From positions 192,001-256,000 of the forward strand of contig CAVSQW010000006.1 of NCBI GenBank assembly GCA_963730185.1: 64,000 nucleotides of DNA. The letters are read 5' to 3'. The notes under the pieces are model-generated. The model was given only the letters and a program-made list of their open reading frames with translations. It searched no databases and was not told where the DNA came from. The position numbers were made by a program, and so were the translations under genes. Shown here piece by piece: positions 1 to 64,000 of the stretch. This stretch comes from an uncultured Gemmatimonadales bacterium. GTDB taxonomy: Bacteria; Gemmatimonadota; Gemmatimonadetes; Gemmatimonadales; GWC2-71-9. Numbering within the stretch: position 1 is the first letter of the stretch; every line of letters begins with the position of its first letter.

Positions 1-739
1 ACTCCGTGGTCGACATGATCGACTTATGGGCGTCGTCGTAGGAGATTTCGTTCGAATCTGCGCCGGGCAGATGGTAGAACGCAGCACGGCCAGCCGCCGG
101 TGTCGTGGTGGTCCAGCCACTGTCCAGGCCCAGTGTCGCAAACAAAGAATCCTGGCTGGCCGGATGGAAGGCAATCTCACCCTTGGTGAGCGCTGGCCCG
201 ACGGCGTGCAAGGCGTCGCTGAGCACCAACCGGGTGGCATCGTTGTATTCGGAAGATTCAAGCTGGGCGATCCGCGATCCATATGAATGGCCGATCAGGT
301 TGATGACACGGAATTGCGCATGGAAGTGTTGCAGGATCTGGTGCAGCACAAAGGCGTCGGCGGACATAGTCACACTGGTACTCGGCAGTGGACTGCTCTT
401 GCCAATGCCTAGCCGGTCGTAGGAGAAGGTTGCCCTCCCCGCCTCGAGTGTGCGCCCCACGTAGGAGTACCGGGGGGCGTCATAGGGCAAATCCCAGTAC
501 GACCGATCGTATGTTGCGCCATGCACCAATACATCGAGGGCATGACTAGGGTTGGGTTTGGACGGTATACACAGGGTGCCGGATATCGTTTGACTGGCGG
601 GTTGGCCTGATGCCAACGATATACGCAGCATAAGTGGAGTACACCGCCCAGCCTTTGGCTGCTGCTGGCCGCCGGCTGCGGCGGCTGTCGCTGCGAAGGT
701 GCCGATGGCCAGCAATAGACTGCCGTAGACTCGCGTCAT
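1..739 (-). CDS. Secreted alpha/beta hydrolase (partial, runs off left edge)
   Basis: Own translation from ATG 739, which overlaps the upstream stop: signal-like MTRVYGSLLLAIGTFAATAAAAG, then LVHGATY, YDRLGIG and nucleophile elbow GHSYGS. Not in the ORF track. Confidence 0.8.
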   Translation of the reverse strand, partial: MTRVYGSLLLAIGTFAATAAAAGGQQQPKAGRCTPLMLRISLASGQPASQTISGTLCIPSKPNPSHALDVLVHGATYDRSYWDLPYDAPRYSYVGRTLEAGRATFSYDRLGIGKSSPLPSTSVTMSADAFVLHQILQHFHAQFRVINLIGHSYGSRIAQLESSEYNDATRLVLSDALHAVGPALTKGEIAFHPASQDSLFATLGLDSGWTTTTPAAGRAAFYHLPGADSNEISYDDAHKSIMSTTE

Positions 740-1812
740 GGTTCTCTCTCGATTGAATTGAATGAAACGCCGCCGCGAAGCCGCCACCAGGCGAGGTAGC
801 TCAACCCGAGCATCACGAGCAGCAACATCGCCTGACCCACCACATCGATCGGCGTCGAGGGCACACCCAGAGCGGTGCCGCCAAGTACCACCAAGCGGCG
901 CAAACTGATCCAGCCGTAAGTCAGGATTGCACCGGTCGATGCCGCGAGCGCATGCACCGGCCCCCAACCGACGCGGCGCGCCCACGCCGCGAACAGGGCG
1001 ATGGCCGCAGTCACGAGGCAGAGCAGCCCCGCGAGGCCGAGGTTCGCTTGCAGGCCGTGGCGCGGCGCGCATGCGAACCACAGCTGGAACGCGCTGCACA
1101 ACGCGAGCGCCGCAATCAGCACGAGCCATGCAGATGGTGCGGGGTGTGCCCGATTGGTGGATCCGCCAGTGTTGGGCCCCAATCGCGCGAACGCCAAAGT
1201 GATGACGACTGCCAGAACGATTGCAACGGACGCGAACTGACCGACGGAGGCGACGAAGGGAAATGTCCGGTGAGTGAAGGCTGTGGTCGCTATGCAGCCA
1301 GTACAAACAGCGCTGTGGTCGCAAGAAGGCCGGGGAAGTGCAACCATGGTTCACGCCAGCGCGAGCCCGCCAGCGCTTCCGCGTGTGCGACGGAACTGCC
1401 CACGCTCCATACCACGTGTAGGGTCAAGAGGTAAAAAGTGAAAGGGAACGACGTTCCGAGCGCAGGGATGAAGCCGTAGTCCAGGAGGTGCTGACCGGCA
1501 TAATTCGGATTGAAGAGGGTCTGGTTCGTAAGCCCTTCCTCGATCAGCGCATACGCCAATGCCAGGAGCAGCATAGTCGGCCAGCCACGGCGCGTTCGCC
1601 TGGTGATCTCGCGCACCAGCACGGCCCCGCCACCGTACTGCGGAATGAACACAAGGACGAAACCGATCTGCCGGATATTGAAATCGCCGAGCAGGAACTC
1701 CGCCAAGAGCGGCGCGATGATGAGGAGTGCAAGCGCCGGCGCAATCCGACAAAGAATCGTTATCCACTTCTTCGCGGATTCGCGGGTGCGAGGGTTTGCG
1801 ATCGTTATTCAT
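736..1812 (-). CDS. Multi-pass membrane protein, frameshifted
   Basis: ORFs 1290-1706 (AEFLLGD, YGGGAVLVRE, LIEEGL) and 736-1347 are consecutive hydrophobic segments of one gene. Confidence 0.65.
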
Positions 1813-2428
1813 CGCGCTCGCCTCCTGTGAAAGCGGTACCTGATCGAATCGCCGCCGGGTCCCAGGCAAGTTTGCCGTTACTCAGGTCGCCGATGAGGTT
1901 GCGCACCCACATCAGCTCCGCTTCCGTGACGGCCCGCATGTATTCCGATTCCAGCAGGAAGAGGCGCGGCACCGTGTCGGTGTGTTCCTCCATTATCGCC
2001 GCCAGGCTTTGCTGCTTGGTGTCCAGTGCGTCCGCTCTCCGGCTCAGGACCCTTCGGGCCGCCTCCGGCTCCAACAGGTAGATGAAGGAGAGGGCAGCAG
2101 GGAATTCCGGGAACTCGGAAGCCGGCGTAGCGAGCATCTCCCTCATCCCCGCGTGGAGCGACTTGCGACCCGCCTCTGTCAGCTGATAGACAGTCCGTTC
2201 TGGCCGACTCTCGGTCCGGGCGGTGCCTTGGACTTCGAGCAAGCCATCTCGCTGCAAGCGGCTGATTGTCTGGTAAAGGCTGGCCCGGTGGCGGACGTTG
2301 ACTATCTGATCGTTCCCCCGATCCCGGATCAGCTGTTGCATCCGGTAGGGGTACATGGGCGCCTCGTCCAGGAGGGCGAGCACTACCAAAGCGCGCGGCG
2401 GCAGGGGGGTGCGGCGTTTGCTCTTCAT
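1805..2428 (-). CDS. PadR family transcriptional regulator
   Basis: wHTH motifs LALLDEAPMYPY, SLYQTISRL, RPERTVYQLTEAGR. Confidence 0.9.
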   Translation of the reverse strand: MKSKRRTPLPPRALVVLALLDEAPMYPYRMQQLIRDRGNDQIVNVRHRASLYQTISRLQRDGLLEVQGTARTESRPERTVYQLTEAGRKSLHAGMREMLATPASEFPEFPAALSFIYLLEPEAARRVLSRRADALDTKQQSLAAIMEEHTDTVPRLFLLESEYMRAVTEAELMWVRNLIGDLSNGKLAWDPAAIRSGTAFTGGERDE

Positions 2429-2463
2429 AGTACTACTATTACTAGTCATGCTCTGACTGTCAA
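2429..2463 (-). promoter_or_regulatory. Probable leaderless padR promoter with operator inverted repeat
   Basis: Minus strand TTGACA-N17-AATAGT-N6-ATG, with inverted repeat AGTCA-N5-TGACT at 2444-2458. Confidence 0.6.
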
Positions 2464-2655
2464 GGGTTCGCTGCCCGCTACGACCTTGATCTCCCGGAGA
2501 CGCCCCTCTGGCCAGGTGCTCGGTGCTCGGGGATTGATGGGTTCAGCCGGTAGGCCAGTTGTGGCCGGCTTGCGATCATCCCCGAAGGGTCCTGCCTCGG
2601 GCTCTGTACGCGTCACGCTGTCGGTGCGCGTCTGGCGAACACCGTGCTACGCGTC

Positions 2656-2773
2656 ACCTAACCCGCGCTTGCTGCCGTCGAGGCCAGAGCGATTCGGCCG
2701 CCGCGATGTATGCTTTATTCAAGGATTGCGGCGGCCTCACCCGGCCTCGCGGCGGCAGCGCACGGCGTTAGGC
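2656..2773 (+). repeat. attC site (family A)
   Basis: ACCTAAC...GTTAGGC with internal inverted repeats; closely similar to 6052-6166. Confidence 0.9.
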
Positions 2774-2783
2774 GCACCAATCA

Positions 2784-3571
2784 ATGACGCTTATTCCCAA
2801 TGTCACGCAGTGGCTCGATGAGCAGGGGTTCGCACTCGAGATGCACGCGGCCGCCGCGTTTCGGGCCGCCGGCTTCACCATCCAGCAGGCTAGTCACTAC
2901 CCGGATCCAGAGACTGGCAAGGTGCGAGAGATCGACGTCCTCGCGGTCGACCCAGACGCCCTGGTTATCGTCGACATCGCCTTCGTCGTCGAATGCAAGG
3001 CGAGCAAGAAGCCATGGGCGTTGCTTTGCTCGCCCGACACCCTTGCCAGCTACAATCGAATATTTGCATTCGGCACGCTTTCGCAGGAAGCGATTGCCGC
3101 CGTGGCGGATCGCGTGCCGGATGTGATCGAGCGGCGGCCGTGGCTGCGGAAGGACATTGTCGCCGCGTACTCGGTCCGGCATGCCTTTCTCTGACCGTGA
3201 TGTGGCGTACGAAGCCGCCATCGCCGTAGCCAAGGCCTCCGCGGTTCGCGCGCGAAAGGACGGGCCCACGCATGGGCGACCCTATGGGTTCGCGTTTTCC
3301 AGTGATCGCGGTCGACTCCCCCTTGGTCGCCTGTACCCTCACCGAAGAGGGCGGTATCAATGGCGTCGCAGTACATGAGGGCGAGTGGCTCTTCTTTGCC
3401 CAGCTTCCCGAGTACTTCGGCACGTGCATTCGGATTCTATCGCGGAAGCGCTTGCCGTCGTTCGCCCAGGAAGCGCGGGCGTTTGCATCCGTGATCAGAC
3501 AAGAACTGCAACCGGAATCGCGTAATGGCGTCCTGGCAGCAAGGCCGCCGCCCGGGCGCCTAACCCATTGA
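2784..3571 (+). CDS. Cassette protein, PD-(D/E)XK nuclease-like, frameshifted
   Basis: Motifs GFALE, REIDVLA, VVECK; split across ORFs 2784-3194, 3157-3378 and 3272-3571. Confidence 0.6.
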
Positions 3572-3705
3572 TGGAGACTGACGAGGCCGCCCGGCCATCG
3601 TGCCATGCCAGTGGCGTCGCAGGCGCCGCCGCTCCATATTGGTCGGACGGCTGCGGCGGCGCCTGCACGTGGCGGCCTCGCGGCTCATCAAATTGGCCGT
3701 TATAC
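3558..3705 (+). repeat. attC site
   Basis: GCCTAAC...GTTATAC; arms CGAGGCCGCC/GGCGGCCTCG and TTGATG/CATCAA. Confidence 0.85.
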
Positions 3706-3784
3706 GGCCCACCGGGGTATCCCACCCGCCCGTCGGGGCGGAGCTCCGGCCGGAGACCCCTTTGCGAGCATCAAGGCAACGCCA

Positions 3785-3976
3785 ATGACATGGACCGCGG
3801 AGCAGCGTGCCGAGTTGGCGCGCGAGTATGACCGGATAGGATACGTAGCTGCCGACCGCTGGCCCGCGCCGCCGCCCGAACTCGGCCCGGAAGAGTTGCT
3901 CGCACTTTTGCGCTCCGTGGAGTCCGGTACGGGTCGAGCGGGTTGGGAGGCGGCGCTGGCCCGGCGAGCCCCGTAA
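3785..3976 (+). CDS. Small cassette protein (63 aa), hypothetical
   Basis: MTWTAEQRAELAREYDRIGY..., preceded by AAGG and lying between two attC sites. Confidence 0.55.
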   Translation: MTWTAEQRAELAREYDRIGYVAADRWPAPPPELGPEELLALLRSVESGTGRAGWEAALARRAP

Positions 3977-4114
3977 GGCTTGAGCAGTGCACCTCCGCTC
4001 GATCCTGGCGGGTCTGTTCATAGGCCCGGTGCCAGGGCCGGGCACCCAGGCCGCCGATCCTCAGCCTTCCTCGCCCGTCCTGGCGATCCTTCGGCGAGCA
4101 CTATTGCCAGTGCC

Positions 4115-4253
4115 GTATAGCCCAGTGTTGCAGGCGGACGGGCGCCCGACCATCCCGTTGCGAAGTCGCTGGCGCGCCCCAATGTTATCGGGGGACGGCG
4201 CGGCCGCTCAGCCCCGATGCGGCGCCCGACCGTTGAACACTAAGGCGTTAGGC
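4115..4253 (+). repeat. attC site (family B), R'' AAC->AGC
   Basis: GTATAGC...GTTAGGC; R'' mirrors the unusual upstream core GTTATAC; arms GGGCGCC/GGCGCCC. Confidence 0.8.
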
Positions 4254-4280
4254 CGCAGGCCTTAGACTCCGCGTTACCGC

Positions 4281-5064
4281 ATGGCTATTCCGCCGGGTCC
4301 CTGGCGCCTGATCGTCCCGGCTGAGGCTTTCGCCATGTTGCGGTCAGACAAGGAATTCCTCTTCCTTGCAACGTTGTCGCGCATGGTCAACGCCGCCAAG
4401 TTCGGCGTGTCGGCAATGAACGAGCACCGCGGGGGTGGAGGCGCCCGCCGCGGATCGACAGCGGATGGGGGCGTTCCTGTACACGGCCGGAGTCATCAAC
4501 GAGCTGACCGAGTTTGTACGTAGCCACAAAGAGGTGGGGGGAGGCCTAATGGCGTTCGAACGGGCCTTCAACCTCGTAGACGAGGGTCGCGTCGAGGACG
4601 CCACCCGACATGTCCTCCACGTGATTCGCAACCGGCAGGCGTTTCACTTCGACCCGACGGTTGCCGAGCGTGTCATTCCACGCCTGCCGCCGGATGACTA
4701 CCCACTCGTCGTGGGCCACGGACCGGAACGCCTGGCAGCCAACTATGAGCTTGCCGACATCGCGACGATAGCCTTCGTGTTCGGGCACCTTGACAACGTT
4801 GCCAAGCTCTACGAAGAGTTTGAGCGCTTCTGCGATGACCTCAGCCGCCTTGTCATTCGTTTCATTGAGGCTGCGGACGACGTCATCATTGAGCGGCTCC
4901 TGGCCAGGGGTGGGACGAGTCGGGAGCGCACTCCGGAACCACCGTCTTCGACATCCTTGCAGACGGACGGGCGCCCCGGTCTCCGCTTGCCGAGTCGCGG
5001 CCGCGCCCCGATCTTGGTTGGAGGATGGCGCGGCCGCTCAGTTCGGTGCGGCGCCCGCCGCTGA
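4281..5064 (+). CDS. Cassette protein, HEPN-like, frameshifted, reads through into attC
   Basis: ORFs 4281-4523 plus 4435-5064; helical protein with RNRQAFH (Rx5H) motif. Confidence 0.55.
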
Positions 5065-5081
5065 AGCATCGAGCGTTTGGC
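4946..5081 (+). repeat. Degenerate attC (family B)
   Basis: Homologous to 4115-4253; R'' decayed (CTTCGAC); core GTTTGGC. Confidence 0.7.
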
Positions 5082-5108
5082 GGCAACGCCTGACACCAGA
5101 GAGGTCCC

Positions 5109-5498
5109 ATGAGGACTTTGGATCGGGCATTTGGCTGGCTCCTGGTGGTTAACGGCTGCGTTCATGCGGTCGGTGCCTGGAATGCCAATCATGCGAATCC
5201 CAGCGTTCTCTTGTGGGCGTTAACAGGTTCCCTCGCGGCGGTTCTCATCGCCGCAATCAACCTGCTGCGCGCCGAGCGTCCCCATGATCGCCCGCTTGCC
5301 TGGCTCGGTCTTGCGGGGTCTCTCGCGTGGCTCGCCGTCGCTCTCAGCGTCGGGAAGCTCATCGGCAACGTCCTCGACATCCGGGTGGTCAGTAACGCGT
5401 TGAACGCCGTGGTGCTGGCCGCGATGAGCATCCGATCGCTAAGGAGTGGTTCCCGCGTGCTGCGGTCGGGGCCAGACGCGCCGCGGCCGCCGCGTTAG
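5109..5498 (+). CDS. Small membrane protein (about 4 TM), cassette-borne
   Basis: Hydrophobic ORF with GAGG RBS; C-terminus extends into a degenerate attC. Confidence 0.7.
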   Translation: MRTLDRAFGWLLVVNGCVHAVGAWNANHANPSVLLWALTGSLAAVLIAAINLLRAERPHDRPLAWLGLAGSLAWLAVALSVGKLIGNVLDIRVVSNALNAVVLAAMSIRSLRSGSRVLRSGPDAPRPPR

Positions 5499-5559
5499 AT
5501 AGGTTTGGGGATGGCGGCGGCCTCACCTGGCCTCGCGGCAGAAGCGCAGGGCGTTAGGC
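5445..5559 (+). repeat. Degenerate attC (family A)
   Basis: Right arm GCGGCGGCCTCACCTGGCCTCGCGGCAGAAGCGCAGGGCGTT is identical to that of the 6052 site; R'' lost; left boundary approximate. Confidence 0.75.
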
Positions 5560-5575
5560 GGCCGCGCCTTCACCG

Positions 5576-6043
5576 GTGATAAGGATGATTCGCTCCAGCA
5601 TCGACATCAATCGTTCGCCCCATGATGCATTCGCATACGTCGAGGAACTAGACCGACACGGCGACTGGCAGGATGCGATCATCACCGCCCGGAAGGAACC
5701 GTCCGGTCCAACTCGGCTCGCCACCCACAACATCGAAAGGCGACGCATCCCCGGTGGGCCGAGGGAAAGCGAATCCGAGATGTGCGAATACGATCCGCCG
5801 CGCCGGATTGCGGCGAAGGGCGTGAACGGGCCAGTACGCGCGATCGTCGTGATCTCCATCGAACCGCTCGACGGCGGTTCCCGCTCGCGATTCATCATGG
5901 AACTAACTCTGGTGGGGCGTGGTATCGGTAGACTGTTTGCGCTGTTCGCGCGGCGCTCGGCTCGTCAGCAAGTCCCGCGCGATCAACGTCGGTTGAAAGG
6001 TCTCTTGGAGAGTGGTCGAGATTCGGCCTCTGCCTCCGAATGA
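5576..6043 (+). CDS. SRPBCC (polyketide cyclase/dehydrase) family protein
   Basis: Motifs SIDINRSPHDAFAYV, EYDPPRRI, DQRRLKGLLE. Confidence 0.85.
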   Translation: MIRMIRSSIDINRSPHDAFAYVEELDRHGDWQDAIITARKEPSGPTRLATHNIERRRIPGGPRESESEMCEYDPPRRIAAKGVNGPVRAIVVISIEPLDGGSRSRFIMELTLVGRGIGRLFALFARRSARQQVPRDQRRLKGLLESGRDSASASE

Positions 6044-6051
6044 CATCGGCC

Positions 6052-6166
6052 ACCTAACCCCGCGCTTGCTGCCGTCGAGGCCACGGCGGTTCGGCCGCCG
6101 CGATGTACTTTCCATCTAAGGACTGCGGCGGCCTCACCTGGCCTCGCGGCAGAAGCGCAGGGCGTT
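6052..6166 (+). repeat. attC site (family A) interrupted in its core by an IS
   Basis: ACCTAAC...GTT; the core is completed by AGAC at 7106-7109 on the far side of the IS. Confidence 0.85.
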
Positions 6167-6269
6167 GATATGACTGGGCTGCTGTCAAGGACCGTGATCT
6201 TCACGCGCGCATGGACTCATCCTCTCGCTCAGCGGGTTGGAGACGAGGGGACGACGGGGCCGGAGCTGG

Positions 6270-6420
6270 TTCGCCGATCATCCTGCTGATATACGCCGGT
6301 CAGCGGATCCGCTCGCCGGAGCGGCACGAAGTGGATGCGTCGGGAGCGACCTCGGTCTAGGCACTCGGGTTCCGTTGGGCTGCCACGTACCGGATAACGT
6401 ACGACGAGGGTTCCCCCAGA
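6270..6420 (-). ncRNA. Putative bridge/seek RNA of the IS1111 element (ends approximate)
   Basis: Non-coding region downstream of tnp; two stem-closed internal loops carry short matches to the attC core and the IS circle junction. Confidence 0.6.
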
Positions 6421-6449
6421 TCGTGCCCCGGACACCCGCCGTCACGACG

Positions 6450-6986
6450 TCAGACCACCACCGGGCCGGGCTCGAGCCAGGCGAGATGCCGCGGGCCCCA
6501 GTGGGGGCCTTCGCGATAGATCAGGCCCCGGCGGGTCAGGAACTTGAGCAGGTAGTGCTTCGACTGGAGGAGCTCGCGTTGGAGCGTCTCCGGGCACCGC
6601 ACCAGATCGCGGACCTGTTCTTCGGCGGCGCTCGGTACCCGCACGGCGGTCAGCTCGCCGGCGCGGAAGAGCCGGACCAGCTGGGTCGCGTCGTACCGGT
6701 CGTGCTTGCGGTGGATGCCGGGTTTGGTGGGGATCAACGACGGGGCGATCACGGTGCAGGCGTGGCCCCAGCTCGTCAGGGCCCGATACAGCACGAACCC
6801 GGCCCCGCTGGCCTCGTAGCACACGTGGAGCGCCCCCTGGGTCGCCAGCCGGGCGAGGTAGCGTTGGAGGACCTTCGGCTCGTTCGGCAGGCGGTTCACC
6901 CTCGACGGGACCGCATCGCCGGTCGGCAGGACGGCCACGGTGATCGATGCCTGGTGTACATCCATCCCGACGTAGATATTAGACAT
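6450..6986 (-). pseudogene. IS110 transposase, N-terminal DEDD/RuvC domain only
   Basis: Motifs VGMDVHQ, VCYEA, KHDRYDA; stops at 178 aa without the C-terminal domain. Confidence 0.85.
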
Positions 6987-7132
6987 GGGCTGGTTCCTCC
7001 GACTGGCTGCGACGGTGGGTCGCGTCGCATGTGGCTCTGGCGACTTCGGGGATCCCGAAGGAGCTAACCCACGGCGCTTCGGGGGCCAGCCCAGTCATAA
7101 CTTCTAGACAGCACTCAATCAGTGGTCAGGCC

Positions 7133-7882
7133 GTGGATCAGGGTTCGTTCTACGATGACATCGCCGGGTACTACGACCTGATCTATGCGGATTGGGATGA
7201 AAGCATGCGGCGCCACGGTGCGGCTATTTCTACCATGCTTGGCAGTGCCCCGCCCCACGCGCGCATCCTTGATGTCTCGGCGGGAATCGGAACTCAGGCG
7301 CTGCCGCTCGCCTCAATGGGCTACGACGTCGTCGCCAGAGACTTGAGTCCCGGCGCTATCCGCAGGCTTCAACGGGAGGCACAGGACCGAGGGCTCTCAA
7401 TCGACGCCGCGCCCTCTGATATGCGCGACGTTGCTCGTTCGGTCGACGGACTTTTCGACGCCGTGATTTCGTTCGACAATTCGGTTCCCCATCTGCTGAC
7501 GGATGCTGACATCACCGCGACCCTTCGGGGCCTCAGCGAAGTGTTGGTTCCCGGTGGAGTCATTCTCCTGTCCGTCCGGGACTATGATGGGGTGGACCGA
7601 TCCCCGACTTCGATCCATCGGTATGGGGAGCGAACTCGTCAGGGCTCCCGGTACAGGATGAGCCAGGAGTGGGAGTGGTATGACCCTTCGCACTACCGGA
7701 CGACCATGATCATCGAACGGGAGCAGGAGAAGCGGTGGAGGGAAGTCGTCCGTACCGTGGCCGCGTACCACGCCATTTCGATCCCGCGGCTCCTTGAACT
7801 CATGGAGGGCGTCGGACTTGATGCGCGGCGCGTCGAAGAACCGCCGTTCTTCCAACCCGTCTTGCGTGGACGTGCTGCCTAA
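7133..7882 (+). CDS. Class I SAM-dependent methyltransferase
   Basis: ILDVSAGIGTQ motif I and NSVPHL; GTG start lies after the IS end; the TAA stop lies in attC R''. Confidence 0.85.
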   Translation: MDQGSFYDDIAGYYDLIYADWDESMRRHGAAISTMLGSAPPHARILDVSAGIGTQALPLASMGYDVVARDLSPGAIRRLQREAQDRGLSIDAAPSDMRDVARSVDGLFDAVISFDNSVPHLLTDADITATLRGLSEVLVPGGVILLSVRDYDGVDRSPTSIHRYGERTRQGSRYRMSQEWEWYDPSHYRTTMIIEREQEKRWREVVRTVAAYHAISIPRLLELMEGVGLDARRVEEPPFFQPVLRGRAA

Positions 7883-7993
7883 CGATGGTTTGCTGCTGAC
7901 AGGGTAGGCTGCGAGGTCCGGCAGCACTCGCCTGGCGGCTCGCGCCGCGGGTCGGCATCATGCTCCTGCAGCAGAAACCCAGCGTCGTTGGGC
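7877..7993 (+). repeat. attC site
   Basis: GCCTAAC...GTTGGGC; arms GGTTTGCTGC/GCAGCAGAAACC. Confidence 0.85.
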
Positions 7994-8063
7994 GGTGGGA
8001 CGAGACCATAGCAGCGAATGATCCGGCTGCCATGGCTTGACAGCGTCGAGGAACGGACTGTGC

Positions 8064-8576
8064 ATGATCATCGTTCTCAACGGACCGCTCGGCATAGGAA
8101 AGTCAACGCTGGCCGAGGCGCTCGCCGAGGGTATCCACCAGTGCGTGATGCTGGACGGCGACCATCTCGTGGCAGCAAATCCGCCGCCAGCGGATGAGAT
8201 CGGCCATTTGCATTCGACGATCGCGCTGCTCGTCGCGCACCATCGGCGTTTTGGCTATCGCCACTTCGTGATCAATCACCTCTGGCGCACGCCCGGAGCG
8301 CTCACCGACCTGCGCCGCAGGCTTCGCGATGTCGACGCCGATGCGGACATCCGCTGTCTTCTCCTCACCCTTCCGCTTGAGGAGAATCTTCGCCGAATCC
8401 AGCGACGCCAGAATGCACGGGCACTCGACGAGCAGCAGTTCGAGCTGCGGACTGTCGCGGAAGAACGGGAAGCCCTGTCCAAGAATACCGGCGACAGTCT
8501 GGGCATGCCGTTCGATGTCTCGGCACCCCCGGCGGATCTCGTCGCGACTCTCTTGCTCCGCCTTGCGCCATCATGA
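8064..8576 (+). CDS. P-loop nucleotide kinase / AAA family protein
   Basis: Walker A in MIIVLNGPLGIGKST; LDGD. Confidence 0.85.
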   Translation: MIIVLNGPLGIGKSTLAEALAEGIHQCVMLDGDHLVAANPPPADEIGHLHSTIALLVAHHRRFGYRHFVINHLWRTPGALTDLRRRLRDVDADADIRCLLLTLPLEENLRRIQRRQNARALDEQQFELRTVAEEREALSKNTGDSLGMPFDVSAPPADLVATLLLRLAPS

Positions 8577-8619
8577 GGCCGCGAGTCTCCAGAGGTAATC
8601 AGGTGGCGGCGGAGACGCC

Positions 8620-8685
8620 TCCTAGCAAGCCGATGGAGTTGCCGCTCGCCTTCGGCGCCCGCAGCTTATCGGCATGGCGTTAGAC
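8620..8685 (+). repeat. Short attC, R'' degenerate
   Basis: TCCTAGC...GTTAGAC; arms GCCGAT/ATCGGC. Confidence 0.7.
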
Positions 8686-8712
8686 TGACGATAGACCGGA
8701 GGAACAATCTTG

Positions 8713-9372
8713 ATGAAGAGTAGCCGTCTTGGCGCATGGATACTGGCGAATTTCTTGGCGTTCGGTGTCGCCACGGTCGCCACCTTGCAGGTGGCGATGT
8801 TTGTCGAGTACGGGTTCGACTTTGACAAGCACTGGGCCTTTCTCCCGCCAGACCAGAGCGTTGGGGCCTATGCCGCGAGAGTCGTTGGCCCGCTCGTGGG
8901 TGGGCTGATACTCGGCTCCGCTCAGGCTTTTGTTCTGCGACCCAGCTTGCGACGGGTGGCGTCTTGGATTCTCGCGACGGCCGCAGGGTTCGGCGTGGTG
9001 GGCCTGATGATCTGGCCGCTCATGGCCACGAACATATGGGGACGGATTCCGGGTCCCGTGGAACCCATCATCGGCACGGTGGGCAGTTGTAGCATTGCCG
9101 GCGTGTTTCAGCACCTGATGCTTCGGCGTCGCCGGAGGACCTCGTCGAAGTGGTTGTTGCTTTGGATTGTCGGATTGGTCGCGAGCCTGGTTCCGACCGC
9201 GTTGACGTTCTTCTTGCTCGAAGGTCCTCTCGGTCTATCTTTGGCGATGCCGGTTCAGGTCTTCCTCAGTGGCTTCATGGTGGCGGGCGTGGCAGCCGCA
9301 ATCAGCGGGAAAGCTCTGTTCAATGCCTTGGGGGCTCCGCTTGTCGCCGCCGATGCCCAGTCGACCGTCTAA
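8713..9372 (+). CDS. Multi-pass membrane protein, cassette-borne
   Basis: GGAGG RBS; about 6 hydrophobic segments; stop in R'' GTCTAAC. Confidence 0.8.
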   Translation: MKSSRLGAWILANFLAFGVATVATLQVAMFVEYGFDFDKHWAFLPPDQSVGAYAARVVGPLVGGLILGSAQAFVLRPSLRRVASWILATAAGFGVVGLMIWPLMATNIWGRIPGPVEPIIGTVGSCSIAGVFQHLMLRRRRRTSSKWLLLWIVGLVASLVPTALTFFLLEGPLGLSLAMPVQVFLSGFMVAGVAAAISGKALFNALGAPLVAADAQSTV

Positions 9373-9426
9373 CCACAGCATGCAGCGGACGGCGCTTCGC
9401 GCCGCCGCTGATGCTAGGCGCTAGGC
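9367..9426 (+). repeat. 60-bp attC with mutated core (GTT->GCT)
   Basis: GTCTAAC-CACAGCATGCAGCGGACGGCGCTTCGCGCCGCCGCTGATGCTAGGC-GCTAGGC, a classic 59-be layout. Confidence 0.85.
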
Positions 9427-9566
9427 GGCGCTCCGAAGGAACTGGACGTCTGCTGCGTAGTCGTGCTGTGGAGTGAGTCGCACGGTGAAGGGCGCATGAG
9501 TGACCGAAGATCGTTCGGCAGTGCGGGCGTCACTCAGACGTTCGCGGTCCCTCTCGAAGGTACTCA

Positions 9567-9989
9567 ATGTTCAAAGGCGCACTCAGGCTCGCCGCCTGGC
9601 CCGTGCTCATTTCTCTCTTCATCACGCCGGTTCGCGTCTTCCTCGAACTGGCCGGCGTGCCAACGGTGTTCGTCTTTCCGCTCGGCTTGCTCTGGCTGGC
9701 CTTGGGGTTCGCGGTCTTCCTCGGCACGAGACTGGGCAAGGAAGAACACCCATATCTGCTCCTGCTTCTGAGCCTCTTCATCTTCTCCCCACCCTCTCGG
9801 TTCTCCGTTTTCGTGATGTGGTGGATCGATACGACGTGGGAGCTCGGCACTCATTACAACATCTTCGACAGCTGGGGGCGGGCCCTGTTCTCCCAACTCT
9901 TCTGGGGCTCCGTCATCCAGGTAATCCCCGGCTTCTTGATCGGGTCAGTGGTCCTCCGCATCAAGAGGGCCCGGGCGAGCGCCGCCTGA
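9567..9989 (+). CDS. Membrane protein (about 4 TM), last cassette
   Basis: Hydrophobic ORF with GAAGG RBS; ends in R''-like GCCTGAC. Confidence 0.75.
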   Translation: MFKGALRLAAWPVLISLFITPVRVFLELAGVPTVFVFPLGLLWLALGFAVFLGTRLGKEEHPYLLLLLSLFIFSPPSRFSVFVMWWIDTTWELGTHYNIFDSWGRALFSQLFWGSVIQVIPGFLIGSVVLRIKRARASAA

Positions 9990-9990
9990 C

Positions 9991-10304
9991 AGGGCTTATA
10001 GCGAAGGCGGTCGCGGAACTTCGCGCGGCCAGGCAGGAAGCACCCGGGATCGGAGCTGCCTGGCTCTTCCCGGCTCCCAAGGACACGGCGCGACCGATCG
10101 ACCGGTTCCTGGTGCGGGAGTGGTGGAAGCGCCTGGAAGGCGCGGCAGGGCTCGCTCGGATTCCCGGGCGGGGTTGCATGCCCTGAGGCGGCAGTTCGCC
10201 TCAGAGCTCAAGCACGCGCCATCCAGGAGCCTCTGCGAGCTGGGCGGCTGGAGTCGCTGCACACGATCGTCAAATGCTACCAGCGGGCCGACGAGGACAC
10301 CTAG
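9991..10304 (+). pseudogene. Tyrosine recombinase/phage-type integrase C-terminal remnant
   Basis: Across frames: WLFPAPKD...WWKRLEGAAGL, LHALRRQFASELK, ELGGW, HTIVKCYQRAD; adjacent to the tRNA 3' end. Confidence 0.8.
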
Positions 10305-10314
10305 GAAGGAACCA

Positions 10315-10387
10315 CTGGGGCGGCAGGCCTCGAACCTGCAACCTCCCGGTTAACAGCCGGGCGCTCTGCCAATTGAGCTACACCCCA
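10315..10387 (-). tRNA. tRNA-Asn(GTT)
   Basis: TGGGGTGTAGCTCAATTGGCAGAGCGCCCGGCTGTTAACCGGGAGGTTGCAGGTTCGAGGCCTGCCGCCCCAG folds as a cloverleaf; no encoded CCA. Confidence 0.95.
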
Positions 10388-10542
10388 TCGCCCGAACGGT
10401 CGCCCGGCGCCCAGCAGAATAGAAAGCCGCCCCCAAACCGTCAACGTCCTCGAGCGCCACGGCGCGGTCAGGATCGGTTGCTGCTCCTTCCCCACCCTTG
10501 ACGATCTTCTCACCTGGCCGATTCCTCGCCGGACGAACCCGG

Positions 10543-11223
10543 TCAGCCGGGCTGGTCCGAGCCGGGCGGCTCCACCAGAATCTTGGCTGCGGCCGCCGCG
10601 CCGAGGGCAACCTCTCGGCCGTCCCCCACCTGGATCCGAACGGCTTCGGCCGGAGCGTCGCGATCCAGAACCACGACCTCCGCGCCGGGCACCAAGCCGT
10701 GGCACTCCGCGAACCGGAGGAACGATGGAGTCTGATCCAGGATCCGGATCAGCCGCTCCGGCCGGCCCGGCGGACAGTCCGCGAGGCTCATCCGCGCCGG
10801 CTCCTCCAGGTGTCCCTTCGAGCTGGGAATCGGATCGCCGTGAGGGTCGACCGCCGGGTACCCGAGCAGGGCGTCCATCCGTTCGAGGACCCGGTCAGAG
10901 ATTGCGTGCTCCAGCCGGTCGGCCTCCTCGTGCACCTCGGACCAGTCCAGCCCCAGCGCCTTCACGAGGAATAGCTCCACCAGCCGGTGGCGGCGAAGGA
11001 CGTGAAGCGCCAACTGCTCACCCCGGGCGGTCAACCGCGCCCCCTGTCTGGACTCGTACTCCACCAACCCCGAGTCGGCCAGTGCCTTGACCATCGAGGT
11101 CGCCGTGCCGGGCACCACCCCCATCCTCGCAGCCAGTTGACCGGTGGGCATCATGGCACCGTCACTCGCCGACTGAGCGAGATAGAGCTGCTTGAGATAG
11201 TCCTCGACCGTGCTGCTCGGCAC
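10543..11223 (-). CDS. mntR: DtxR/MntR family metal-dependent regulator with FeoA-like C-terminus
   Basis: Motifs EDYLK, RRHRLVELFL, HEEADRLEH, DPHGDPIP. Confidence 0.9.
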   Translation of the reverse strand: MPSSTVEDYLKQLYLAQSASDGAMMPTGQLAARMGVVPGTATSMVKALADSGLVEYESRQGARLTARGEQLALHVLRRHRLVELFLVKALGLDWSEVHEEADRLEHAISDRVLERMDALLGYPAVDPHGDPIPSSKGHLEEPARMSLADCPPGRPERLIRILDQTPSFLRFAECHGLVPGAEVVVLDRDAPAEAVRIQVGDGREVALGAAAAAKILVEPPGSDQPG

Positions 11224-11269
11224 GAGACCCCTCCGTTCAAGTGCTCGACACTACCGATCCGAGCGAGAC

Positions 11270-11317
11270 TTGACAACAATTTGAAATATAGCGAAAATGA
11301 TTTTGACTACTCAAAAT
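11270..11317 (+). promoter_or_regulatory. Promoter and palindromic putative MntR operator
   Basis: TTGACA-N17-GAAAAT; palindrome ATTTTGA-CTAC-TCAAAAT at 11300-11317 overlapping the start codon. Confidence 0.65.
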
Positions 11318-12134
11318 GGCACAAATGCCTACCCTCGCCCTCCTCCTCGGAACGACCTGGCTCGCGACGGCCCCACAGCCCCCCGATCGCCCCTGCCCTG
11401 GGGGCGGCGCTCGGCCATTGCACGCCGATCGACCGGATGTGACGGAGAGCCCATACACCGTCCCCTCCGGGCGGTGGCAGGTCGAGGTGAGCTTCGTCGA
11501 ATACACGCGTGACGAGGTGGGCAAGGCTCGCTCGACCACCACCTCGGTCCTTCCGGGCGCCATCAAGGTTGGGGTGTCGTGCCGGGCAGACGTTCAGCTC
11601 ATGGTCACCCCCTTCCTGGACCTCCGCCGGGGCGGCTCGCCGGATTCTCGCACGACCGGTCCAGGCGACTTGGTAGGGCGATTCAAGCTCAACTTGGCGG
11701 GGAACGATGACGGGCAGATCGCTTTCGGTGTCATGCCCTTCGTGCGGATTCCCTTGGCGAGGCAAGGGTTGGGGGCCGGCCGCCTGGAGGGCGGCCTGAT
11801 CGTTCCGCTCGCAGCCGGGCTACCCCAGGGGTTCGACCTCGGTGCCATGGTCGAGCTTGATCTCCGGGGATCGGCGTCCGGCACCGGGTATGGGGTCGAG
11901 GCCGTGCATTCGATCACCCTCGGGCACTCATTGGCCGGCGAGCGACTCGGGTCATACCTCGAGTACGCCGGGTCGGCCCCGGTGGGGACTGGTGGCGGGT
12001 ACGAGGCCTACCTCGACGGCGGCTTGACGTTGGCCACGTCCTCCAATCGCCAGCTCGATGCCGGGCTCCGCCTCGGCTTGTCGCCGGCGGCGGACGGGTT
12101 CACCGCCTTCGTCGGCTTCACATTCCGCCGCTGA
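11316..12134 (+). CDS. Outer-membrane beta-barrel transporter (MetA-pathway/phenol-degradation-like)
   Basis: Signal peptide, DRPDVTESPYTVP motif, alternating beta-strand C-terminus. Confidence 0.8.
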   Translation: MAQMPTLALLLGTTWLATAPQPPDRPCPGGGARPLHADRPDVTESPYTVPSGRWQVEVSFVEYTRDEVGKARSTTTSVLPGAIKVGVSCRADVQLMVTPFLDLRRGGSPDSRTTGPGDLVGRFKLNLAGNDDGQIAFGVMPFVRIPLARQGLGAGRLEGGLIVPLAAGLPQGFDLGAMVELDLRGSASGTGYGVEAVHSITLGHSLAGERLGSYLEYAGSAPVGTGGGYEAYLDGGLTLATSSNRQLDAGLRLGLSPAADGFTAFVGFTFRR

Positions 12135-13509
12135 TGTCCGGGCCCGTCTCTCTCGAAGGCATGCACCGCACTGTCGCGGTGCCGGAGCACAGCGGGGCCG
12201 GCTTCTGGCGCCACTGGCGGGCCTACGTCGGGGCCGGCGCTCCTGGTCAGCGTCGGCTACATGGATCCCGGCAACTGGGGGACTGATCTGCAAGGCGGCG
12301 CGCAGTTCAAGTACGGCCTGCTCTGGGTAGTGGCCTCGGCAAGCCTGATGGCGATCTTTCTGCAGGTCCTGTCGGCCCGGCTGGGGGTCGTGACCGGCAA
12401 GGACCTGGCGCAGGCCTGCCGGGATTGGTATCCGCGCTGGACCCGATGGCCAAACTGGCTGTTGTGCGAGGTGGCGATCGGCGCGTGCGACCTGGCCGAG
12501 GTGCTCGGCAGCGCCGTGGCGCTCAACCTGCTGTTTCACATCCCGCTCTTCTGGGCGGTGATGATCACCGCGGCTCGACGTGCTTCGTGTTGTTGGCGTT
12601 GCAGCGATTCGGGATGCGCACGATCGAGGCGGTCATCGTCCTGCTGGTGGCGACGATCGGGGTCTGCTATTTCATCGAGATTTTCGTGCTGCCCCAGACC
12701 ACGCCGAGCTTCGCGGAGATGGGGCGGGCGCTGCTCAGCCCCGGACTCCGCCAGGTGGGCATGGTCTACGTGGCGATCGGGATCATCGGCGCGACGGTCA
12801 TGCCGCACAACCTGTATCTGCACTCCGCGCTGGTGCAAAGCCGTCGGAGTTCCCGAGGATCGACCACGGCGATGCGACGGCCATCCGAGTTCAACACGAT
12901 CGACTCGACCGTCGCGCTGACGTTGGCGTTCTTCGTCAACGCGGCGATCCTGGTACTGGCGGCGCTCGTGTTCTACGGCACGGACAGCGGTCACCGTCGC
13001 CGGCGGCGAGGTGGTGCATTTCGGCGGCGAGACAGCGACTGGATCCGGGTCGCCTACCTGACGCTGGCGCCGTTGCTGGGCACCGCGGCCGCGAGCACCT
13101 GTTCGCGGTGGCGCTGCTGGCCAGCGGCCAGAGCAGCACCATCACCGGCACCCTCGCCGGTCAGGTGGTGATGGAAGGCTTCATGCACTGGCGGATCTCG
13201 CCGTGGCTGCGCCGGCTGATCACCCGTCTGCTCGCGATCCTGCCGGCGGTGTTCGTCATCGGGATCCGCGGCGACGGCAGCGTGAACGACCTCCTGACCC
13301 TGAGCCAGGTCGTGCTGGCGCTGCAGCTGCCCTTTGCGATGTTCCCGCTCCTGCATTTCACCAGCTCTCGCCGCCGCATGGGGCCGTGGCGGAGCGGCGC
13401 CTTCCTCCTGCTCACCGGATGGGCGAGCGCGCTCCTCATTACCGCGATGGACCTGTACGGCCTAGGGGACTCGGCCCGGGCGGCGTGGCACATGGTCGCG
13501 GGACGATAG
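12134..13509 (+). CDS. mntH: Nramp Mn2+/Fe2+ transporter, frameshifted
   Basis: Motifs [38 protein letters not shown] in three frames. Confidence 0.9.
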
Positions 13510-13743
13510 GAAGGCCCGGGCTCTTGGCCTGGCGGTTCGCGGGCCGGCGCAACATACTCAGTCACTCCTTCGCCGCGGCCTCGTTCCAAGGAGCAACCGC
13601 GCGCGGCTTCCGATGCTTCATGCCCGGCCTTGGGCCAGGAGACTCGTGCGCCCGGTGACCCACGCCCCGCCTCAGATTCTCGACCCCTACCCTCTCGCTC
13701 GCAACCGCGCCTGCGGGAGCTCGATGAACGCTGGGAAGGCCCG

Positions 13744-15990
13744 ATGAGCATGGAAGTCCGGCTGAGCCGCGAGATGCGGCTCATCGACATCACCATGATC
13801 GGCGTCGGCGCGATGATCGGCGCCGGGATCTTCGTGCTGACCGGCATCGCCGCCGGGGTGGCCGGCCCCGGGCTGCTGGTGGTCTTCCTCCTGAACGCGG
13901 TGGTCGCCTCGCTCACCGCCATGGCCTACGCCGAGCTGGGGAGCGCGTTCCACGACGCCGGCGGCGGGTATCTCTGGGTCAAGAATGCCCTCCCGGACCC
14001 GAACGGGTTCCTGAGCGGCTGGATGTCGTGGTTCGCCCACGCGGTGGCCTGCTCACTCTACGCCCTGGGCTTCGGCGGCTACCTCCGGCTGGTGCTGGAG
14101 ACGGCCGGCGCGCCGTCGTTCGATCTCGGGTTCATGACCCTGGAGAAGTGGCTCGCGGTCCTGGCCTGCACCCTCTTCGCCTACATCAACTACCGGGGCG
14201 CCTCGGAGGCCGGCAAGGCCGGCAACGTGGTGACCGTCGCCAAGGTCGTGATCATCCTGGCCTTCGTCGGGGTCGGGATCTGGGTGATGGCCGGCCGGCC
14301 GGAGTGGCGGGTGTCGTTCCAGCCGCTCTTGAGCAAGGGCTGGGGTGGCGTGTTCGCCGCGATGGGCCTGACCTTCATCGCCTTCGAGGGCTACGAGATC
14401 ATCGCCCAGACCAGCGAGGAGGTGGAGAATCCGAAGAAGAACGTGCCCCGGGCCACGTTCCTCTCGCTGGCGATCGTGGTGCCCATCTACCTCCTGGTGG
14501 CCTTCGTGGCGGTGGGCGCCACCACCCCGCCGGCGGGAATGTCGGTGACCGACTATCTCGGCCGGGAGAAGGAGACGGCCCTGGTCACCGCCGCCAACCA
14601 GTTCATCGCCGGCGGCGGGGTGGTGATCCTGATCGGCGGCCTCCTCTCGACCCTCTCGGCGCTCAACGCGACGATCTACTCGTCGTCCCGGGTCGCATTC
14701 GCGATGGCCCGGGACGCGAACCTGCCCCCGATCCTGGGCAAGGTGCACGAGAAGCAGGCCACGCCCCATTGGGCCATCCTGGCCTCGACCGTGCTGATCG
14801 TGATCATGGCGATCGCGCTCCCGATCGAGGATGTGGCGGCCGCGGCCGACATCATGTTCCTGCTGCTGTTCGTGCAGGTGAACATGGCCGTGATCCGGCT
14901 CCGGAAGCTCCGACCCGATCTGGACCGGGGCTTCAAGATCCCGTTCATGCCGATCATCCCGCTGCTGGCGATCGGCTCGATGCTGTTCCTCGCCGTCTTC
15001 CTCTTCACCGAGTACCCGCTCTCCTGGGCCGCGGCGGGCGGGTGGATCGCGGTGGGGGTCGGGGTGTACTACGGCTACGCCCGGTCGCGGGAGGCGGCCC
15101 AGGTGGAGCGGACCGAGTGGATGGAGCGGATCGAGCGGAAGGAGTACCGGGTCCTGGTGGCGGTCTCGAATCCGGAGACCCTGGAGACCCTGCTCGAGAT
15201 CGGGATTGCCGTGGCTCGCCGGCACGAGGGCGAGCTGGTGCTGCTCTCGGTGGCCGAAGTCCCCGACGGCGAGACCCTCATGGCCGGCCGCTCGGCGACC
15301 CGGCGGCTGGAGCCGCTGCTGGCCCGGGCGGTGTCGTACGCCAACGAGCGCGGGGTCTCGAGCTACTCGGTCATCAAGATTGCCCGGCGGGCCAGCCACG
15401 GGATCGTGGAGACGGCCCGCGAGGAGGAGTGCAATTTCCTGGTGATCGGCCAGCCGGTCCGCCTGTCGGTGTTCGAGCGGCTGGTGAGCACCGTCGTGGA
15501 ACGGGTGCTCGAGACCGCGCCCTGCCAGGTCGCGATCGTCTACGGACACCTCCCGGCGGAGGGGATCACCGGGATCGTGGTGCCCACCACCAAGGGCCCC
15601 AACACCAAGCTCGCGGTCGAGCTGGTTCCGGCGTTCAAGATGGGCGACGGGATCCCGACCCGAGCGGTGACGGTGGTCGGGATCGACGATTCGAAGACGA
15701 CGGCCGAGAAGCTGGTGAGCGACGCCAAGGAGACCCTCGACGCCGCGGGCTTCGGCGGCGAGTTCACCGTGCTCCGGCACCCCGAGATCGTCGAGGCCCT
15801 GTCCCACGCGGTGGCCCCGGGCGAGCTGGTGGTGATGGGCGCTCCGGCCAGCGCCCCGGTCGCCGCGATCTTCGGGGAGACCATCCCCGCGGCGCTGGCC
15901 CGCCGGGGGCCGCACCCGGTGGTGGTGGTGCGCGACGTGGAACCACAGCAGGCGCGCCGGTTCGAGCGTCTGTTCTTCCGGGAGGAATAG
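13744..15990 (+). CDS. APC amino-acid permease fused to universal stress protein domains
   Basis: GAMIGAGIF and FIAFEGYE; C-terminal VLVAVSNP...ETAPCQV USP-like region. Confidence 0.9.
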   Translation: MSMEVRLSREMRLIDITMIGVGAMIGAGIFVLTGIAAGVAGPGLLVVFLLNAVVASLTAMAYAELGSAFHDAGGGYLWVKNALPDPNGFLSGWMSWFAHAVACSLYALGFGGYLRLVLETAGAPSFDLGFMTLEKWLAVLACTLFAYINYRGASEAGKAGNVVTVAKVVIILAFVGVGIWVMAGRPEWRVSFQPLLSKGWGGVFAAMGLTFIAFEGYEIIAQTSEEVENPKKNVPRATFLSLAIVVPIYLLVAFVAVGATTPPAGMSVTDYLGREKETALVTAANQFIAGGGVVILIGGLLSTLSALNATIYSSSRVAFAMARDANLPPILGKVHEKQATPHWAILASTVLIVIMAIALPIEDVAAAADIMFLLLFVQVNMAVIRLRKLRPDLDRGFKIPFMPIIPLLAIGSMLFLAVFLFTEYPLSWAAAGGWIAVGVGVYYGYARSREAAQVERTEWMERIERKEYRVLVAVSNPETLETLLEIGIAVARRHEGELVLLSVAEVPDGETLMAGRSATRRLEPLLARAVSYANERGVSSYSVIKIARRASHGIVETAREEECNFLVIGQPVRLSVFERLVSTVVERVLETAPCQVAIVYGHLPAEGITGIVVPTTKGPNTKLAVELVPAFKMGDGIPTRAVTVVGIDDSKTTAEKLVSDAKETLDAAGFGGEFTVLRHPEIVEALSHAVAPGELVVMGAPASAPVAAIFGETIPAALARRGPHPVVVVRDVEPQQARRFERLFFREE

Positions 15991-15993
15991 CCC

Positions 15994-16656
15994 ATGCAGC
16001 AGACACCGAGCGGCCCGCTGGCCGAGTTCGCCAGCCGCTTCTCCACCTACCTGCCGACCCTCTTCGCCGGCCTGGTGGTGCTGGCGCTGGGGATCGGGGT
16101 GGCCTGGGTGGCCAAGCGGGTGGTGGTCCGGGTCTTCATCTGGCTCCGCCTGGACCGGCTGGGCGGCCGGGTCGGCTGGCGGGCCGCGTTCGGCAAGGGC
16201 GACGTCCGGGCCGCGCTCTACGACCTGGTCGGCAACCTGGTGATGGCCACGCTGATCCTGCTGTTCCTGGACAACGCCCTTCAGATCTGGGGCCTGCTGG
16301 TCCTGTCCCGACTGATCGACCAGCTGGTGTTCTATCTCCCGAACGCCGGCCTCGTCGCCCTGATCGGGGTGGTGGGCTTCCTGGTCTCCAACCTGGTGGG
16401 CGAACGGGTTCGGCAGGCGCTCGAGGAGGAGGGGCTCAAGCAAGCCCGGCTCCTGGCTCGGCTGGTCAAAGGCGTGCTCCAGGGAGTGGTGGGCGCCCTG
16501 GCGCTCTGGCAGCTCGGCTTTGCCCGGGAGATCGTGCTGGCCGGGTTCCTGATCACCTTCGGGGCGATCGGCGTGGCCTTCGCGGTGGCGGTGGGGATCG
16601 GCTCGGCCCGGGCCATCCAGCACGGGTGGCAGGCGATGTTCGAGGCCAAGAAGTAG
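15994..16656 (+). CDS. Membrane protein with MscS-like conserved TM-helix repeats
   Basis: Repeated YLP-x helices (YLPTLFAG, YLPNAGLV). Confidence 0.7.
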   Translation: MQQTPSGPLAEFASRFSTYLPTLFAGLVVLALGIGVAWVAKRVVVRVFIWLRLDRLGGRVGWRAAFGKGDVRAALYDLVGNLVMATLILLFLDNALQIWGLLVLSRLIDQLVFYLPNAGLVALIGVVGFLVSNLVGERVRQALEEEGLKQARLLARLVKGVLQGVVGALALWQLGFAREIVLAGFLITFGAIGVAFAVAVGIGSARAIQHGWQAMFEAKK

Positions 16657-16661
16657 CCGGG

Positions 16662-18002
16662 TTAGCTCCGGATCAGGCCGACGAACCAGCGCACCAGGTC
16701 GGCGTTGTCGACGATCGACCAGGTATGGGGCGACGCGCCCGCGTCGTAGCCCTCCCGGGCCCGGCTGGTGGTGATCAGCTCGGCCGTGGTGCTCCCGTCG
16801 AGATCCAGCTCGTTGACCAGAGCCGCCAGATCGATCGAGTTCATCTGGTAGTACGACTTCCCGCGGTGATGGATCCACCAGTCCACGTCGGGCTCGTGGT
16901 AGGCGCGGAGCGGGAGGCCCTTGAGCACGGCCGCGTTCCCGCCGCCCGGCTCGCCGAACAGGTAGGGCGAGTAGGCCACGTACCGGTCCCGCGCCTCGGC
17001 CGGCGTCCCCCCCAGGTTGGCCTCCAATAAATAAGAGACCCACCGCCCCTCGTCGGTGGCCGAGGGATGGAAGCCGTCGCCGGCCGCCTTCACCTCGGCG
17101 TTCCACATCCGGATCATGTCCAGCGGGGCATCGACCACTGCGGCAGCCGCCAAGCGAAGCGGCGAGCGGCGGTGCCGGCGGACCTCGACCGCCGCCCGGA
17201 GCGCGCGGGTCCCCCCCAGCGAGAGGCCGGCGAAGAGGAGCGGCCGGTCCGCGAGCCCCTGCTCGGCCAGGGCCTCCTCGACCCGCTTGACGATACCCGC
17301 CGCGTCGTCGTCGGTGAACAGGAAGTCGACCGGGTTGCCGGTGGTGAGGTGGAGGAGCCCCACCCCGGCGCGGATCGCCTCGTCCTCGAACGAGCCGACG
17401 GCGGGCGGAAGCGAGTCGACCTTGACCCGCCAGCCGTCGAAGAACACGGCCATTCCGATCGGGTCACGATCGGCCGGCAGCACCATGGTGTAGCCCCGGT
17501 CGGTCATCGCCACCCGATTGTCGGGGGCCGGGCCGATCCGGATCGAGCCGCTCATCGGCGCGTAGCGCTCGATCACCCGGGGCGGCGTCCAGCCCGCGAC
17601 CACCCGGCGAAAGGCTTCCCACCCCTGGTTGGCGCCGTCCTTCGCCCACCAGCGACCCTCGATCCGGTCCCGATCCAGGATCCGGTAGTCGCCCCCGCCC
17701 GAGGTGCTGGTCGACCTGAACCGGAGGGTGAGGCGGTCCTTCCCCACCGGCTGGAGCGAGCCCCGGAAGCGATCCCGGCCGATCGTCCCCTGGATCCGGA
17801 GCGGCTCGCCCGGCCCGGCGGAATCGTCGATGGAGACCAGCCCGACGTAGGGAGCGCCGTCCTTCTCCATCCCGGCGACCCGGTACTGGCCGATCACCGA
17901 CCGCTCGGCCGGCGGGCCACCGGCCGGGGCGGAATGGCAACCCGCGACGAGGGCCGCGAGGACGAGCGGAGAGAGGCGATTGGCCTGGTGCAACGGCATC
18001 AT
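16662..18002 (-). CDS. Lipoprotein with C-terminal alpha/beta hydrolase-like domain
   Basis: Lipobox LVAGC; GLSLGG; PHTWSIVD. Confidence 0.7.
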   Translation of the reverse strand: MMPLHQANRLSPLVLAALVAGCHSAPAGGPPAERSVIGQYRVAGMEKDGAPYVGLVSIDDSAGPGEPLRIQGTIGRDRFRGSLQPVGKDRLTLRFRSTSTSGGGDYRILDRDRIEGRWWAKDGANQGWEAFRRVVAGWTPPRVIERYAPMSGSIRIGPAPDNRVAMTDRGYTMVLPADRDPIGMAVFFDGWRVKVDSLPPAVGSFEDEAIRAGVGLLHLTTGNPVDFLFTDDDAAGIVKRVEEALAEQGLADRPLLFAGLSLGGTRALRAAVEVRRHRRSPLRLAAAAVVDAPLDMIRMWNAEVKAAGDGFHPSATDEGRWVSYLLEANLGGTPAEARDRYVAYSPYLFGEPGGGNAAVLKGLPLRAYHEPDVDWWIHHRGKSYYQMNSIDLAALVNELDLDGSTTAELITTSRAREGYDAGASPHTWSIVDNADLVRWFVGLIRS

Positions 18003-18215
18003 CGGTCGTAAGGTCACCCGCGAATGGCGTGCGAAGGTCCTCAATTCCCTACGGTCGCGCCGGAGCCGGGTTTCCCGTCCCGTGGCCACGCCGCCGCGGT
18101 CCGCTCGCCCCCCGATCGGGCCACTCGCCCTGCCCTGGTTCCGCTTACGCCCGACGGCGAATCCCCCCGGCGACCGCGGTCGTCGGGAGCGCTGACTCCA
18201 CTCCCGAGCCAGTTC

Positions 18216-19386
18216 GTGACCCGAGCCCCGATCCAGTCGCCGTCTCCCGCCCTGATCCTGACCCTGGCGGCGAGCCTCCTGACGATCCCCGTCGACGCCA
18301 GGGCGCAGTCACCCTGCGAGCCCGCCCCCGGCTCGCCGACCGCCGCGGAGTGGCTGGCCCGGGCCCGGCAGGCCGTGGGTGTCGCACGCCTCCGACGTGC
18401 GGGTGAAGGGGCGCTGCCGGTATCGCGACTACCGCCGGATCGTGCTCGCCCGGACCGGGCCGTTCGGCGAGGAACGGCTCTTCCTCCACGAGGGCACCGG
18501 CTACCCCCTTCGGGTGGAGCGGACCGAGCCGCACTATCTCTTCGGGCAGGTCGAGGCGGCCTACCTGTACTTGACCTGGTTCGACCCGACCCTTCCCTGG
18601 ACGGCGGTCCGCACCATCGACGGCGCGCCGGAGCTCGAGCGCTCGTACGCCGGCCGCGGCACCCTCGTCCCGCGCGACAGCGCTCCGTCGCTCGCGGTTG
18701 GGACCGACCTCCCGGACATGACAGCGGCGATCCCGACCTTTCTGGCCCCGACGCCACCGGATACCGTCGGAATCGGACCGGCCACGACGATCCTCCGGAA
18801 CGTGGGATACGCCGAAGTGGTCACCCTGGTCCACGACACGGTGTTCGTGCTGGACGCCACCCAGGGCGAGGCTCGAGCCCGGGCGGACTCGCAGTGGATC
18901 GGGCGGCTGTTCCCCGGGCGGCACCCGATCGTGGTGGTGGTGACCGACCTGGCCTGGCCCCACGTCGCGGGGCTGCGCTTCTGGGTCGGGTCGGGAGCCA
19001 CGATCGTCTCGCACCGGGCCAACCGGGATTTTCTCGAGCGGGTCGTCGGCCGGCGGTGGACGCTCCACCCCGACCGGCTCGAGCGGTCGCGGGCCCGGGC
19101 CCGGTTCCGGTTCGTCGGCGTGGACGACTCGCTCAGCCTGGCGGGCGGGGAGCTCCGGCTCTACCCGATCGACGGGGTGGGAAGTGAAGGCGCCCTCATG
19201 GCGTACCTCCCGGGCGATCGTTTCCTCTGGGCCAGCGACTTTCTCCAGCGGCTGGACGCGCCGACCCTCTACGCCACCGAGATCCGGGCGGCGGCCGACC
19301 GGCACGGGCTCCACCCCGATCGGGTCGCGGCCGAGCACCTGCCGGTCACCGCGTGGGCCAGAATCGAGGCGATCACGGCACGGTGA
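18216..19386 (+). CDS. Secreted MBL-fold-like protein, frameshift or deletion near 18390
   Basis: Signal peptide in the 18024 frame; the rest in ORF 18379-19386 (VTDLAWPHVAG, FLWASDF, AEH). Confidence 0.55.
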
Positions 19387-19505
19387 GCGGCCGACTGTAA
19401 CACCCCTATACACTCTCGCCGATCTACGGTAGACTATCGGGTTGTCGCCCCCGCGCGGGCCGCCAACCAACCCGCCGGATTTCAGTCAACCCGGAGATCT
19501 TCCGC

Positions 19506-19973
<468 letters not shown>

Positions 19974-19983
19974 GGAGGCGGCC

Positions 19984-22338
19984 ATGACGACGCTCTTCGG
20001 TTCGGGTATCAAGCGCCGCGAGGATCCCCGTCTCCTCACCGGCCAGGGACTTTTCGTCGACGACCTCAAGCTCCCGGGGCTGACCTACGCGGCGGTGCTC
20101 CGGAGCCCCTACGCGCACGCCAAGATCCGCCGGGTGGACGTGAGCGCCGCCAAGGCGGCGGACGGCGTGGTCGCGGTGTTCACCGGGCAGGACCTGGCGG
20201 GCAAGGTGAACCCGGTGCCCTGCGCCTGGAACGTGCCCGGCTGCGATCTCAAGGTGCCGGCCCACCCCCTGCTGGCGGCCGACACGGTCCGCTACGTGGG
20301 CGACGGCGTGGCCCTGGTGATCGCCGAGTCGCGCGCGGCGGCCCGGGACGCGATCGACCTGATCGACGTCGACTACGATCCGCTCCCGGTGGTGGTGGAC
20401 CCCGAGAAGGCCACCGGTCCCGACGTGCCCAAGCTCCATGACGACGTGCCCAAGAACATCGCCTTCACCTGGACCGTCGCCGGCGGAGACGCCGACACGG
20501 CCTTCCGTGACGCCGAGGTGAAGGTCAAGCAGCGGATCGTCCAGCAGCGGCTCCTCCCTACCGCGATGGAGCCCCGGGCGGCCGTGGCCAGCTACAACTC
20601 AGGCACCGGCCAGCTGACCCTCTGGGCCACCAGCCAGAACCCGCACATCCACCGGTTCCTCTGCTCGGTGATGCTCAACCTGCCGGAGCACCGGATCCGG
20701 GTGATCTCGCCCGACGTGGGCGGCGGGTTCGGGAGCAAGATCCCGGCGTACGCCGACGAGGCCATGGTGGCCTGGGCGGCCATCCAGCTCGGCCGGCCGA
20801 TCAAGTGGACGGAGGACCGCTCGGAGAACTACAAGGCGACGATCCACGGCCGGGACCACGTGGAGCACGTCGAGATGTGCGGCACCAAGGACGGCACCAT
20901 CACCGGGCTCCGCACCAAGGTGTACGCCGGCCTCGGCGCCTACGCCTCGACCGCGGGTCCGGGCGTGCCGACCATCCTGCACGGCCTGATGTACTCCGGC
21001 GCCTACACCATTCCCAACATCCACGGGGTGATCTACGGCGTCTACACCAACACCACCCCGGTCGACGCCTACCGCGGGGCCGGCCGTCCCGAGGCGACCT
21101 TCCTGATCGAGCGGCTGGTCGACACCTACGCCCGCGAGATCGGGATGGACCCGGCCGAGGTCCGCCGGAAGAACCTGATCCCGAAGGAGAAGATGCCCTA
21201 CACCGTGGCCACCGGGATCACCTACGACTCCGGCGACTACCACACCGCGTTCGACAAGGCCCTCGGCCTGATCGATTACCAGGGCTTCCGAGCCGAGCAG
21301 GCCAAGGCCCGGCAGAAGGGGCGCTATCTCGGGATCGGGGTCTGCACCTACACCGAGATCTGCGGCCTCGGCCCCTCGCAGGTGGCGGGCGCGGTCGGGT
21401 TCGGCGGCGGGCTCTACGAGTCGGCCATCGTCCGGGTGTACCCCACCGGCGTGGTGCGGGTCTACATCGGCACCCGGCCGCATGGCCAGGGCGAGGAGAC
21501 GACCTTCGCGCAGGTGGTGGCCGACGAGTTCGGCGTGCCGGTGGAGAGCGTGGAGATCGTCGCGGGCGACACCGAGTCCACGCCCCAGGGGTGGGGCACC
21601 TATGGGAGCCGGACCACGGCGGTCGGCGGGTCGGCGGTCCGGCTGGCGGCCCGCAAGGTCAAGGAGAAGGCCAAGCTCCTGGCGGCCCACCTGCTCGAGG
21701 CGAGCGCCGACGACCTGGAATGGCAGGACGGCAAGTTCCAGGTCAAAGGATCGCCGGGTCAGGCCAAGGCCTTCGGCGAGCTGGCCCTGATGGCCAACGT
21801 CGCCTGGAACATGCCGGCGGGGATGGAGCCCGGACTCGAAGCCACCGCCTTCTTCGATCCCTCGAACTTCGTGTTCCCCTACGGCACCCACATCTCCACG
21901 GTCGAGGTCGACCCCGAGACCGGTGAGGTCTCGATCCTCCGCTACGTGGCGGTCGACGATTGCGGGCCCCACATCAATCCGATGATCGTCGAGGGACAGG
22001 TCCATGGCGGCGTGATCCAGGGCATCGGCGAGGCGCTCCAGGAGATCGCGATCTACAGCGACGACGGCCAGCTGGTGACCGGGACGATGATGGACTACGC
22101 GGTGCCCAAGGCCAGCCAGATGCCGCGGGTCGAGTCGCACTATACCTACACGCCGTCGCCGGTCAATCCGCTCGGGGTCAAGGGCATCGGCGAGGCCGGC
22201 ACCATCGCCTCGGCGCCCTGCATCGTGAACGCGGTCTGCGATGCGCTGGCGCCGCTCGGCATCACTCACATCGACAAACCGCTCACCCCGCAACGGGTCT
22301 GGGTGGCCATGCAGCAGGCGAAGGGAGGCGCCCGATGA
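19984..22338 (+). CDS. coxL: Molybdopterin large subunit, form II CoxL-like
   Basis: REDPRLLTG, GGGFGSK, active-site loop AYRGAGR, KGIGEAG. Confidence 0.85.
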   Translation: MTTLFGSGIKRREDPRLLTGQGLFVDDLKLPGLTYAAVLRSPYAHAKIRRVDVSAAKAADGVVAVFTGQDLAGKVNPVPCAWNVPGCDLKVPAHPLLAADTVRYVGDGVALVIAESRAAARDAIDLIDVDYDPLPVVVDPEKATGPDVPKLHDDVPKNIAFTWTVAGGDADTAFRDAEVKVKQRIVQQRLLPTAMEPRAAVASYNSGTGQLTLWATSQNPHIHRFLCSVMLNLPEHRIRVISPDVGGGFGSKIPAYADEAMVAWAAIQLGRPIKWTEDRSENYKATIHGRDHVEHVEMCGTKDGTITGLRTKVYAGLGAYASTAGPGVPTILHGLMYSGAYTIPNIHGVIYGVYTNTTPVDAYRGAGRPEATFLIERLVDTYAREIGMDPAEVRRKNLIPKEKMPYTVATGITYDSGDYHTAFDKALGLIDYQGFRAEQAKARQKGRYLGIGVCTYTEICGLGPSQVAGAVGFGGGLYESAIVRVYPTGVVRVYIGTRPHGQGEETTFAQVVADEFGVPVESVEIVAGDTESTPQGWGTYGSRTTAVGGSAVRLAARKVKEKAKLLAAHLLEASADDLEWQDGKFQVKGSPGQAKAFGELALMANVAWNMPAGMEPGLEATAFFDPSNFVFPYGTHISTVEVDPETGEVSILRYVAVDDCGPHINPMIVEGQVHGGVIQGIGEALQEIAIYSDDGQLVTGTMMDYAVPKASQMPRVESHYTYTPSPVNPLGVKGIGEAGTIASAPCIVNAVCDALAPLGITHIDKPLTPQRVWVAMQQAKGGAR

Positions 22339-23189
22339 TTCCGACCGGGTTCGAGTACGCCCGGGCGCGGTCGCTTCGCGACGCGCTCAACACCCTGGCG
22401 GCCGGCGACGGGGTGAAGGTCGTGGCCGGGGGCCACAGCCTGCTGCCCTTGATGCGGTTCCGGCTGGCCCAGCCGAGCAAGCTGGTGGACATCGGGCACC
22501 TGAACGAGCTCAAGGGAGTGGAAGCCAAGGGCCGGAAGGTCCGGATCGGCGCGGCCACGACCTATCGCGACCTGATCGAGTCGGAGGTCCTGGTGGCGCG
22601 GTATCCGCTGATCGTCGAGGCGGGCCTCTCGATCGGCGACCTCCAGGTCCGGAACCTGGGCACCATCGGCGGCGGCCTGGCCCACGCCGACCCGGCGTCC
22701 GACATGCCGGCGGTGATGCTGGCGCTCGGCGCCACCTTCAACCTCCGGTCCAAGGCCGGGAAGCGCGCGGTCGCGGCCAAAGATTTCTTCCAGGGCGCCT
22801 TCGCCACGGCCATGCGGGAGGACGAGCTCCTGATCGACATCGTGCTCCCCGCCCCGCCCGCCAAGGCCGGGATGGCCTACGTGAGCGTGGAGCAGCAGGC
22901 CTCGGGCTACGCCCTGGCCGGCGCGGCGGCCGTCGTAACCCGGAGCCGGAAGACGGTGAAGACCGCGGTGGTGGCCCTCACCGGGGTCACCGACCGGGCG
23001 GTGCTGGCGGACGTGGGCGGCGTGGTCGGCACCCACGCGGACGCCGCCGCGCTCGAGGCCGCCGTGCAGGACCTGACCCGGGGCCTCGACGTCAACGGCG
23101 ACATCCACGCCTCGGCCGAGTATCGGGCCCACCTGGCCCGGGTGGTGACGAAGCGGGCGCTCGCCACCGCCTACGGCAGGATCGGCTGA
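22335..23189 (+). CDS. coxM: FAD-binding medium subunit
   Basis: Motifs AGGHSLLP, QVRNLGTIGG, HADPASD. Confidence 0.9.
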   Translation: MIPTGFEYARARSLRDALNTLAAGDGVKVVAGGHSLLPLMRFRLAQPSKLVDIGHLNELKGVEAKGRKVRIGAATTYRDLIESEVLVARYPLIVEAGLSIGDLQVRNLGTIGGGLAHADPASDMPAVMLALGATFNLRSKAGKRAVAAKDFFQGAFATAMREDELLIDIVLPAPPAKAGMAYVSVEQQASGYALAGAAAVVTRSRKTVKTAVVALTGVTDRAVLADVGGVVGTHADAAALEAAVQDLTRGLDVNGDIHASAEYRAHLARVVTKRALATAYGRIG

Positions 23190-23791
23190 CGATCCACGCG
23201 CTGGTCCTGGCCGCCGGGGCCGGCGAGCGGTTCGGCGTCGGCGGCCAGAAACTCCTGGCCCCCTGGCGGGGCCTCCCGATCCTGGGCCACGTGCTCGCCA
23301 CCGTGGCCCGGGCTCGTGACGAGCGCCTGCTGGAGCGCTGCCTGGTGGTGCACGCCCCGGCCGCCGCCGGGATCCGCCGGTTGGCCCGGGAGATGGGCGC
23401 CATACCGGTCTTTTCGGTCCGGGCGGAGGAAGGCATCGCCGCCAGCCTCCGGGCCGGGATCGTGGCCCTCGCCCGGGACGACGCCGTCTTGATTCTCCTC
23501 GGCGACCAGCCGACCGTCCCGCTCGAGGCCATCCGCGCGCTGGCCGACGCCGCCCGTGACGACCCGGTACACGCGCTCCTCCGCCCCCGTTATCGTTCCG
23601 ACCCCGCCACGCCCGGCCACCCGGTGCTGGTGGGAAAGGCCCATTGGCCGCTGGCGGCGCAGCTCGCCGGCGATCGCGGCTTCGACCCGGTGATCCGGGC
23701 CGCCGGGCTCGACTGGCGACTGATCGACGTCGACGGCGCCAATCCGGACATCGATACCCCCGAGGATCTCCAACACCTGGAACGGATTTAG
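23186..23791 (+). CDS. Molybdenum cofactor cytidylyltransferase MocA-like (start uncertain)
   Basis: Motifs LAAGAGERFG, LGDQP, GHPV, GDRG, DIDTPED. Confidence 0.85.
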   Translation: MTIHALVLAAGAGERFGVGGQKLLAPWRGLPILGHVLATVARARDERLLERCLVVHAPAAAGIRRLAREMGAIPVFSVRAEEGIAASLRAGIVALARDDAVLILLGDQPTVPLEAIRALADAARDDPVHALLRPRYRSDPATPGHPVLVGKAHWPLAAQLAGDRGFDPVIRAAGLDWRLIDVDGANPDIDTPEDLQHLERI

Positions 23792-23792
23792 G

Positions 23793-24248
23793 ATGCGCCT
23801 CTCCTTCACCGGCTCTCCCGAAGTTCGGGCCGACGTAGCTACCGTGTGGTCGCGGCTGCTCGACGCCAAGTTCGTCGCCTCCACCGCACCCGCAATCGAG
23901 TCGGTCGAGGAGCTCGACCCCACCCACTTCAAGGCGGTGGCCGCCCTCGGCGTCGGCGCCTTGAAGCTCCGGTTCGCAATGACCGTGGAGCTCTTCGACC
24001 TGGTGGAACGGGAGAGCGCCCGGATGCGGGTCCGGGGCAAGGCGCCGGGCTCCATCCTCGACGCCACCACCTCGTTCCGCCTCGAGTCGCTCGGCCCCAA
24101 GCTGGTCCGGCTCCACTGGACCGCCGACGCCGACGTGGGCGGCACCGTGGCCAGCGTGGGGGCCCGCCTCCTGGAGGGCACCGCCCGGCGGCTGGCCGAG
24201 GAGTTCTGGCAGGACTTCGCCGATCAGGTGTCGGACCAGGGCGGCTGA
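23793..24248 (+). CDS. coxG: CoxG / SRPBCC protein
   Basis: VWSRLLD and VGGTVASVGARLL; cox gene context. Confidence 0.85.
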   Translation: MRLSFTGSPEVRADVATVWSRLLDAKFVASTAPAIESVEELDPTHFKAVAALGVGALKLRFAMTVELFDLVERESARMRVRGKAPGSILDATTSFRLESLGPKLVRLHWTADADVGGTVASVGARLLEGTARRLAEEFWQDFADQVSDQGG

Positions 24249-24250
24249 GG

Positions 24251-25147
24251 ATGACATCGCTCGACGACGTCGACGGCGTGGCCCGGGCATTCGAGGCGGC
24301 TCGCTACCTGGCCGACCCCGACCTCGCCACCTCGATCTATCTGAGCCTCCGGTTGGAGCGCCCCCTCTTCCTCGAGGGCGAAGCGGGCGTGGGCAAGACC
24401 GAAGTGGCCCGCACCCTGGCCGAGGTCACCGGCGGCGAGTTGATCCGGCTCCAGTGCTACGAAGGGATCGACGCCGCCACCGCCCTCTACGAGTGGGACT
24501 ATCCCCGTCAGATGCTCGAGATCCGGCTGCTGGAGGCGCGGGGCGAGAGCGGCTCCGCCAGCATGAAGAACATCTTCAGCCCCGAATTCCTCCTCCGGCG
24601 GCCGCTGCTCCGGGCGATCGAGAGCATCGAGGGACAGCCGCCGGTCCTCCTGATCGACGAGATCGACCGGGCCGACGAGGAGTTCGAGGCGCTTCTGCTC
24701 GAGCTGCTGGCCGACTTCGCCGTCACCGTACCGGAGATCGGCACCCTTCGGGCGCGGATCCGCCCCCGGGTGATCCTCACCAGCAACCGGACCCGCGAGG
24801 TGCACGACGCCCTCAAGCGACGCTGCCTCTACCACTGGATCGACTACCCCACCGCCGATCGCGAGCTGGCGATCCTCCAGGCCCGGCTGCCGGGCATCGG
24901 TCCCCGCCTGGCCGCCGGCGCCGTGACCTTCGTCCAGCGACTCCGGGGCACCGACCTGTCCAAGCTCCCCGGCGTGGCCGAGACGATCGACTGGGCCTCC
25001 GCCCTCGACGCGCTGGGCGCCGACGATCTCGACCCCGAGGTGGTGGACCGGACCCTGGGCGTGCTGCTCAAGTACCAGGAAGACGTGGCGCGGCTCAAGG
25101 GCGACGGCGTCCGAAGCCTGCTCGGGGAGGTGAAGGCGGGCCGGTGA
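24251..25147 (+). CDS. coxD: MoxR AAA+ ATPase
   Basis: Motifs LEGEAGVGKT, LIDEIDRADEEFE, TSNRTRE. Confidence 0.9.
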   Translation: MTSLDDVDGVARAFEAARYLADPDLATSIYLSLRLERPLFLEGEAGVGKTEVARTLAEVTGGELIRLQCYEGIDAATALYEWDYPRQMLEIRLLEARGESGSASMKNIFSPEFLLRRPLLRAIESIEGQPPVLLIDEIDRADEEFEALLLELLADFAVTVPEIGTLRARIRPRVILTSNRTREVHDALKRRCLYHWIDYPTADRELAILQARLPGIGPRLAAGAVTFVQRLRGTDLSKLPGVAETIDWASALDALGADDLDPEVVDRTLGVLLKYQEDVARLKGDGVRSLLGEVKAGR

Positions 25148-26331
25148 CCGACCTGGCCCTGGTCCGGAACGTCGTCGTCTTCGGCCGGTTGCTGCACCGG
25201 CTCGGACTCGGGGTCAGTCCCGACCAAACCCGGCTCTTCCTCCAGGCGCTCGAGACGATCGGCTTCGACCGCCAGCGCCAGGTGCGGGCCGCCGGCCGGG
25301 CGGTGTTCGTCCGGCGGCGGGAGGACCGGGAGCTTTTCGACCGGGCGTTCGCCCTCTTCTGGCGCCGCCACGCGCCGGCCGACGAGGGGCTCCTGCTGCC
25401 CCGGATCCGCCAGGACGACCGGAAGCCGCCGACCTATCCGGCCCCGGCCCCCCGCGCCTCGGAGGGCGAGGCAAAGGAGGCGCCGCCCCGCGACGCCCGG
25501 ACCCTGGCCAGCCACGTGGAGCGGATCAGGCACGCCGACTTCGCCACCCTGACCGCCGACGAGGCGAGGGACGCCTTGAGGCTGATCGCGACCCTCCGGC
25601 CGGCCCTCCCGCAACGCCCGTCGCGCCGCTGGCGGCCGGCGCGCCACCGGGGCCGCCGGCCGGCCCGGGCCCGCATCCTCCGGGGCGCCCTCGCGACCCT
25701 GGGCGAGCCGCTCCGCTGGCATTGGCTCGACCACCCGACTCGTCCCCGCCCGCTGGTGCTGGTGTGCGACATCAGCGGCTCGATGGAGCGCTACAGCCGG
25801 CTGATGCTCCGCTTCGCCCATGCGCTCGAGCAGTCCGGCGCGCCGGTCGAGGTCTTCGTCTTCGGGACCCGTCTCACCCGGATCACCCGCGAGCTCCGGG
25901 TCCGCGACGCCGACGCCGCCCTCAAGCGGGTGGGGTCCACGGTGACCGACTGGAACGGCGGCACCCGGATCGGGGGGAGCCTGGCCGAGCTCAACCGGCG
26001 GTGGGTCCGCCGGACCATCCGGAGCGGCGCGGTGGTCATGGTCTGCTCCGACGGCTGGGAGCGCGACGACCCCGCCCAACTGGGCCGGGAGATGGCCCGG
26101 CTCCGGCGGTCATGCTATCGTCTCTATTGGCTCGACCCGCTGGCCAGCCAGCCGGGATTCGTGCCGGAGGTGGCCGGTCTTCGGGCCGCGCTGCCGCACG
26201 TGGACGCCCTGATTCCCTGCGCCTCGGTGGCCTCGCTGGCCGATCTCGCCGCCCGCCTGGGACTCGGCGCCGAAGGTGGACTCGAACGACGGAGCCGGCC
26301 CGCCCGGCTCCCGGAGCGGATCGATGCGTGA
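25144..26331 (+). CDS. coxE: VWA domain CoxE-like protein
   Basis: MIDAS motifs DISGSM, GGTRIG, SDGW. Confidence 0.9.
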   Translation: MTDLALVRNVVVFGRLLHRLGLGVSPDQTRLFLQALETIGFDRQRQVRAAGRAVFVRRREDRELFDRAFALFWRRHAPADEGLLLPRIRQDDRKPPTYPAPAPRASEGEAKEAPPRDARTLASHVERIRHADFATLTADEARDALRLIATLRPALPQRPSRRWRPARHRGRRPARARILRGALATLGEPLRWHWLDHPTRPRPLVLVCDISGSMERYSRLMLRFAHALEQSGAPVEVFVFGTRLTRITRELRVRDADAALKRVGSTVTDWNGGTRIGGSLAELNRRWVRRTIRSGAVVMVCSDGWERDDPAQLGREMARLRRSCYRLYWLDPLASQPGFVPEVAGLRAALPHVDALIPCASVASLADLAARLGLGAEGGLERRSRPARLPERIDA

Positions 26332-27385
26332 GCTGGTGACGGAATACGAGCGGTTGAGCAAAGCCGGCCCGGTCGGGCGCGCGGTGGTGACCCAGGTCTG
26401 GGGATCCGCGCCCCGCGCCGAAGGGGCCGTGCTGCTGGCGACCCCCGACGCCCAGATGGCCGGCTCGGTCTCGGGCGGGTGCGTGGAGAACGCCGTGGTC
26501 GAGGAGGTCCGGGCGGCGATCGAGCGCGGCACGGCCAAGGCACTCGAATACGGCGTGACCCACGAGCGGGCCTGGGAGTTTGGCCTCTCCTGCGGCGGAA
26601 CCATCTCGCTCTTCGTGGAGCCCGCGGTCCGTCCCGAGATCCTCGACGCCGCGCGCCGGCGCGAAGCCAGCGTGGTCGCGACGATCATTGCCGGGCCGGC
26701 GCCGGTCGGCTGCTCCGTCGTCGTCCGCGAAGACGGGAGCCTCGAGAACCACGGCGTTCCGGCCCAGCTGCTCGACCCGATCGCCGAGCCGGCCCGGGGC
26801 GCCCTCGGAGGGATCGCCAGCGAGACGGTGACCATCACCCGGCCGGAAGGCGACGTCCGGGTGTTGATCGAGGTGTTCCCGCGCGAGCCCAGGCTGCTCG
26901 TCTTCGGCGGAGTCCACGTGGCCATGGAGCTGGTGCGGCTGGCCCAGCCGCTCGGGTTCCGGACCATCGTGGCCGACGGCCGCGAGCTGTTCCTGACCCG
27001 GGAGCGCTTTCCCGATGCCGACGAGCTCCTGGTCGGCTGGCCGGACGAGGTCTTCGCGAAAGTGGGCATCGACTCGGCCACCTGCATCGTGATCCTGACC
27101 CACGACCCCAAGTTCGACGAGCCGGCCTGCGACATCGCGCTCAAGTCGCCGGCGGCGTACGTGGGGGTGATCGGCTCGCGGAAGACCCAGGCGCTCCGCC
27201 GCGAGCGGCTGGTCAAGGCCGGCTTCTCCCCCGACGAGATCGCCCGGCTCCACGGACCGATCGGACTGGACCTCGGCGGGCGGGAGCCGGCCGAGATCGC
27301 GCTCGCGATTCTGGCCGAGATTACCGCCGTCAGGAACGGCGGGCGGGTGGTGCGGCCCCGGCCGGAGACGGTCGCGGCGTCCTGA
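26324..27385 (+). CDS. xdhC: XdhC/CoxF/CoxI family Moco insertion chaperone
   Basis: Motifs GSAPR, GSVSGGCVE, GLSCGG, THDPKFD, GPIGLDLG. Confidence 0.9.
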   Translation: MRELVTEYERLSKAGPVGRAVVTQVWGSAPRAEGAVLLATPDAQMAGSVSGGCVENAVVEEVRAAIERGTAKALEYGVTHERAWEFGLSCGGTISLFVEPAVRPEILDAARRREASVVATIIAGPAPVGCSVVVREDGSLENHGVPAQLLDPIAEPARGALGGIASETVTITRPEGDVRVLIEVFPREPRLLVFGGVHVAMELVRLAQPLGFRTIVADGRELFLTRERFPDADELLVGWPDEVFAKVGIDSATCIVILTHDPKFDEPACDIALKSPAAYVGVIGSRKTQALRRERLVKAGFSPDEIARLHGPIGLDLGGREPAEIALAILAEITAVRNGGRVVRPRPETVAAS

Positions 27386-27411
27386 TTCATCCTCACAACG
27401 GAGAACGACCG

Positions 27412-28854
27412 ATGCGTCGAGCCCTGATGTTCGCGCTGGTCGTGGCGTGCGCCCCGCTGGCTTCCGGGACCGCCCAGCTGGCCGATCACCCTCGGGTCCG
27501 CGAGGCCACCCATCTCCTGGCCAAGTGGCTGGACGCCCAGCGCGCCTACGAGCGGATCCCGGGCCTCTCGGCGGCGGTGCTGTCCGACCAGGAGGTCGTT
27601 TGGAAAGGCGGCTCCGGATACGCCGACCTGGCCACCCATCGTCCGGCCACGGCGGAGACCATCTACAGCATCTGCTCGATCTCGAAGCTCTTCACCAGCA
27701 TCGCCGTGATGCAGCTCCGCGACGAAGGCAAGCTCCGGCTCGACGACCCGGTGTCCAAGCACCTCTCGTGGTTCGACATCAAGCGGCGCCATCCGGAGTC
27801 GGGGCCGATCACCATCGAGGGGCTCCTGACCCACTCGTCGGGACTGCCCCGCGAAGCCGCCTATCCCTACTGGAGCGGCCCGGACTGGGTCTTCCCGACT
27901 CACGAACAGGTGGTCTCGGCCCTCTCCAGCGAGGAGACGCTCTACCCGACCGAGACCTTCTTCCAGTACTCCAACCTCGGGCTCACGCTGGCGGGCGAGA
28001 TCGTGGCGGCCGAGTCGGGCATGCCCTACGCCGACTATGTCACCGGCCACATCCTGAAGCCCCTCGGCCTGACCAGCACGACCCCCGAGATCCCGGTTTC
28101 CGAGCGGGGCGGCCGGATGGCGATCGGGTACGGCCCCTGGGAGCGCGAGGGTGACCGGAAGGTCCTGCCACCGTTCCAGGCCAAGGGCATCGCGCCGGCG
28201 GCGGGCTACGCCTCCACCGTGGAAGACCTGGCCCGGTTCGCCGCCTGGCAGTTCCGGCTGTTGAGCTACCAGTCGACCGAAGTGCTGGCCCCCAATACGC
28301 TCCGCGAGATGCAGCGGATCCACTTCGTGGACCCGAGCGGCTCGCCCACGTGGGGGCTGGGCTTCTCCGCGTGGAAGGTCGGGAAGGACAACTTCGTGGG
28401 TCACGGTGGGTCCTGCCCCGGCTATCAGACCCAGCTGACCCTCGAGCCCGAGGACCGGATCGCGGTGACGGTGATGACCAACGGGATCGACGCCCCGGCC
28501 GGCGGTCTGGCCCGCCAGGCCTACGCGATCATGGCGCCCGCGATCAAGGCGGCCCGCGACTCGACCCCGCCCAAACCGGCCGATCCGTCGTTGGCCGCCT
28601 ACACCGGGACCTACGATGAGGCCTGGGGTGGCGAAACGGAGATCTTCGTCTGGGAGGGAGGGCTGGCCGCGATCGGGTTCCCGACCGACCATCCGGTCGA
28701 CGGGATCACCAAGCTCCGGAAGGTGGGCGAGCACGCTTTTGCCCGGGTTCGGGACGACGGGAAGCTGGCCGAGCAGTGGACCTTCGATGTGGGCCCGGAC
28801 GGCCGGGCCACGGCGCTCCGCCGGAACTACAACGTGATCCCCAGGGTGCGTTAG
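27412..28854 (+). CDS. Secreted serine hydrolase (beta-lactamase class C-like)
   Basis: SxxK (SISK), LLTHSSG, YSN, HGG motifs. Confidence 0.9.
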   Translation: MRRALMFALVVACAPLASGTAQLADHPRVREATHLLAKWLDAQRAYERIPGLSAAVLSDQEVVWKGGSGYADLATHRPATAETIYSICSISKLFTSIAVMQLRDEGKLRLDDPVSKHLSWFDIKRRHPESGPITIEGLLTHSSGLPREAAYPYWSGPDWVFPTHEQVVSALSSEETLYPTETFFQYSNLGLTLAGEIVAAESGMPYADYVTGHILKPLGLTSTTPEIPVSERGGRMAIGYGPWEREGDRKVLPPFQAKGIAPAAGYASTVEDLARFAAWQFRLLSYQSTEVLAPNTLREMQRIHFVDPSGSPTWGLGFSAWKVGKDNFVGHGGSCPGYQTQLTLEPEDRIAVTVMTNGIDAPAGGLARQAYAIMAPAIKAARDSTPPKPADPSLAAYTGTYDEAWGGETEIFVWEGGLAAIGFPTDHPVDGITKLRKVGEHAFARVRDDGKLAEQWTFDVGPDGRATALRRNYNVIPRVR

Positions 28855-30638
28855 CGCCCCGGCTCCGCCCCGCGGCGCCGGACCAGGAGGACCCCGCTCG
28901 CGCTGGTGAGCCGAGCCCCGGCGGGCCGGCGCTCGCCGCTGGCCGCCTGGAACACCAACCGGAAGACGAGGTCGGCGCCGGCCGCGTCCACGACGATCGG
29001 TCCGGCCAGCTGACCGTCGCCCCGGCCGGTCGGCTCGCCGAACTGGACCAGGCTGTCGACCACGCGGCCGACCTCGAAGCTCGCGATCGAGTCGGCGCCC
29101 CGCCGGACCGTGACGGTCCGGAACGCCGTGTCGGCCTGGAGCGAGAGGGAGTCGAGTCCGAGCTGACGCCGAGTCCCCGCCGCCAGGTCGACCGGGTAGA
29201 GCCGCTCGAATCCCGCGACGTCCACGGCACGGGGCTCCGGTGACCCGACCCAGAGCAGGCCACCCAGGGCGCTCCCCGGCGCCACGTATTCGATCCCCAG
29301 CCGCTCGAGCGCGGCCCGGTCGGCGTCCGGCCCGACCCAGCGGCCCGAGCCTCCCCAGGCGACCAGCGAGTCTCGATCGAGGCCGGTGGCCCGGGCCACG
29401 GCCGGGACACCGTGCGTACCCCGGAGATAGCGAAGGATGGCGCTGGCCTCCGACTGGTCGTCCGTCGAGACGCCGCCCTCCGCTCCGGCAGTCCGAGTCG
29501 ACGCCAGAATCGCCTGGAACCGATGGACCTGGCTCCGGGTCGAGACCGAGAACGCGCTCCAGGGCCCGACCGAGGAGAGCAACGCCACGACTGCCAGGCT
29601 CCCGGGAATGACCTTGATGTTCCGAGACGCGCTGACCCCATAGTAGATCGCGAGCCCGATCATCCAGAGCCCGAGCACCACCAGGAAGTACCGCGGCTCG
29701 GTCACCCCGTATTGGCCGATCCGCTTGCCCGCGGCCATCAGCAGCATGCCGAGCGACGGGAGCAGGGCCACGAAGAACCAGCGGCCGTAGCCGTTCACCC
29801 AACGGCTGTCCTCCCGATCGCGGGCCGGATGCACCAGGAGCAGCGCCAGCACCCCCGCGGTCGACACGCTCGACACCAGCCATCCGATCCACCCGCTCGG
29901 CCAGGTGCGGGTGATGATCACCCGTCCCAGGTAGATCGTGAGAATGACGAGATAGACACTCACCAGCGGGATCAGCACGAACTGGGCGAACACCTTCAGG
30001 CCGAGCGGGTAGTCGTCGACCGTGTCCAGCCGGGCGAAGTCGCCGGGCACGCCGGCCAGCACGAACCATGGGTGCACCGCGAACGCCAGGATCACGAGCA
30101 GGTCGGGATAGAGCTCGCGGCGGACGTGAATCCCGAGCAGCCGCTCGATCGCCACCAGAGCGATCGCCAGCCCGCCCCAGAGCACCGTCGCGTAGACCGC
30201 GCCGATCAGAAAGCGGAGGAGGAGCGACCGATTGTACTGCCAGAACCCGGCGACCGACCCCGACCGAGCGTAGGGGAGCACCGCGACCAGCAGGTGGGCC
30301 GCGACGAGGAGCTGGGTGAACCGGAGGAACAGGAGCGGGTCCGGCCAGGAAAGGGCGGACCGGTAGAGCAGCACCAAGCCGACCAGCAGCGCGGGCTCGA
30401 TCGTCCACCGGACCGTCTGCCGGAGCCCGAGCCACTCGGCCGCGACCGAGGTGGCCGTGAAGAGGGGAACCCCGAGAACCGCCGTGCCGACCAGGGGGGC
30501 GACCCAGTCGTGCGGGGAAGCCTCGATCCCGGTGACCAGGCCGCCGGTGGCGACGAAGGCCGCCGCCAGCGCCAACGGAAAGCGGGCGGCGGCTTCACCT
30601 GCCCGACGGATGGCCGCCGCAACCGAGGGAAGACGCAT
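28851..30638 (-). CDS. DUF4153 family membrane protein
   Basis: Motifs FWQYN, LIPLVSVYLVIL, RIGQYGVTEPRY, GPWSAFSVS. Confidence 0.8.
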   Translation of the reverse strand: MRLPSVAAAIRRAGEAAARFPLALAAAFVATGGLVTGIEASPHDWVAPLVGTAVLGVPLFTATSVAAEWLGLRQTVRWTIEPALLVGLVLLYRSALSWPDPLLFLRFTQLLVAAHLLVAVLPYARSGSVAGFWQYNRSLLLRFLIGAVYATVLWGGLAIALVAIERLLGIHVRRELYPDLLVILAFAVHPWFVLAGVPGDFARLDTVDDYPLGLKVFAQFVLIPLVSVYLVILTIYLGRVIITRTWPSGWIGWLVSSVSTAGVLALLLVHPARDREDSRWVNGYGRWFFVALLPSLGMLLMAAGKRIGQYGVTEPRYFLVVLGLWMIGLAIYYGVSASRNIKVIPGSLAVVALLSSVGPWSAFSVSTRSQVHRFQAILASTRTAGAEGGVSTDDQSEASAILRYLRGTHGVPAVARATGLDRDSLVAWGGSGRWVGPDADRAALERLGIEYVAPGSALGGLLWVGSPEPRAVDVAGFERLYPVDLAAGTRRQLGLDSLSLQADTAFRTVTVRRGADSIASFEVGRVVDSLVQFGEPTGRGDGQLAGPIVVDAAGADLVFRLVFQAASGERRPAGARLTSASGVLLVRRRGAEPGR

Positions 30639-30671
30639 CGCCCGCTCCGCGAAGGAGGGAGGTGGAGCGAC

Positions 30672-31187
30672 CTACATCGACGTTTCGTCGGCGGTCGGAC
30701 CGTAGACGGACGGCAACGGGACGTTCCTGAGCCGAAGATACACGGTGAGCTGGCCACGGTGGTGAATCAGGTGGTTCATCACGAACGAGCGGAGCACCAC
30801 CACCCGAGGCATGGCCAAGACCGTCTGGCCGGCGCTCTTGAGGGTCCAGGTGACCAGGAAGTCCTCGTCCGAGGTGGCCTCGATCGCCTTCCGAGCCGCC
30901 TTGACGTTCTCGTCGAACAGAGCGAGCGCCTCGGCCGTGGTGGTGAACGAGGGCGTCTTCCATTGCTCGCCACCGGCCGGATTCAGGTCGAGCTCGGTGT
31001 CCTTGAGAGTGTAACCGGTCCAGGTCAGCAGGTTGATCACGTGGGCCGTCAGATCACCCAGTGAGAACGACTTGGCGTGCGGCTTCCAGGCGGCCTCCGC
31101 CTCGGGCACCCGGGCGACCACGTTCCGGGTGGTGGCCATTTCCTGATCGAACTCGGGCAGGACGGCTTGGGCCATCGACGTCGACAT
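30672..31187 (-). CDS. DinB family protein
   Basis: Motifs WKPHAKS, NHLIHHRGQLTVYLR, PSVYGPTAD. Confidence 0.9.
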   Translation of the reverse strand: MSTSMAQAVLPEFDQEMATTRNVVARVPEAEAAWKPHAKSFSLGDLTAHVINLLTWTGYTLKDTELDLNPAGGEQWKTPSFTTTAEALALFDENVKAARKAIEATSDEDFLVTWTLKSAGQTVLAMPRVVVLRSFVMNHLIHHRGQLTVYLRLRNVPLPSVYGPTADETSM

Positions 31188-31297
31188 GGTACCCCTCCGG
31201 CTGAGACGGACATGGATGCGCTGGTCCAGGCGCCAGCGTCAGGGATACCGAACATATCCCGAAATAGCGGCTCTCACAAGCATCCCCGGCCGAATCG

Positions 31298-31939
31298 TTA
31301 CCCCGACGGCCCCGGCCCGCCCGCCGGCCGCCGCCGCCGCGCCAGCACCGCCCGCACCTCGGCGAGCGACCCCCCAACCGCGTGCACCGCGACCAGCGCG
31401 TGGTAGAAGAGGTCGGCGGCCTCCTCGACCGTCCGCTGCCGGTCGGCATCGGCCGCGGCGGCCACCAGCTCGGCCGCCTCCTCGCCGATCTTCTTGAGCC
31501 GCTTGTTCCGGTTCCGCCAGAGCTCGGCCGTGTAGCTCGCGGTCTCCGCCCCTGACGCCGCACCCGCGATCCGCTCGGCGATGGTGAAGTCGAGCCAATC
31601 GAGCGCATCGAGCCGCTCGGCCGGGCCGAAGCAGGACACCTGACCGGTGTGGCAGGCGGGGCCGGCCGGCTCCACCCGGGCCAGCACCGCGTCGCCGTCG
31701 CAGTCGGGCGCCAGCGACACCACCCGCTGCACGTTGCCGCTGGTGGCGCCCTTGTGCCAGAGCCCTCGTGACCGGGAGCGGTAGTGCATCTCCCCGGTCT
31801 CGAGGGTCCGTTCCAGGGCCTCGCGGTCGGCGTGGGCCACCATCAGCACCTGGGCGCTCCGGGCGTCCTGGGCGACGACCGTCACCACGCCGTTGCCCTT
31901 GCTGAAGTCGAGCCCGTCCAGATCGAGACTGACCGTCAT
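31298..31939 (-). CDS. hisIE: Phosphoribosyl-AMP cyclohydrolase / phosphoribosyl-ATP pyrophosphatase
   Basis: Motifs [29 protein letters not shown]. Confidence 0.95.
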
Positions 31940-32709
31940 GCCGGCACTCCCAGGGCCGAGCGGACCGGGCCCGCCAACAGGTCGTTGGTGGCGATGCTGT
32001 CACCGCCGAAGGGCGTCACCCGTCCCTGCCAATCGGTGAAGACGCCGCCCGCCTCTTCGATCACCGGCACCAGCGCAGCCGCGTCCCAGGGGTTCATCTT
32101 GTCGTCCACCATGGCGTCGGCCCGGCCGGTGGCCACCAGCAGGTAGCCGAAGCAGTCGCCCCAGGTGCGGACCACCCTGACCCGGGAAGCGAGCGCCCGC
32201 CAGGCCTCACGGCGGTCGGGCCGGTCGGGAAATCGCTCGTCGGTGGTCAGGAGAGTCGCCGCCTCGACCGCCGCGATGGCCGAGACCCGGGCCCGGACGC
32301 CGTTGCACCAGGCCCCTTCGCCGACGGCGGCCGCGATCAGCTGGCCCGCGGCGGCGCAGTGCACGGCGCCCGCCAACACGGTATCGCCCTCGAGCAGCGC
32401 CACCAGGGTGCCCCAAAGCGGGGCTCCGGCGACGAAGCTCTTGGTGCCGTCGATCGGATCGATCAGCCAACGATAGCTCGCGGTGCCGGCCGTCTCGCCC
32501 ATCTCCTCACCCGCCACCGCGTGGTCCGGAAAGCGCCTCGCGATCCAGTCGCGGGCGGCCTGCTCGGCGGCGCGGTCGGCGACGGTCACCGGGCTCCCGT
32601 CGCCCTTCCACTCCACCTCGATCGGCCGCCCGAAGTGGCGGAGGGCCACGTCGCCCGCGACCTGGGCGACGTCGGTGACCGCTTCGAGCCAACGCTCCGC
32701 TTGGTTCAC
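31936..32709 (-). CDS. hisN: Histidinol-phosphatase, IMPase family
   Basis: Motifs [21 protein letters not shown]; his operon context. Confidence 0.9.
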
Positions 32710-33467
32710 CAGGTCCTCCGGGTGGGGATGCCGGCCGCCGCCATGCTCCGCTTGAGGTCGCCGACCGTGGTGACGCCGTCGTGCACGATTCCCGCGACCA
32801 GCGCCGCCTGGGCGCCGCCGGTGGTGAGGGCCGCGATCACGTGGTCCGCGCCGCCCGCGCCGCCCGACGCGATGACCGGCACCGGGGCGGCCTCCGCGAT
32901 GGCCCGGGTGAGCTCCAGATCGTAGCCGCTTCGGACCCCGTCGCGATCGATGCTGGTGACCAGGAGCTCGCCGGCGCCCATCGCGGCGGCCCGCGAGGCC
33001 CACTCCACCGCGTCGAGCTCGGTGGGCTGATGGCCACCCCGAGTATACACCCGCCATCTGGTGCCGTCGCGCGCCGCGTCGATGCTGACCACCACGCACT
33101 GGGCCCCGAACCGGGCCGCGGCCTCGGAGATCACCTCGGGCCGGTCCGCCGCGGCCGAGTTGAGGCTCACCTTGTCGGCGCCGGAGCGGAGGGCCCGGCC
33201 CACGTCGTCGGCCGTTCGGATCCCGCCGCCGATGGTGAGCGGGATGAAGAGGCGCTCGGCTGTCGCCCGGGCCTGCTCGAGCAGGGTGGCCCGCTCCTCC
33301 GCGGTCGCCGAGATGTCGAGGAAGACGACCTCGTCGGCGCCTTCCCGCTCATAGCGGGCCGCCAGCTCGGGCGGGTCGCCCAGATCGCGCAGGTTCTTGA
33401 ACTGGACCCCTTTCACCACCCGTCCCGCCTTGACGTCGAGGCAGACCACCAGCCGCTTGGCGATCAT
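32706..33467 (-). CDS. hisF: IGP synthase cyclase subunit
   Basis: MIAKRLVVCLDVK...VVKGVQF; TSIDRDG. Confidence 0.95.
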   Translation of the reverse strand: MIAKRLVVCLDVKAGRVVKGVQFKNLRDLGDPPELAARYEREGADEVVFLDISATAEERATLLEQARATAERLFIPLTIGGGIRTADDVGRALRSGADKVSLNSAAADRPEVISEAAARFGAQCVVVSIDAARDGTRWRVYTRGGHQPTELDAVEWASRAAAMGAGELLVTSIDRDGVRSGYDLELTRAIAEAAPVPVIASGGAGGADHVIAALTTGGAQAALVAGIVHDGVTTVGDLKRSMAAAGIPTRRTW

Positions 33468-33997
33468 CGGCGCACCTGGACCTCGCCTTTGGTCGACCGG
33501 ATCCGGTCGGCGGGACGGGCCGCCTGGCTCAACGCCCCACCCAGGGCCTTGAACCCGGCTTCGACGACGTGGTGACGGTCGCTCCCGCGGATCACCCGGA
33601 GGTGGAGCGTGGCCCGGGCGTGATCGGCGAACGACCGCATCCAATGGTCGTAGAGCGAGCTCGGCAACGGGCCCTCGTAGTAGGGCCGGCCGCCGGCGTC
33701 GAGGGCGCACTCCACCAGGGCGTCGTCCATCGGGACGACCCGGTGGCCGTACCGGACCCGCGGCCCGGCGGCGGCCTCGGCGTACCCGGCGCCGAAGGCG
33801 ATCGCGGTATCCTCGATCACGTGATGGCGGAGGTCGCCCCGGGCGTGGAGCCGGAGTCCGAACCCGGCGTAGCGGGCCAGCGTCTCCAGCATGTGGGTCA
33901 GGAACCGGTAGGGGGTGTCGACCTCGATCGGGCCGCCCTCCAGCGCCAGGTCCACCCGGATGGTGGTCTCCTTCGTCTCCCGCACGATGCTGCTCAT
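33464..33997 (-). CDS. hisB: Imidazoleglycerol-phosphate dehydratase
   Basis: Motifs RETKET, HHVIED, PMDDAL, HHVVEAGFK. Confidence 0.95.
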   Translation of the reverse strand: MSSIVRETKETTIRVDLALEGGPIEVDTPYRFLTHMLETLARYAGFGLRLHARGDLRHHVIEDTAIAFGAGYAEAAAGPRVRYGHRVVPMDDALVECALDAGGRPYYEGPLPSSLYDHWMRSFADHARATLHLRVIRGSDRHHVVEAGFKALGGALSQAARPADRIRSTKGEVQVRR

Positions 33998-34707
33998 TGC
34001 CCGAACTCCTCGGCCGCCGCCCGAGGGTCGAGCGAGCCGGTATAGAGTGCCATGCCGATGACCGCGCCGGCGGCGCCGGCCCGATCGAGGTCCCTCAAGT
34101 CCGCCAGGCTCCGAATCCCGCCCGACGCCAGGAGGGGAAGCTCGGTCGCCACCCGGACCGCGTGCATCAGCTCGAGATCCGGTCCCTCCAACCGTCCTTC
34201 GACGTGCACCGCCGTGACCAGCACGCCGGCCAATGGCAGCCCCCGAAGCCGGGTCATGAGATCCAGCACGTCGAGACCGGCCCCAGCGGTCCAGCCCCGG
34301 ACCACCACCTCGCGGCCGCGGACGTCGGCGGCCACCACGATCCGGCCCGGGTGCCTCGTGGCGAGGCCCTCGAGCCACGACGGATCCTGCACCGCCCGGG
34401 TCCCGACCACGGCGGTCGACGCACCGCGACCCAGCAGGTCCGTGACCCGCTCGGTGGTGGCCAGACCTCCCCCGACCTGAAAGCTCAGGCCGTCGAGCCT
34501 CACCAGGGCATCGATCACCGCGCCGTTCTCGCCCCGGCCGGTGGCCGCGTCGAGGTCCACGACGTGGAGCTTTCCGAAGCCGAGCTCGCGCCAGCGGGTC
34601 GCGGCGGCGACCGGATCGGGGAGCCGGATCCGCTCGTCGGCGAAGTCGCCGCCGACCAGCTGCACGCAGGCGCCGTCGCGGAGGTCGATCGCCGGCATCG
34701 CGATCAT
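33994..34707 (-). CDS. hisA: ProFAR isomerase
   Basis: Motifs PAIDLRDGACVQL, HVVDLDAA, ASGG. Confidence 0.95.
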   Translation of the reverse strand: MIAMPAIDLRDGACVQLVGGDFADERIRLPDPVAAATRWRELGFGKLHVVDLDAATGRGENGAVIDALVRLDGLSFQVGGGLATTERVTDLLGRGASTAVVGTRAVQDPSWLEGLATRHPGRIVVAADVRGREVVVRGWTAGAGLDVLDLMTRLRGLPLAGVLVTAVHVEGRLEGPDLELMHAVRVATELPLLASGGIRSLADLRDLDRAGAAGAVIGMALYTGSLDPRAAAEEFGQ

Positions 34708-35297
34708 CCGCCCATCTCCTCGAGAAAGCCCCGGATCAGGGCGACACCGGCCGACGAGCTCTTCTCGGGGTGGAACTGGACGCCGAGCATCCGGCCGGTC
34801 CGAATCGCCGCCGGGAAGCGGTCGCCTTCGTACTCCGTCCAGGCGACCACCGTGCTCGGGTCCTCGGGGCGGCAGGCGAAGCTGTTGGCGTAGTAGCCCC
34901 AGTGGAGCCCGGCCCGGACGAAAGCCGGGTCGTCGCTGGCGATCTCGTTCCAGCCGATTTCGGGCAGGCGGGCCGCGGCGAGCCGGGTTACCGAGCCGGC
35001 CACGACGGCCAACCCCCGCCCGGGACCCTCCTCGCTGGCCTCGAAGAGGAGCTGCATCCCGAGGCAGATCCCGAGGCAGGGCAGCCCGCCCACCAGGGCG
35101 CGGCGCATCGCCTCGAGCCCCGGCGCCAGCCGAGCCGCCGCCGGCGGGAAGGCGCCCACCCCGGGCAGGACCAGCACGTCGGTCTCGGCGGCGCGGGTGG
35201 GGTCGGTCTCGACCACCGGCTCGGTGCCGACGGCGGCCACCGCCTTGGCGAGCGAGTGGAGGTTGCCGGCGCCGTAGTCGAAGATGGTGATTCTCAT
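34704..35297 (-). CDS. hisH: IGP synthase glutaminase subunit
   Basis: Motifs DYGAGNL, PGVGAF, GICLGMQ, QFHPEKS. Confidence 0.95.
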   Translation of the reverse strand: MRITIFDYGAGNLHSLAKAVAAVGTEPVVETDPTRAAETDVLVLPGVGAFPPAAARLAPGLEAMRRALVGGLPCLGICLGMQLLFEASEEGPGRGLAVVAGSVTRLAAARLPEIGWNEIASDDPAFVRAGLHWGYYANSFACRPEDPSTVVAWTEYEGDRFPAAIRTGRMLGVQFHPEKSSSAGVALIRGFLEEMGG

Positions 35298-36340
35298 CGG
35301 GGAAGCTCGCCCAGCGCGCGGGCAACCCGTTCCATGACCGGGATCGGCCCGACCGTGATCCGGAGCAGGTCGCCCACGTGAGGCAGGTTCCGGAAGGCGC
35401 GGACCCCGAGCCCGCGCGCCGCCAGGTGGCGCGCGGCCGCCGGCGCATCGGGCACGGGCAGGCCCACGAAATTCGCCGCGGATTCCAGCGGGGCGAGCCC
35501 CAGGTCGCGGAGCGCACCGACCAGCCAGGCCCGGGCCTCGAGCACCTGAGCCACGATCCCGGCCAGCCACGCCCGATCGTGCCGGACGGCGGCCGTCGCC
35601 GCCCGCTCCGCCAAGGCGTTGACCTTGTACGGCCCGCGGGCCTTTTCCAGCTCCTCGATCAGCGCGGCCGAGCCCACCGCATAGCCGACCCGGAGGCCGG
35701 CCAGGCCCCAGGCCTTGGAGAAGGTCCGAGTCACCAGCACGTTCCCCCGCCGGGCGGCCTCGCCCACCCGCGAGACCCCGGCGAACTCGGCGTAGGCCTC
35801 GTCCAGGATCACCAGCCCCGGCGCCCGGTCCAGGAGTCGGTCCAGCGCCCCGGCCTCGGTCAGCGTGGCGGCCGGATTGTTGGGCGAGGCGAGATAGATG
35901 AGCGGCGCGCCCGTGGCGAGCATGGCGTCGACGTCGGGCTGGAAGTCGGGCCGGACCTGGACCGGCACCGGCCGGAGCGAGTTGGCCCGGGCAAAGTGGG
36001 CCGTCATCACGAAGGTCGGGGCCGCGAACGCCACGGTGCTCCCCGGATCGACGAAGGCGCGCATGGTGGAATCGATCAAATCGTTCGATCCGCACCCGGC
36101 CAGCACCTGACCCGGCTCCACTCCCAGCCACTCGGCGATCGCCTGCCGGAGGGGCGCGGTCGTGAGGGTCGGATAGCGCGAGGGGTCGTCGGTCCACTCC
36201 CGCACCGTGGCCAGGGCCGACGGCGCGGTGCCGAACTGGTTGGTGTTGTCGCCCAGGTCGACCTCCACCGGAACGGCGTCGTTCCGGTAGACCGCCAGGT
36301 CGCGATACGCCGCTCGGGGCGCAAAGATCCGTTCCGTCAT
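35294..36340 (-). CDS. hisC: Histidinol-phosphate aminotransferase
   Basis: Motifs SPNNP, DEAY, RTFSKAWGLAGLRVGY. Confidence 0.95.
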   Translation of the reverse strand: MTERIFAPRAAYRDLAVYRNDAVPVEVDLGDNTNQFGTAPSALATVREWTDDPSRYPTLTTAPLRQAIAEWLGVEPGQVLAGCGSNDLIDSTMRAFVDPGSTVAFAAPTFVMTAHFARANSLRPVPVQVRPDFQPDVDAMLATGAPLIYLASPNNPAATLTEAGALDRLLDRAPGLVILDEAYAEFAGVSRVGEAARRGNVLVTRTFSKAWGLAGLRVGYAVGSAALIEELEKARGPYKVNALAERAATAAVRHDRAWLAGIVAQVLEARAWLVGALRDLGLAPLESAANFVGLPVPDAPAAARHLAARGLGVRAFRNLPHVGDLLRITVGPIPVMERVARALGELPR

Positions 36341-37644
36341 CGCAACGTCTCCCAATAGCGGGCCGCGCTCGCGTGCCCCGGTAGTCCCTCCGCCTCGGCC
36401 AGCAGCGCCACGTCGGCGGCCAGCGCCGCGGCGGCGGCCGGGCTCACCGTCTGGATCGAGGTCCAGCGGACGAAGTCCTCGGGGCCGAGTCCCGAATAGG
36501 CGCGGGCCAGGCCGCCGGTCGGGAGCACGTGATTGGCGCCCGTCAGGTAGTCGCCGAACGGGACCGAGCTGGCGACGCCGACGAAGACCGCCCCCGCGTT
36601 CCGGAGAAGCGGCGCGACGGCCTCCGCCTGGTCCAGCGCCACCAGAAGGTGCTCGGCGGCGTAGCGATTGGCGAACTCGATCGCCTCGTCGACGGTCTCG
36701 GTCCGCAGCAGGCCGCCGGCCGCCGCCAACGACTCGAGCACCACCGCCGACCGGGGCGCCTCGGCCGCCAGGGTGGCCAGCTGGGCCTCGATCGCATCCG
36801 CCAGCGCGGCGGGTCCGATCACCACCGCCACCGAGGCGGCCCGGGGATCGTGCTCGGCCTGCGCCACCAGCTCCCGCGCGACCGCCTCGGGGGGGGCCGA
36901 CCGGTCGGCCAGAATCAGAACTTCGCTCGGGCCGGCGGGACCGTCGATCCCCACCAGGTGCGCCACCTGGAGCTTGGCCTCCATGACCCAGGCGTTCCCG
37001 GGGCCCACGATCCGGTCGACCCGCGGCACGCTCGCGGTGCCGAGGGCCATGGCCGCGATCGCGCCGGCGCCACCCAGGGCGAACACTCGGTCGACCCCGG
37101 CCAGCTGGGCCGCCGCCAGCACCAGATCGTGGGGCCGGCCGGTCCGGTCCGGTGGCGAGCAGAGGATCACCTCGGCCACGCCTGCCACCCGGGCCGGCAC
37201 GGCGGCCATCAAGACCGAGCTCGGGTAGGCCGCCCGCCCGCCGGGGGCGTAGATCCCGACCCGGCCCACCGGATCGGGCCGCCGAACCAGCCGGACGCCG
37301 GGCTCCGGCTCCACGCTGCGCGCCTCGGGCATCCAGGCCCGGTGGGCGGTCTCGAGGTTCCGGGCGGCCCGCTCGAGCGCGGCCCGAACCGTCGGCGGCG
37401 TTCGGGCCAGCGCCTCTCGGCACGCCGAGCGCGGCACCTCGAGCGTCGCCAGGGTCGCACCATCGAGTCGGCGAGCCAGTTCGACCAGGGCGTCGTCGCC
37501 AGAGGCGCGCACCAGTTCGACGATGTCCGCCACCGTGCCGCGGATGGCCTCTCCACCGGGCAGCACCCGGTCGAACAGCCGCCGGCGGGTTTCGGCGTCG
37601 AGCTCACCGACCGCGCCGCGGAAGGCCAGGGTGACGCCGCTCAT
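36337..37644 (-). CDS. hisD: Histidinol dehydrogenase
   Basis: Motifs YPSSVLM, GPGN, AGPSE, QAEHD, GANHVLPT. Confidence 0.95.
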   Translation of the reverse strand: MSGVTLAFRGAVGELDAETRRRLFDRVLPGGEAIRGTVADIVELVRASGDDALVELARRLDGATLATLEVPRSACREALARTPPTVRAALERAARNLETAHRAWMPEARSVEPEPGVRLVRRPDPVGRVGIYAPGGRAAYPSSVLMAAVPARVAGVAEVILCSPPDRTGRPHDLVLAAAQLAGVDRVFALGGAGAIAAMALGTASVPRVDRIVGPGNAWVMEAKLQVAHLVGIDGPAGPSEVLILADRSAPPEAVARELVAQAEHDPRAASVAVVIGPAALADAIEAQLATLAAEAPRSAVVLESLAAAGGLLRTETVDEAIEFANRYAAEHLLVALDQAEAVAPLLRNAGAVFVGVASSVPFGDYLTGANHVLPTGGLARAYSGLGPEDFVRWTSIQTVSPAAAAALAADVALLAEAEGLPGHASAARYWETLR

Positions 37645-38504
37645 GGCAGGAGCCGCTCGATCCGGGTGACCAGGATTCCCTCGCCACCTAACGACTTGAT
37701 CCCGGCGATCGCGCGGTCGAGCTCGACCGCCGGCACCACGGCGTGGACGGCCACCATCCGCCCGCCGTTCAGGATGTCGACGACCGTGGGTCCGTTGAGC
37801 CCGGGGAGGACGGTCTTGATCCGCTCGAGCTCCGCCCGGGGCACGTTGGCCATCACGTACCGCTGGCCCCGCGCCCGCACCACGGACTCCAGCTGGATCA
37901 CCAGCCGATCGAGCGCCGCGATTCGCTCCGGCGAACCGTTCGCCCGGGGGCCCGCCACCAGCCGGGCCGACGACTCGAACACGGTGACGATCTCGCGGAG
38001 CCCGTTGACCTTGAGGGTCGAGCCGGTCGACACCAGGTCTACGATCAGGTCGGCGATCCCCAGGTGCGGGGCGATCTCGGTGGCGCCGGAGACCGGCACC
38101 ACGTCGACCGGGCGGCCCAGTTTCTCGAAGAATCTCCGGGTGGCTCGCGGAAAGACGGTCGCCACCCGGGCCCCGCTCGGGATGTCGTCCAGCGACTCGA
38201 TCCCGCTCTCCTCCCGCGCCGCCACCACCAACCGGCACCGGCCAAAGCCCAGATCCAGCCGTTCGACCAGGTCCCGACCCGATTCCGTCACCAGGTCGAG
38301 CCCGGTGACCCCGGCGTCGGCGGCCCCGTCGGCCACGAACTCGGGAATGTCCTGGGCCCGGACGAAGATCGCCTCGGATGACGAGCCCAGGGTGGCGATC
38401 AGGGCGCGCTCGTTCTGGATCCGGACGCCGAGGCCGGCGTCCTCGAAGAGTCCCCGGGCCTCGTCCGCCATCCGGCCCTTGTTCGGCAATGCCACTCGCA
38501 ACAT
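37641..38504 (-). CDS. hisG: ATP phosphoribosyltransferase (long form)
   Basis: MLRVALPNKGR, DLVSTGSTL, plus C-terminal regulatory domain. Confidence 0.95.
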   Translation of the reverse strand: MLRVALPNKGRMADEARGLFEDAGLGVRIQNERALIATLGSSSEAIFVRAQDIPEFVADGAADAGVTGLDLVTESGRDLVERLDLGFGRCRLVVAAREESGIESLDDIPSGARVATVFPRATRRFFEKLGRPVDVVPVSGATEIAPHLGIADLIVDLVSTGSTLKVNGLREIVTVFESSARLVAGPRANGSPERIAALDRLVIQLESVVRARGQRYVMANVPRAELERIKTVLPGLNGPTVVDILNGGRMVAVHAVVPAVELDRAIAGIKSLGGEGILVTRIERLLP

Positions 38505-38526
38505 GTCGTCCGCTCGCGATCCTGGG

Positions 38527-38558
38527 AAAACGAAAGGCCCGTCCACTCGGGACGGGCC
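38527..38558 (-). terminator. his attenuator terminator
   Basis: GGCCCGTCC-CGAGT-GGACGGGCC followed by TTTCGTTTT, just upstream of hisG. Confidence 0.85.
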
Positions 38559-38598
38559 GGAGGCGCTGGGAGAGCGCCGGTGTGGTCGAACCTGACCG

Positions 38599-38676
38599 CT
38601 AGCCGCGCCCGCGCTCCCGACCCCGGCCCGAGAGGCCGTGGCGATGATGCCCGTGGTGGTGCAGCGATCCGTTCAT
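38599..38676 (-). CDS. hisL: His operon leader peptide (25 aa)
   Basis: MNGSLHHHGHHRHGLSGRGRERGRG*, six His codons in an 8-codon span. Confidence 0.85.
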   Translation of the reverse strand: MNGSLHHHGHHRHGLSGRGRERGRG

Positions 38677-38684
38677 GGGCGACG

Positions 38685-38713
38685 AAGCTAGCCTCGGGCG
38701 GGAAGGCGGTCAA
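38685..38713 (-). promoter_or_regulatory. his promoter
   Basis: TTGACC-N17-TAGCTT-N8-ATG. Confidence 0.65.
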
Positions 38714-38976
38714 GGCGCGGGAACGGGAAGGGTGACGCCCACCGGAAACCGAGGAGAAACCGATGAGCCCCACCACAAGCTGAGGCCGATCCCGCACCGC
38801 AGCTGCCGTCGTCGGACACGAACGCCCGGCAAGGCGTCCGACCGCCGGCGGCTCCCTTCCCGGGCAGTATGATCTAGGACGTCCCAAAGTGTCGAAAGGT
38901 TGCACGGGCCGGCCTTGCCGGGGTTGCCTGTGACCCGGCAGGGACCTAACGTGAGCCGGAACCCGGAGGTCCACCA

Positions 38977-39711
38977 ATGTGGCGATTGCGCACCGCCGGG
39001 GTCATGGCGGCGATCGCGCTCCCGGCCACCCTGGCCGCCCAAGCCCCCCTGGTCGGCACCGTCACCGACGCGACCTCCGGTCAGCCGATCGCCGGGGTCG
39101 AGTTGACCATCGAGCAGTGGGGTCTCCACGCCACGAGCGACTCTGCGGGACACTATCGGATCGTGCTCCCCGGCGGCGTCTACCAATTCCGGGCTCGGAA
39201 GATCGGCTACCAACCGGAGACCCGGATCCTGAACGTGGTGGTGGCCGACACGATTCACCTCGACCTCACCATGACGATCGCGCCCGTCCAACTGCCCGAG
39301 CTCACCGCCAAGGCCGTTTGGGACATGCGGTACCGGTCGGAGTTCGAGCAGCGGGTCAAGGAGGGGTTCGGCCATTTCCTCACGCCCGCACTGCTCCGGA
39401 AGAACGAGCATCGGACGCTGGCCTCGCTGATCCAGGCGGCGGCGCCCGGCGCCCACGTGATCCACCGCGGCGGACGGGCCTACGCCCGCGGGCGAAAGGG
39501 CTGCCCGATGGCGGTCTGGATCGACGGCATCATTCAGTACCTCCCGTCGATCGGCGGGTCGGCCGGGTTCGCGCCCCCTGATCTGAACGAGTGGCCGGTC
39601 GAGGAGATCGAAGGCGTGGAGGTCTACGTCGGCCCGACCGAGACCCCGGCCGAGTACAACCTGACCGGCTCGGATTGCGGCGTGCTGCTGATCTGGACCC
39701 GCCACCGCTGA
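38977..39711 (+). CDS. Carboxypeptidase-regulatory-like domain plus TonB plug-like protein, paralog 1
   Basis: Signal peptide; GTVTD...GQPIAGV; C-terminal IEGVEVY...CGVLLIWTR. Confidence 0.8.
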   Translation: MWRLRTAGVMAAIALPATLAAQAPLVGTVTDATSGQPIAGVELTIEQWGLHATSDSAGHYRIVLPGGVYQFRARKIGYQPETRILNVVVADTIHLDLTMTIAPVQLPELTAKAVWDMRYRSEFEQRVKEGFGHFLTPALLRKNEHRTLASLIQAAAPGAHVIHRGGRAYARGRKGCPMAVWIDGIIQYLPSIGGSAGFAPPDLNEWPVEEIEGVEVYVGPTETPAEYNLTGSDCGVLLIWTRHR

Positions 39712-39856
39712 CCACGTCCGAGTGCCAGGCGCGCGTCCGGCCGCCGCTGGTGTCCGCTGGCTACCCAATCCCGGCGAACTGTCCAATCGACCAAGGCGTT
39801 GCGCCCCGACCATCCCGACCCTTAACGTGGTTCGGTCGTGAGTGGGAAGAGGCTGT

Positions 39857-40588
39857 ATGCGGGTTACCAGCGTGGCCCTGGCCGCCCTCGCGGTCGCGGC
39901 CCCCATCGCCGCCGCCGCTCAGGCTCCCCTGGGCGGCACCGTTCGCGACGCCCAGTCCGGCCGGCCGCTGGATGGCGTCGCCGTCACCATCGACCAGTGG
40001 GGCCTGGCCGCCACGACCGACTCGAGCGGGCGATACCGGCTCGTCGTCCCAGGGGGCGAATACGAGATCGAGGTTCGCCGGATCGGTTACCGGCCCGAGG
40101 CCCGCCTGCTGTCCGTCGTGGTCCGGGACTCCATTCCGCTCGACGTCGCGCTCTCCCCGCAACCGGTGGAGCTCCCCGAGCTGGTCGCCGTCGCCGAGGC
40201 CCGGAACCGGTTCTGGGCGCCGATCGAGGAGCGAATCCGGCACGGTATCGGCAACTACTTCACGGAGGACATCCTCGGGAAATCGGAGAACCGGCGGTTC
40301 AGTGACCTGCCCCAGACTCGGGTCGCGGGGCTGTCGGTCCAGCGGAGGGGCAGCAAGTCGGTCGCTCTCGGCCGCGGCGGCTGCCCGATGGCCATCTGGG
40401 TCGACGGTCTCAGGATCTGGGCGCCGACCACGCTGGGCCAGCCGACCCCGCCGCCGGACCTCGATCAGTGGCAGCCCGCCGACTTGCAGGTGGTGGAGGT
40501 CTACGTCGGCACCGCGCGGACCCCGATGGAGTTTCAGGTCACGGGGTCGGCGTGCGGCTCGCTGGTGATCTGGACCCGCCACCGCTGA
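39857..40588 (+). CDS. Carboxypeptidase-regulatory-like domain plus TonB plug-like protein, paralog 2
   Basis: Same architecture; shared GCPMAxWxDG and IWTRHR. Confidence 0.8.
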   Translation: MRVTSVALAALAVAAPIAAAAQAPLGGTVRDAQSGRPLDGVAVTIDQWGLAATTDSSGRYRLVVPGGEYEIEVRRIGYRPEARLLSVVVRDSIPLDVALSPQPVELPELVAVAEARNRFWAPIEERIRHGIGNYFTEDILGKSENRRFSDLPQTRVAGLSVQRRGSKSVALGRGGCPMAIWVDGLRIWAPTTLGQPTPPPDLDQWQPADLQVVEVYVGTARTPMEFQVTGSACGSLVIWTRHR

Positions 40589-40594
40589 GGGTCT

Positions 40595-41047
40595 CTAGCC
40601 TTCCACCAGCCGGGCCAGCTCCGCGAGCACCCGCTTCTGTCCCTTGGGATCGCGGGTCGCGATGAAGATCGTATCGTCGCCGGAGATGTTGCCGAGGATG
40701 TCGGGCCAGGCCAAGCGGTCGAGCGCCACGCCCACTCGGTTGGCTTCACCCGGGGGTGTGTGCACCACGATCAGCACCTCGCCGGCCGGTGAGTAGGCCA
40801 GCACGCCCTCGACGATCCGCTGCTCGTCCAGGTCCGTCCGGGGCGGCCGGGTCAGGGCGGACCGCTTGTAGGCCCTCTCCACCTTGACCAGCCCCAGGCT
40901 CGCGATGTCACGGCTGACCGAAGGCTGAGTGACCTCCCACCCCTCGCGGGCCAGCGCGTCCGCCAGCTCCTCTTGGGTGTGGATCGCGTGCGTCTCGATC
41001 AGCTCGAGGATCTTGAGCTGCCGCTGACGGCGATCCTTCCTGATCAT
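40595..41047 (-). CDS. argR: Arginine repressor
   Basis: Motifs TQEEL, VTQPSVSRDI, TPPGEA, GDDTIF. Confidence 0.95.
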   Translation of the reverse strand: MIRKDRRQRQLKILELIETHAIHTQEELADALAREGWEVTQPSVSRDIASLGLVKVERAYKRSALTRPPRTDLDEQRIVEGVLAYSPAGEVLIVVHTPPGEANRVGVALDRLAWPDILGNISGDDTIFIATRDPKGQKRVLAELARLVEG

Positions 41048-42409
41048 CTGCGTCCCCCGAGCAGCCGTCGGATCGCCCGATCGAAGCGCGCCCGCCGCTC
41101 GCGATTCACGCGGCGCTGACCCGCCAACCGGGTCCGCGGGGCCGCCAGGTCCAGGTTGCCGACGCCGCCCAGCGACCGCCGCCGGGCCAGGACCTCGCCG
41201 GCCGGCACGGGCGGCATGGGCCGGCCGGCCTTGAGGGCCGCCGCCACCTCGCGATAGGCGGTTCGGAACGGCTCGCCGGCTTCCACCCGGCGCATCACCT
41301 GGTCGGTGGAGAGCACCCCGGCATCCAGCGCCCGGCGCCCCCGCTCCCGGTCCACGCCCAGCACCGGCACCACCCGCGCCATCATGGTCAGCATTTCGCC
41401 GGTTCGCGACAGGCCGCGGAGCAGCGGCTCCTTGAGCAGCTGGAAGTCGCGATGATAGCCGCTGGTGAGCTTGCCCCGGATCGCCAGCAGGGCCGCGAGG
41501 TCGCCTTCGAGCGCCGCGACCCGCGCCCGGGTGAGCTCGAAGACGTCGGGGTTCCGCTTCTGGGGCATGATGCTCGAACCCGTGGCGTACTCCGTCGGGA
41601 GCTCCAGGAGCCCGAACTCCGGTCCCGAGAGCAGGATCACGTCGCTGGCGAACCGGGAGAGGTCGTGCCCGAGCTGGACGCACCAGAAGAGGACACCCGC
41701 CTCGAGCTTGCCCCGGCCCAGCTGCACGGTGGCCACGTTGTGCTCCACCGCGGCGAATCCGAGCGCCCGGGCCGCCACCTCGCGCTCGAGGGGTAGCGGC
41801 ACTCCGTAGCCGGCGGCGCTTCCCAGCGGGGAGCGGTCCACCAGCTCCCAGACCGTCCCCACCGAGCCGGCCGTGTCGAGCAGCGCCTCGGCGTAGGCGG
41901 CGGCCCAGAGCCCCGCGCTCGACGGCATCGCGGGCCGGAGGTGGGTGTACCCCGGCCAGAGCGCGGTCCGATGTTTCGTCGCGAACGCCAGGAACGCGGC
42001 TGCCAGATCGCAGGCGCCGGCCTGGAGGAGCGAGCAGCCGGTCCTTGAGCAGGAGCCGGAGATCGCACGCGACCTGATCGTTCCGCGAGCGGCCGGTGTG
42101 GACCCGCTCGCCGGCGGTGCCCACCCGGTCGGTGAGCCAGGTCTCCACCGCCGAGTGGGCGTCCTCGTGCTGGGCACGGATCCGGAGGGTACCCGCCTCC
42201 ACCGCCCGGAGCGCGGCCCGCAGTCCCGCCCGGAGCTTCCGGTAGTCGGCGGTGGTAAGGAGCTTCGAGGCGCGGAGCCCTTCGATGTGCCCCAGGCTCC
42301 CGAGCACGTCCCAGCCCAGCAGCTCGGCGTCGACCTCGCGGTCGCTCCCGACGGTGTAGTCGAGCATGGCCCGGTCGGCCCGATCGCCTTTGGCCCAGAG
42401 GGTTCTCAT
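41044..42409 (-). CDS. argH: Argininosuccinate lyase, frameshift near 42030
   Basis: Motifs HTGRSRNDQ, PGYTH, GSSIMPQKRNPD. Confidence 0.92.
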
Positions 42410-43489
42410 CTGGAGGTACTCCTCCGCGAGCGCCCGGTAGAAGCTCCGGGCGGCCGTGACTTCGGGAAGGTCCACCGATTCGTCGGGCGTGTGCGACCGG
42501 CGGCTGGTACCGGGCCCGCACTTGATCGCGTCGGTCTGCCGCACGAAGACCCAGTCGGAGCAGGTCGGGCTCCCGAAGGTCCGGGCCCCCGGCCGGACCC
42601 GGAGCGCGGCCGCGAGGAGCCGGGAGTCGGCCGGGGTCTCGCAGGGAACCAGCCGCTCCGAGGTGACCACCACGTCCGACGTCAGCTGCCGCCGGAGCTC
42701 CTCCGCGATCTCGGGGTGCTCCCAGTCCGGCGTGCTCCGGATGTCGAGCACCGCCCGGGCCACGGGCGGGGTGACGTTCCGGCTCACCCCCGCGTCCAGC
42801 ATCGTGGCGGTCACGGTGGCCCGGCCCAACACGCCATGGGCCCGTTGGCTCAGCAGCTCGGGCAGCTTCACCAGGTCGCCGGCCAGCCGGGTGATTGAGT
42901 TCTCGAAGGCGCCGTCGGCCGCGTAACCCGCGTGTCGTTGATCGCCGTGGGCGACCAGATCCACCATCATCAACCCCCGCTGCGCCACCGCGACGTCGAG
43001 ATTGGTCGGCTCGCCCACCACCGCCGCCGAGATCGGCGGGAGCGAGGCCACCGCCCGGCCCATGGTGGTGTGCCGGGTCTCTTCGCCCAGCCCGAGGATC
43101 ACGAAGAGCTGGCCCCGGAGCCCCGAGGTGCCGACCCCCTGGGCCAGGTCGATGGCCGCGGTGATCATCGCCGCCACGGCGGCCTTGGCGTCGCCGGAGC
43201 CCCGGCCGTAGAGGAGATCGCCTTCGATCGTCGGGACGAAGGGATCGCGGGTCCAGCCGTTACCCGGCGGCACCACGTCGAGGTGCGAGATCAGCGCCAG
43301 ACTCCGGCCCGGCCGCCCGCTGTCGACCACGATCTTGACGCCGGTGTCGTCCCGGATCACGTCGAGCCCGGCCCGCCGGGCCAGGGCCTCGACGAACCGC
43401 GCGATCGGCTCCTCATCGCCGCTGATCGACGGGATCGCGACCAGGTCGCGGAGCAGCTCGATCTCAGTCGACGAGCTCGACCCCGACAT
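42406..43489 (-). CDS. argE: M20 N-acyl-ornithine/N-acyl-citrulline deacylase
   Basis: Motifs SHLDVVP, GRGSGDAK, GEE, GEPT, HTPDE; the in-frame run into argH is probably an indel artefact. Confidence 0.88.
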
Positions 43490-44408
43490 AGCTCGCTTTC
43501 TCCTTCTTCCCGACGATCATGGTGCCGGTCCCGGCCCCGGTGAACACTTCCACGAGGATGGAGTCGGGGAGCCGGCCGTCGATGATGTGGGTCCGCTCCA
43601 CCCCGCTGGTGGCCGCCCGGATGCAGGCGTCGACCTTGGGGCGCATCCCGCCGGCCAGCGAGCCGTTGGCAATCAGCTGGGCCAGATCGTCGGGGTCGGC
43701 GAACGTCACCAGCGACGACGGATCGTTCCGGTCCCGGAGCACGCCCGGGACACTGGTGAGGAAGATCAGCTTGTGCGCTTTGAGTCCGATCGCGAGCTGC
43801 TCGGCCACCGTGTCGGCGTTGACATTGTAGACGTTGCCGTCGCGATCGCCGGCCAGCGACGCCACCACCGGCACGAACCGCTGGTCGAGCAGGGTCGTGA
43901 GCACCCGGACGTCGACCCCGGTCACGTCGCCCACGTGGCCGAAGTCCACCAGCCGGCTGGTGCCGTCGTCGTCCGTGACCTCGACCGGCGGCCGTTTGGC
44001 GGCGGTGAGCAGATCAGCATCGACCCCGCTCAGTCCCACCGCCTGCACGCCGTGGTGCCGGAGAGCCGAGAGCACCTCGAGGTTCACGGTCCCGGAAAAC
44101 ACCATCTTGGCGACCTCCAGGGCCCCGTCGTCGGTGACCCGGCGGCCCGCCACGATCACGGGCTCCTGCCCCAGCCGGCGGCTCAGCGCCGTGGCCTGGG
44201 CCCCGCCGCCGTGGACCACCACGATCCGGATGCCGAGCGAGTGAAGCAGGCCCAGCTGGGCCGCCACCTGCTCGAGCACGTGCGCGTCGGAGACGACGTC
44301 GCCACCGATCTTCACGACGAAGGCATGGTCGCGATAGGCCCGCACGTATCGGAGCGCGCCCTTGAGTCCGGTCAGCGGCCGAGCCGCGTCGAGAGGAGCC
44401 GTCATCAT
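43464..44408 (-). CDS. argB: Acetylglutamate kinase
   Basis: Motifs VKIGG, VHGGG, RRVTD, NVNADT, GGMRPK. Confidence 0.95.
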   Translation of the reverse strand: MMTAPLDAARPLTGLKGALRYVRAYRDHAFVVKIGGDVVSDAHVLEQVAAQLGLLHSLGIRIVVVHGGGAQATALSRRLGQEPVIVAGRRVTDDGALEVAKMVFSGTVNLEVLSALRHHGVQAVGLSGVDADLLTAAKRPPVEVTDDDGTSRLVDFGHVGDVTGVDVRVLTTLLDQRFVPVVASLAGDRDGNVYNVNADTVAEQLAIGLKAHKLIFLTSVPGVLRDRNDPSSLVTFADPDDLAQLIANGSLAGGMRPKVDACIRAATSGVERTHIIDGRLPDSILVEVFTGAGTGTMIVGKKEKASYVGVELVD

Positions 44409-45433
44409 CCCCCGCTTCCTTCCCTGTTGCCGATCAGATCCAGCAGGAGGGCCCGCTGCGCGTGGAGGCGGTTCTCCGCCTGGTCCACCACCACGGAGCA
44501 AGGGCCGTCCAGTACCGCGTCCTCGATTTCGACGTTCCGGCGGACCGGGAGGCAGTGCATCACGATGCCCTTCCCGCCCCGGGTGGCCTTGAGGGAATCC
44601 ACGTTCATGATCCAGGGACGGAGATCCTTCCGGAGCGCCTTCTCTTCCTCGGGCTTCCCGTACAGCTGGAGGGAGCCCCAGGACTTCACGTAGACCGCGT
44701 CGGCGCCCACCATCGCGTCGGTCATCGAGCCCGCGAGCGTGACCCGGCCACCGTTCGCGGTGGCCGTCTTGTAGATCGTGGCCATGTCGTCCGGGTCGAG
44801 GTCGTAGCCCTGGGGCCGGGCGATCACCACCTCCATGCCCAGTTGCGCCGCGGCGATCGCCGCGCTGGCCGGGACCGCGGTCGGGAGCGCCTTGGGGTGC
44901 CAGGCCCACGAGAGCACGAACTTCTTTCCCTTGGGATCGCCGAGCTTCTCCTTGAGGGTCAGGGCGTCGGCCAGTCCCTGACACGGGTGGCGCCGAGCCG
45001 ACTCCAGATTGATCACCGGCTTGTCGCTGTACGCGGCGAAGTCCTTGATCACCCGGTCCTGGCGTTCCTTCTGCCAGTCGGTGCCCCGGGGGAAGACCCG
45101 GACCCCGATCGCGTCGGCATACCGGGCCAGGACCCGCGAGGTCTCGATCAGGTGCTCCACCGCCGCGCCCTCCATCACCACGCCGGGCTCGGTCTCCCAG
45201 GTCCAGCTGCCCCGCCCCGGCTCGAGCACGATCATGTGGCCGCCGTGGAGGAACATCGCGGCCTCGAGGCTGGCCCGGGTCCGGAGGCTCGGGTCCATGA
45301 AGGCGGCCGCCAGGATCTTCTTCTCCAGGCCGCCCGGGACCTCGTTCCGCTTGGCCCGCGCGGCCAGGTCGAGGAGGCCCTGGAAGGCCTCCGGGGTCAA
45401 GTCCTCGGTCGCGAGGAAATCACGCTTTCTCAT
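44405..45433 (-). CDS. argF: N-acyl (acetyl/succinyl)-ornithine carbamoyltransferase ArgF'
   Basis: SLRTR (not STRT), EPGVVMEGAAVEH insertion, HPCQ, WAWHPKALP, HCLPVRRN. Confidence 0.9.
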   Translation of the reverse strand: MRKRDFLATEDLTPEAFQGLLDLAARAKRNEVPGGLEKKILAAAFMDPSLRTRASLEAAMFLHGGHMIVLEPGRGSWTWETEPGVVMEGAAVEHLIETSRVLARYADAIGVRVFPRGTDWQKERQDRVIKDFAAYSDKPVINLESARRHPCQGLADALTLKEKLGDPKGKKFVLSWAWHPKALPTAVPASAAIAAAQLGMEVVIARPQGYDLDPDDMATIYKTATANGGRVTLAGSMTDAMVGADAVYVKSWGSLQLYGKPEEEKALRKDLRPWIMNVDSLKATRGGKGIVMHCLPVRRNVEIEDAVLDGPCSVVVDQAENRLHAQRALLLDLIGNREGSGG

Positions 45434-46585
45434 GTCAGCACCCGACGCAACGCGTCGACCAGCAGGGTGGCTTCGGCTCGGGAGAACGAGAGCGGCGGCA
45501 TCAGCCGGAGCACCGCCGGGTCGCTCGAGGTCCCGGTGAGGATGCGCGACTCGAAGAGCGCGCGCTGAACGTCCGGCGGCCTTCCGGTCGAGCCGGAGGC
45601 CGAGGAGCAGGCCGCGGCCTTGGACGTCGGAGACGGCGGGGATCCGCTGCACCGCCCGGCGGATCTGGTCGCCGACCATCACGGCGTTCTCGATCAGCCG
45701 CTCGCGCTGGAGCACGGTCAGGTTGGCGAGGCCGGCCGCGGCGGCCACCGGGCCGCCGCCGAAGGTGCTGCCCAGGTCGCCCACCTTGAGCCCCGAGGTG
45801 ATCGCCGGGGTCGCGACCATGGCGCCGATCGGGATCCCGGCCGCGAGCCCCTTGGCCAGGGTCAATACGTCGGGCACCACCTCGAACGCCTCCGCCGCCG
45901 TGAAGGCGCCGCAGCGGCCCACCCCGCACTGGATCTCGTCGAAGATCAACACCGCGCCTTCGCGGTCGCAGGCCAGCCGGGCGGCCCGGAGAAAGTCGGG
46001 CGAGCAGTCCCGCGCGCCGGCCATCCCCTGGACCGGCTCGACGATCACCGCGGCGACGGTGTCGTCCACGGCGGCACCGATGGCGGTGACGTCGTTGAAC
46101 GGCACCTTGGTCGAGAGCGGGATCCCGGCGCGGCGAGCGCCGTCTTCGTACTTGGCCCCGTCGGTCACGGCCAGCGTGGCCACGGTGCGCCCGTGCCACC
46201 CGCCGGCCACCGAGACGATCTTCTGGCGGCCGGTGACCTTGCGCGCCAGACCGAGGGCGTTCTCGTTGGCCTCCGCGCCGCTGTTGCAGAAGAACACCTT
46301 GCCCAACGGGTCGGGGCAGAGCGAGGCGATGACCTCGGCCAGCTCCTCCCGGCCCGCGTGGGGGATCGCGGTCGAGTAAAAGATCAGCTTCGCGGCCTGG
46401 TCGGCGATCGCCTTGACCACCTCGGGATGCGAGTGGCCGGTCGAGGCGACCGCGTGGCCGCCGTAGGCGTCGAGCCACCGCTCGCCCTTCTCGTCCGTGA
46501 TCCAGGAGCCCTTGCCCGACACCACTCGCAAAGGGAACTGGGCGTACACCGGCAACCAGGCGCCGGAGGTCTGGGATGCGGTCAT
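45430..46585 (-). CDS. argD: Acyl-ornithine aminotransferase, frameshift near 45575
   Basis: Motifs NSGAEANE, EPVQG, DEIQCG, LAKGL, STFGG. Confidence 0.92.
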
Positions 46586-46594
46586 GCCGCTCCT

Positions 46595-47623
46595 CTAAAT
46601 GGGAAAGGGAGACGCGGCGCCGAGCCCGGCGCGCTCGTCGACGCCCAGGGCCAGGTTCATCGCCTGAATGCCCTGCCCGCCGGCGCCTTTGACCAGGTTG
46701 TCGATCGCCACGGTGATGATGACCTCGTCGCCCTTGGTGGTCGGGGCGACGTGGAGCAAGACGTCGTTGGAGCCCACCGCGTGGGTCAGCTCCGGAGGCG
46801 CGTCAAGGACCCGGACGAAGGGGCGCCCCGCGAAGGCGGCCTTCGTGGCCGCCGGCAGCTCGCCGCCCACCGGCTCGGCAAGCCGGGCGTGCACGGTGGC
46901 GTAAATGCCCCGCACGAACGGCCCCGAGTGCGTCAGCAGGCGGGGGCCCGCCTCGGCCCGGCCGGTCCAGGCCCGCCACTGCTCCTGGAGCTCGGCCTCG
47001 TGCCGGTGCCCCTGGACCGAGTAGGCGAACACGTTGTTGGCCCGGAACGGGTGATGGGTCGTCGGCTTGGGACTGACCCCCGCTCCGCTCGAGCCGGTGA
47101 TCCCCCAGACCGCGGGCTCCACCGCGAGCGAGGCCTGTCGAAGCGGGTAGAGCGCCAGCTGGGCGGCCGTCGCAAAGCAGCCCGGCGCGGCGATCGCCTT
47201 GGCGCCTTTCAGCTCGGCGCCCCGGACGTCGGCCAGGCCGTACTCGAACCGATGCACCAGCTCGGGCGCGGGATGCCGGCCGTAGTAGCGCTCGTGGAGC
47301 CGCCCGTCGTGCACCCGGAAATCGGCGGCCAGGTCGACCACCAGGCCCGGACCGGCGTCGAGAATCTCGCCCATGATCTTGGACGACTCGCCGTGCTCCA
47401 GCGACAGGAAGACCACGTCGGCGTCGCGGGCGGCCTCGGCGGGCGAGAGCCCGGCAAACCGAACCTCGGTTCGCCCGGCGAGCGAGGGATGCACCTCGCC
47501 CAGGGGCTTCCCGGCTTGGCTCCGGCTGGTCGCCACCAGCTCGGTGACCTCCGGGTGCTGGAGCAGGAGCCGAAGCAACTCCCCGCCGACGAAGCCGGCG
47601 GACCCGATCGCGGCCACCCGCAT
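46595..47623 (-). CDS. argC: N-acyl-gamma-glutamyl-phosphate reductase
   Basis: Motifs GSAGFVG, PGCFAT, TGSSGAG, DNLVKGAGGQ. Confidence 0.95.
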   Translation of the reverse strand: MRVAAIGSAGFVGGELLRLLLQHPEVTELVATSRSQAGKPLGEVHPSLAGRTEVRFAGLSPAEAARDADVVFLSLEHGESSKIMGEILDAGPGLVVDLAADFRVHDGRLHERYYGRHPAPELVHRFEYGLADVRGAELKGAKAIAAPGCFATAAQLALYPLRQASLAVEPAVWGITGSSGAGVSPKPTTHHPFRANNVFAYSVQGHRHEAELQEQWRAWTGRAEAGPRLLTHSGPFVRGIYATVHARLAEPVGGELPAATKAAFAGRPFVRVLDAPPELTHAVGSNDVLLHVAPTTKGDEVIITVAIDNLVKGAGGQGIQAMNLALGVDERAGLGAASPFPI

Positions 47624-48708
47624 CAGGCGGCTCCCTGCCGGGCTCGCCAGTCGGCGATGGCCGGCTCCACCACGTCGAGCAGGCCGGCGGCGTCGCGGCG
47701 GGCGTTGTGGGCCGGGAAGCCCAGCGTGCCGGTGATGAAGTCGCGACCGACCTGGTTGTCGGTGGCGGGTCCGGTAAAGAGCGTGAGCGGGAGATGGAAC
47801 CGGTCGCGATAGAGCTCCAGCGCTCCCCAACAGGCCACCGGATCGGGCGCGGCCATCACGTGCGCGGCGCCCAGACCCATCAGGCCCCGGTTCTCGAGAA
47901 TGTCCTGCACCCCGTACTCACCCAGAATCCCGTCACCCAGCTCGGCCACGATCACGTCGGGGGCGCCCGACGAGCGGCTGGCCAGCCGGTTGAAGAGCCC
48001 GCGGGCCACCCCCACGGTCAGACCCGGGTGGGTGCTGGCGATGCCGGCATCGTTGAAGGTCAGCGCCGCGATCGCGCCGGCATCGAGCATGGCCAGCGTG
48101 TCCCGCATCAGCGACACGCCGGTCAGCTTGGCGGCGCCGACCCGATAGCCGCGCCGAGCCAGACCCCGCACCAGCTCGGTGGCCGCGACCGTCTTTCCAG
48201 CGTTCATGCAAGTCCCGGCCACGTACACGACCGGGGTCTCGGCCGTGAGCTCGTCGGCCACCGGCACCGCGCCGTCGTGGATGGTGGCCGGCGTCCCGAC
48301 CCGGTCGCCCAGATCGGGAAAGGCCAGCACGGCACCCAGGACCTCCGCCTGGAACGGCGGCCCGATGTCGGGATTCTCGGAGATGCACCGGCCCACGATC
48401 CCGCCCAGGTTGAGCACGGCGATCGTGTCGCCGACCACGATAGTGTCGGGCACCTCGCCGGCGTAGCCCCGGAGTGCCCGGCGGGAGCCGAGCACCCCGG
48501 CCAGGACGTCGCCGGAGCGGAGCGAGACCATCCGGCCGCTCACGTCCTCGACGGTGTTGTAGCTCGACTTGTCGGTCAGGATCCGGACCGCGAGGATCCG
48601 CCCCTCCTCGGCCAGGATCTCGTTGCCCACGATCACGTCGGGCGCGAGCCGGGCGTTCCGGGTGGCCGACGAGATCCGGTCGAGGTGGACCCGGGTGGTA
48701 CGCACCAT
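47623..48708 (-). CDS. DUF1611/DgcN-like P-loop protein in the arg operon
   Basis: VAGTCMNAGKT P-loop variant, AAKLTG, AELGDG; tightly coupled between argG and argC. Confidence 0.7.
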   Translation of the reverse strand: MVRTTRVHLDRISSATRNARLAPDVIVGNEILAEEGRILAVRILTDKSSYNTVEDVSGRMVSLRSGDVLAGVLGSRRALRGYAGEVPDTIVVGDTIAVLNLGGIVGRCISENPDIGPPFQAEVLGAVLAFPDLGDRVGTPATIHDGAVPVADELTAETPVVYVAGTCMNAGKTVAATELVRGLARRGYRVGAAKLTGVSLMRDTLAMLDAGAIAALTFNDAGIASTHPGLTVGVARGLFNRLASRSSGAPDVIVAELGDGILGEYGVQDILENRGLMGLGAAHVMAAPDPVACWGALELYRDRFHLPLTLFTGPATDNQVGRDFITGTLGFPAHNARRDAAGLLDVVEPAIADWRARQGAA

Positions 48709-48709
48709 C

Positions 48710-49906
48710 TCAGCCACCACTTCGCTCGCCCACCCGGGCCGCCAGGAGCGACGGGATCGCGCCGATCCGGGCGAAGGCCCGGGCCTCGTCGCCGGTCCAG
48801 AGCCGGTTCTCCTCGCCGTAGGTGGCGACGCTCTTGTCCATCAGCGAGAAGGGGCTCCGGGTCCCGGTCACCATGAACCGGCCCGGCGCCAGATGAATTC
48901 GGGTCTCGCCCGTGACCCGCCGCTGCGAGCTGGTAATCAGCGCCTCGACGTCGCGGAGCGCGGGGTCGAAGTACTGGCCCTCGTGGAGCCGGTCGCCGTA
49001 GAAGCGGGCGAGCTGGTCCTTCCAGAAGGTCTGCCACTTGGTGAGGACCAGCTTTTCCAGCTCGCGATGAGCCGCGATCAGCACCAGCGCGGCGCCGGCC
49101 TCGAACCCGATCCGGCCCTTGATGCCGAGCGCGGTCTCGCCCACGTGGATGTTCCGGCCCAACCCGTAGGCGTCGCTCAGGTCGTTGAGACGACCCACCA
49201 AGGCGGCGCCATCCAGCGGCGTCCCGTCGAGGGCGCGGGGCACGCCCCGCTCCCAGGCAACGATCACGTCGGCCGGGCCGGGCGCGTCGGCCGGCGGGTC
49301 GACCAAGTCGGGTGGCGGCCCGGCCCAGGTATCGTGGGTCCAGCCACCACCCCAGGTGGTGCCCCAGAGCCCCTTGTTGATGCTGTAAGCGCCCGACTTG
49401 GGCGGCACCGGAAGGCCGCGTGACTCCAAGTAGGCGATGGCCTGGTCGCGGGAGAGCGACTCGTCCCGGATCGGGGTCACGATGCTCAGGTCGCCGGCCA
49501 GCACCCGGATGGCGATGTCGAAGCGGACCTGGTCGTTCCCGGCGCCGGTCGAGCCGTGGGCCACGGCCTTGGCGCCGATCCGCCGGGCCACCTCCACCAC
49601 CGAGATGGCCTGCTGGGTCCGCTCCGCCGACACGCTCAGCGGGTAGACCTCGCCCCGGAGCACGTTGCCCTGGATCAGGTAGCGGACGAAGCGGTCGAAG
49701 ACGGCGGTCCGGGCGTCGACCTCATGGTGCTCGACGGCGCCGACGGCCAGGGCCTGCTTCCGGATGGCGGCGAGCTCTTCCGAGGTGGCGCCGCCGGTGT
49801 CGACGTAGACGGTATGGACGGCGTAGCCCTGCTCGGCGAGCCGGGGGACGCAGTAGGAGGTGTCGAGCCCGCCGGAGAAGGCGAGCGCAATGGCTGGTTT
49901 CTGCAT
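48710..49906 (-). CDS. argG: Argininosuccinate synthase
   Basis: Motifs LAFSGGLDTS, HGSTGAGNDQVRF. Confidence 0.95.
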   Translation of the reverse strand: MQKPAIALAFSGGLDTSYCVPRLAEQGYAVHTVYVDTGGATSEELAAIRKQALAVGAVEHHEVDARTAVFDRFVRYLIQGNVLRGEVYPLSVSAERTQQAISVVEVARRIGAKAVAHGSTGAGNDQVRFDIAIRVLAGDLSIVTPIRDESLSRDQAIAYLESRGLPVPPKSGAYSINKGLWGTTWGGGWTHDTWAGPPPDLVDPPADAPGPADVIVAWERGVPRALDGTPLDGAALVGRLNDLSDAYGLGRNIHVGETALGIKGRIGFEAGAALVLIAAHRELEKLVLTKWQTFWKDQLARFYGDRLHEGQYFDPALRDVEALITSSQRRVTGETRIHLAPGRFMVTGTRSPFSLMDKSVATYGEENRLWTGDEARAFARIGAIPSLLAARVGERSGG

Positions 49907-49924
49907 ATTGCATAATAATGCAAT
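49907..49924. promoter_or_regulatory. ARG box overlapping the -10 of the arg promoter
   Basis: Near-palindrome ATTGCATAATAATGCAAT abutting the argG ATG; minus strand TTGCGC-N17-CATTAT. Confidence 0.85.
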
Positions 49925-49961
49925 TGAGCTGCCGTCCGCGCAAGCGGGCGGGGCGGGATCG

Positions 49962-50384
49962 TTACCGGCGGGCCTTGCGGGTGGGTCGGTGGGAGACGAC
50001 CCGGAGCCCGGGCACGCGGGTGAATTCCCGCTCGTTGGCCGTGACCAGGGCCTTGCCGTAAGTGATGGCGGTGGCGGCGATCCAGAGATCGTTCGCCCCG
50101 ATCAGGAGCCCGTTGGCTTGGAGGTAGCGAAAGGTCTGACCGTAGGTCCAGGCCACCGCGTCCGAGCATTCGAGGACGTGGAACGGGGCGACCAAGCGTT
50201 CCCACTTGTGCCGGTCGGTGGGCGCGGCTCCGGCCGCCACCTCTCCACACACGGTGAAGGTGAGGAAGAGTGGCATCTCGGAATGCTGCTCGAGAAAGGC
50301 CTGCGCCGGCCCCGGGGTGCCCCGTCCCAGCTCGCGCTCCAAGTCAATCAGGAACGTGGTCTCGAGGATCAGTCCCTGGCCCAT
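49962..50384 (-). CDS. vapC: VapC PIN-domain toxin
   Basis: Motifs LETTFLID, IGANDLWIAATA, LVTANEREF. Confidence 0.9.
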   Translation of the reverse strand: MGQGLILETTFLIDLERELGRGTPGPAQAFLEQHSEMPLFLTFTVCGEVAAGAAPTDRHKWERLVAPFHVLECSDAVAWTYGQTFRYLQANGLLIGANDLWIAATAITYGKALVTANEREFTRVPGLRVVSHRPTRKARR

Positions 50385-50617
50385 TTGTCGCGCGGCGGGC
50401 GGTCGGCCTTCTTGAGCTCGGTTACGGCATCGAGTTCGGCGTCGGCGTAGATCGGCCCCCGCTCACGCACCAGGGCGAGCAGCGCGCCCGCCGTCACCGG
50501 CTCGGACTCCCAGCGGGCTCGCATGATGACCTCGCTGAAGGACTCATGCGGCGTTCGGCGGGCGGCCACCAGGCGACGGTAGGCCTCGTCGCGGACTGAG
50601 ATCGTCTTGGTACTCAT
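50369..50617 (-). CDS. vapB: VapB-like antitoxin
   Basis: MSTKTISVRDEAYRRL...ESFSEVI; overlaps vapC; promoter TTGACG-N17-TACTCT-N6-ATG. Confidence 0.85.
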   Translation of the reverse strand: MSTKTISVRDEAYRRLVAARRTPHESFSEVIMRARWESEPVTAGALLALVRERGPIYADAELDAVTELKKADRPPRDKWARD

Positions 50618-50659
50618 ACACAGAGAGTACACAGACAATGCATATCCGTCAATCCGCCG

Positions 50660-53600
50660 CTAGGGAACCAGCCCCCGCCTCCCGACGTAGATCGGCGTGA
50701 TCCCCCGCTCCCGCATCAGGGCGTTCAGCGCCGCCACGTCGCGATCCTGCATCGCGCGCCACTCGGCCAACCGGGCGTCGAGCTGACCTCGAAGCTGCTC
50801 GAACACCGTCACGTCCTGCGCGGTCGGCGCGTCGTTCGATCCCGCGACCGACCCCTCGAGGCTCACCAGCTTGGCGTTGAGCTGGATCGGGTAGTTCATG
50901 AAGAGCCACTTGGCCGCCTTGGCCCGGTACTGGAAGAACCGGACCGAGAGCGAGTCGGCCCGGGCGTCGAGCACCTTGGCTGAATCGACTACCGCCCGCA
51001 TGGTGGAGTCGGCGCCGAGCCGGTCGGAGATCCCCTTGAGCTGCTGACGCAGCCCGGCGATCTGGTTGAACGCGTTGTGGTCGTCGGCCAGGGCTTGGTT
51101 CAGCTTCTTCATCAGGTCGAGCTGCTGGGCCAGAGCGGCCGGGCTGGTCTGGAGCCGAGGGTCGAGCGTCACCGTGAGCGGCTGGGTGTAGGCGTGGCCG
51201 TTCACCGTCAGGCGGACGGTGTAGCGTCCCGGCAGGACGGTCGGCGTCATCGGCCGGCCGGCCTCGAAGATCGGCCCGCCCGGCACTTGGAGCGGCGGCG
51301 GCGGGGCATAGCCCAAGTCCCAGACGAACCGGTTGCCGCCGGCCTTGGCGCTCAGCCGGCGGCCGCGCTCCTCCGAGGTGTCGCTCGAGAACCGGTTGAC
51401 CACCTCACCGCTCGCGTCCAACACCTCGAGGCTGATCGGCTCGGTCGGCGCAGCTTTGAGGTAGTAGTCGACCAGCGCGCCGCCCGGCGCGTTCTTCCCC
51501 GCGGTGGGGTCGTCCCCGAACCCGCTGCCACCCAGCGACGACCGCATCGCCGGGGCCGGCGCGAACAAGTAGGCTTCGGCGCCGGCGACGGTGCTCGTGG
51601 CCTGGCGGAGCGCGGCGATGCCGTCGAGGATCCAGAACCCTCGGCCGTGGGTGGCCAGGACCAGGTCGTTGCCATGCACCACCAGGTCGCGGATCGAGGT
51701 GGGCGGCAGGTTGAGCCGGAGCGACTGCCAGTGGTCGCCGTCGTCGAACGAGACGAACACGCCCTTCTCGGTGCCGGCGTAGAGCATCCGGGACCGGACC
51801 GGATCTTCCCGAATGACGTACGCCGAACCCTCGACGCCGGCGCCGATGGAGGTCCAGGTCTTGCCGCCGTCGTGGGTCCGGAGGAGGTAGGGCGCGTCGT
51901 CGCCCAGCAGGTGGGCGTTGGCGGCGGCGTAAGCGGTGCCGGCGTCGCGCGACGAGGCCTCGATCAGCTCGACGTGCGCCCAAGCCGGCATCGCCTTCGG
52001 CGTAACGTCGGTCCAGTGCACCCCTCGGTCGCGGGTCAGGTGGATCAACCCGTCGTCGGTCCCGACCCAAATCAAGTCCTTGGCGACCGGCGACGGCGCG
52101 ATGGTATAGATCACGTCGTAGTACTCGGCGCCCACGTTGTCGAGCGTGATCGGTCCGCCGGAGAGCTGCTGCTTGGCCTTGTCGTTCCGGGTCAGGTCGG
52201 GACTGAGCTTGGTCCAGCTTCGCCCGCCGTCGGTGGTCTCGAGGAGATACTGGGACCCGGTGTAGAGCGTGTAGGGGCGATGGGGATCGAACGCCGAGGG
52301 TGCGGTCCAGCTGAAGCGCAGGGGGACGGTCTCGGCGGCGTAGCCTTCGGTGTTCTCGGGCCAGGGCGTCACGTCCTGGGCCTCTCCGGTCGCCCGGTTC
52401 CAGCGGGTGAGCGAGCCGAAGTACGACCCCGCGAACACGGTGTCGGGCGCGCCGGGCACCGGCAGGACGTACCCGCTCTCGCCGCCGGCCACGTCGTACC
52501 AGTCCTGGTCGGTGATCGCGCCCCGGTTGGTGGCGCTGGCGATGGAGTAGGTGCCGCGATCCTGCTGGGCGCCGTAGACCCGGTACGGCACCTGATCGTC
52601 CGTCGCGACGTGGTAGATCTGGGCGGTCGGCTGGTTGGACTCGGTGCTCCAGTGCGCCCCGCCGTCCATCGAGATCGTGGCCCCGCCGTCGTTCCCCTCA
52701 ATCATCCGCTCGGGGGCGGTGGGGTCGATCCAGAGCGCGTGGTTGTCGACGTGGGGCGGGTTGAGCCGGGTGATACTGGCGCCGCCGTCGGTCGACCGGT
52801 ACATGAAGAAGTTGAGGAGGTAGACCGTGGTAGGAGCGACCGGGTCGGCCTTGACCTGGAAGTAGTACCAGGGCCGCTGCCGGATGTTCTGGTCGTCGTT
52901 GACGAGCTTCCAGCTGTCGCCGCCGTCGTCCGAGCGGTAGAGGCCGCCGGCCTTGGCGTTGATCAGGGCGTACACGTGTCGTCCGTCCGCGCCGACCGAC
53001 ACGGCGGTCCGCCCCCAGAGCCCGCCGGGCAGCCCGTGTCCCTCGAGCTTGCGCCAGGTGACACCGCCGTCGCGCGACTGGTAGAAGCCGCTCCCCGCCC
53101 CGCCGTCGACCAGCGACCAGGGCGTCCGCCGAACTTGCCACATCGCGGCGTACACGATTCGGGCGTTGGTCGGATCCATCGCCAGATCGATCGCCCCGGT
53201 ACTGTCGTTGACGTACAGGGTCCGCTGCCAGGTGGTACCGCCGTCGGTGGAGCGGTAGACGCCGCGTCCCTCGTTCGGCGCGAAGACATGGCCGAGCGCC
53301 GCGACGAGGAGCACGTCCGGGTTCCGCGGGTCGACGACGATCCGACCGATCTGGTGGGAGTCGTCCAGACCGACGTGGGTCCAGGTCCGGCCGGCGTCGG
53401 TGGACCGGTAGACGCCATCGCCGCTCGCGATGTCGGTCCGCGGGTCGGGCTCGCCGGTGCCGGCGTAGATCACGTTCGGGTCGGAGGGCGCGATGGCCAG
53501 GGCGCCGATGGTGCCGACCGTTCGGACCCTTCCAGCTCGATTCCCAGGTCTGGCCGGCGTCGACCGTCTTCCAGACGCCGCCGTTGACTGCCCCGAAGAA

Positions 53601-53804
53601 GAAGGTGGACGGGTTGGCGGCGATGCCGGCCACGGCCTCCACCCGGCCGCCCTGAAACGGTCCGACATGGCGCCACGTCAGGGCGCCGTAGAGCGCAGCC
53701 GGGACCTGCTGCGCCTGGGCAGGACCTGAGCCGACCAGTTGAGCCACCCCCGCCAGCAGAGCGATCGTGACGTTCCGCGTGACTCGCCAATGACTACGAT
53801 TCAT
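50660..53804 (-). CDS. Secreted BNR/Asp-box (VPS10/sortilin-like) glycosyl hydrolase, frameshift near 53520
   Basis: Signal peptide, WRHVGPFQGGR, repeated S/TxDGGxTW motifs, LATHGRGFWILD. Confidence 0.85.
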
Positions 53805-53975
53805 GGTTCGCTTCCCGAGTCGATTCTCGGTCCTCTCGGTGGCGGGCGCGTCGATGGATGCGCGGACGCGCCGCGGAGGACCGGCTTGTGAGACAACGAT
53901 CCGACACGACGGCCCGCCTCGCAACCCGCTCGGTGGCGTTCCTGGTGCCGAGACGGCTGCCGAGGGCCGGATCGG

Positions 53976-54737
53976 TCAGCCAGAGGGGGGACCGGGTGCC
54001 TCACCCTCGAGGGAGAGTAACCAGCCCAGCCGGATGGTGTCGTGCAACGAGTGGGCGATGACGAGGCGCCAAAGGTTCCGCCCCCCGACCACGTAGGTCA
54101 CTCCATAGATCAGGCCGACCAGGATCCCGGTGATGACCGTCCCGGGGCCATGCTGGAAATGGAGCAGACCGAACAAAAGGGCCGTGGCACCCACGGCGGC
54201 GTACCAGGCCGCCTGGCTACCGCCGAGGCCGAGCGCCACCCGGCTCATCAGGAAGCCGCGAACGCTCAGCTCCTCGGTGAGGCCGACCAACGCGATGGTG
54301 TTGATCAGCAGCATCGCGATGGCCAGCCGGTGGCCCCGCAAGGCCCGGTAGCGCGACGGCGGCCACGCCCCGCCCCAGAGTGAGGGCAGCCGGGCCACCA
54401 GCTCGGCCACGAGCAGGGTCGCCGCGGTCAGGGCGAGCACGCTGAGCAGGAACCGGCCCGTTCGCTCGGGCCACACGCAGGCCGAGGCCGGACCAGGTCT
54501 CACCCCGCCGGGACAGGAGCCAGGTAAGGATCGGAAGCTGGATCGCCGGCGTGAGGAGCTCGGTCGCCCAGACCCGATAGTCGGCAAAAGGCACCCGGCG
54601 GAGGTCGATCCCGAGCCCCTTGGACAAGACGAGTGCCTTGACCAGAGATGGGAGGAAGAGGCAACGACCCAACCTGCCAGATCGAAGATCGTCTGGCCGG
54701 GGCCCAGAGGGAGCGGCGCCACCGGGCTCGCGAGCAC
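53976..54737 (-). CDS. CPBP (CAAX/Abi) intramembrane metalloprotease, frameshifted
   Basis: Motifs EELSVRG, FGLLH, HSLHD. Confidence 0.75.
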   Translation of the reverse strand: MLASPVAPLPLGPGQTIFDLAGWVVASSSHLWSRHSSCPRGSGSTSAGCLLPTIGSGRPSSSRRRSSFRSLPGSCPGGVRPGPASACVWPERTGRFLLSVLALTAATLLVAELVARLPSLWGGAWPPSRYRALRGHRLAIAMLLINTIALVGLTEELSVRGFLMSRVALGLGGSQAAWYAAVGATALLFGLLHFQHGPGTVITGILVGLIYGVTYVVGGRNLWRLVIAHSLHDTIRLGWLLSLEGEAPGPPSG

Positions 54738-54745
54738 CGACCCGC

Positions 54746-56810
54746 TCAGGGCATCTGGCTCCGATACCGGCCCAGCCAGCCGAAGAGCGTGGTCAGCTTG
54801 GCCGCCTCGTGGCTGGGCCGCCGCCGGATCCCGTGCGGCTCGCCCGGCACCCGGACCAGCACCGCGGGCACGCCCAGCATCTTGAGCGCCTTGTAGTACT
54901 GCTCCGACTCCGACATCGGGGTCCGGTGGTCCTCCTCGCCGGTCATGATCAGGGTCGGCGTCTTGACGTTCTTCACCACCGAGAGGAGCGAGCGCTTGGC
55001 GTAGTTCTCGGGATAGTCCCACGGGAAGCCCGGGAACCAGTTGTTGACCGACGACGGCGCCATGTCGGCCGTGAGGGAGAAGCTCTCCCAGTTGATGACC
55101 GGATAGAAGGCGAGCGCCGCCTTGAACCGGTCGGTGTGGCCGATCATCCAGGCGGTCAGCACCCCGCCGCCGCTCCCGCCGGTCACGAAGAGGTTGTTCG
55201 GGTCGACGTACCCCTTGGCGAGCACCGCATCCACGCCGGAGTTCAGGTCGTAGAAGTCGTCACCCGGATAGGCGTGGTGGATCAGGTTCCCGAACTCCTC
55301 GCCGTAGCTGGTGCTGCCCCGCGGGTTGGCGTAGAGCACCACGTAGCCCGCCGCCGCCATCAGCTGCTTCTCCTCGTCGAAGCCGGTCGCCGTAGTTGGC
55401 GAAGGGCCCGCCGTGGATCTCGAGGATGAAGGGATACTTCCGCGACGGATCGAAGCCCGGCGGCTTGATGATCCAGCCCTGGATCTTCCGGCCGTCCTTG
55501 GACGACGGATACCAGATCTCCTCGACCTGCCCCAGCGTGCGGCCGGCCAGGAGGTCGGCGTTGAGGGCGGTCAGGGTCTTGACCGGCGCCCCCGGCGCAC
55601 CGCCGGTGTAGGCGAGCTCCGACGGCTGGTCGGGCGTGCTCATGGTGAAGGCCACCGCGCCGGTCGGCCCGACGTCGTAGCTCCCACCCATGTAGGCCGA
55701 GCCGTTCGCGCCCAGGTGCTCGGCCACCACCTGATAGCTGCCGTCGAGCGCGAAGCGGGCGACCTTGGTGTCGCCCTGCTGGTCGAAGCTCACGTACACC
55801 CACTTGCCGTCGGCCGACCACCGCGGGTTCCCGACGCTCTGGTCGAGCTTGGTCGAGAGCACCCGCTTGCCCGAGCCGTCTGCGTTCATGACGGAGAGCA
55901 GGGTGTTCTGGTATCCCTGCTTGTGGTCGTCGTAGCCCACCCAGGCGATCAGCTTCCCGTCGGGCGAGACGGCCGGGCTCTGATCGGGACCGAACCGGTC
56001 GGTGAGCTGCCGCATCGCCCCGGTCTTGACGGAGAAGGCGTAGAGGTCGGTCTCGCGCCAGTTGAACTCGGGCCGGTCGCCCCGGCGGGCGGGGAGGACC
56101 AGCTCGCTCCCGTCGCGGCTCCAGGTCACGTCACCGCCGATGAAGAAGAGCCCGCCGTAGTTGAAGTCGCCGCTGGTGACCTGGCGAGGGCTCCCGCCAT
56201 CGGCCGAGACCACGAAGGCGTGGATGAAGCCGGTGGGGAGCTCGCCCACGCCGTCGAACCGGAAGACCAGGCGGTCGTCGTACTTGGGCGGCGGCGCCCA
56301 CTCGGCGCCGGGTGGCGCATGGAGCGGTGTGCCCGACCACCAGTGCCGGGGTGGGCACCAGCTTGAGGAAGGCGAGCTGCGTGCCGTCCGGCGACCAGGC
56401 CGGCGACGCCGGCGGCTCGGTGACGTTGGTGACCGGATAGGTGACGCCGGTGTCCATCCAGCGGACGTAGACCTGGGGGTGGCCGCTCTGGGTCGGAGAC
56501 GTAGGCGAGCCGCTTCCCGTCCGGCGACCAGCGCCGGCGACCCGTCGTTCACCTTGCCGGTGGTGAGCGGCCGGTGCTCGCTCCCGTCCGGCTTCACGAT
56601 CCAGAGATTGGAGTAGCGCCGGTCGGTCATCACGTCGTTCCACCGCCGGACGTAGACGATCCACTGCCCGTCGGGCGAGATGGCCGGATCGGTCGCGTAC
56701 TGAAGCTGGAAGAGATCGGTCGGCTGGAGCGTCGGGGCCTGCGCCGAGACGATCGGGGCGAGGACCAGCGCGCCGAGGAGAGCGAGTGCCGCGCGGGAGA
56801 AGAGTCGCAT
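54746..56810 (-). CDS. S9 family peptidase with beta-propeller, frameshifted
   Basis: SPDG/WD40-like repeats, IHGGP, NPRGS, GGSGGG, EDHRT, EPHGI. Confidence 0.9.
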
Positions 56811-56845
56811 GGGTTCTCTCGGTTCCGATGGGTTCGAGCGATTCG

Positions 56846-57440
56846 TCAGCGGAGCTCAGCCAGCGCCGCGAGGATCATGTCGTTGGTCGGGCGGATCTTG
56901 TAGTTGACCTCGGTGAACTTCCACTGCACCACGCCGCGCCGGTCGATCACGTAGGTGGTCGGATGGGGCCAGCCCCGGCCCGACGGGTTGAGGAGGCCGT
57001 AGCGATCGATGACCCGATGGCCGGGATCGGAGAGCATCGTGAAGGCCGGCTCCCGTCCGTCCTCCTTCGCGATCCGCTGAGCCATCAGGTCCAGGTGTTC
57101 CTGGTCGTCGATCGAGAGCGCGATGACTTCGGTCGACTGGCGCTGTTCCGGCGTCAACAGATCTCTCAGCTCGCCGAGCTGACGGGCGCAGTACGGTCAC
57201 CAGTGGCCCCGGTAGAAGACGAGGACCACGTTCTTCCGGCCCCGGAAGCTCGAGAGCGTCGACCGGCGCCAGGGCTCGGCTCATCAGGGTGAAGTCGGGG
57301 GCCGGGGCCCCCGGCGCCACCCGGGCCGTGTCGGTCGGAGGAAGCCCGGCACCGTCTTTCGGGCCGAGCGGCACGGGCCGCTGGGCGCCGGCGGGAACGG
57401 CCGCGAGCAGGCCCAGCATCAGCAGGGGGAGCGCGCGCAT
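56846..57440 (-). CDS. Secreted AhpC/TSA peroxiredoxin-like selenoprotein (UxxC), frameshift near 57260
   Basis: APDFTL...VVLVFYRGHW-TGA-PYCARQLGEL continues in frame into ORF 56846-57157 (LSDPGH, HPTTYVID). Confidence 0.85.
57166..57182 (-). promoter_or_regulatory. Candidate bacterial SECIS hairpin
   Basis: TCAGCTC-GGC-GAGCTGA starting 14 nt after the in-frame UGA (57197-57199). Confidence 0.6.
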
Positions 57441-57611
57441 GTCGCCTCGAGCACGGAGGATGAATTTCCGAATCTACCGCCAAACCGGGGTGCCTGGGGG
57501 GTCCTTCGCCCGGATGACGGCCCGGGACCCGGGGCAGTAGAATCCAGGCGGTGGGGGACGGCCGGCGCGGGAGGCCGGTCGCCCGCGGATCGTATTCCCC
57601 GGAGGTCACGC

Positions 57612-58142
57612 GTGCCCGATCAGACGGCAGCCGCCCTGCTGGCGAGCGCCCTGCTGCTCAGCCCCGCCGGACTCGGAGCCCAGAGCCCGGCGCGCCGCGA
57701 CTCGATCGTCGAGGTCGCGCGCTCGCTCATCGAGGGCGCCCACTACGCCGCGCTGGTCACCACGGCGCCGGACGGCTCGCCCCAGGCCCGGACCGTGGAC
57801 CCGTTCGCACCGGACTCCGCTTTCGTGGTCTGGATCGGGACCAACCCCCGGACCAGGAAGGTGGCCGAGATCCGCCGTGACCCGCGGGTGACGCTCTACT
57901 GGTTCGATCCGAAGGCGCTGGGCTACGTGACCCTGCACGGCCGGGCGCGGCTGGTGAACGATTCGGCGGAGAAGGCCCGCCGCTTCAAGCCGGCTTGGGC
58001 GGCGTTCTATCCCGATCGGGCCCGCGACTTTCTCCTGATCGAGGTTCGGCCCCGACGGATGGAGGTGGTGAGCCCGGCCCACGGCATCACCGGCGACTCG
58101 CTGACCTGGCGCCCGCCGACGGTGACCCTGCCCCGGCGTTAG
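57612..58142 (+). CDS. Pyridoxamine 5'-phosphate oxidase-like FMN-binding protein
   Basis: Motifs GSPQART, TRKVAEIRRDPRVTLY, YVTLHGRA. Confidence 0.85.
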   Translation: MPDQTAAALLASALLLSPAGLGAQSPARRDSIVEVARSLIEGAHYAALVTTAPDGSPQARTVDPFAPDSAFVVWIGTNPRTRKVAEIRRDPRVTLYWFDPKALGYVTLHGRARLVNDSAEKARRFKPAWAAFYPDRARDFLLIEVRPRRMEVVSPAHGITGDSLTWRPPTVTLPRR

Positions 58143-59557
58143 GCGAACAGCGGCGGCCGGCGCCGGCCGTGGCCGGTGGCCTGCTCGAACGCGTGGCCCA
58201 GCTGGAGCACCCCCCAGTCGTCCCGATGGCGGCCCACGATCTGGAGCCCCACCGGGAGCCCCTCGGCCGAAAAGCCGGCCGGCACGGAGAGCGCCGGGTT
58301 GCCGACCGTCGAGACGAACCAGCACGACTTCATCCAGTCGATGTACGTCTCCATCGTCGCGCCCGCGATGTCCGTCGGGAACTCGATCGACAGGTCGAAC
58401 GGCAGCACCTGCACGGTCGGGAGGATCAGGAAGTCGTAGCGGTCGAAGAACTCGCGGACCCGTTGATAGAGCGCCGACCGGGCCTGCTCCGCGCGGGCCA
58501 GGTCTGGGCCACCTAACGCCCTTCCCCGGTCGATCTCGTCCGCCACCGTCGCCTTGATCCGGCCGACGTGGCGGCGTCCGAGGTCGCCCAGCTTGGCCTC
58601 GAAGGCCCAAGCCCGCCAGGCCCTGAACGCCTGGTCGGCACCGCGGAAATCGGGCGCGGCCGTCTCGACGACCGCGCCCAGCGATTCGAAGACGGGACGG
58701 GCCCGGTCGACCACCGCGCGAACCTCGGGACTCCAGGGCAGGTCGAGATCGTCGGCCCACGCGATCCGAACCCCGGCCAGGTCGCGCTCGAGCGGCGCGG
58801 CGAAGCGGGCCCCGGGGTCGTCCAAGGCGATCGGCGAGCGGGGATCGGGACCCGCGATCGCCGAGAGCAAGAGCGCCAGGTCGGACACGCTCCGGGCCAT
58901 CGGGCCGTCGACCGAGAGAGTGAACCAGGCGTTGATCGACGGCCAGATCGGGACCCGCCCCGGCGAAGGACGGAGGCCGACCACGTTGCAGAAGCTGGCT
59001 GGATTGCGGAGCGAGCCGCCCATGTCGCTGCCGTCGGCCAGGGGAGTCATCCCGGTCGCCAGCGCGACCGCCGCCCCGCCGCTGCTGCCGCCGCAGGTAC
59101 GAGTCAGGTCCCAGGGATTCTTGGTGGCCCCGAAAATGGGGTTGAACGTCTGAGAGCCGGCCCCGAACTCCGGGGTGTTGGTCTTCCCGATCACCACCGC
59201 CCCGGCTCGGCGGAGCCGCTCCACCAGCAGGGAATCGCGAGTCGGGACGAAGTCCTGGAAGAGCGGTGAGCCGAAGGTGGTCCGGATGCCGGCCGTCTCC
59301 TGGAGGTCCTTCACCGCGATCGGCAATCCGTGCAACGCCCCCAGCGGCTCACCGCGAGCGCGGGCCTCGTCGAGGGCGCGGGCCTCTTCCCGGGCCCGCT
59401 CGGGCACCAGGGTCACGATCGCGTTGACCGCCGGATTGACTCGCTCGATCCGGCGGAGGTGGGCCTCGAGCACCTCGACGGCCGAGAGCGCCCCGGATCG
59501 GAGCCGGGTCGCGAGCTCGGCGGCGGGGAGGAAACAGAGATCGGTCGGGTCGGTCAT
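58139..59557 (-). CDS. Amidase signature enzyme
   Basis: Motifs GLPIAVKD, GGSSGG, GSDMGGSLRNPA. Confidence 0.93.
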   Translation of the reverse strand: MTDPTDLCFLPAAELATRLRSGALSAVEVLEAHLRRIERVNPAVNAIVTLVPERAREEARALDEARARGEPLGALHGLPIAVKDLQETAGIRTTFGSPLFQDFVPTRDSLLVERLRRAGAVVIGKTNTPEFGAGSQTFNPIFGATKNPWDLTRTCGGSSGGAAVALATGMTPLADGSDMGGSLRNPASFCNVVGLRPSPGRVPIWPSINAWFTLSVDGPMARSVSDLALLLSAIAGPDPRSPIALDDPGARFAAPLERDLAGVRIAWADDLDLPWSPEVRAVVDRARPVFESLGAVVETAAPDFRGADQAFRAWRAWAFEAKLGDLGRRHVGRIKATVADEIDRGRALGGPDLARAEQARSALYQRVREFFDRYDFLILPTVQVLPFDLSIEFPTDIAGATMETYIDWMKSCWFVSTVGNPALSVPAGFSAEGLPVGLQIVGRHRDDWGVLQLGHAFEQATGHGRRRPPLFA

Positions 59558-59689
59558 CGGTTGCTCGGGCGGCGTCCGGGAGTAGGTTCTGGCAGCACGT
59601 CACTCTCGACCAGACGGACGGCAGCGATTGATATCGGTCGGGGCACGGAGCCGCAAGGCCCGCGCTCCGGAGACAGGAGTGGAGCGCCC

Positions 59690-60214
59690 ATGGAAACGAT
59701 CGGCATCGTGGCGATGTCGCTCGACGGCTGCATGACCCGACACGACCGTGAGGGGGTGAGCTTCGCGTCGTCGGGCGACCGCGAGTTCTTCCAGGCGGCG
59801 CTGGCCGAGTGCGACTGCTGCCTGATGGGGTCCCGAACCTTCGAGGGCGGTCGCGAACGGATTCTCCAGGGCATCGAGCAGGACCGGCTCCGGCTGGTGC
59901 TCACCTCGGCGCCCGGCCGCTACGCGGGATTCGCGCGGCCGGAGCGGCTCGAATTCCACACCGGCGACCTGGCCCGCACGATCGACTGGCTCCGCTCCCG
60001 GGGCTTCCGGCGCTGCGCCATCCTGGGCGGCACCGGGATCTACACCGAGGCGGTGGCCCGGGGTCTCATGAACGAGCTCTGGATCACCCTCGAGCCGGTG
60101 GCGTTCGGGACCGGCCGTCGGCTGTTCGACGGCTCCAACGACTTCCGCTTCAGCCTGAAGAGCGTCGAGCGCCTCGGCGCGAGCACCCTACTGCTCAAGT
60201 ACCGGGCCGCCTAA
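59690..60214 (+). CDS. Dihydrofolate reductase / RibD C-terminal family protein
   Basis: Motifs AMSLDG, LMGSRTFE, ILGG, PVAFGTG. Confidence 0.85.
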   Translation: METIGIVAMSLDGCMTRHDREGVSFASSGDREFFQAALAECDCCLMGSRTFEGGRERILQGIEQDRLRLVLTSAPGRYAGFARPERLEFHTGDLARTIDWLRSRGFRRCAILGGTGIYTEAVARGLMNELWITLEPVAFGTGRRLFDGSNDFRFSLKSVERLGASTLLLKYRAA

Positions 60215-62491
60215 CGTCCGTCGCCGAGCACTTCGATCGTGACCTGATCGGCCAGGCTCCCGGCCGTGGCCCGGATCACGTGCCTCCCGGGTTCGAGCCG
60301 CCAGCGGTGGTCGGGATGGGGCCGGCCATCGACGTACCAGCGGACCGGCCCCGACGCGCCCGCGGCCCGGAGCCCCACGGTGGCGTAGGCCGGATCGACC
60401 CCGGGCACGAAGCGGTAGCGGTCGCCGGGTCCCGGCGAGGTGATCCGGAAGCCGACCCGCCCGGTATCGGCGGCCACCCGGACCACCCCCGCGGACGCGA
60501 TCGCGTTCCCGCTCCCGGCCCGGGCCGCCCAGTCGGCGTACAGCGGCGGGAGCCGAACCCCGCGCGGGTCGTGCCAGTCGCAGGGCTCCTGGGGCACGGT
60601 CCCCGGTCGAAACCACTCGGTGGCGGTCGGGCAGTACGGGCCGGCCACGAGCCCCGACACCCGACAGATCGTCGCCGGCACCAACCCGGCGTCGCGGGGC
60701 ACCGGCAGGGTGCCCGGGGGGTACCTGACCGCCGTGGCGAGCACCACCCGCTGGAGCAGGGGGCCGGCCCCGCTCACTCCGCTCACGCCATCCATCGGCT
60801 GGCCGTTGAAGTTGCCCACCCAGACCGCCACCGTGAACGACCCGGTGACCGCGACCGCCCAGTTGTCGGTGAAGTGCCGGCTCGTCCCCGTCTTGGCCGC
60901 GGCTCGAAAGGGCAGCTCGAGCGGGGTGCTCAATGCCGAACCCGGGCACCCGGGCCACCGGGTCGGCCAGGATGTCGAGCACTTGCGCCGCGGAGGCGGG
61001 GCTCATCACCACCCGGGCCTCACCGGGCGGGGCGGCCGGCGGCGCCGGGGTCCACCGCACCGGATGCCAGACGCCACCGTCGGCCAGGGCCCGATAGCCG
61101 TTGGCCAGCTCCAGGAGCGTCACCTCGCCGTTGCCTAACGCGAGTCCGAGTCCGTAGAAGTCGGCCCGGCGGCGGAGCGACGCGAACCCGGCCCGATGGA
61201 GAACGTCGAGCAGTGAGGGGACTCCCACCCGGGAGGTGAGCTCCACCGCCGGCACGTTGAACGAGCTGGCCAGCGCCTCCCGGACTCGCACCGGCCCGTG
61301 GAAGCGACGGTCGTAGTTCCGAGGCGCGTACGGTCCGGTCGCCGTCCGGTACACCGTGGCGACGTCGGGGAGCACCGAGGCCGGCGTGTATCCCCGGTCG
61401 AACGCCAGTCCATAGAGGAACGGCTTCAGGGTGGAGCCGGGCTGCCGGGGCGAGATCACCATGTCGACCTGACCGGCGGAGGGCTCGAAGAAGTCGGGCG
61501 AGCCCACCCAGGCGAGGACCTCGCCGGTGCGGTTCGAGAGCACGACCGCCGCGCCCCTGCCGGGCTCCGGCCCGCCGCATGTCCGCGACGGTGTTGGCGC
61601 ACTTCCGCCTCGACGGCCTGCTGGAGCCCGAGATCGAGCGAGGTCTCGATCACGCTTCCGGCGGGAACGGAGTCGGCCAGCGGGCCGCTCAGGAGCCAGC
61701 TGGTGAAGTGGGGCGCCAGGAAGGAGGCATCCGGTCGGCGATCGAGCACCGGCTCCTCGCGGGCCCGCTCGACCACCTGCTCCGGCGTCAGGCCGAGGCG
61801 GGCCACTCGCTCCAGGACCAGATCGCGCCGGGCCGAGGCCCGCGCCCGCGAGCTGATCGGATTGTCGCGGCTCGGCGCCCGGGCCAGCCCCGCCAGGAGC
61901 GCGGCCTGCCCCAGGCTCAGGTCGCCCGCCGTCGGCCGAAGTAGAGCCGACTCGCGGCGTCGACCCCCTGGGTTCCCTGTCCCAGAGGGACGCGGTTCAG
62001 GTACTGCTCCAGGATCCGCTGCTTCGTCCAGATGGGCCTCGAGCCGGAGCGCCCAGAGCCGCCTGACGGAGCTTGCCCACCACGTGTGCGGGATCGGGCG
62101 GATCATCCGGCGCCAGCTGCATCGTGAGGGTCGACGCGCCGGAGGTCACCCGCCCGTGCGCGCAGGTTGCCGAGCGCCGCGCGACCGAGGGCGAGCCAGT
62201 CGACCCCGTGATGCACGAAGAAGCGTCGGTCCTCGGCGGCCAGGAAGGCGGTCAGCAGGTCGGGGTCGATGTCGTCGAGCGGCAGCCACCGCTGGCGGGC
62301 ACCGTCGGCCGCCCGGGTCGTCCGGAGCGGCTGGCCGGACCGATCCAGCACGGCGAACCCGGTGGCCGCGGGCGGGGAGAGGAGCTGATCGCCGGCACGG
62401 GCAGCGGCCACCCACCCGAGACCCCGCGGCCGCCAGCCCGATCGCGAGCCATCCGACCCGACGCGCGCCGGACCCGCCGCCGGAAGGCCAT
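60211..62491 (-). CDS. pbpC: Penicillin-binding protein 1C, multiply frameshifted
   Basis: Motifs AEDRRF.HHGVD, PGSTLKPF, SFN, KTGTS; adjacent to alpha-2-macroglobulin. Confidence 0.88.
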
Positions 62492-64000
62492 CACCGCCCC
62501 CGGCGCCTGCACCGTGAACATGCCCCCGCCGCTCCGTCCGTTCACGCCGGGTTGTACATCTCCTCGGCGTGCGTCTGCGGGTGGCGGAACGTGCCGGGCG
62601 TGGTGGCCCGGGCCAGGTACGTGGCCGTGTACGTCCCGGGCCAGAGCACCGTGGCCGAGTAGACGACCCGGTCGTCGCGGAGCTCCTGTGGTCGAACGGG
62701 CTCGACCAGCCCGAGTCCCAGACTGCCGAAGTACCAGCGCGGGGCGACGATCGCGTCGTCGGCGGCGCGACGCCGGTGGCACCGGCCCCCGGCCGGAAGC
62801 GAGCGACGCGTGCGGAGGCTCAGGTCCACCGGCTCGAGCCCGGCGGGGAGCGGATCGTCCAGGACCACGAACGTGCGTCACGGCGGCCACGCGGACCCGC
62901 AGCCGAACCCGCACCAGGTCGCCCTCGGCGGCCGCAGCGATGGGCTGGCCCGTTTCCGGGTTCTCGTACCAGCGCTCCACCTGGATGCCCCGATCCTCCG
63001 GCGGACCGGCGGCTCCTTCGGGGCCTCGGTGACGGTCAGGTAGTAGTAGACCGGCGCGCCGTCACCGACCGCATCGAGGCCCAGGTCGAGCGGACCGGGC
63101 CGCCTGGCCCGCGCCACCCGCGCGAGCGGGACGGTCGAGTCGAGCGGCGCCGAGCCGCCGCTGGCGAGCACGGTGCGCCCGCCGGCCCGGAGCCGGATCG
63201 CCCGCCCGGCCCCCGGCGGGAAGCGCCGGACGCCAGGCCTCCACCGCCCGCACCGCCTCGGCGTAGTCCTGGGTGTTCCACCATCGGCCCCTCGGCCCGG
63301 CCACGTCCCACCACCGCCTCGAACAGCGGTCCCAGCAGGGCGTGGGCCGAGTCGACGGCAAGGGTGGCGCGGAGCAGCTCCGCGGTGGGCCGGAGACTGG
63401 AGCCGAAGTAGGCTCGACCCCGGAGCGAATCGGAGCACCGTGGCGGACCGCCCCCTCGACCCGGGTTACGGCCCAGAATGGCTCCAAGAGGCGGCGGGCC
63501 GTGGCCGATTCCCTTCCCTGGCCGCCAGGCGGGCCAGCAGCATCCGGTCGGCCGGCGCCATCTGCCCGGCCCGCCGGAGCAGCTCGTTTTCGAGCGCCCG
63601 GCTGGGCCGCCCGAACCGGTTCAGGTACTCGGCCACCGCCAGGCGCTCGGCCAGGGAGGCCTGGCACGTCGGGCTCACGGAGCAGGATCGACGCCTGGAG
63701 CACCGGCGCCTGGTCCCGGTCCAGCGACGCGGTCGAGATAGCCGGCGATCCCAACCAACACGGTGTCGGGCACCGCGACGCCGGCCCCGCGGGCATCCAG
63801 CAGCACCAGCCCGGCATGGGCCGTGAGCCAGGGCGACGTCCAGTCCGTCCGGCTCCAGAGCCCGATCCCGCCGTCGTCGCGAAGCCGACGAGCCAACGTC
63901 GCGACCGCGCGGTCGATCTCGGCTCGAAGCCGAACGGTATCGGTCGCCAGGCCGGCCTCGCGTCGGGCCGCGTAGAGGGCGATCAGCGGGAGCGCCACGC
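62491..64000 (-). CDS. Bacterial alpha-2-macroglobulin, C-terminal part, frameshifted, partial
   Basis: Motifs DDGGIGLW...WLTAH, WWNTQD, DPLPAGLE, ELRDDRV, RATTPGTF, EEMYNP. Confidence 0.85.

Follow-up and report, generated by a model that had tools for sequence, protein, structure and literature searches.

The window, that is, the whole stretch of 64,000 nucleotides analysed here, contains an array of integron cassettes in which one attC site is interrupted by an IS110-family element, and this locus raises the question of what directs such an element into the R′ core of attC. The element occupies positions 6167-7105 (939 bp, minus strand) and is internally deleted; its full-length counterpart on contig C14 measures 1524 bp. 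It is bounded by the junctions GCGTT|GATATGACTGGGCTG at 6166|6167 and CAGCCCAGTCATAACTTCT|AGAC at 7105|7106, and its excision in silico gives GTTAGAC, that is a GTT|AGAC core, in agreement with the sequence-only reading, all of whose coordinates were re-checked. The IS1111-type ends that it described are likewise present: a perfect 12-bp sub-terminal inverted repeat lies at 6170-6181 and 7087-7098, 3 and 7 nt from the element ends. In the orientation of the element (minus strand), the left end consists of the 7-nt extension AGAAGTT (7099-7105; left donor plus CT core) and the left 12-bp repeat (7087-7098), and the right end of the right repeat with its 3-nt extension (6167-6181). Sub-terminal repeats of 11-13 bp with 7-nt and 3-nt extensions are the layout by which IS1111-type ends are defined in PMC11187229. 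The distribution of non-coding DNA, ∼280 nt downstream of tnp against ∼120 nt upstream, is also of the IS1111 type. Close to the right end, TTGACA (6183-6188, minus strand) is a predicted -35 box of a circle-junction promoter; of 59 elements, 54 carry a TTG[A/C]C motif whose first base lies 20-23 nt from the right end.

The coding state of the window copy qualifies its description as an IS1111-type element, which holds for the end layout and the downstream non-coding region but not for a complete transposase. A 585-bp internal deletion has shortened tnp to 178 aa (6450-6986, minus strand), leaving only the DEDD/RuvC domain (PF01548, E 2e-12; the D, E and KxDxxD motifs are present in the translation) and removing the C-terminal domain with the catalytic serine. 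The latter domain is frameshifted in the C14 copy and intact in relatives L007, L072 and L073, and the NF033542 score of the window protein (97.5 bits) falls under the cut-off of 140 that L007 (216.8) exceeds. The window copy is thus non-autonomous and would need a transposase supplied in trans. As to the IS1111 family in the strict sense, the transposase comparison covered IS4321 (28% identity over 246 aa) and ISSso6/ISEc45 (38-40%); the closest named records are Gemmatimonadota assemblies (74-80%).

The interrupted attC (6052-6166, plus strand, from fold and orientation analysis) comprises R″ ACCTAAC at 6052-6058, an imperfect hairpin and the G|TT of R′ at 6164-6166, and 20 of the 22 scored arm bases of its bottom strand are paired. 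It belongs to the upstream cassette gene, which encodes a protein with an SRPBCC/polyketide-cyclase fold (5576-6043, plus strand; ORF list and domain search). The displaced remainder of R′, AGAC (7106-7109, plus strand), begins the downstream cassette, whose SAM methyltransferase gene (7133-7882, plus strand, ORF and domain evidence; start codon inferred) has its own attC core at 7987. The methyltransferase frame remains open into the left end of the element (7031-7132), which produces a longer ORF call and is probably incidental. Independent support for the element ends came from an empty site: record 12 of metagenome contig set X3 matches 6062-6166 with 4 differences and then continues AGAT..., so that the same attC is found there uninterrupted, with divergence exactly at 6166. 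One other copy is present in the genome (C14:7839-9362, 1524 bp, 85-91% identity; transposase 92% identical to that of the window), with a frameshift beside the serine motif. It is inserted at GTT|AGAC of an attC from another family, and both copies in this genome therefore occupy this position. The assembly is 82% complete, and an active copy may therefore be missing from it.

The array begins at a frameshifted intI (G000:C6:184326-185276) ∼7 kb before the window. Integrons of inverted type, with intI co-directional with the cassettes, were observed in G000:C6, G000:C13, G371:C2, G287:C168, G255:C1 and G016:C4; the intI of G000:C13 is an open frame and that of C6 is frameshifted. A remnant site lies at 5494-5560 of the window, with an attC core at 5494, a 3′-half attC 59 nt further on that is 90% like 2723-2774, and a second core at 5553. 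An Rfam scan of the window returned a tRNA at 10315-10387 as its sole match; this tRNA and a tRNA-like fragment before intI (G000:C6 ∼183960-184035, by eye) flank the array, which is possibly an integrated island. The first extra-helical base of the attC bottom strand is usually G; in the attC folds of this genome it is, by eye, C. The L′-R′ spacer of the attCs on C6, C13 and C14 is 1-4 nt longer than the R″-L″ spacer.

The non-coding region downstream of tnp is, judging from alignment and covariation, very likely a bridge RNA (predicted approximate extent 6250-6445, minus strand), made up of an outer stem, a target-binding loop and a donor-binding loop. The stems CCTCG/CGAGG and CATCC/GGATG and the guides CGTTA, GCCTA, ACTTC and ATATCAG that had been picked out from the sequence are all present. 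Guide alignment assigns the matched part of the left target guide to 6395-6399 (CGTTA, with TT at the core columns), the right target guide and handshake bases AC to 6355-6362, the left donor guide ACTTC to 6328-6332, and the right donor guide ATATCAG with handshake bases CA to 6284-6292 (all minus strand). One assignment required extension: GCCTA is present, but the true right target guide is longer, GCCTAG (6357-6362), and is followed by the two handshake bases. The core spelled by the guides, CGTTAGGC, is indeed the commonest in the array: the cassette strand of C6 has 5 occurrences of it, above every other CGTTA core. The actual insertion site, CGTTAGAC, has one mismatch to the window guide; the guide of the C14 copy, GTCTAG, matches AGAC. 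A single-sequence fold of the window non-coding region was no more stable than its shuffles (z +0.87), so that fold energy is uninformative and the structure rests on covariation. No circle joint of the element was seen in four contig sets. We hold with considerable confidence that this is a transposase-truncated IS110-family copy whose downstream non-coding region is a likely bridge RNA that would guide an intact transposase to the attC R′ core, GTT|RRRY.

Relatives were collected with element ends called by the 7/3 rule and a left end required to begin with AG. Under this rule 20 loci had no ends, of which 5 were rescued by hand, and 3 further loci lacked an RNA anchor. Both ends and an anchored RNA were available for 55 elements, which formed the working set. 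Of these, 14 were set aside, 9 because their guide set was a repeat, 3 for altered or tandem junctions and 2 for short flanks, and 41 guide sets remained. Pattern scans yielded 2 metagenome loci and 2 viral loci; the viral pair gave no transposase match and was left out, and no ISKpn4-type motif was found in the viral contigs. Non-autonomous copies recur among the relatives; L028, for instance, is a 515-bp miniature at an attC core with intact ends and RNA and only 36 tnp codons.

GTT directly precedes the junction in 24 of the 55 relatives, 23 of which have CGTT. Relatives with a CGTTA guide insert at GTT| sites and those with other guides insert elsewhere, the opposite of homologues scattered over unrelated sites with unchanged loops, the outcome that was to count against guidance. 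Of the 24 AAC-flanked sites whose flanks were long enough (L077 added, L072 omitted), 13 passed a strict attC fold. The corresponding figure for random CGTTA[GT] sites was 12 of 250, several of them in other attC arrays. Another 8 sites are attC-like by homology and L105 by eye; L042 and L047 obtained no attC assignment. A relaxed attC score was dropped because controls scored equally high. Orientation by ORF context was unreliable; bulge and spacer asymmetry worked, and placed 14 of 15 sites in R′, as for 12 of 12 control attCs. The exception is L050, which lies in R″ in the opposite orientation. Of 16 genomes carrying GTT-type elements, 12 had an IntI over the cut-off, against 4 of 16 others, a difference confounded by family. 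In the sister lineage of L051 and L056 (G239, G267), whose left guide is CATAACTG, the insertion point lies 1 nt beyond R″ (GCATAACT|G), a third attC position in this branch; the attC of L056 is of the same family as that of the R′ targeter L085 in the same genome.

How much of this preference the guide itself provides was assessed from its matches elsewhere. Perfect matches to CGTTAGRC number 243 in the genome and only 20 of these are attC-like; once coding sequence is removed with a crude mask, the figure is 13 of 75. Something beyond the guide, either selection or recognition of the hairpin, must therefore contribute. Accordingly, the guide might give a short core match only, with the attC preference coming mainly from protein-RNA recognition of the folded or extruded hairpin, a real possibility though not the one that we favour. 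It would account for the attC location of both own-genome copies and of at least 13 of 24 family sites, and ISKpn4 and ISPa11 likewise occur at folded structures according to PMC11187229. Loss of in-gene insertions could, however, give the same bias. The targets also include attCs that are decayed or reduced to half (L088, L028, L065), as well as two sites without resemblance to attC. Moreover, within one array insertion tracks the guide-matched core: in G356, all 4 insertions fall within the 9 GTTAG cores among ∼39 sites (hypergeometric 0.0015). Hairpin recognition would supplement guidance by the bridge RNA and not replace it.

RNA-guided attC targeting as such is known, since seekRNAs of ISKpn4 and ISPst6 have been purified and that of ISPa25 has been predicted (PMC11187229). 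An ordinary member of this described IS1111-attC group (ISKpn4, ISPst6, ISPa21, ISPa25) would share what the window element indeed shares with it, namely an attC target, antisense orientation, 7/3-nt ends with sub-terminal repeats and a guide RNA in the non-coding region downstream of tnp (PMC11187229). Position and transposase nevertheless make such membership very improbable. IS1111-attC elements are described as inserting near the 5′ end of attC (PMC3001079). The one on pME-1a is found at CTAAC AATTCA|TTCAAGC, 6 nt past R″, which agrees with the tabulated ISKpn4 site 6 nt after R″ (PMC13604230); its non-coding region resembles by eye that of ISKpn4, and ISPa21 is the name given to the pME-1a-type element in an identical integron (PMC7232449). 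Insertion at that point splits the hairpin, whereas the window element lies inside R′ and keeps hairpin and GTT together. Thus, the comparison of insertion positions that the sequence-only reading called for confirmed the attC target and the antisense orientation, but placed the element at the opposite end of attC. Its transposase also belongs to a different branch. Identity between the pME-1a transposase and L007 is 27% (E 2e-9), and the window protein was absent from the listed matches of the former. A joint clade was rejected (p-AU 0.004) with one representative, L119, on long branches under LG+G4; the tree was a quick LG+G4 tree of 51 rows in which the window row was 47% filled.

The closest named transposases are those of ISSso6 and ISEc45 (38-40%), and our searches found no attC targeting by this branch. 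ISEc45 also resembles the window element in its sub-terminal repeat and in carrying its non-coding region downstream. ISCARN28 is listed beside ISSso6/ISEc45 in source data of PMC11187229, and a bridge RNA is predicted for it in Extended Data Fig. 10 of PMC11208160. When all R′ targeters were constrained to one clade, the main clade plus L064, L085 and L086 was not rejected (AU test, p 0.69), and one clade was rejected with L014 added (p 2e-37) or L044 excluded (p 0.03). L014 is a distant relative (38% identity, Binatia record) with guide CGTTA at CGTT| of an attC R′; because it cannot be joined to the main clade, R′ targeting has arisen at least twice in this branch. None of the papers covered by the literature search, which reached few subscription papers, describes an IS110-family element inserted in the R′ core; ISfinder, which lay beyond it, may contain an entry. 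A separate transposase branch and the R′ position appear to be new for RNA-guided attC targeting. Group IIC-attC introns likewise colonise the attC bottom strand, but they are retroelements and insert near the attC 5′ end (PMC3001079). With IS621 and ISCro4/IS622 (PMC11208160, PMC11208158; PDB 8wt6, 9t56) the family shares a two-loop RNA, left and right guides, a core dinucleotide and a handshake; IS621, as described there, differs from the window element in its upstream RNA, short repeats and a CT core common to target and donor. Only the C-terminal motif of IS621-type proteins could be aligned with the window-element family (E 1e-7 to 8e-5).

Evidence that the loops act as guides comes from their covariation with targets and donor ends. 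Across the 41 distinct guide sets, the match rate was 0.80 between the left target guide and target positions 3-7 (shuffled 0.33) and 0.73 between the right target guide and positions 10-13 (shuffled 0.46); in the 24 non-GTT rows alone the target-guide signal was 0.82 against 0.29. Scored against the junction predicted from the element ends, the left donor guide matched at 0.61 against 0.43 and the right donor guide at 0.99 against 0.89. Each right guide is followed by two bases that match positions 6-7 of the other partner, as in the IS621 handshake: 0.78 against 0.49 for the target loop and, more weakly, 0.46 against 0.30 for the donor loop, which gave no signal within the GTT rows. Slid controls gave 0.24, 0.31 and 0.29, the 0.31 control being marginal (p = 0.03); since the elements are related, permutation p-values overstate the significance. 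The match has its limits in that right-guide positions 12-13 agree in 46% only, the window copy being mismatched at 12, and the left donor guide reaches the first core base only. Compensatory changes support 16 of 33 pairs of the RNA stems in the alignment of 29 non-coding regions from which the structure was itself derived, three pairs of the donor-loop closing stem being included in this count; stem cells were paired in 94.6%, against 29-47% for slid partners. L044, sister to L042, switched guide and target together inside the attC clade. That the loop matches arose by chance and the protein alone does the targeting is hardly credible: the matches are 5-7 nt long and the single-sequence fold equals its shuffles, but over many different targets the guide columns shift along with the target, at a protein identity of 55-65%, and donor guides follow altered right ends (ATC, AGC, ACG, ATT). 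The proposal of an RNA-programmed recombinase aimed at the integron crossover is thus borne out as to guide-target covariation, with the qualifications that the window copy is non-autonomous and that an 8-nt guide match alone is insufficient for the attC preference.

Two further observations concern the targets of relatives. L044 and L082, from different subclades, share the target motif TGTAGTG, which may be the end of another IS. In G016, the left junction of the attC-targeting L050 is precisely where a related element, L091 (guide TTTTCTA), has inserted, so that L091 piggy-backs on the end of L050.

The core dinucleotides set the clade of the window element apart from most relatives. The target core is CT in 24 of 24 non-GTT rows, whereas the 17 GTT rows without exception carry TT in the target and in a left guide that reads CGTTA, with AG retained in the right guide. 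In these same 17 rows the TT of the target faces a donor CT, a donor core that is partly given by construction because the end-finder required a left end starting with AG; one contig shows CC as the core. A core dinucleotide common to target and donor that all four guides read, as in bridge RNAs, is thus absent, and the mismatch of a TT target with a CT donor core would be new here. For IS621, the right target guide is reported to pair with the incoming donor core after exchange (PMC11208158); by analogy, AG may have been kept in the right guide because it would pair with the incoming donor CT.

On this basis we propose the following course of events. The element would excise as a circle with the junction ACTTCT|GATAT, which would set TTGACA before a weak -10 box, so that tnp and the RNA are expressed. 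The donor loop would read both strands of the junction and the target loop CGTTA and AG(G/A)C on opposite strands, binding being deduced from the observed covariation. As in IS621, the top strands would be cut 3′ of the core, TT in the target and CT in the donor. The AG of the right guide would wobble against the TT target but be fully complementary to the CT of the incoming donor, and the handshake bases would pair after exchange.

The outcome places the element antisense to the cassettes and 2 nt past the IntI crossover, since IntI cuts between G and TT of R′, and AAC and GTT are described as the only conserved triplets (PMC2727003). Insertion leaves AAC and GTT in place, but the outer R-box pairing, 2-4 of 4 before insertion, falls to 0-1 of 4. 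The upstream attC retains GTT and the element formally becomes the 5′ part of the next cassette. Tentatively, the guide may have been tuned to land at this point so that attC stays recombinable and the element becomes a passenger on integron recombination, an idea that we think unlikely rather than likely; the integrase would then excise, copy and re-insert the next cassette with the element at its 5′ end. A 1128-bp cassette of G356 follows three different attCs; in two of these cases its 5′ end is occupied by an identical element, and the identity extends no further than the cassette's own core. All four element copies in G356 are identical, however, and for two insertions made independently among the 9 guide-matched cores the probability is ∼0.40. 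The loss of outer R-box pairing likewise speaks against the passenger idea. The significance first attached to travel of the IS with the cassette was lost once sites were limited to these cores, and the pattern fits co-movement and also independent insertion.

Experimental evidence on the effect of an IS in attC on the array is described as limited (PMC11616780), and the R′ position makes it testable whether such an IS freezes the cassette array or rides it. Genome-engineering work selects matching cores (bioRxiv 10.1101/2025.05.14.653916), and the relatives described here suggest that recombination between unlike cores (TT and CT) may be routine. They would also constitute a natural reprogramming series with handshake bases and IS1111-type ends. 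Finally, RNA-guided elements would have converged on attC from a second transposase branch, and their target would be the one motif common to all cassettes and not a family-specific arm.
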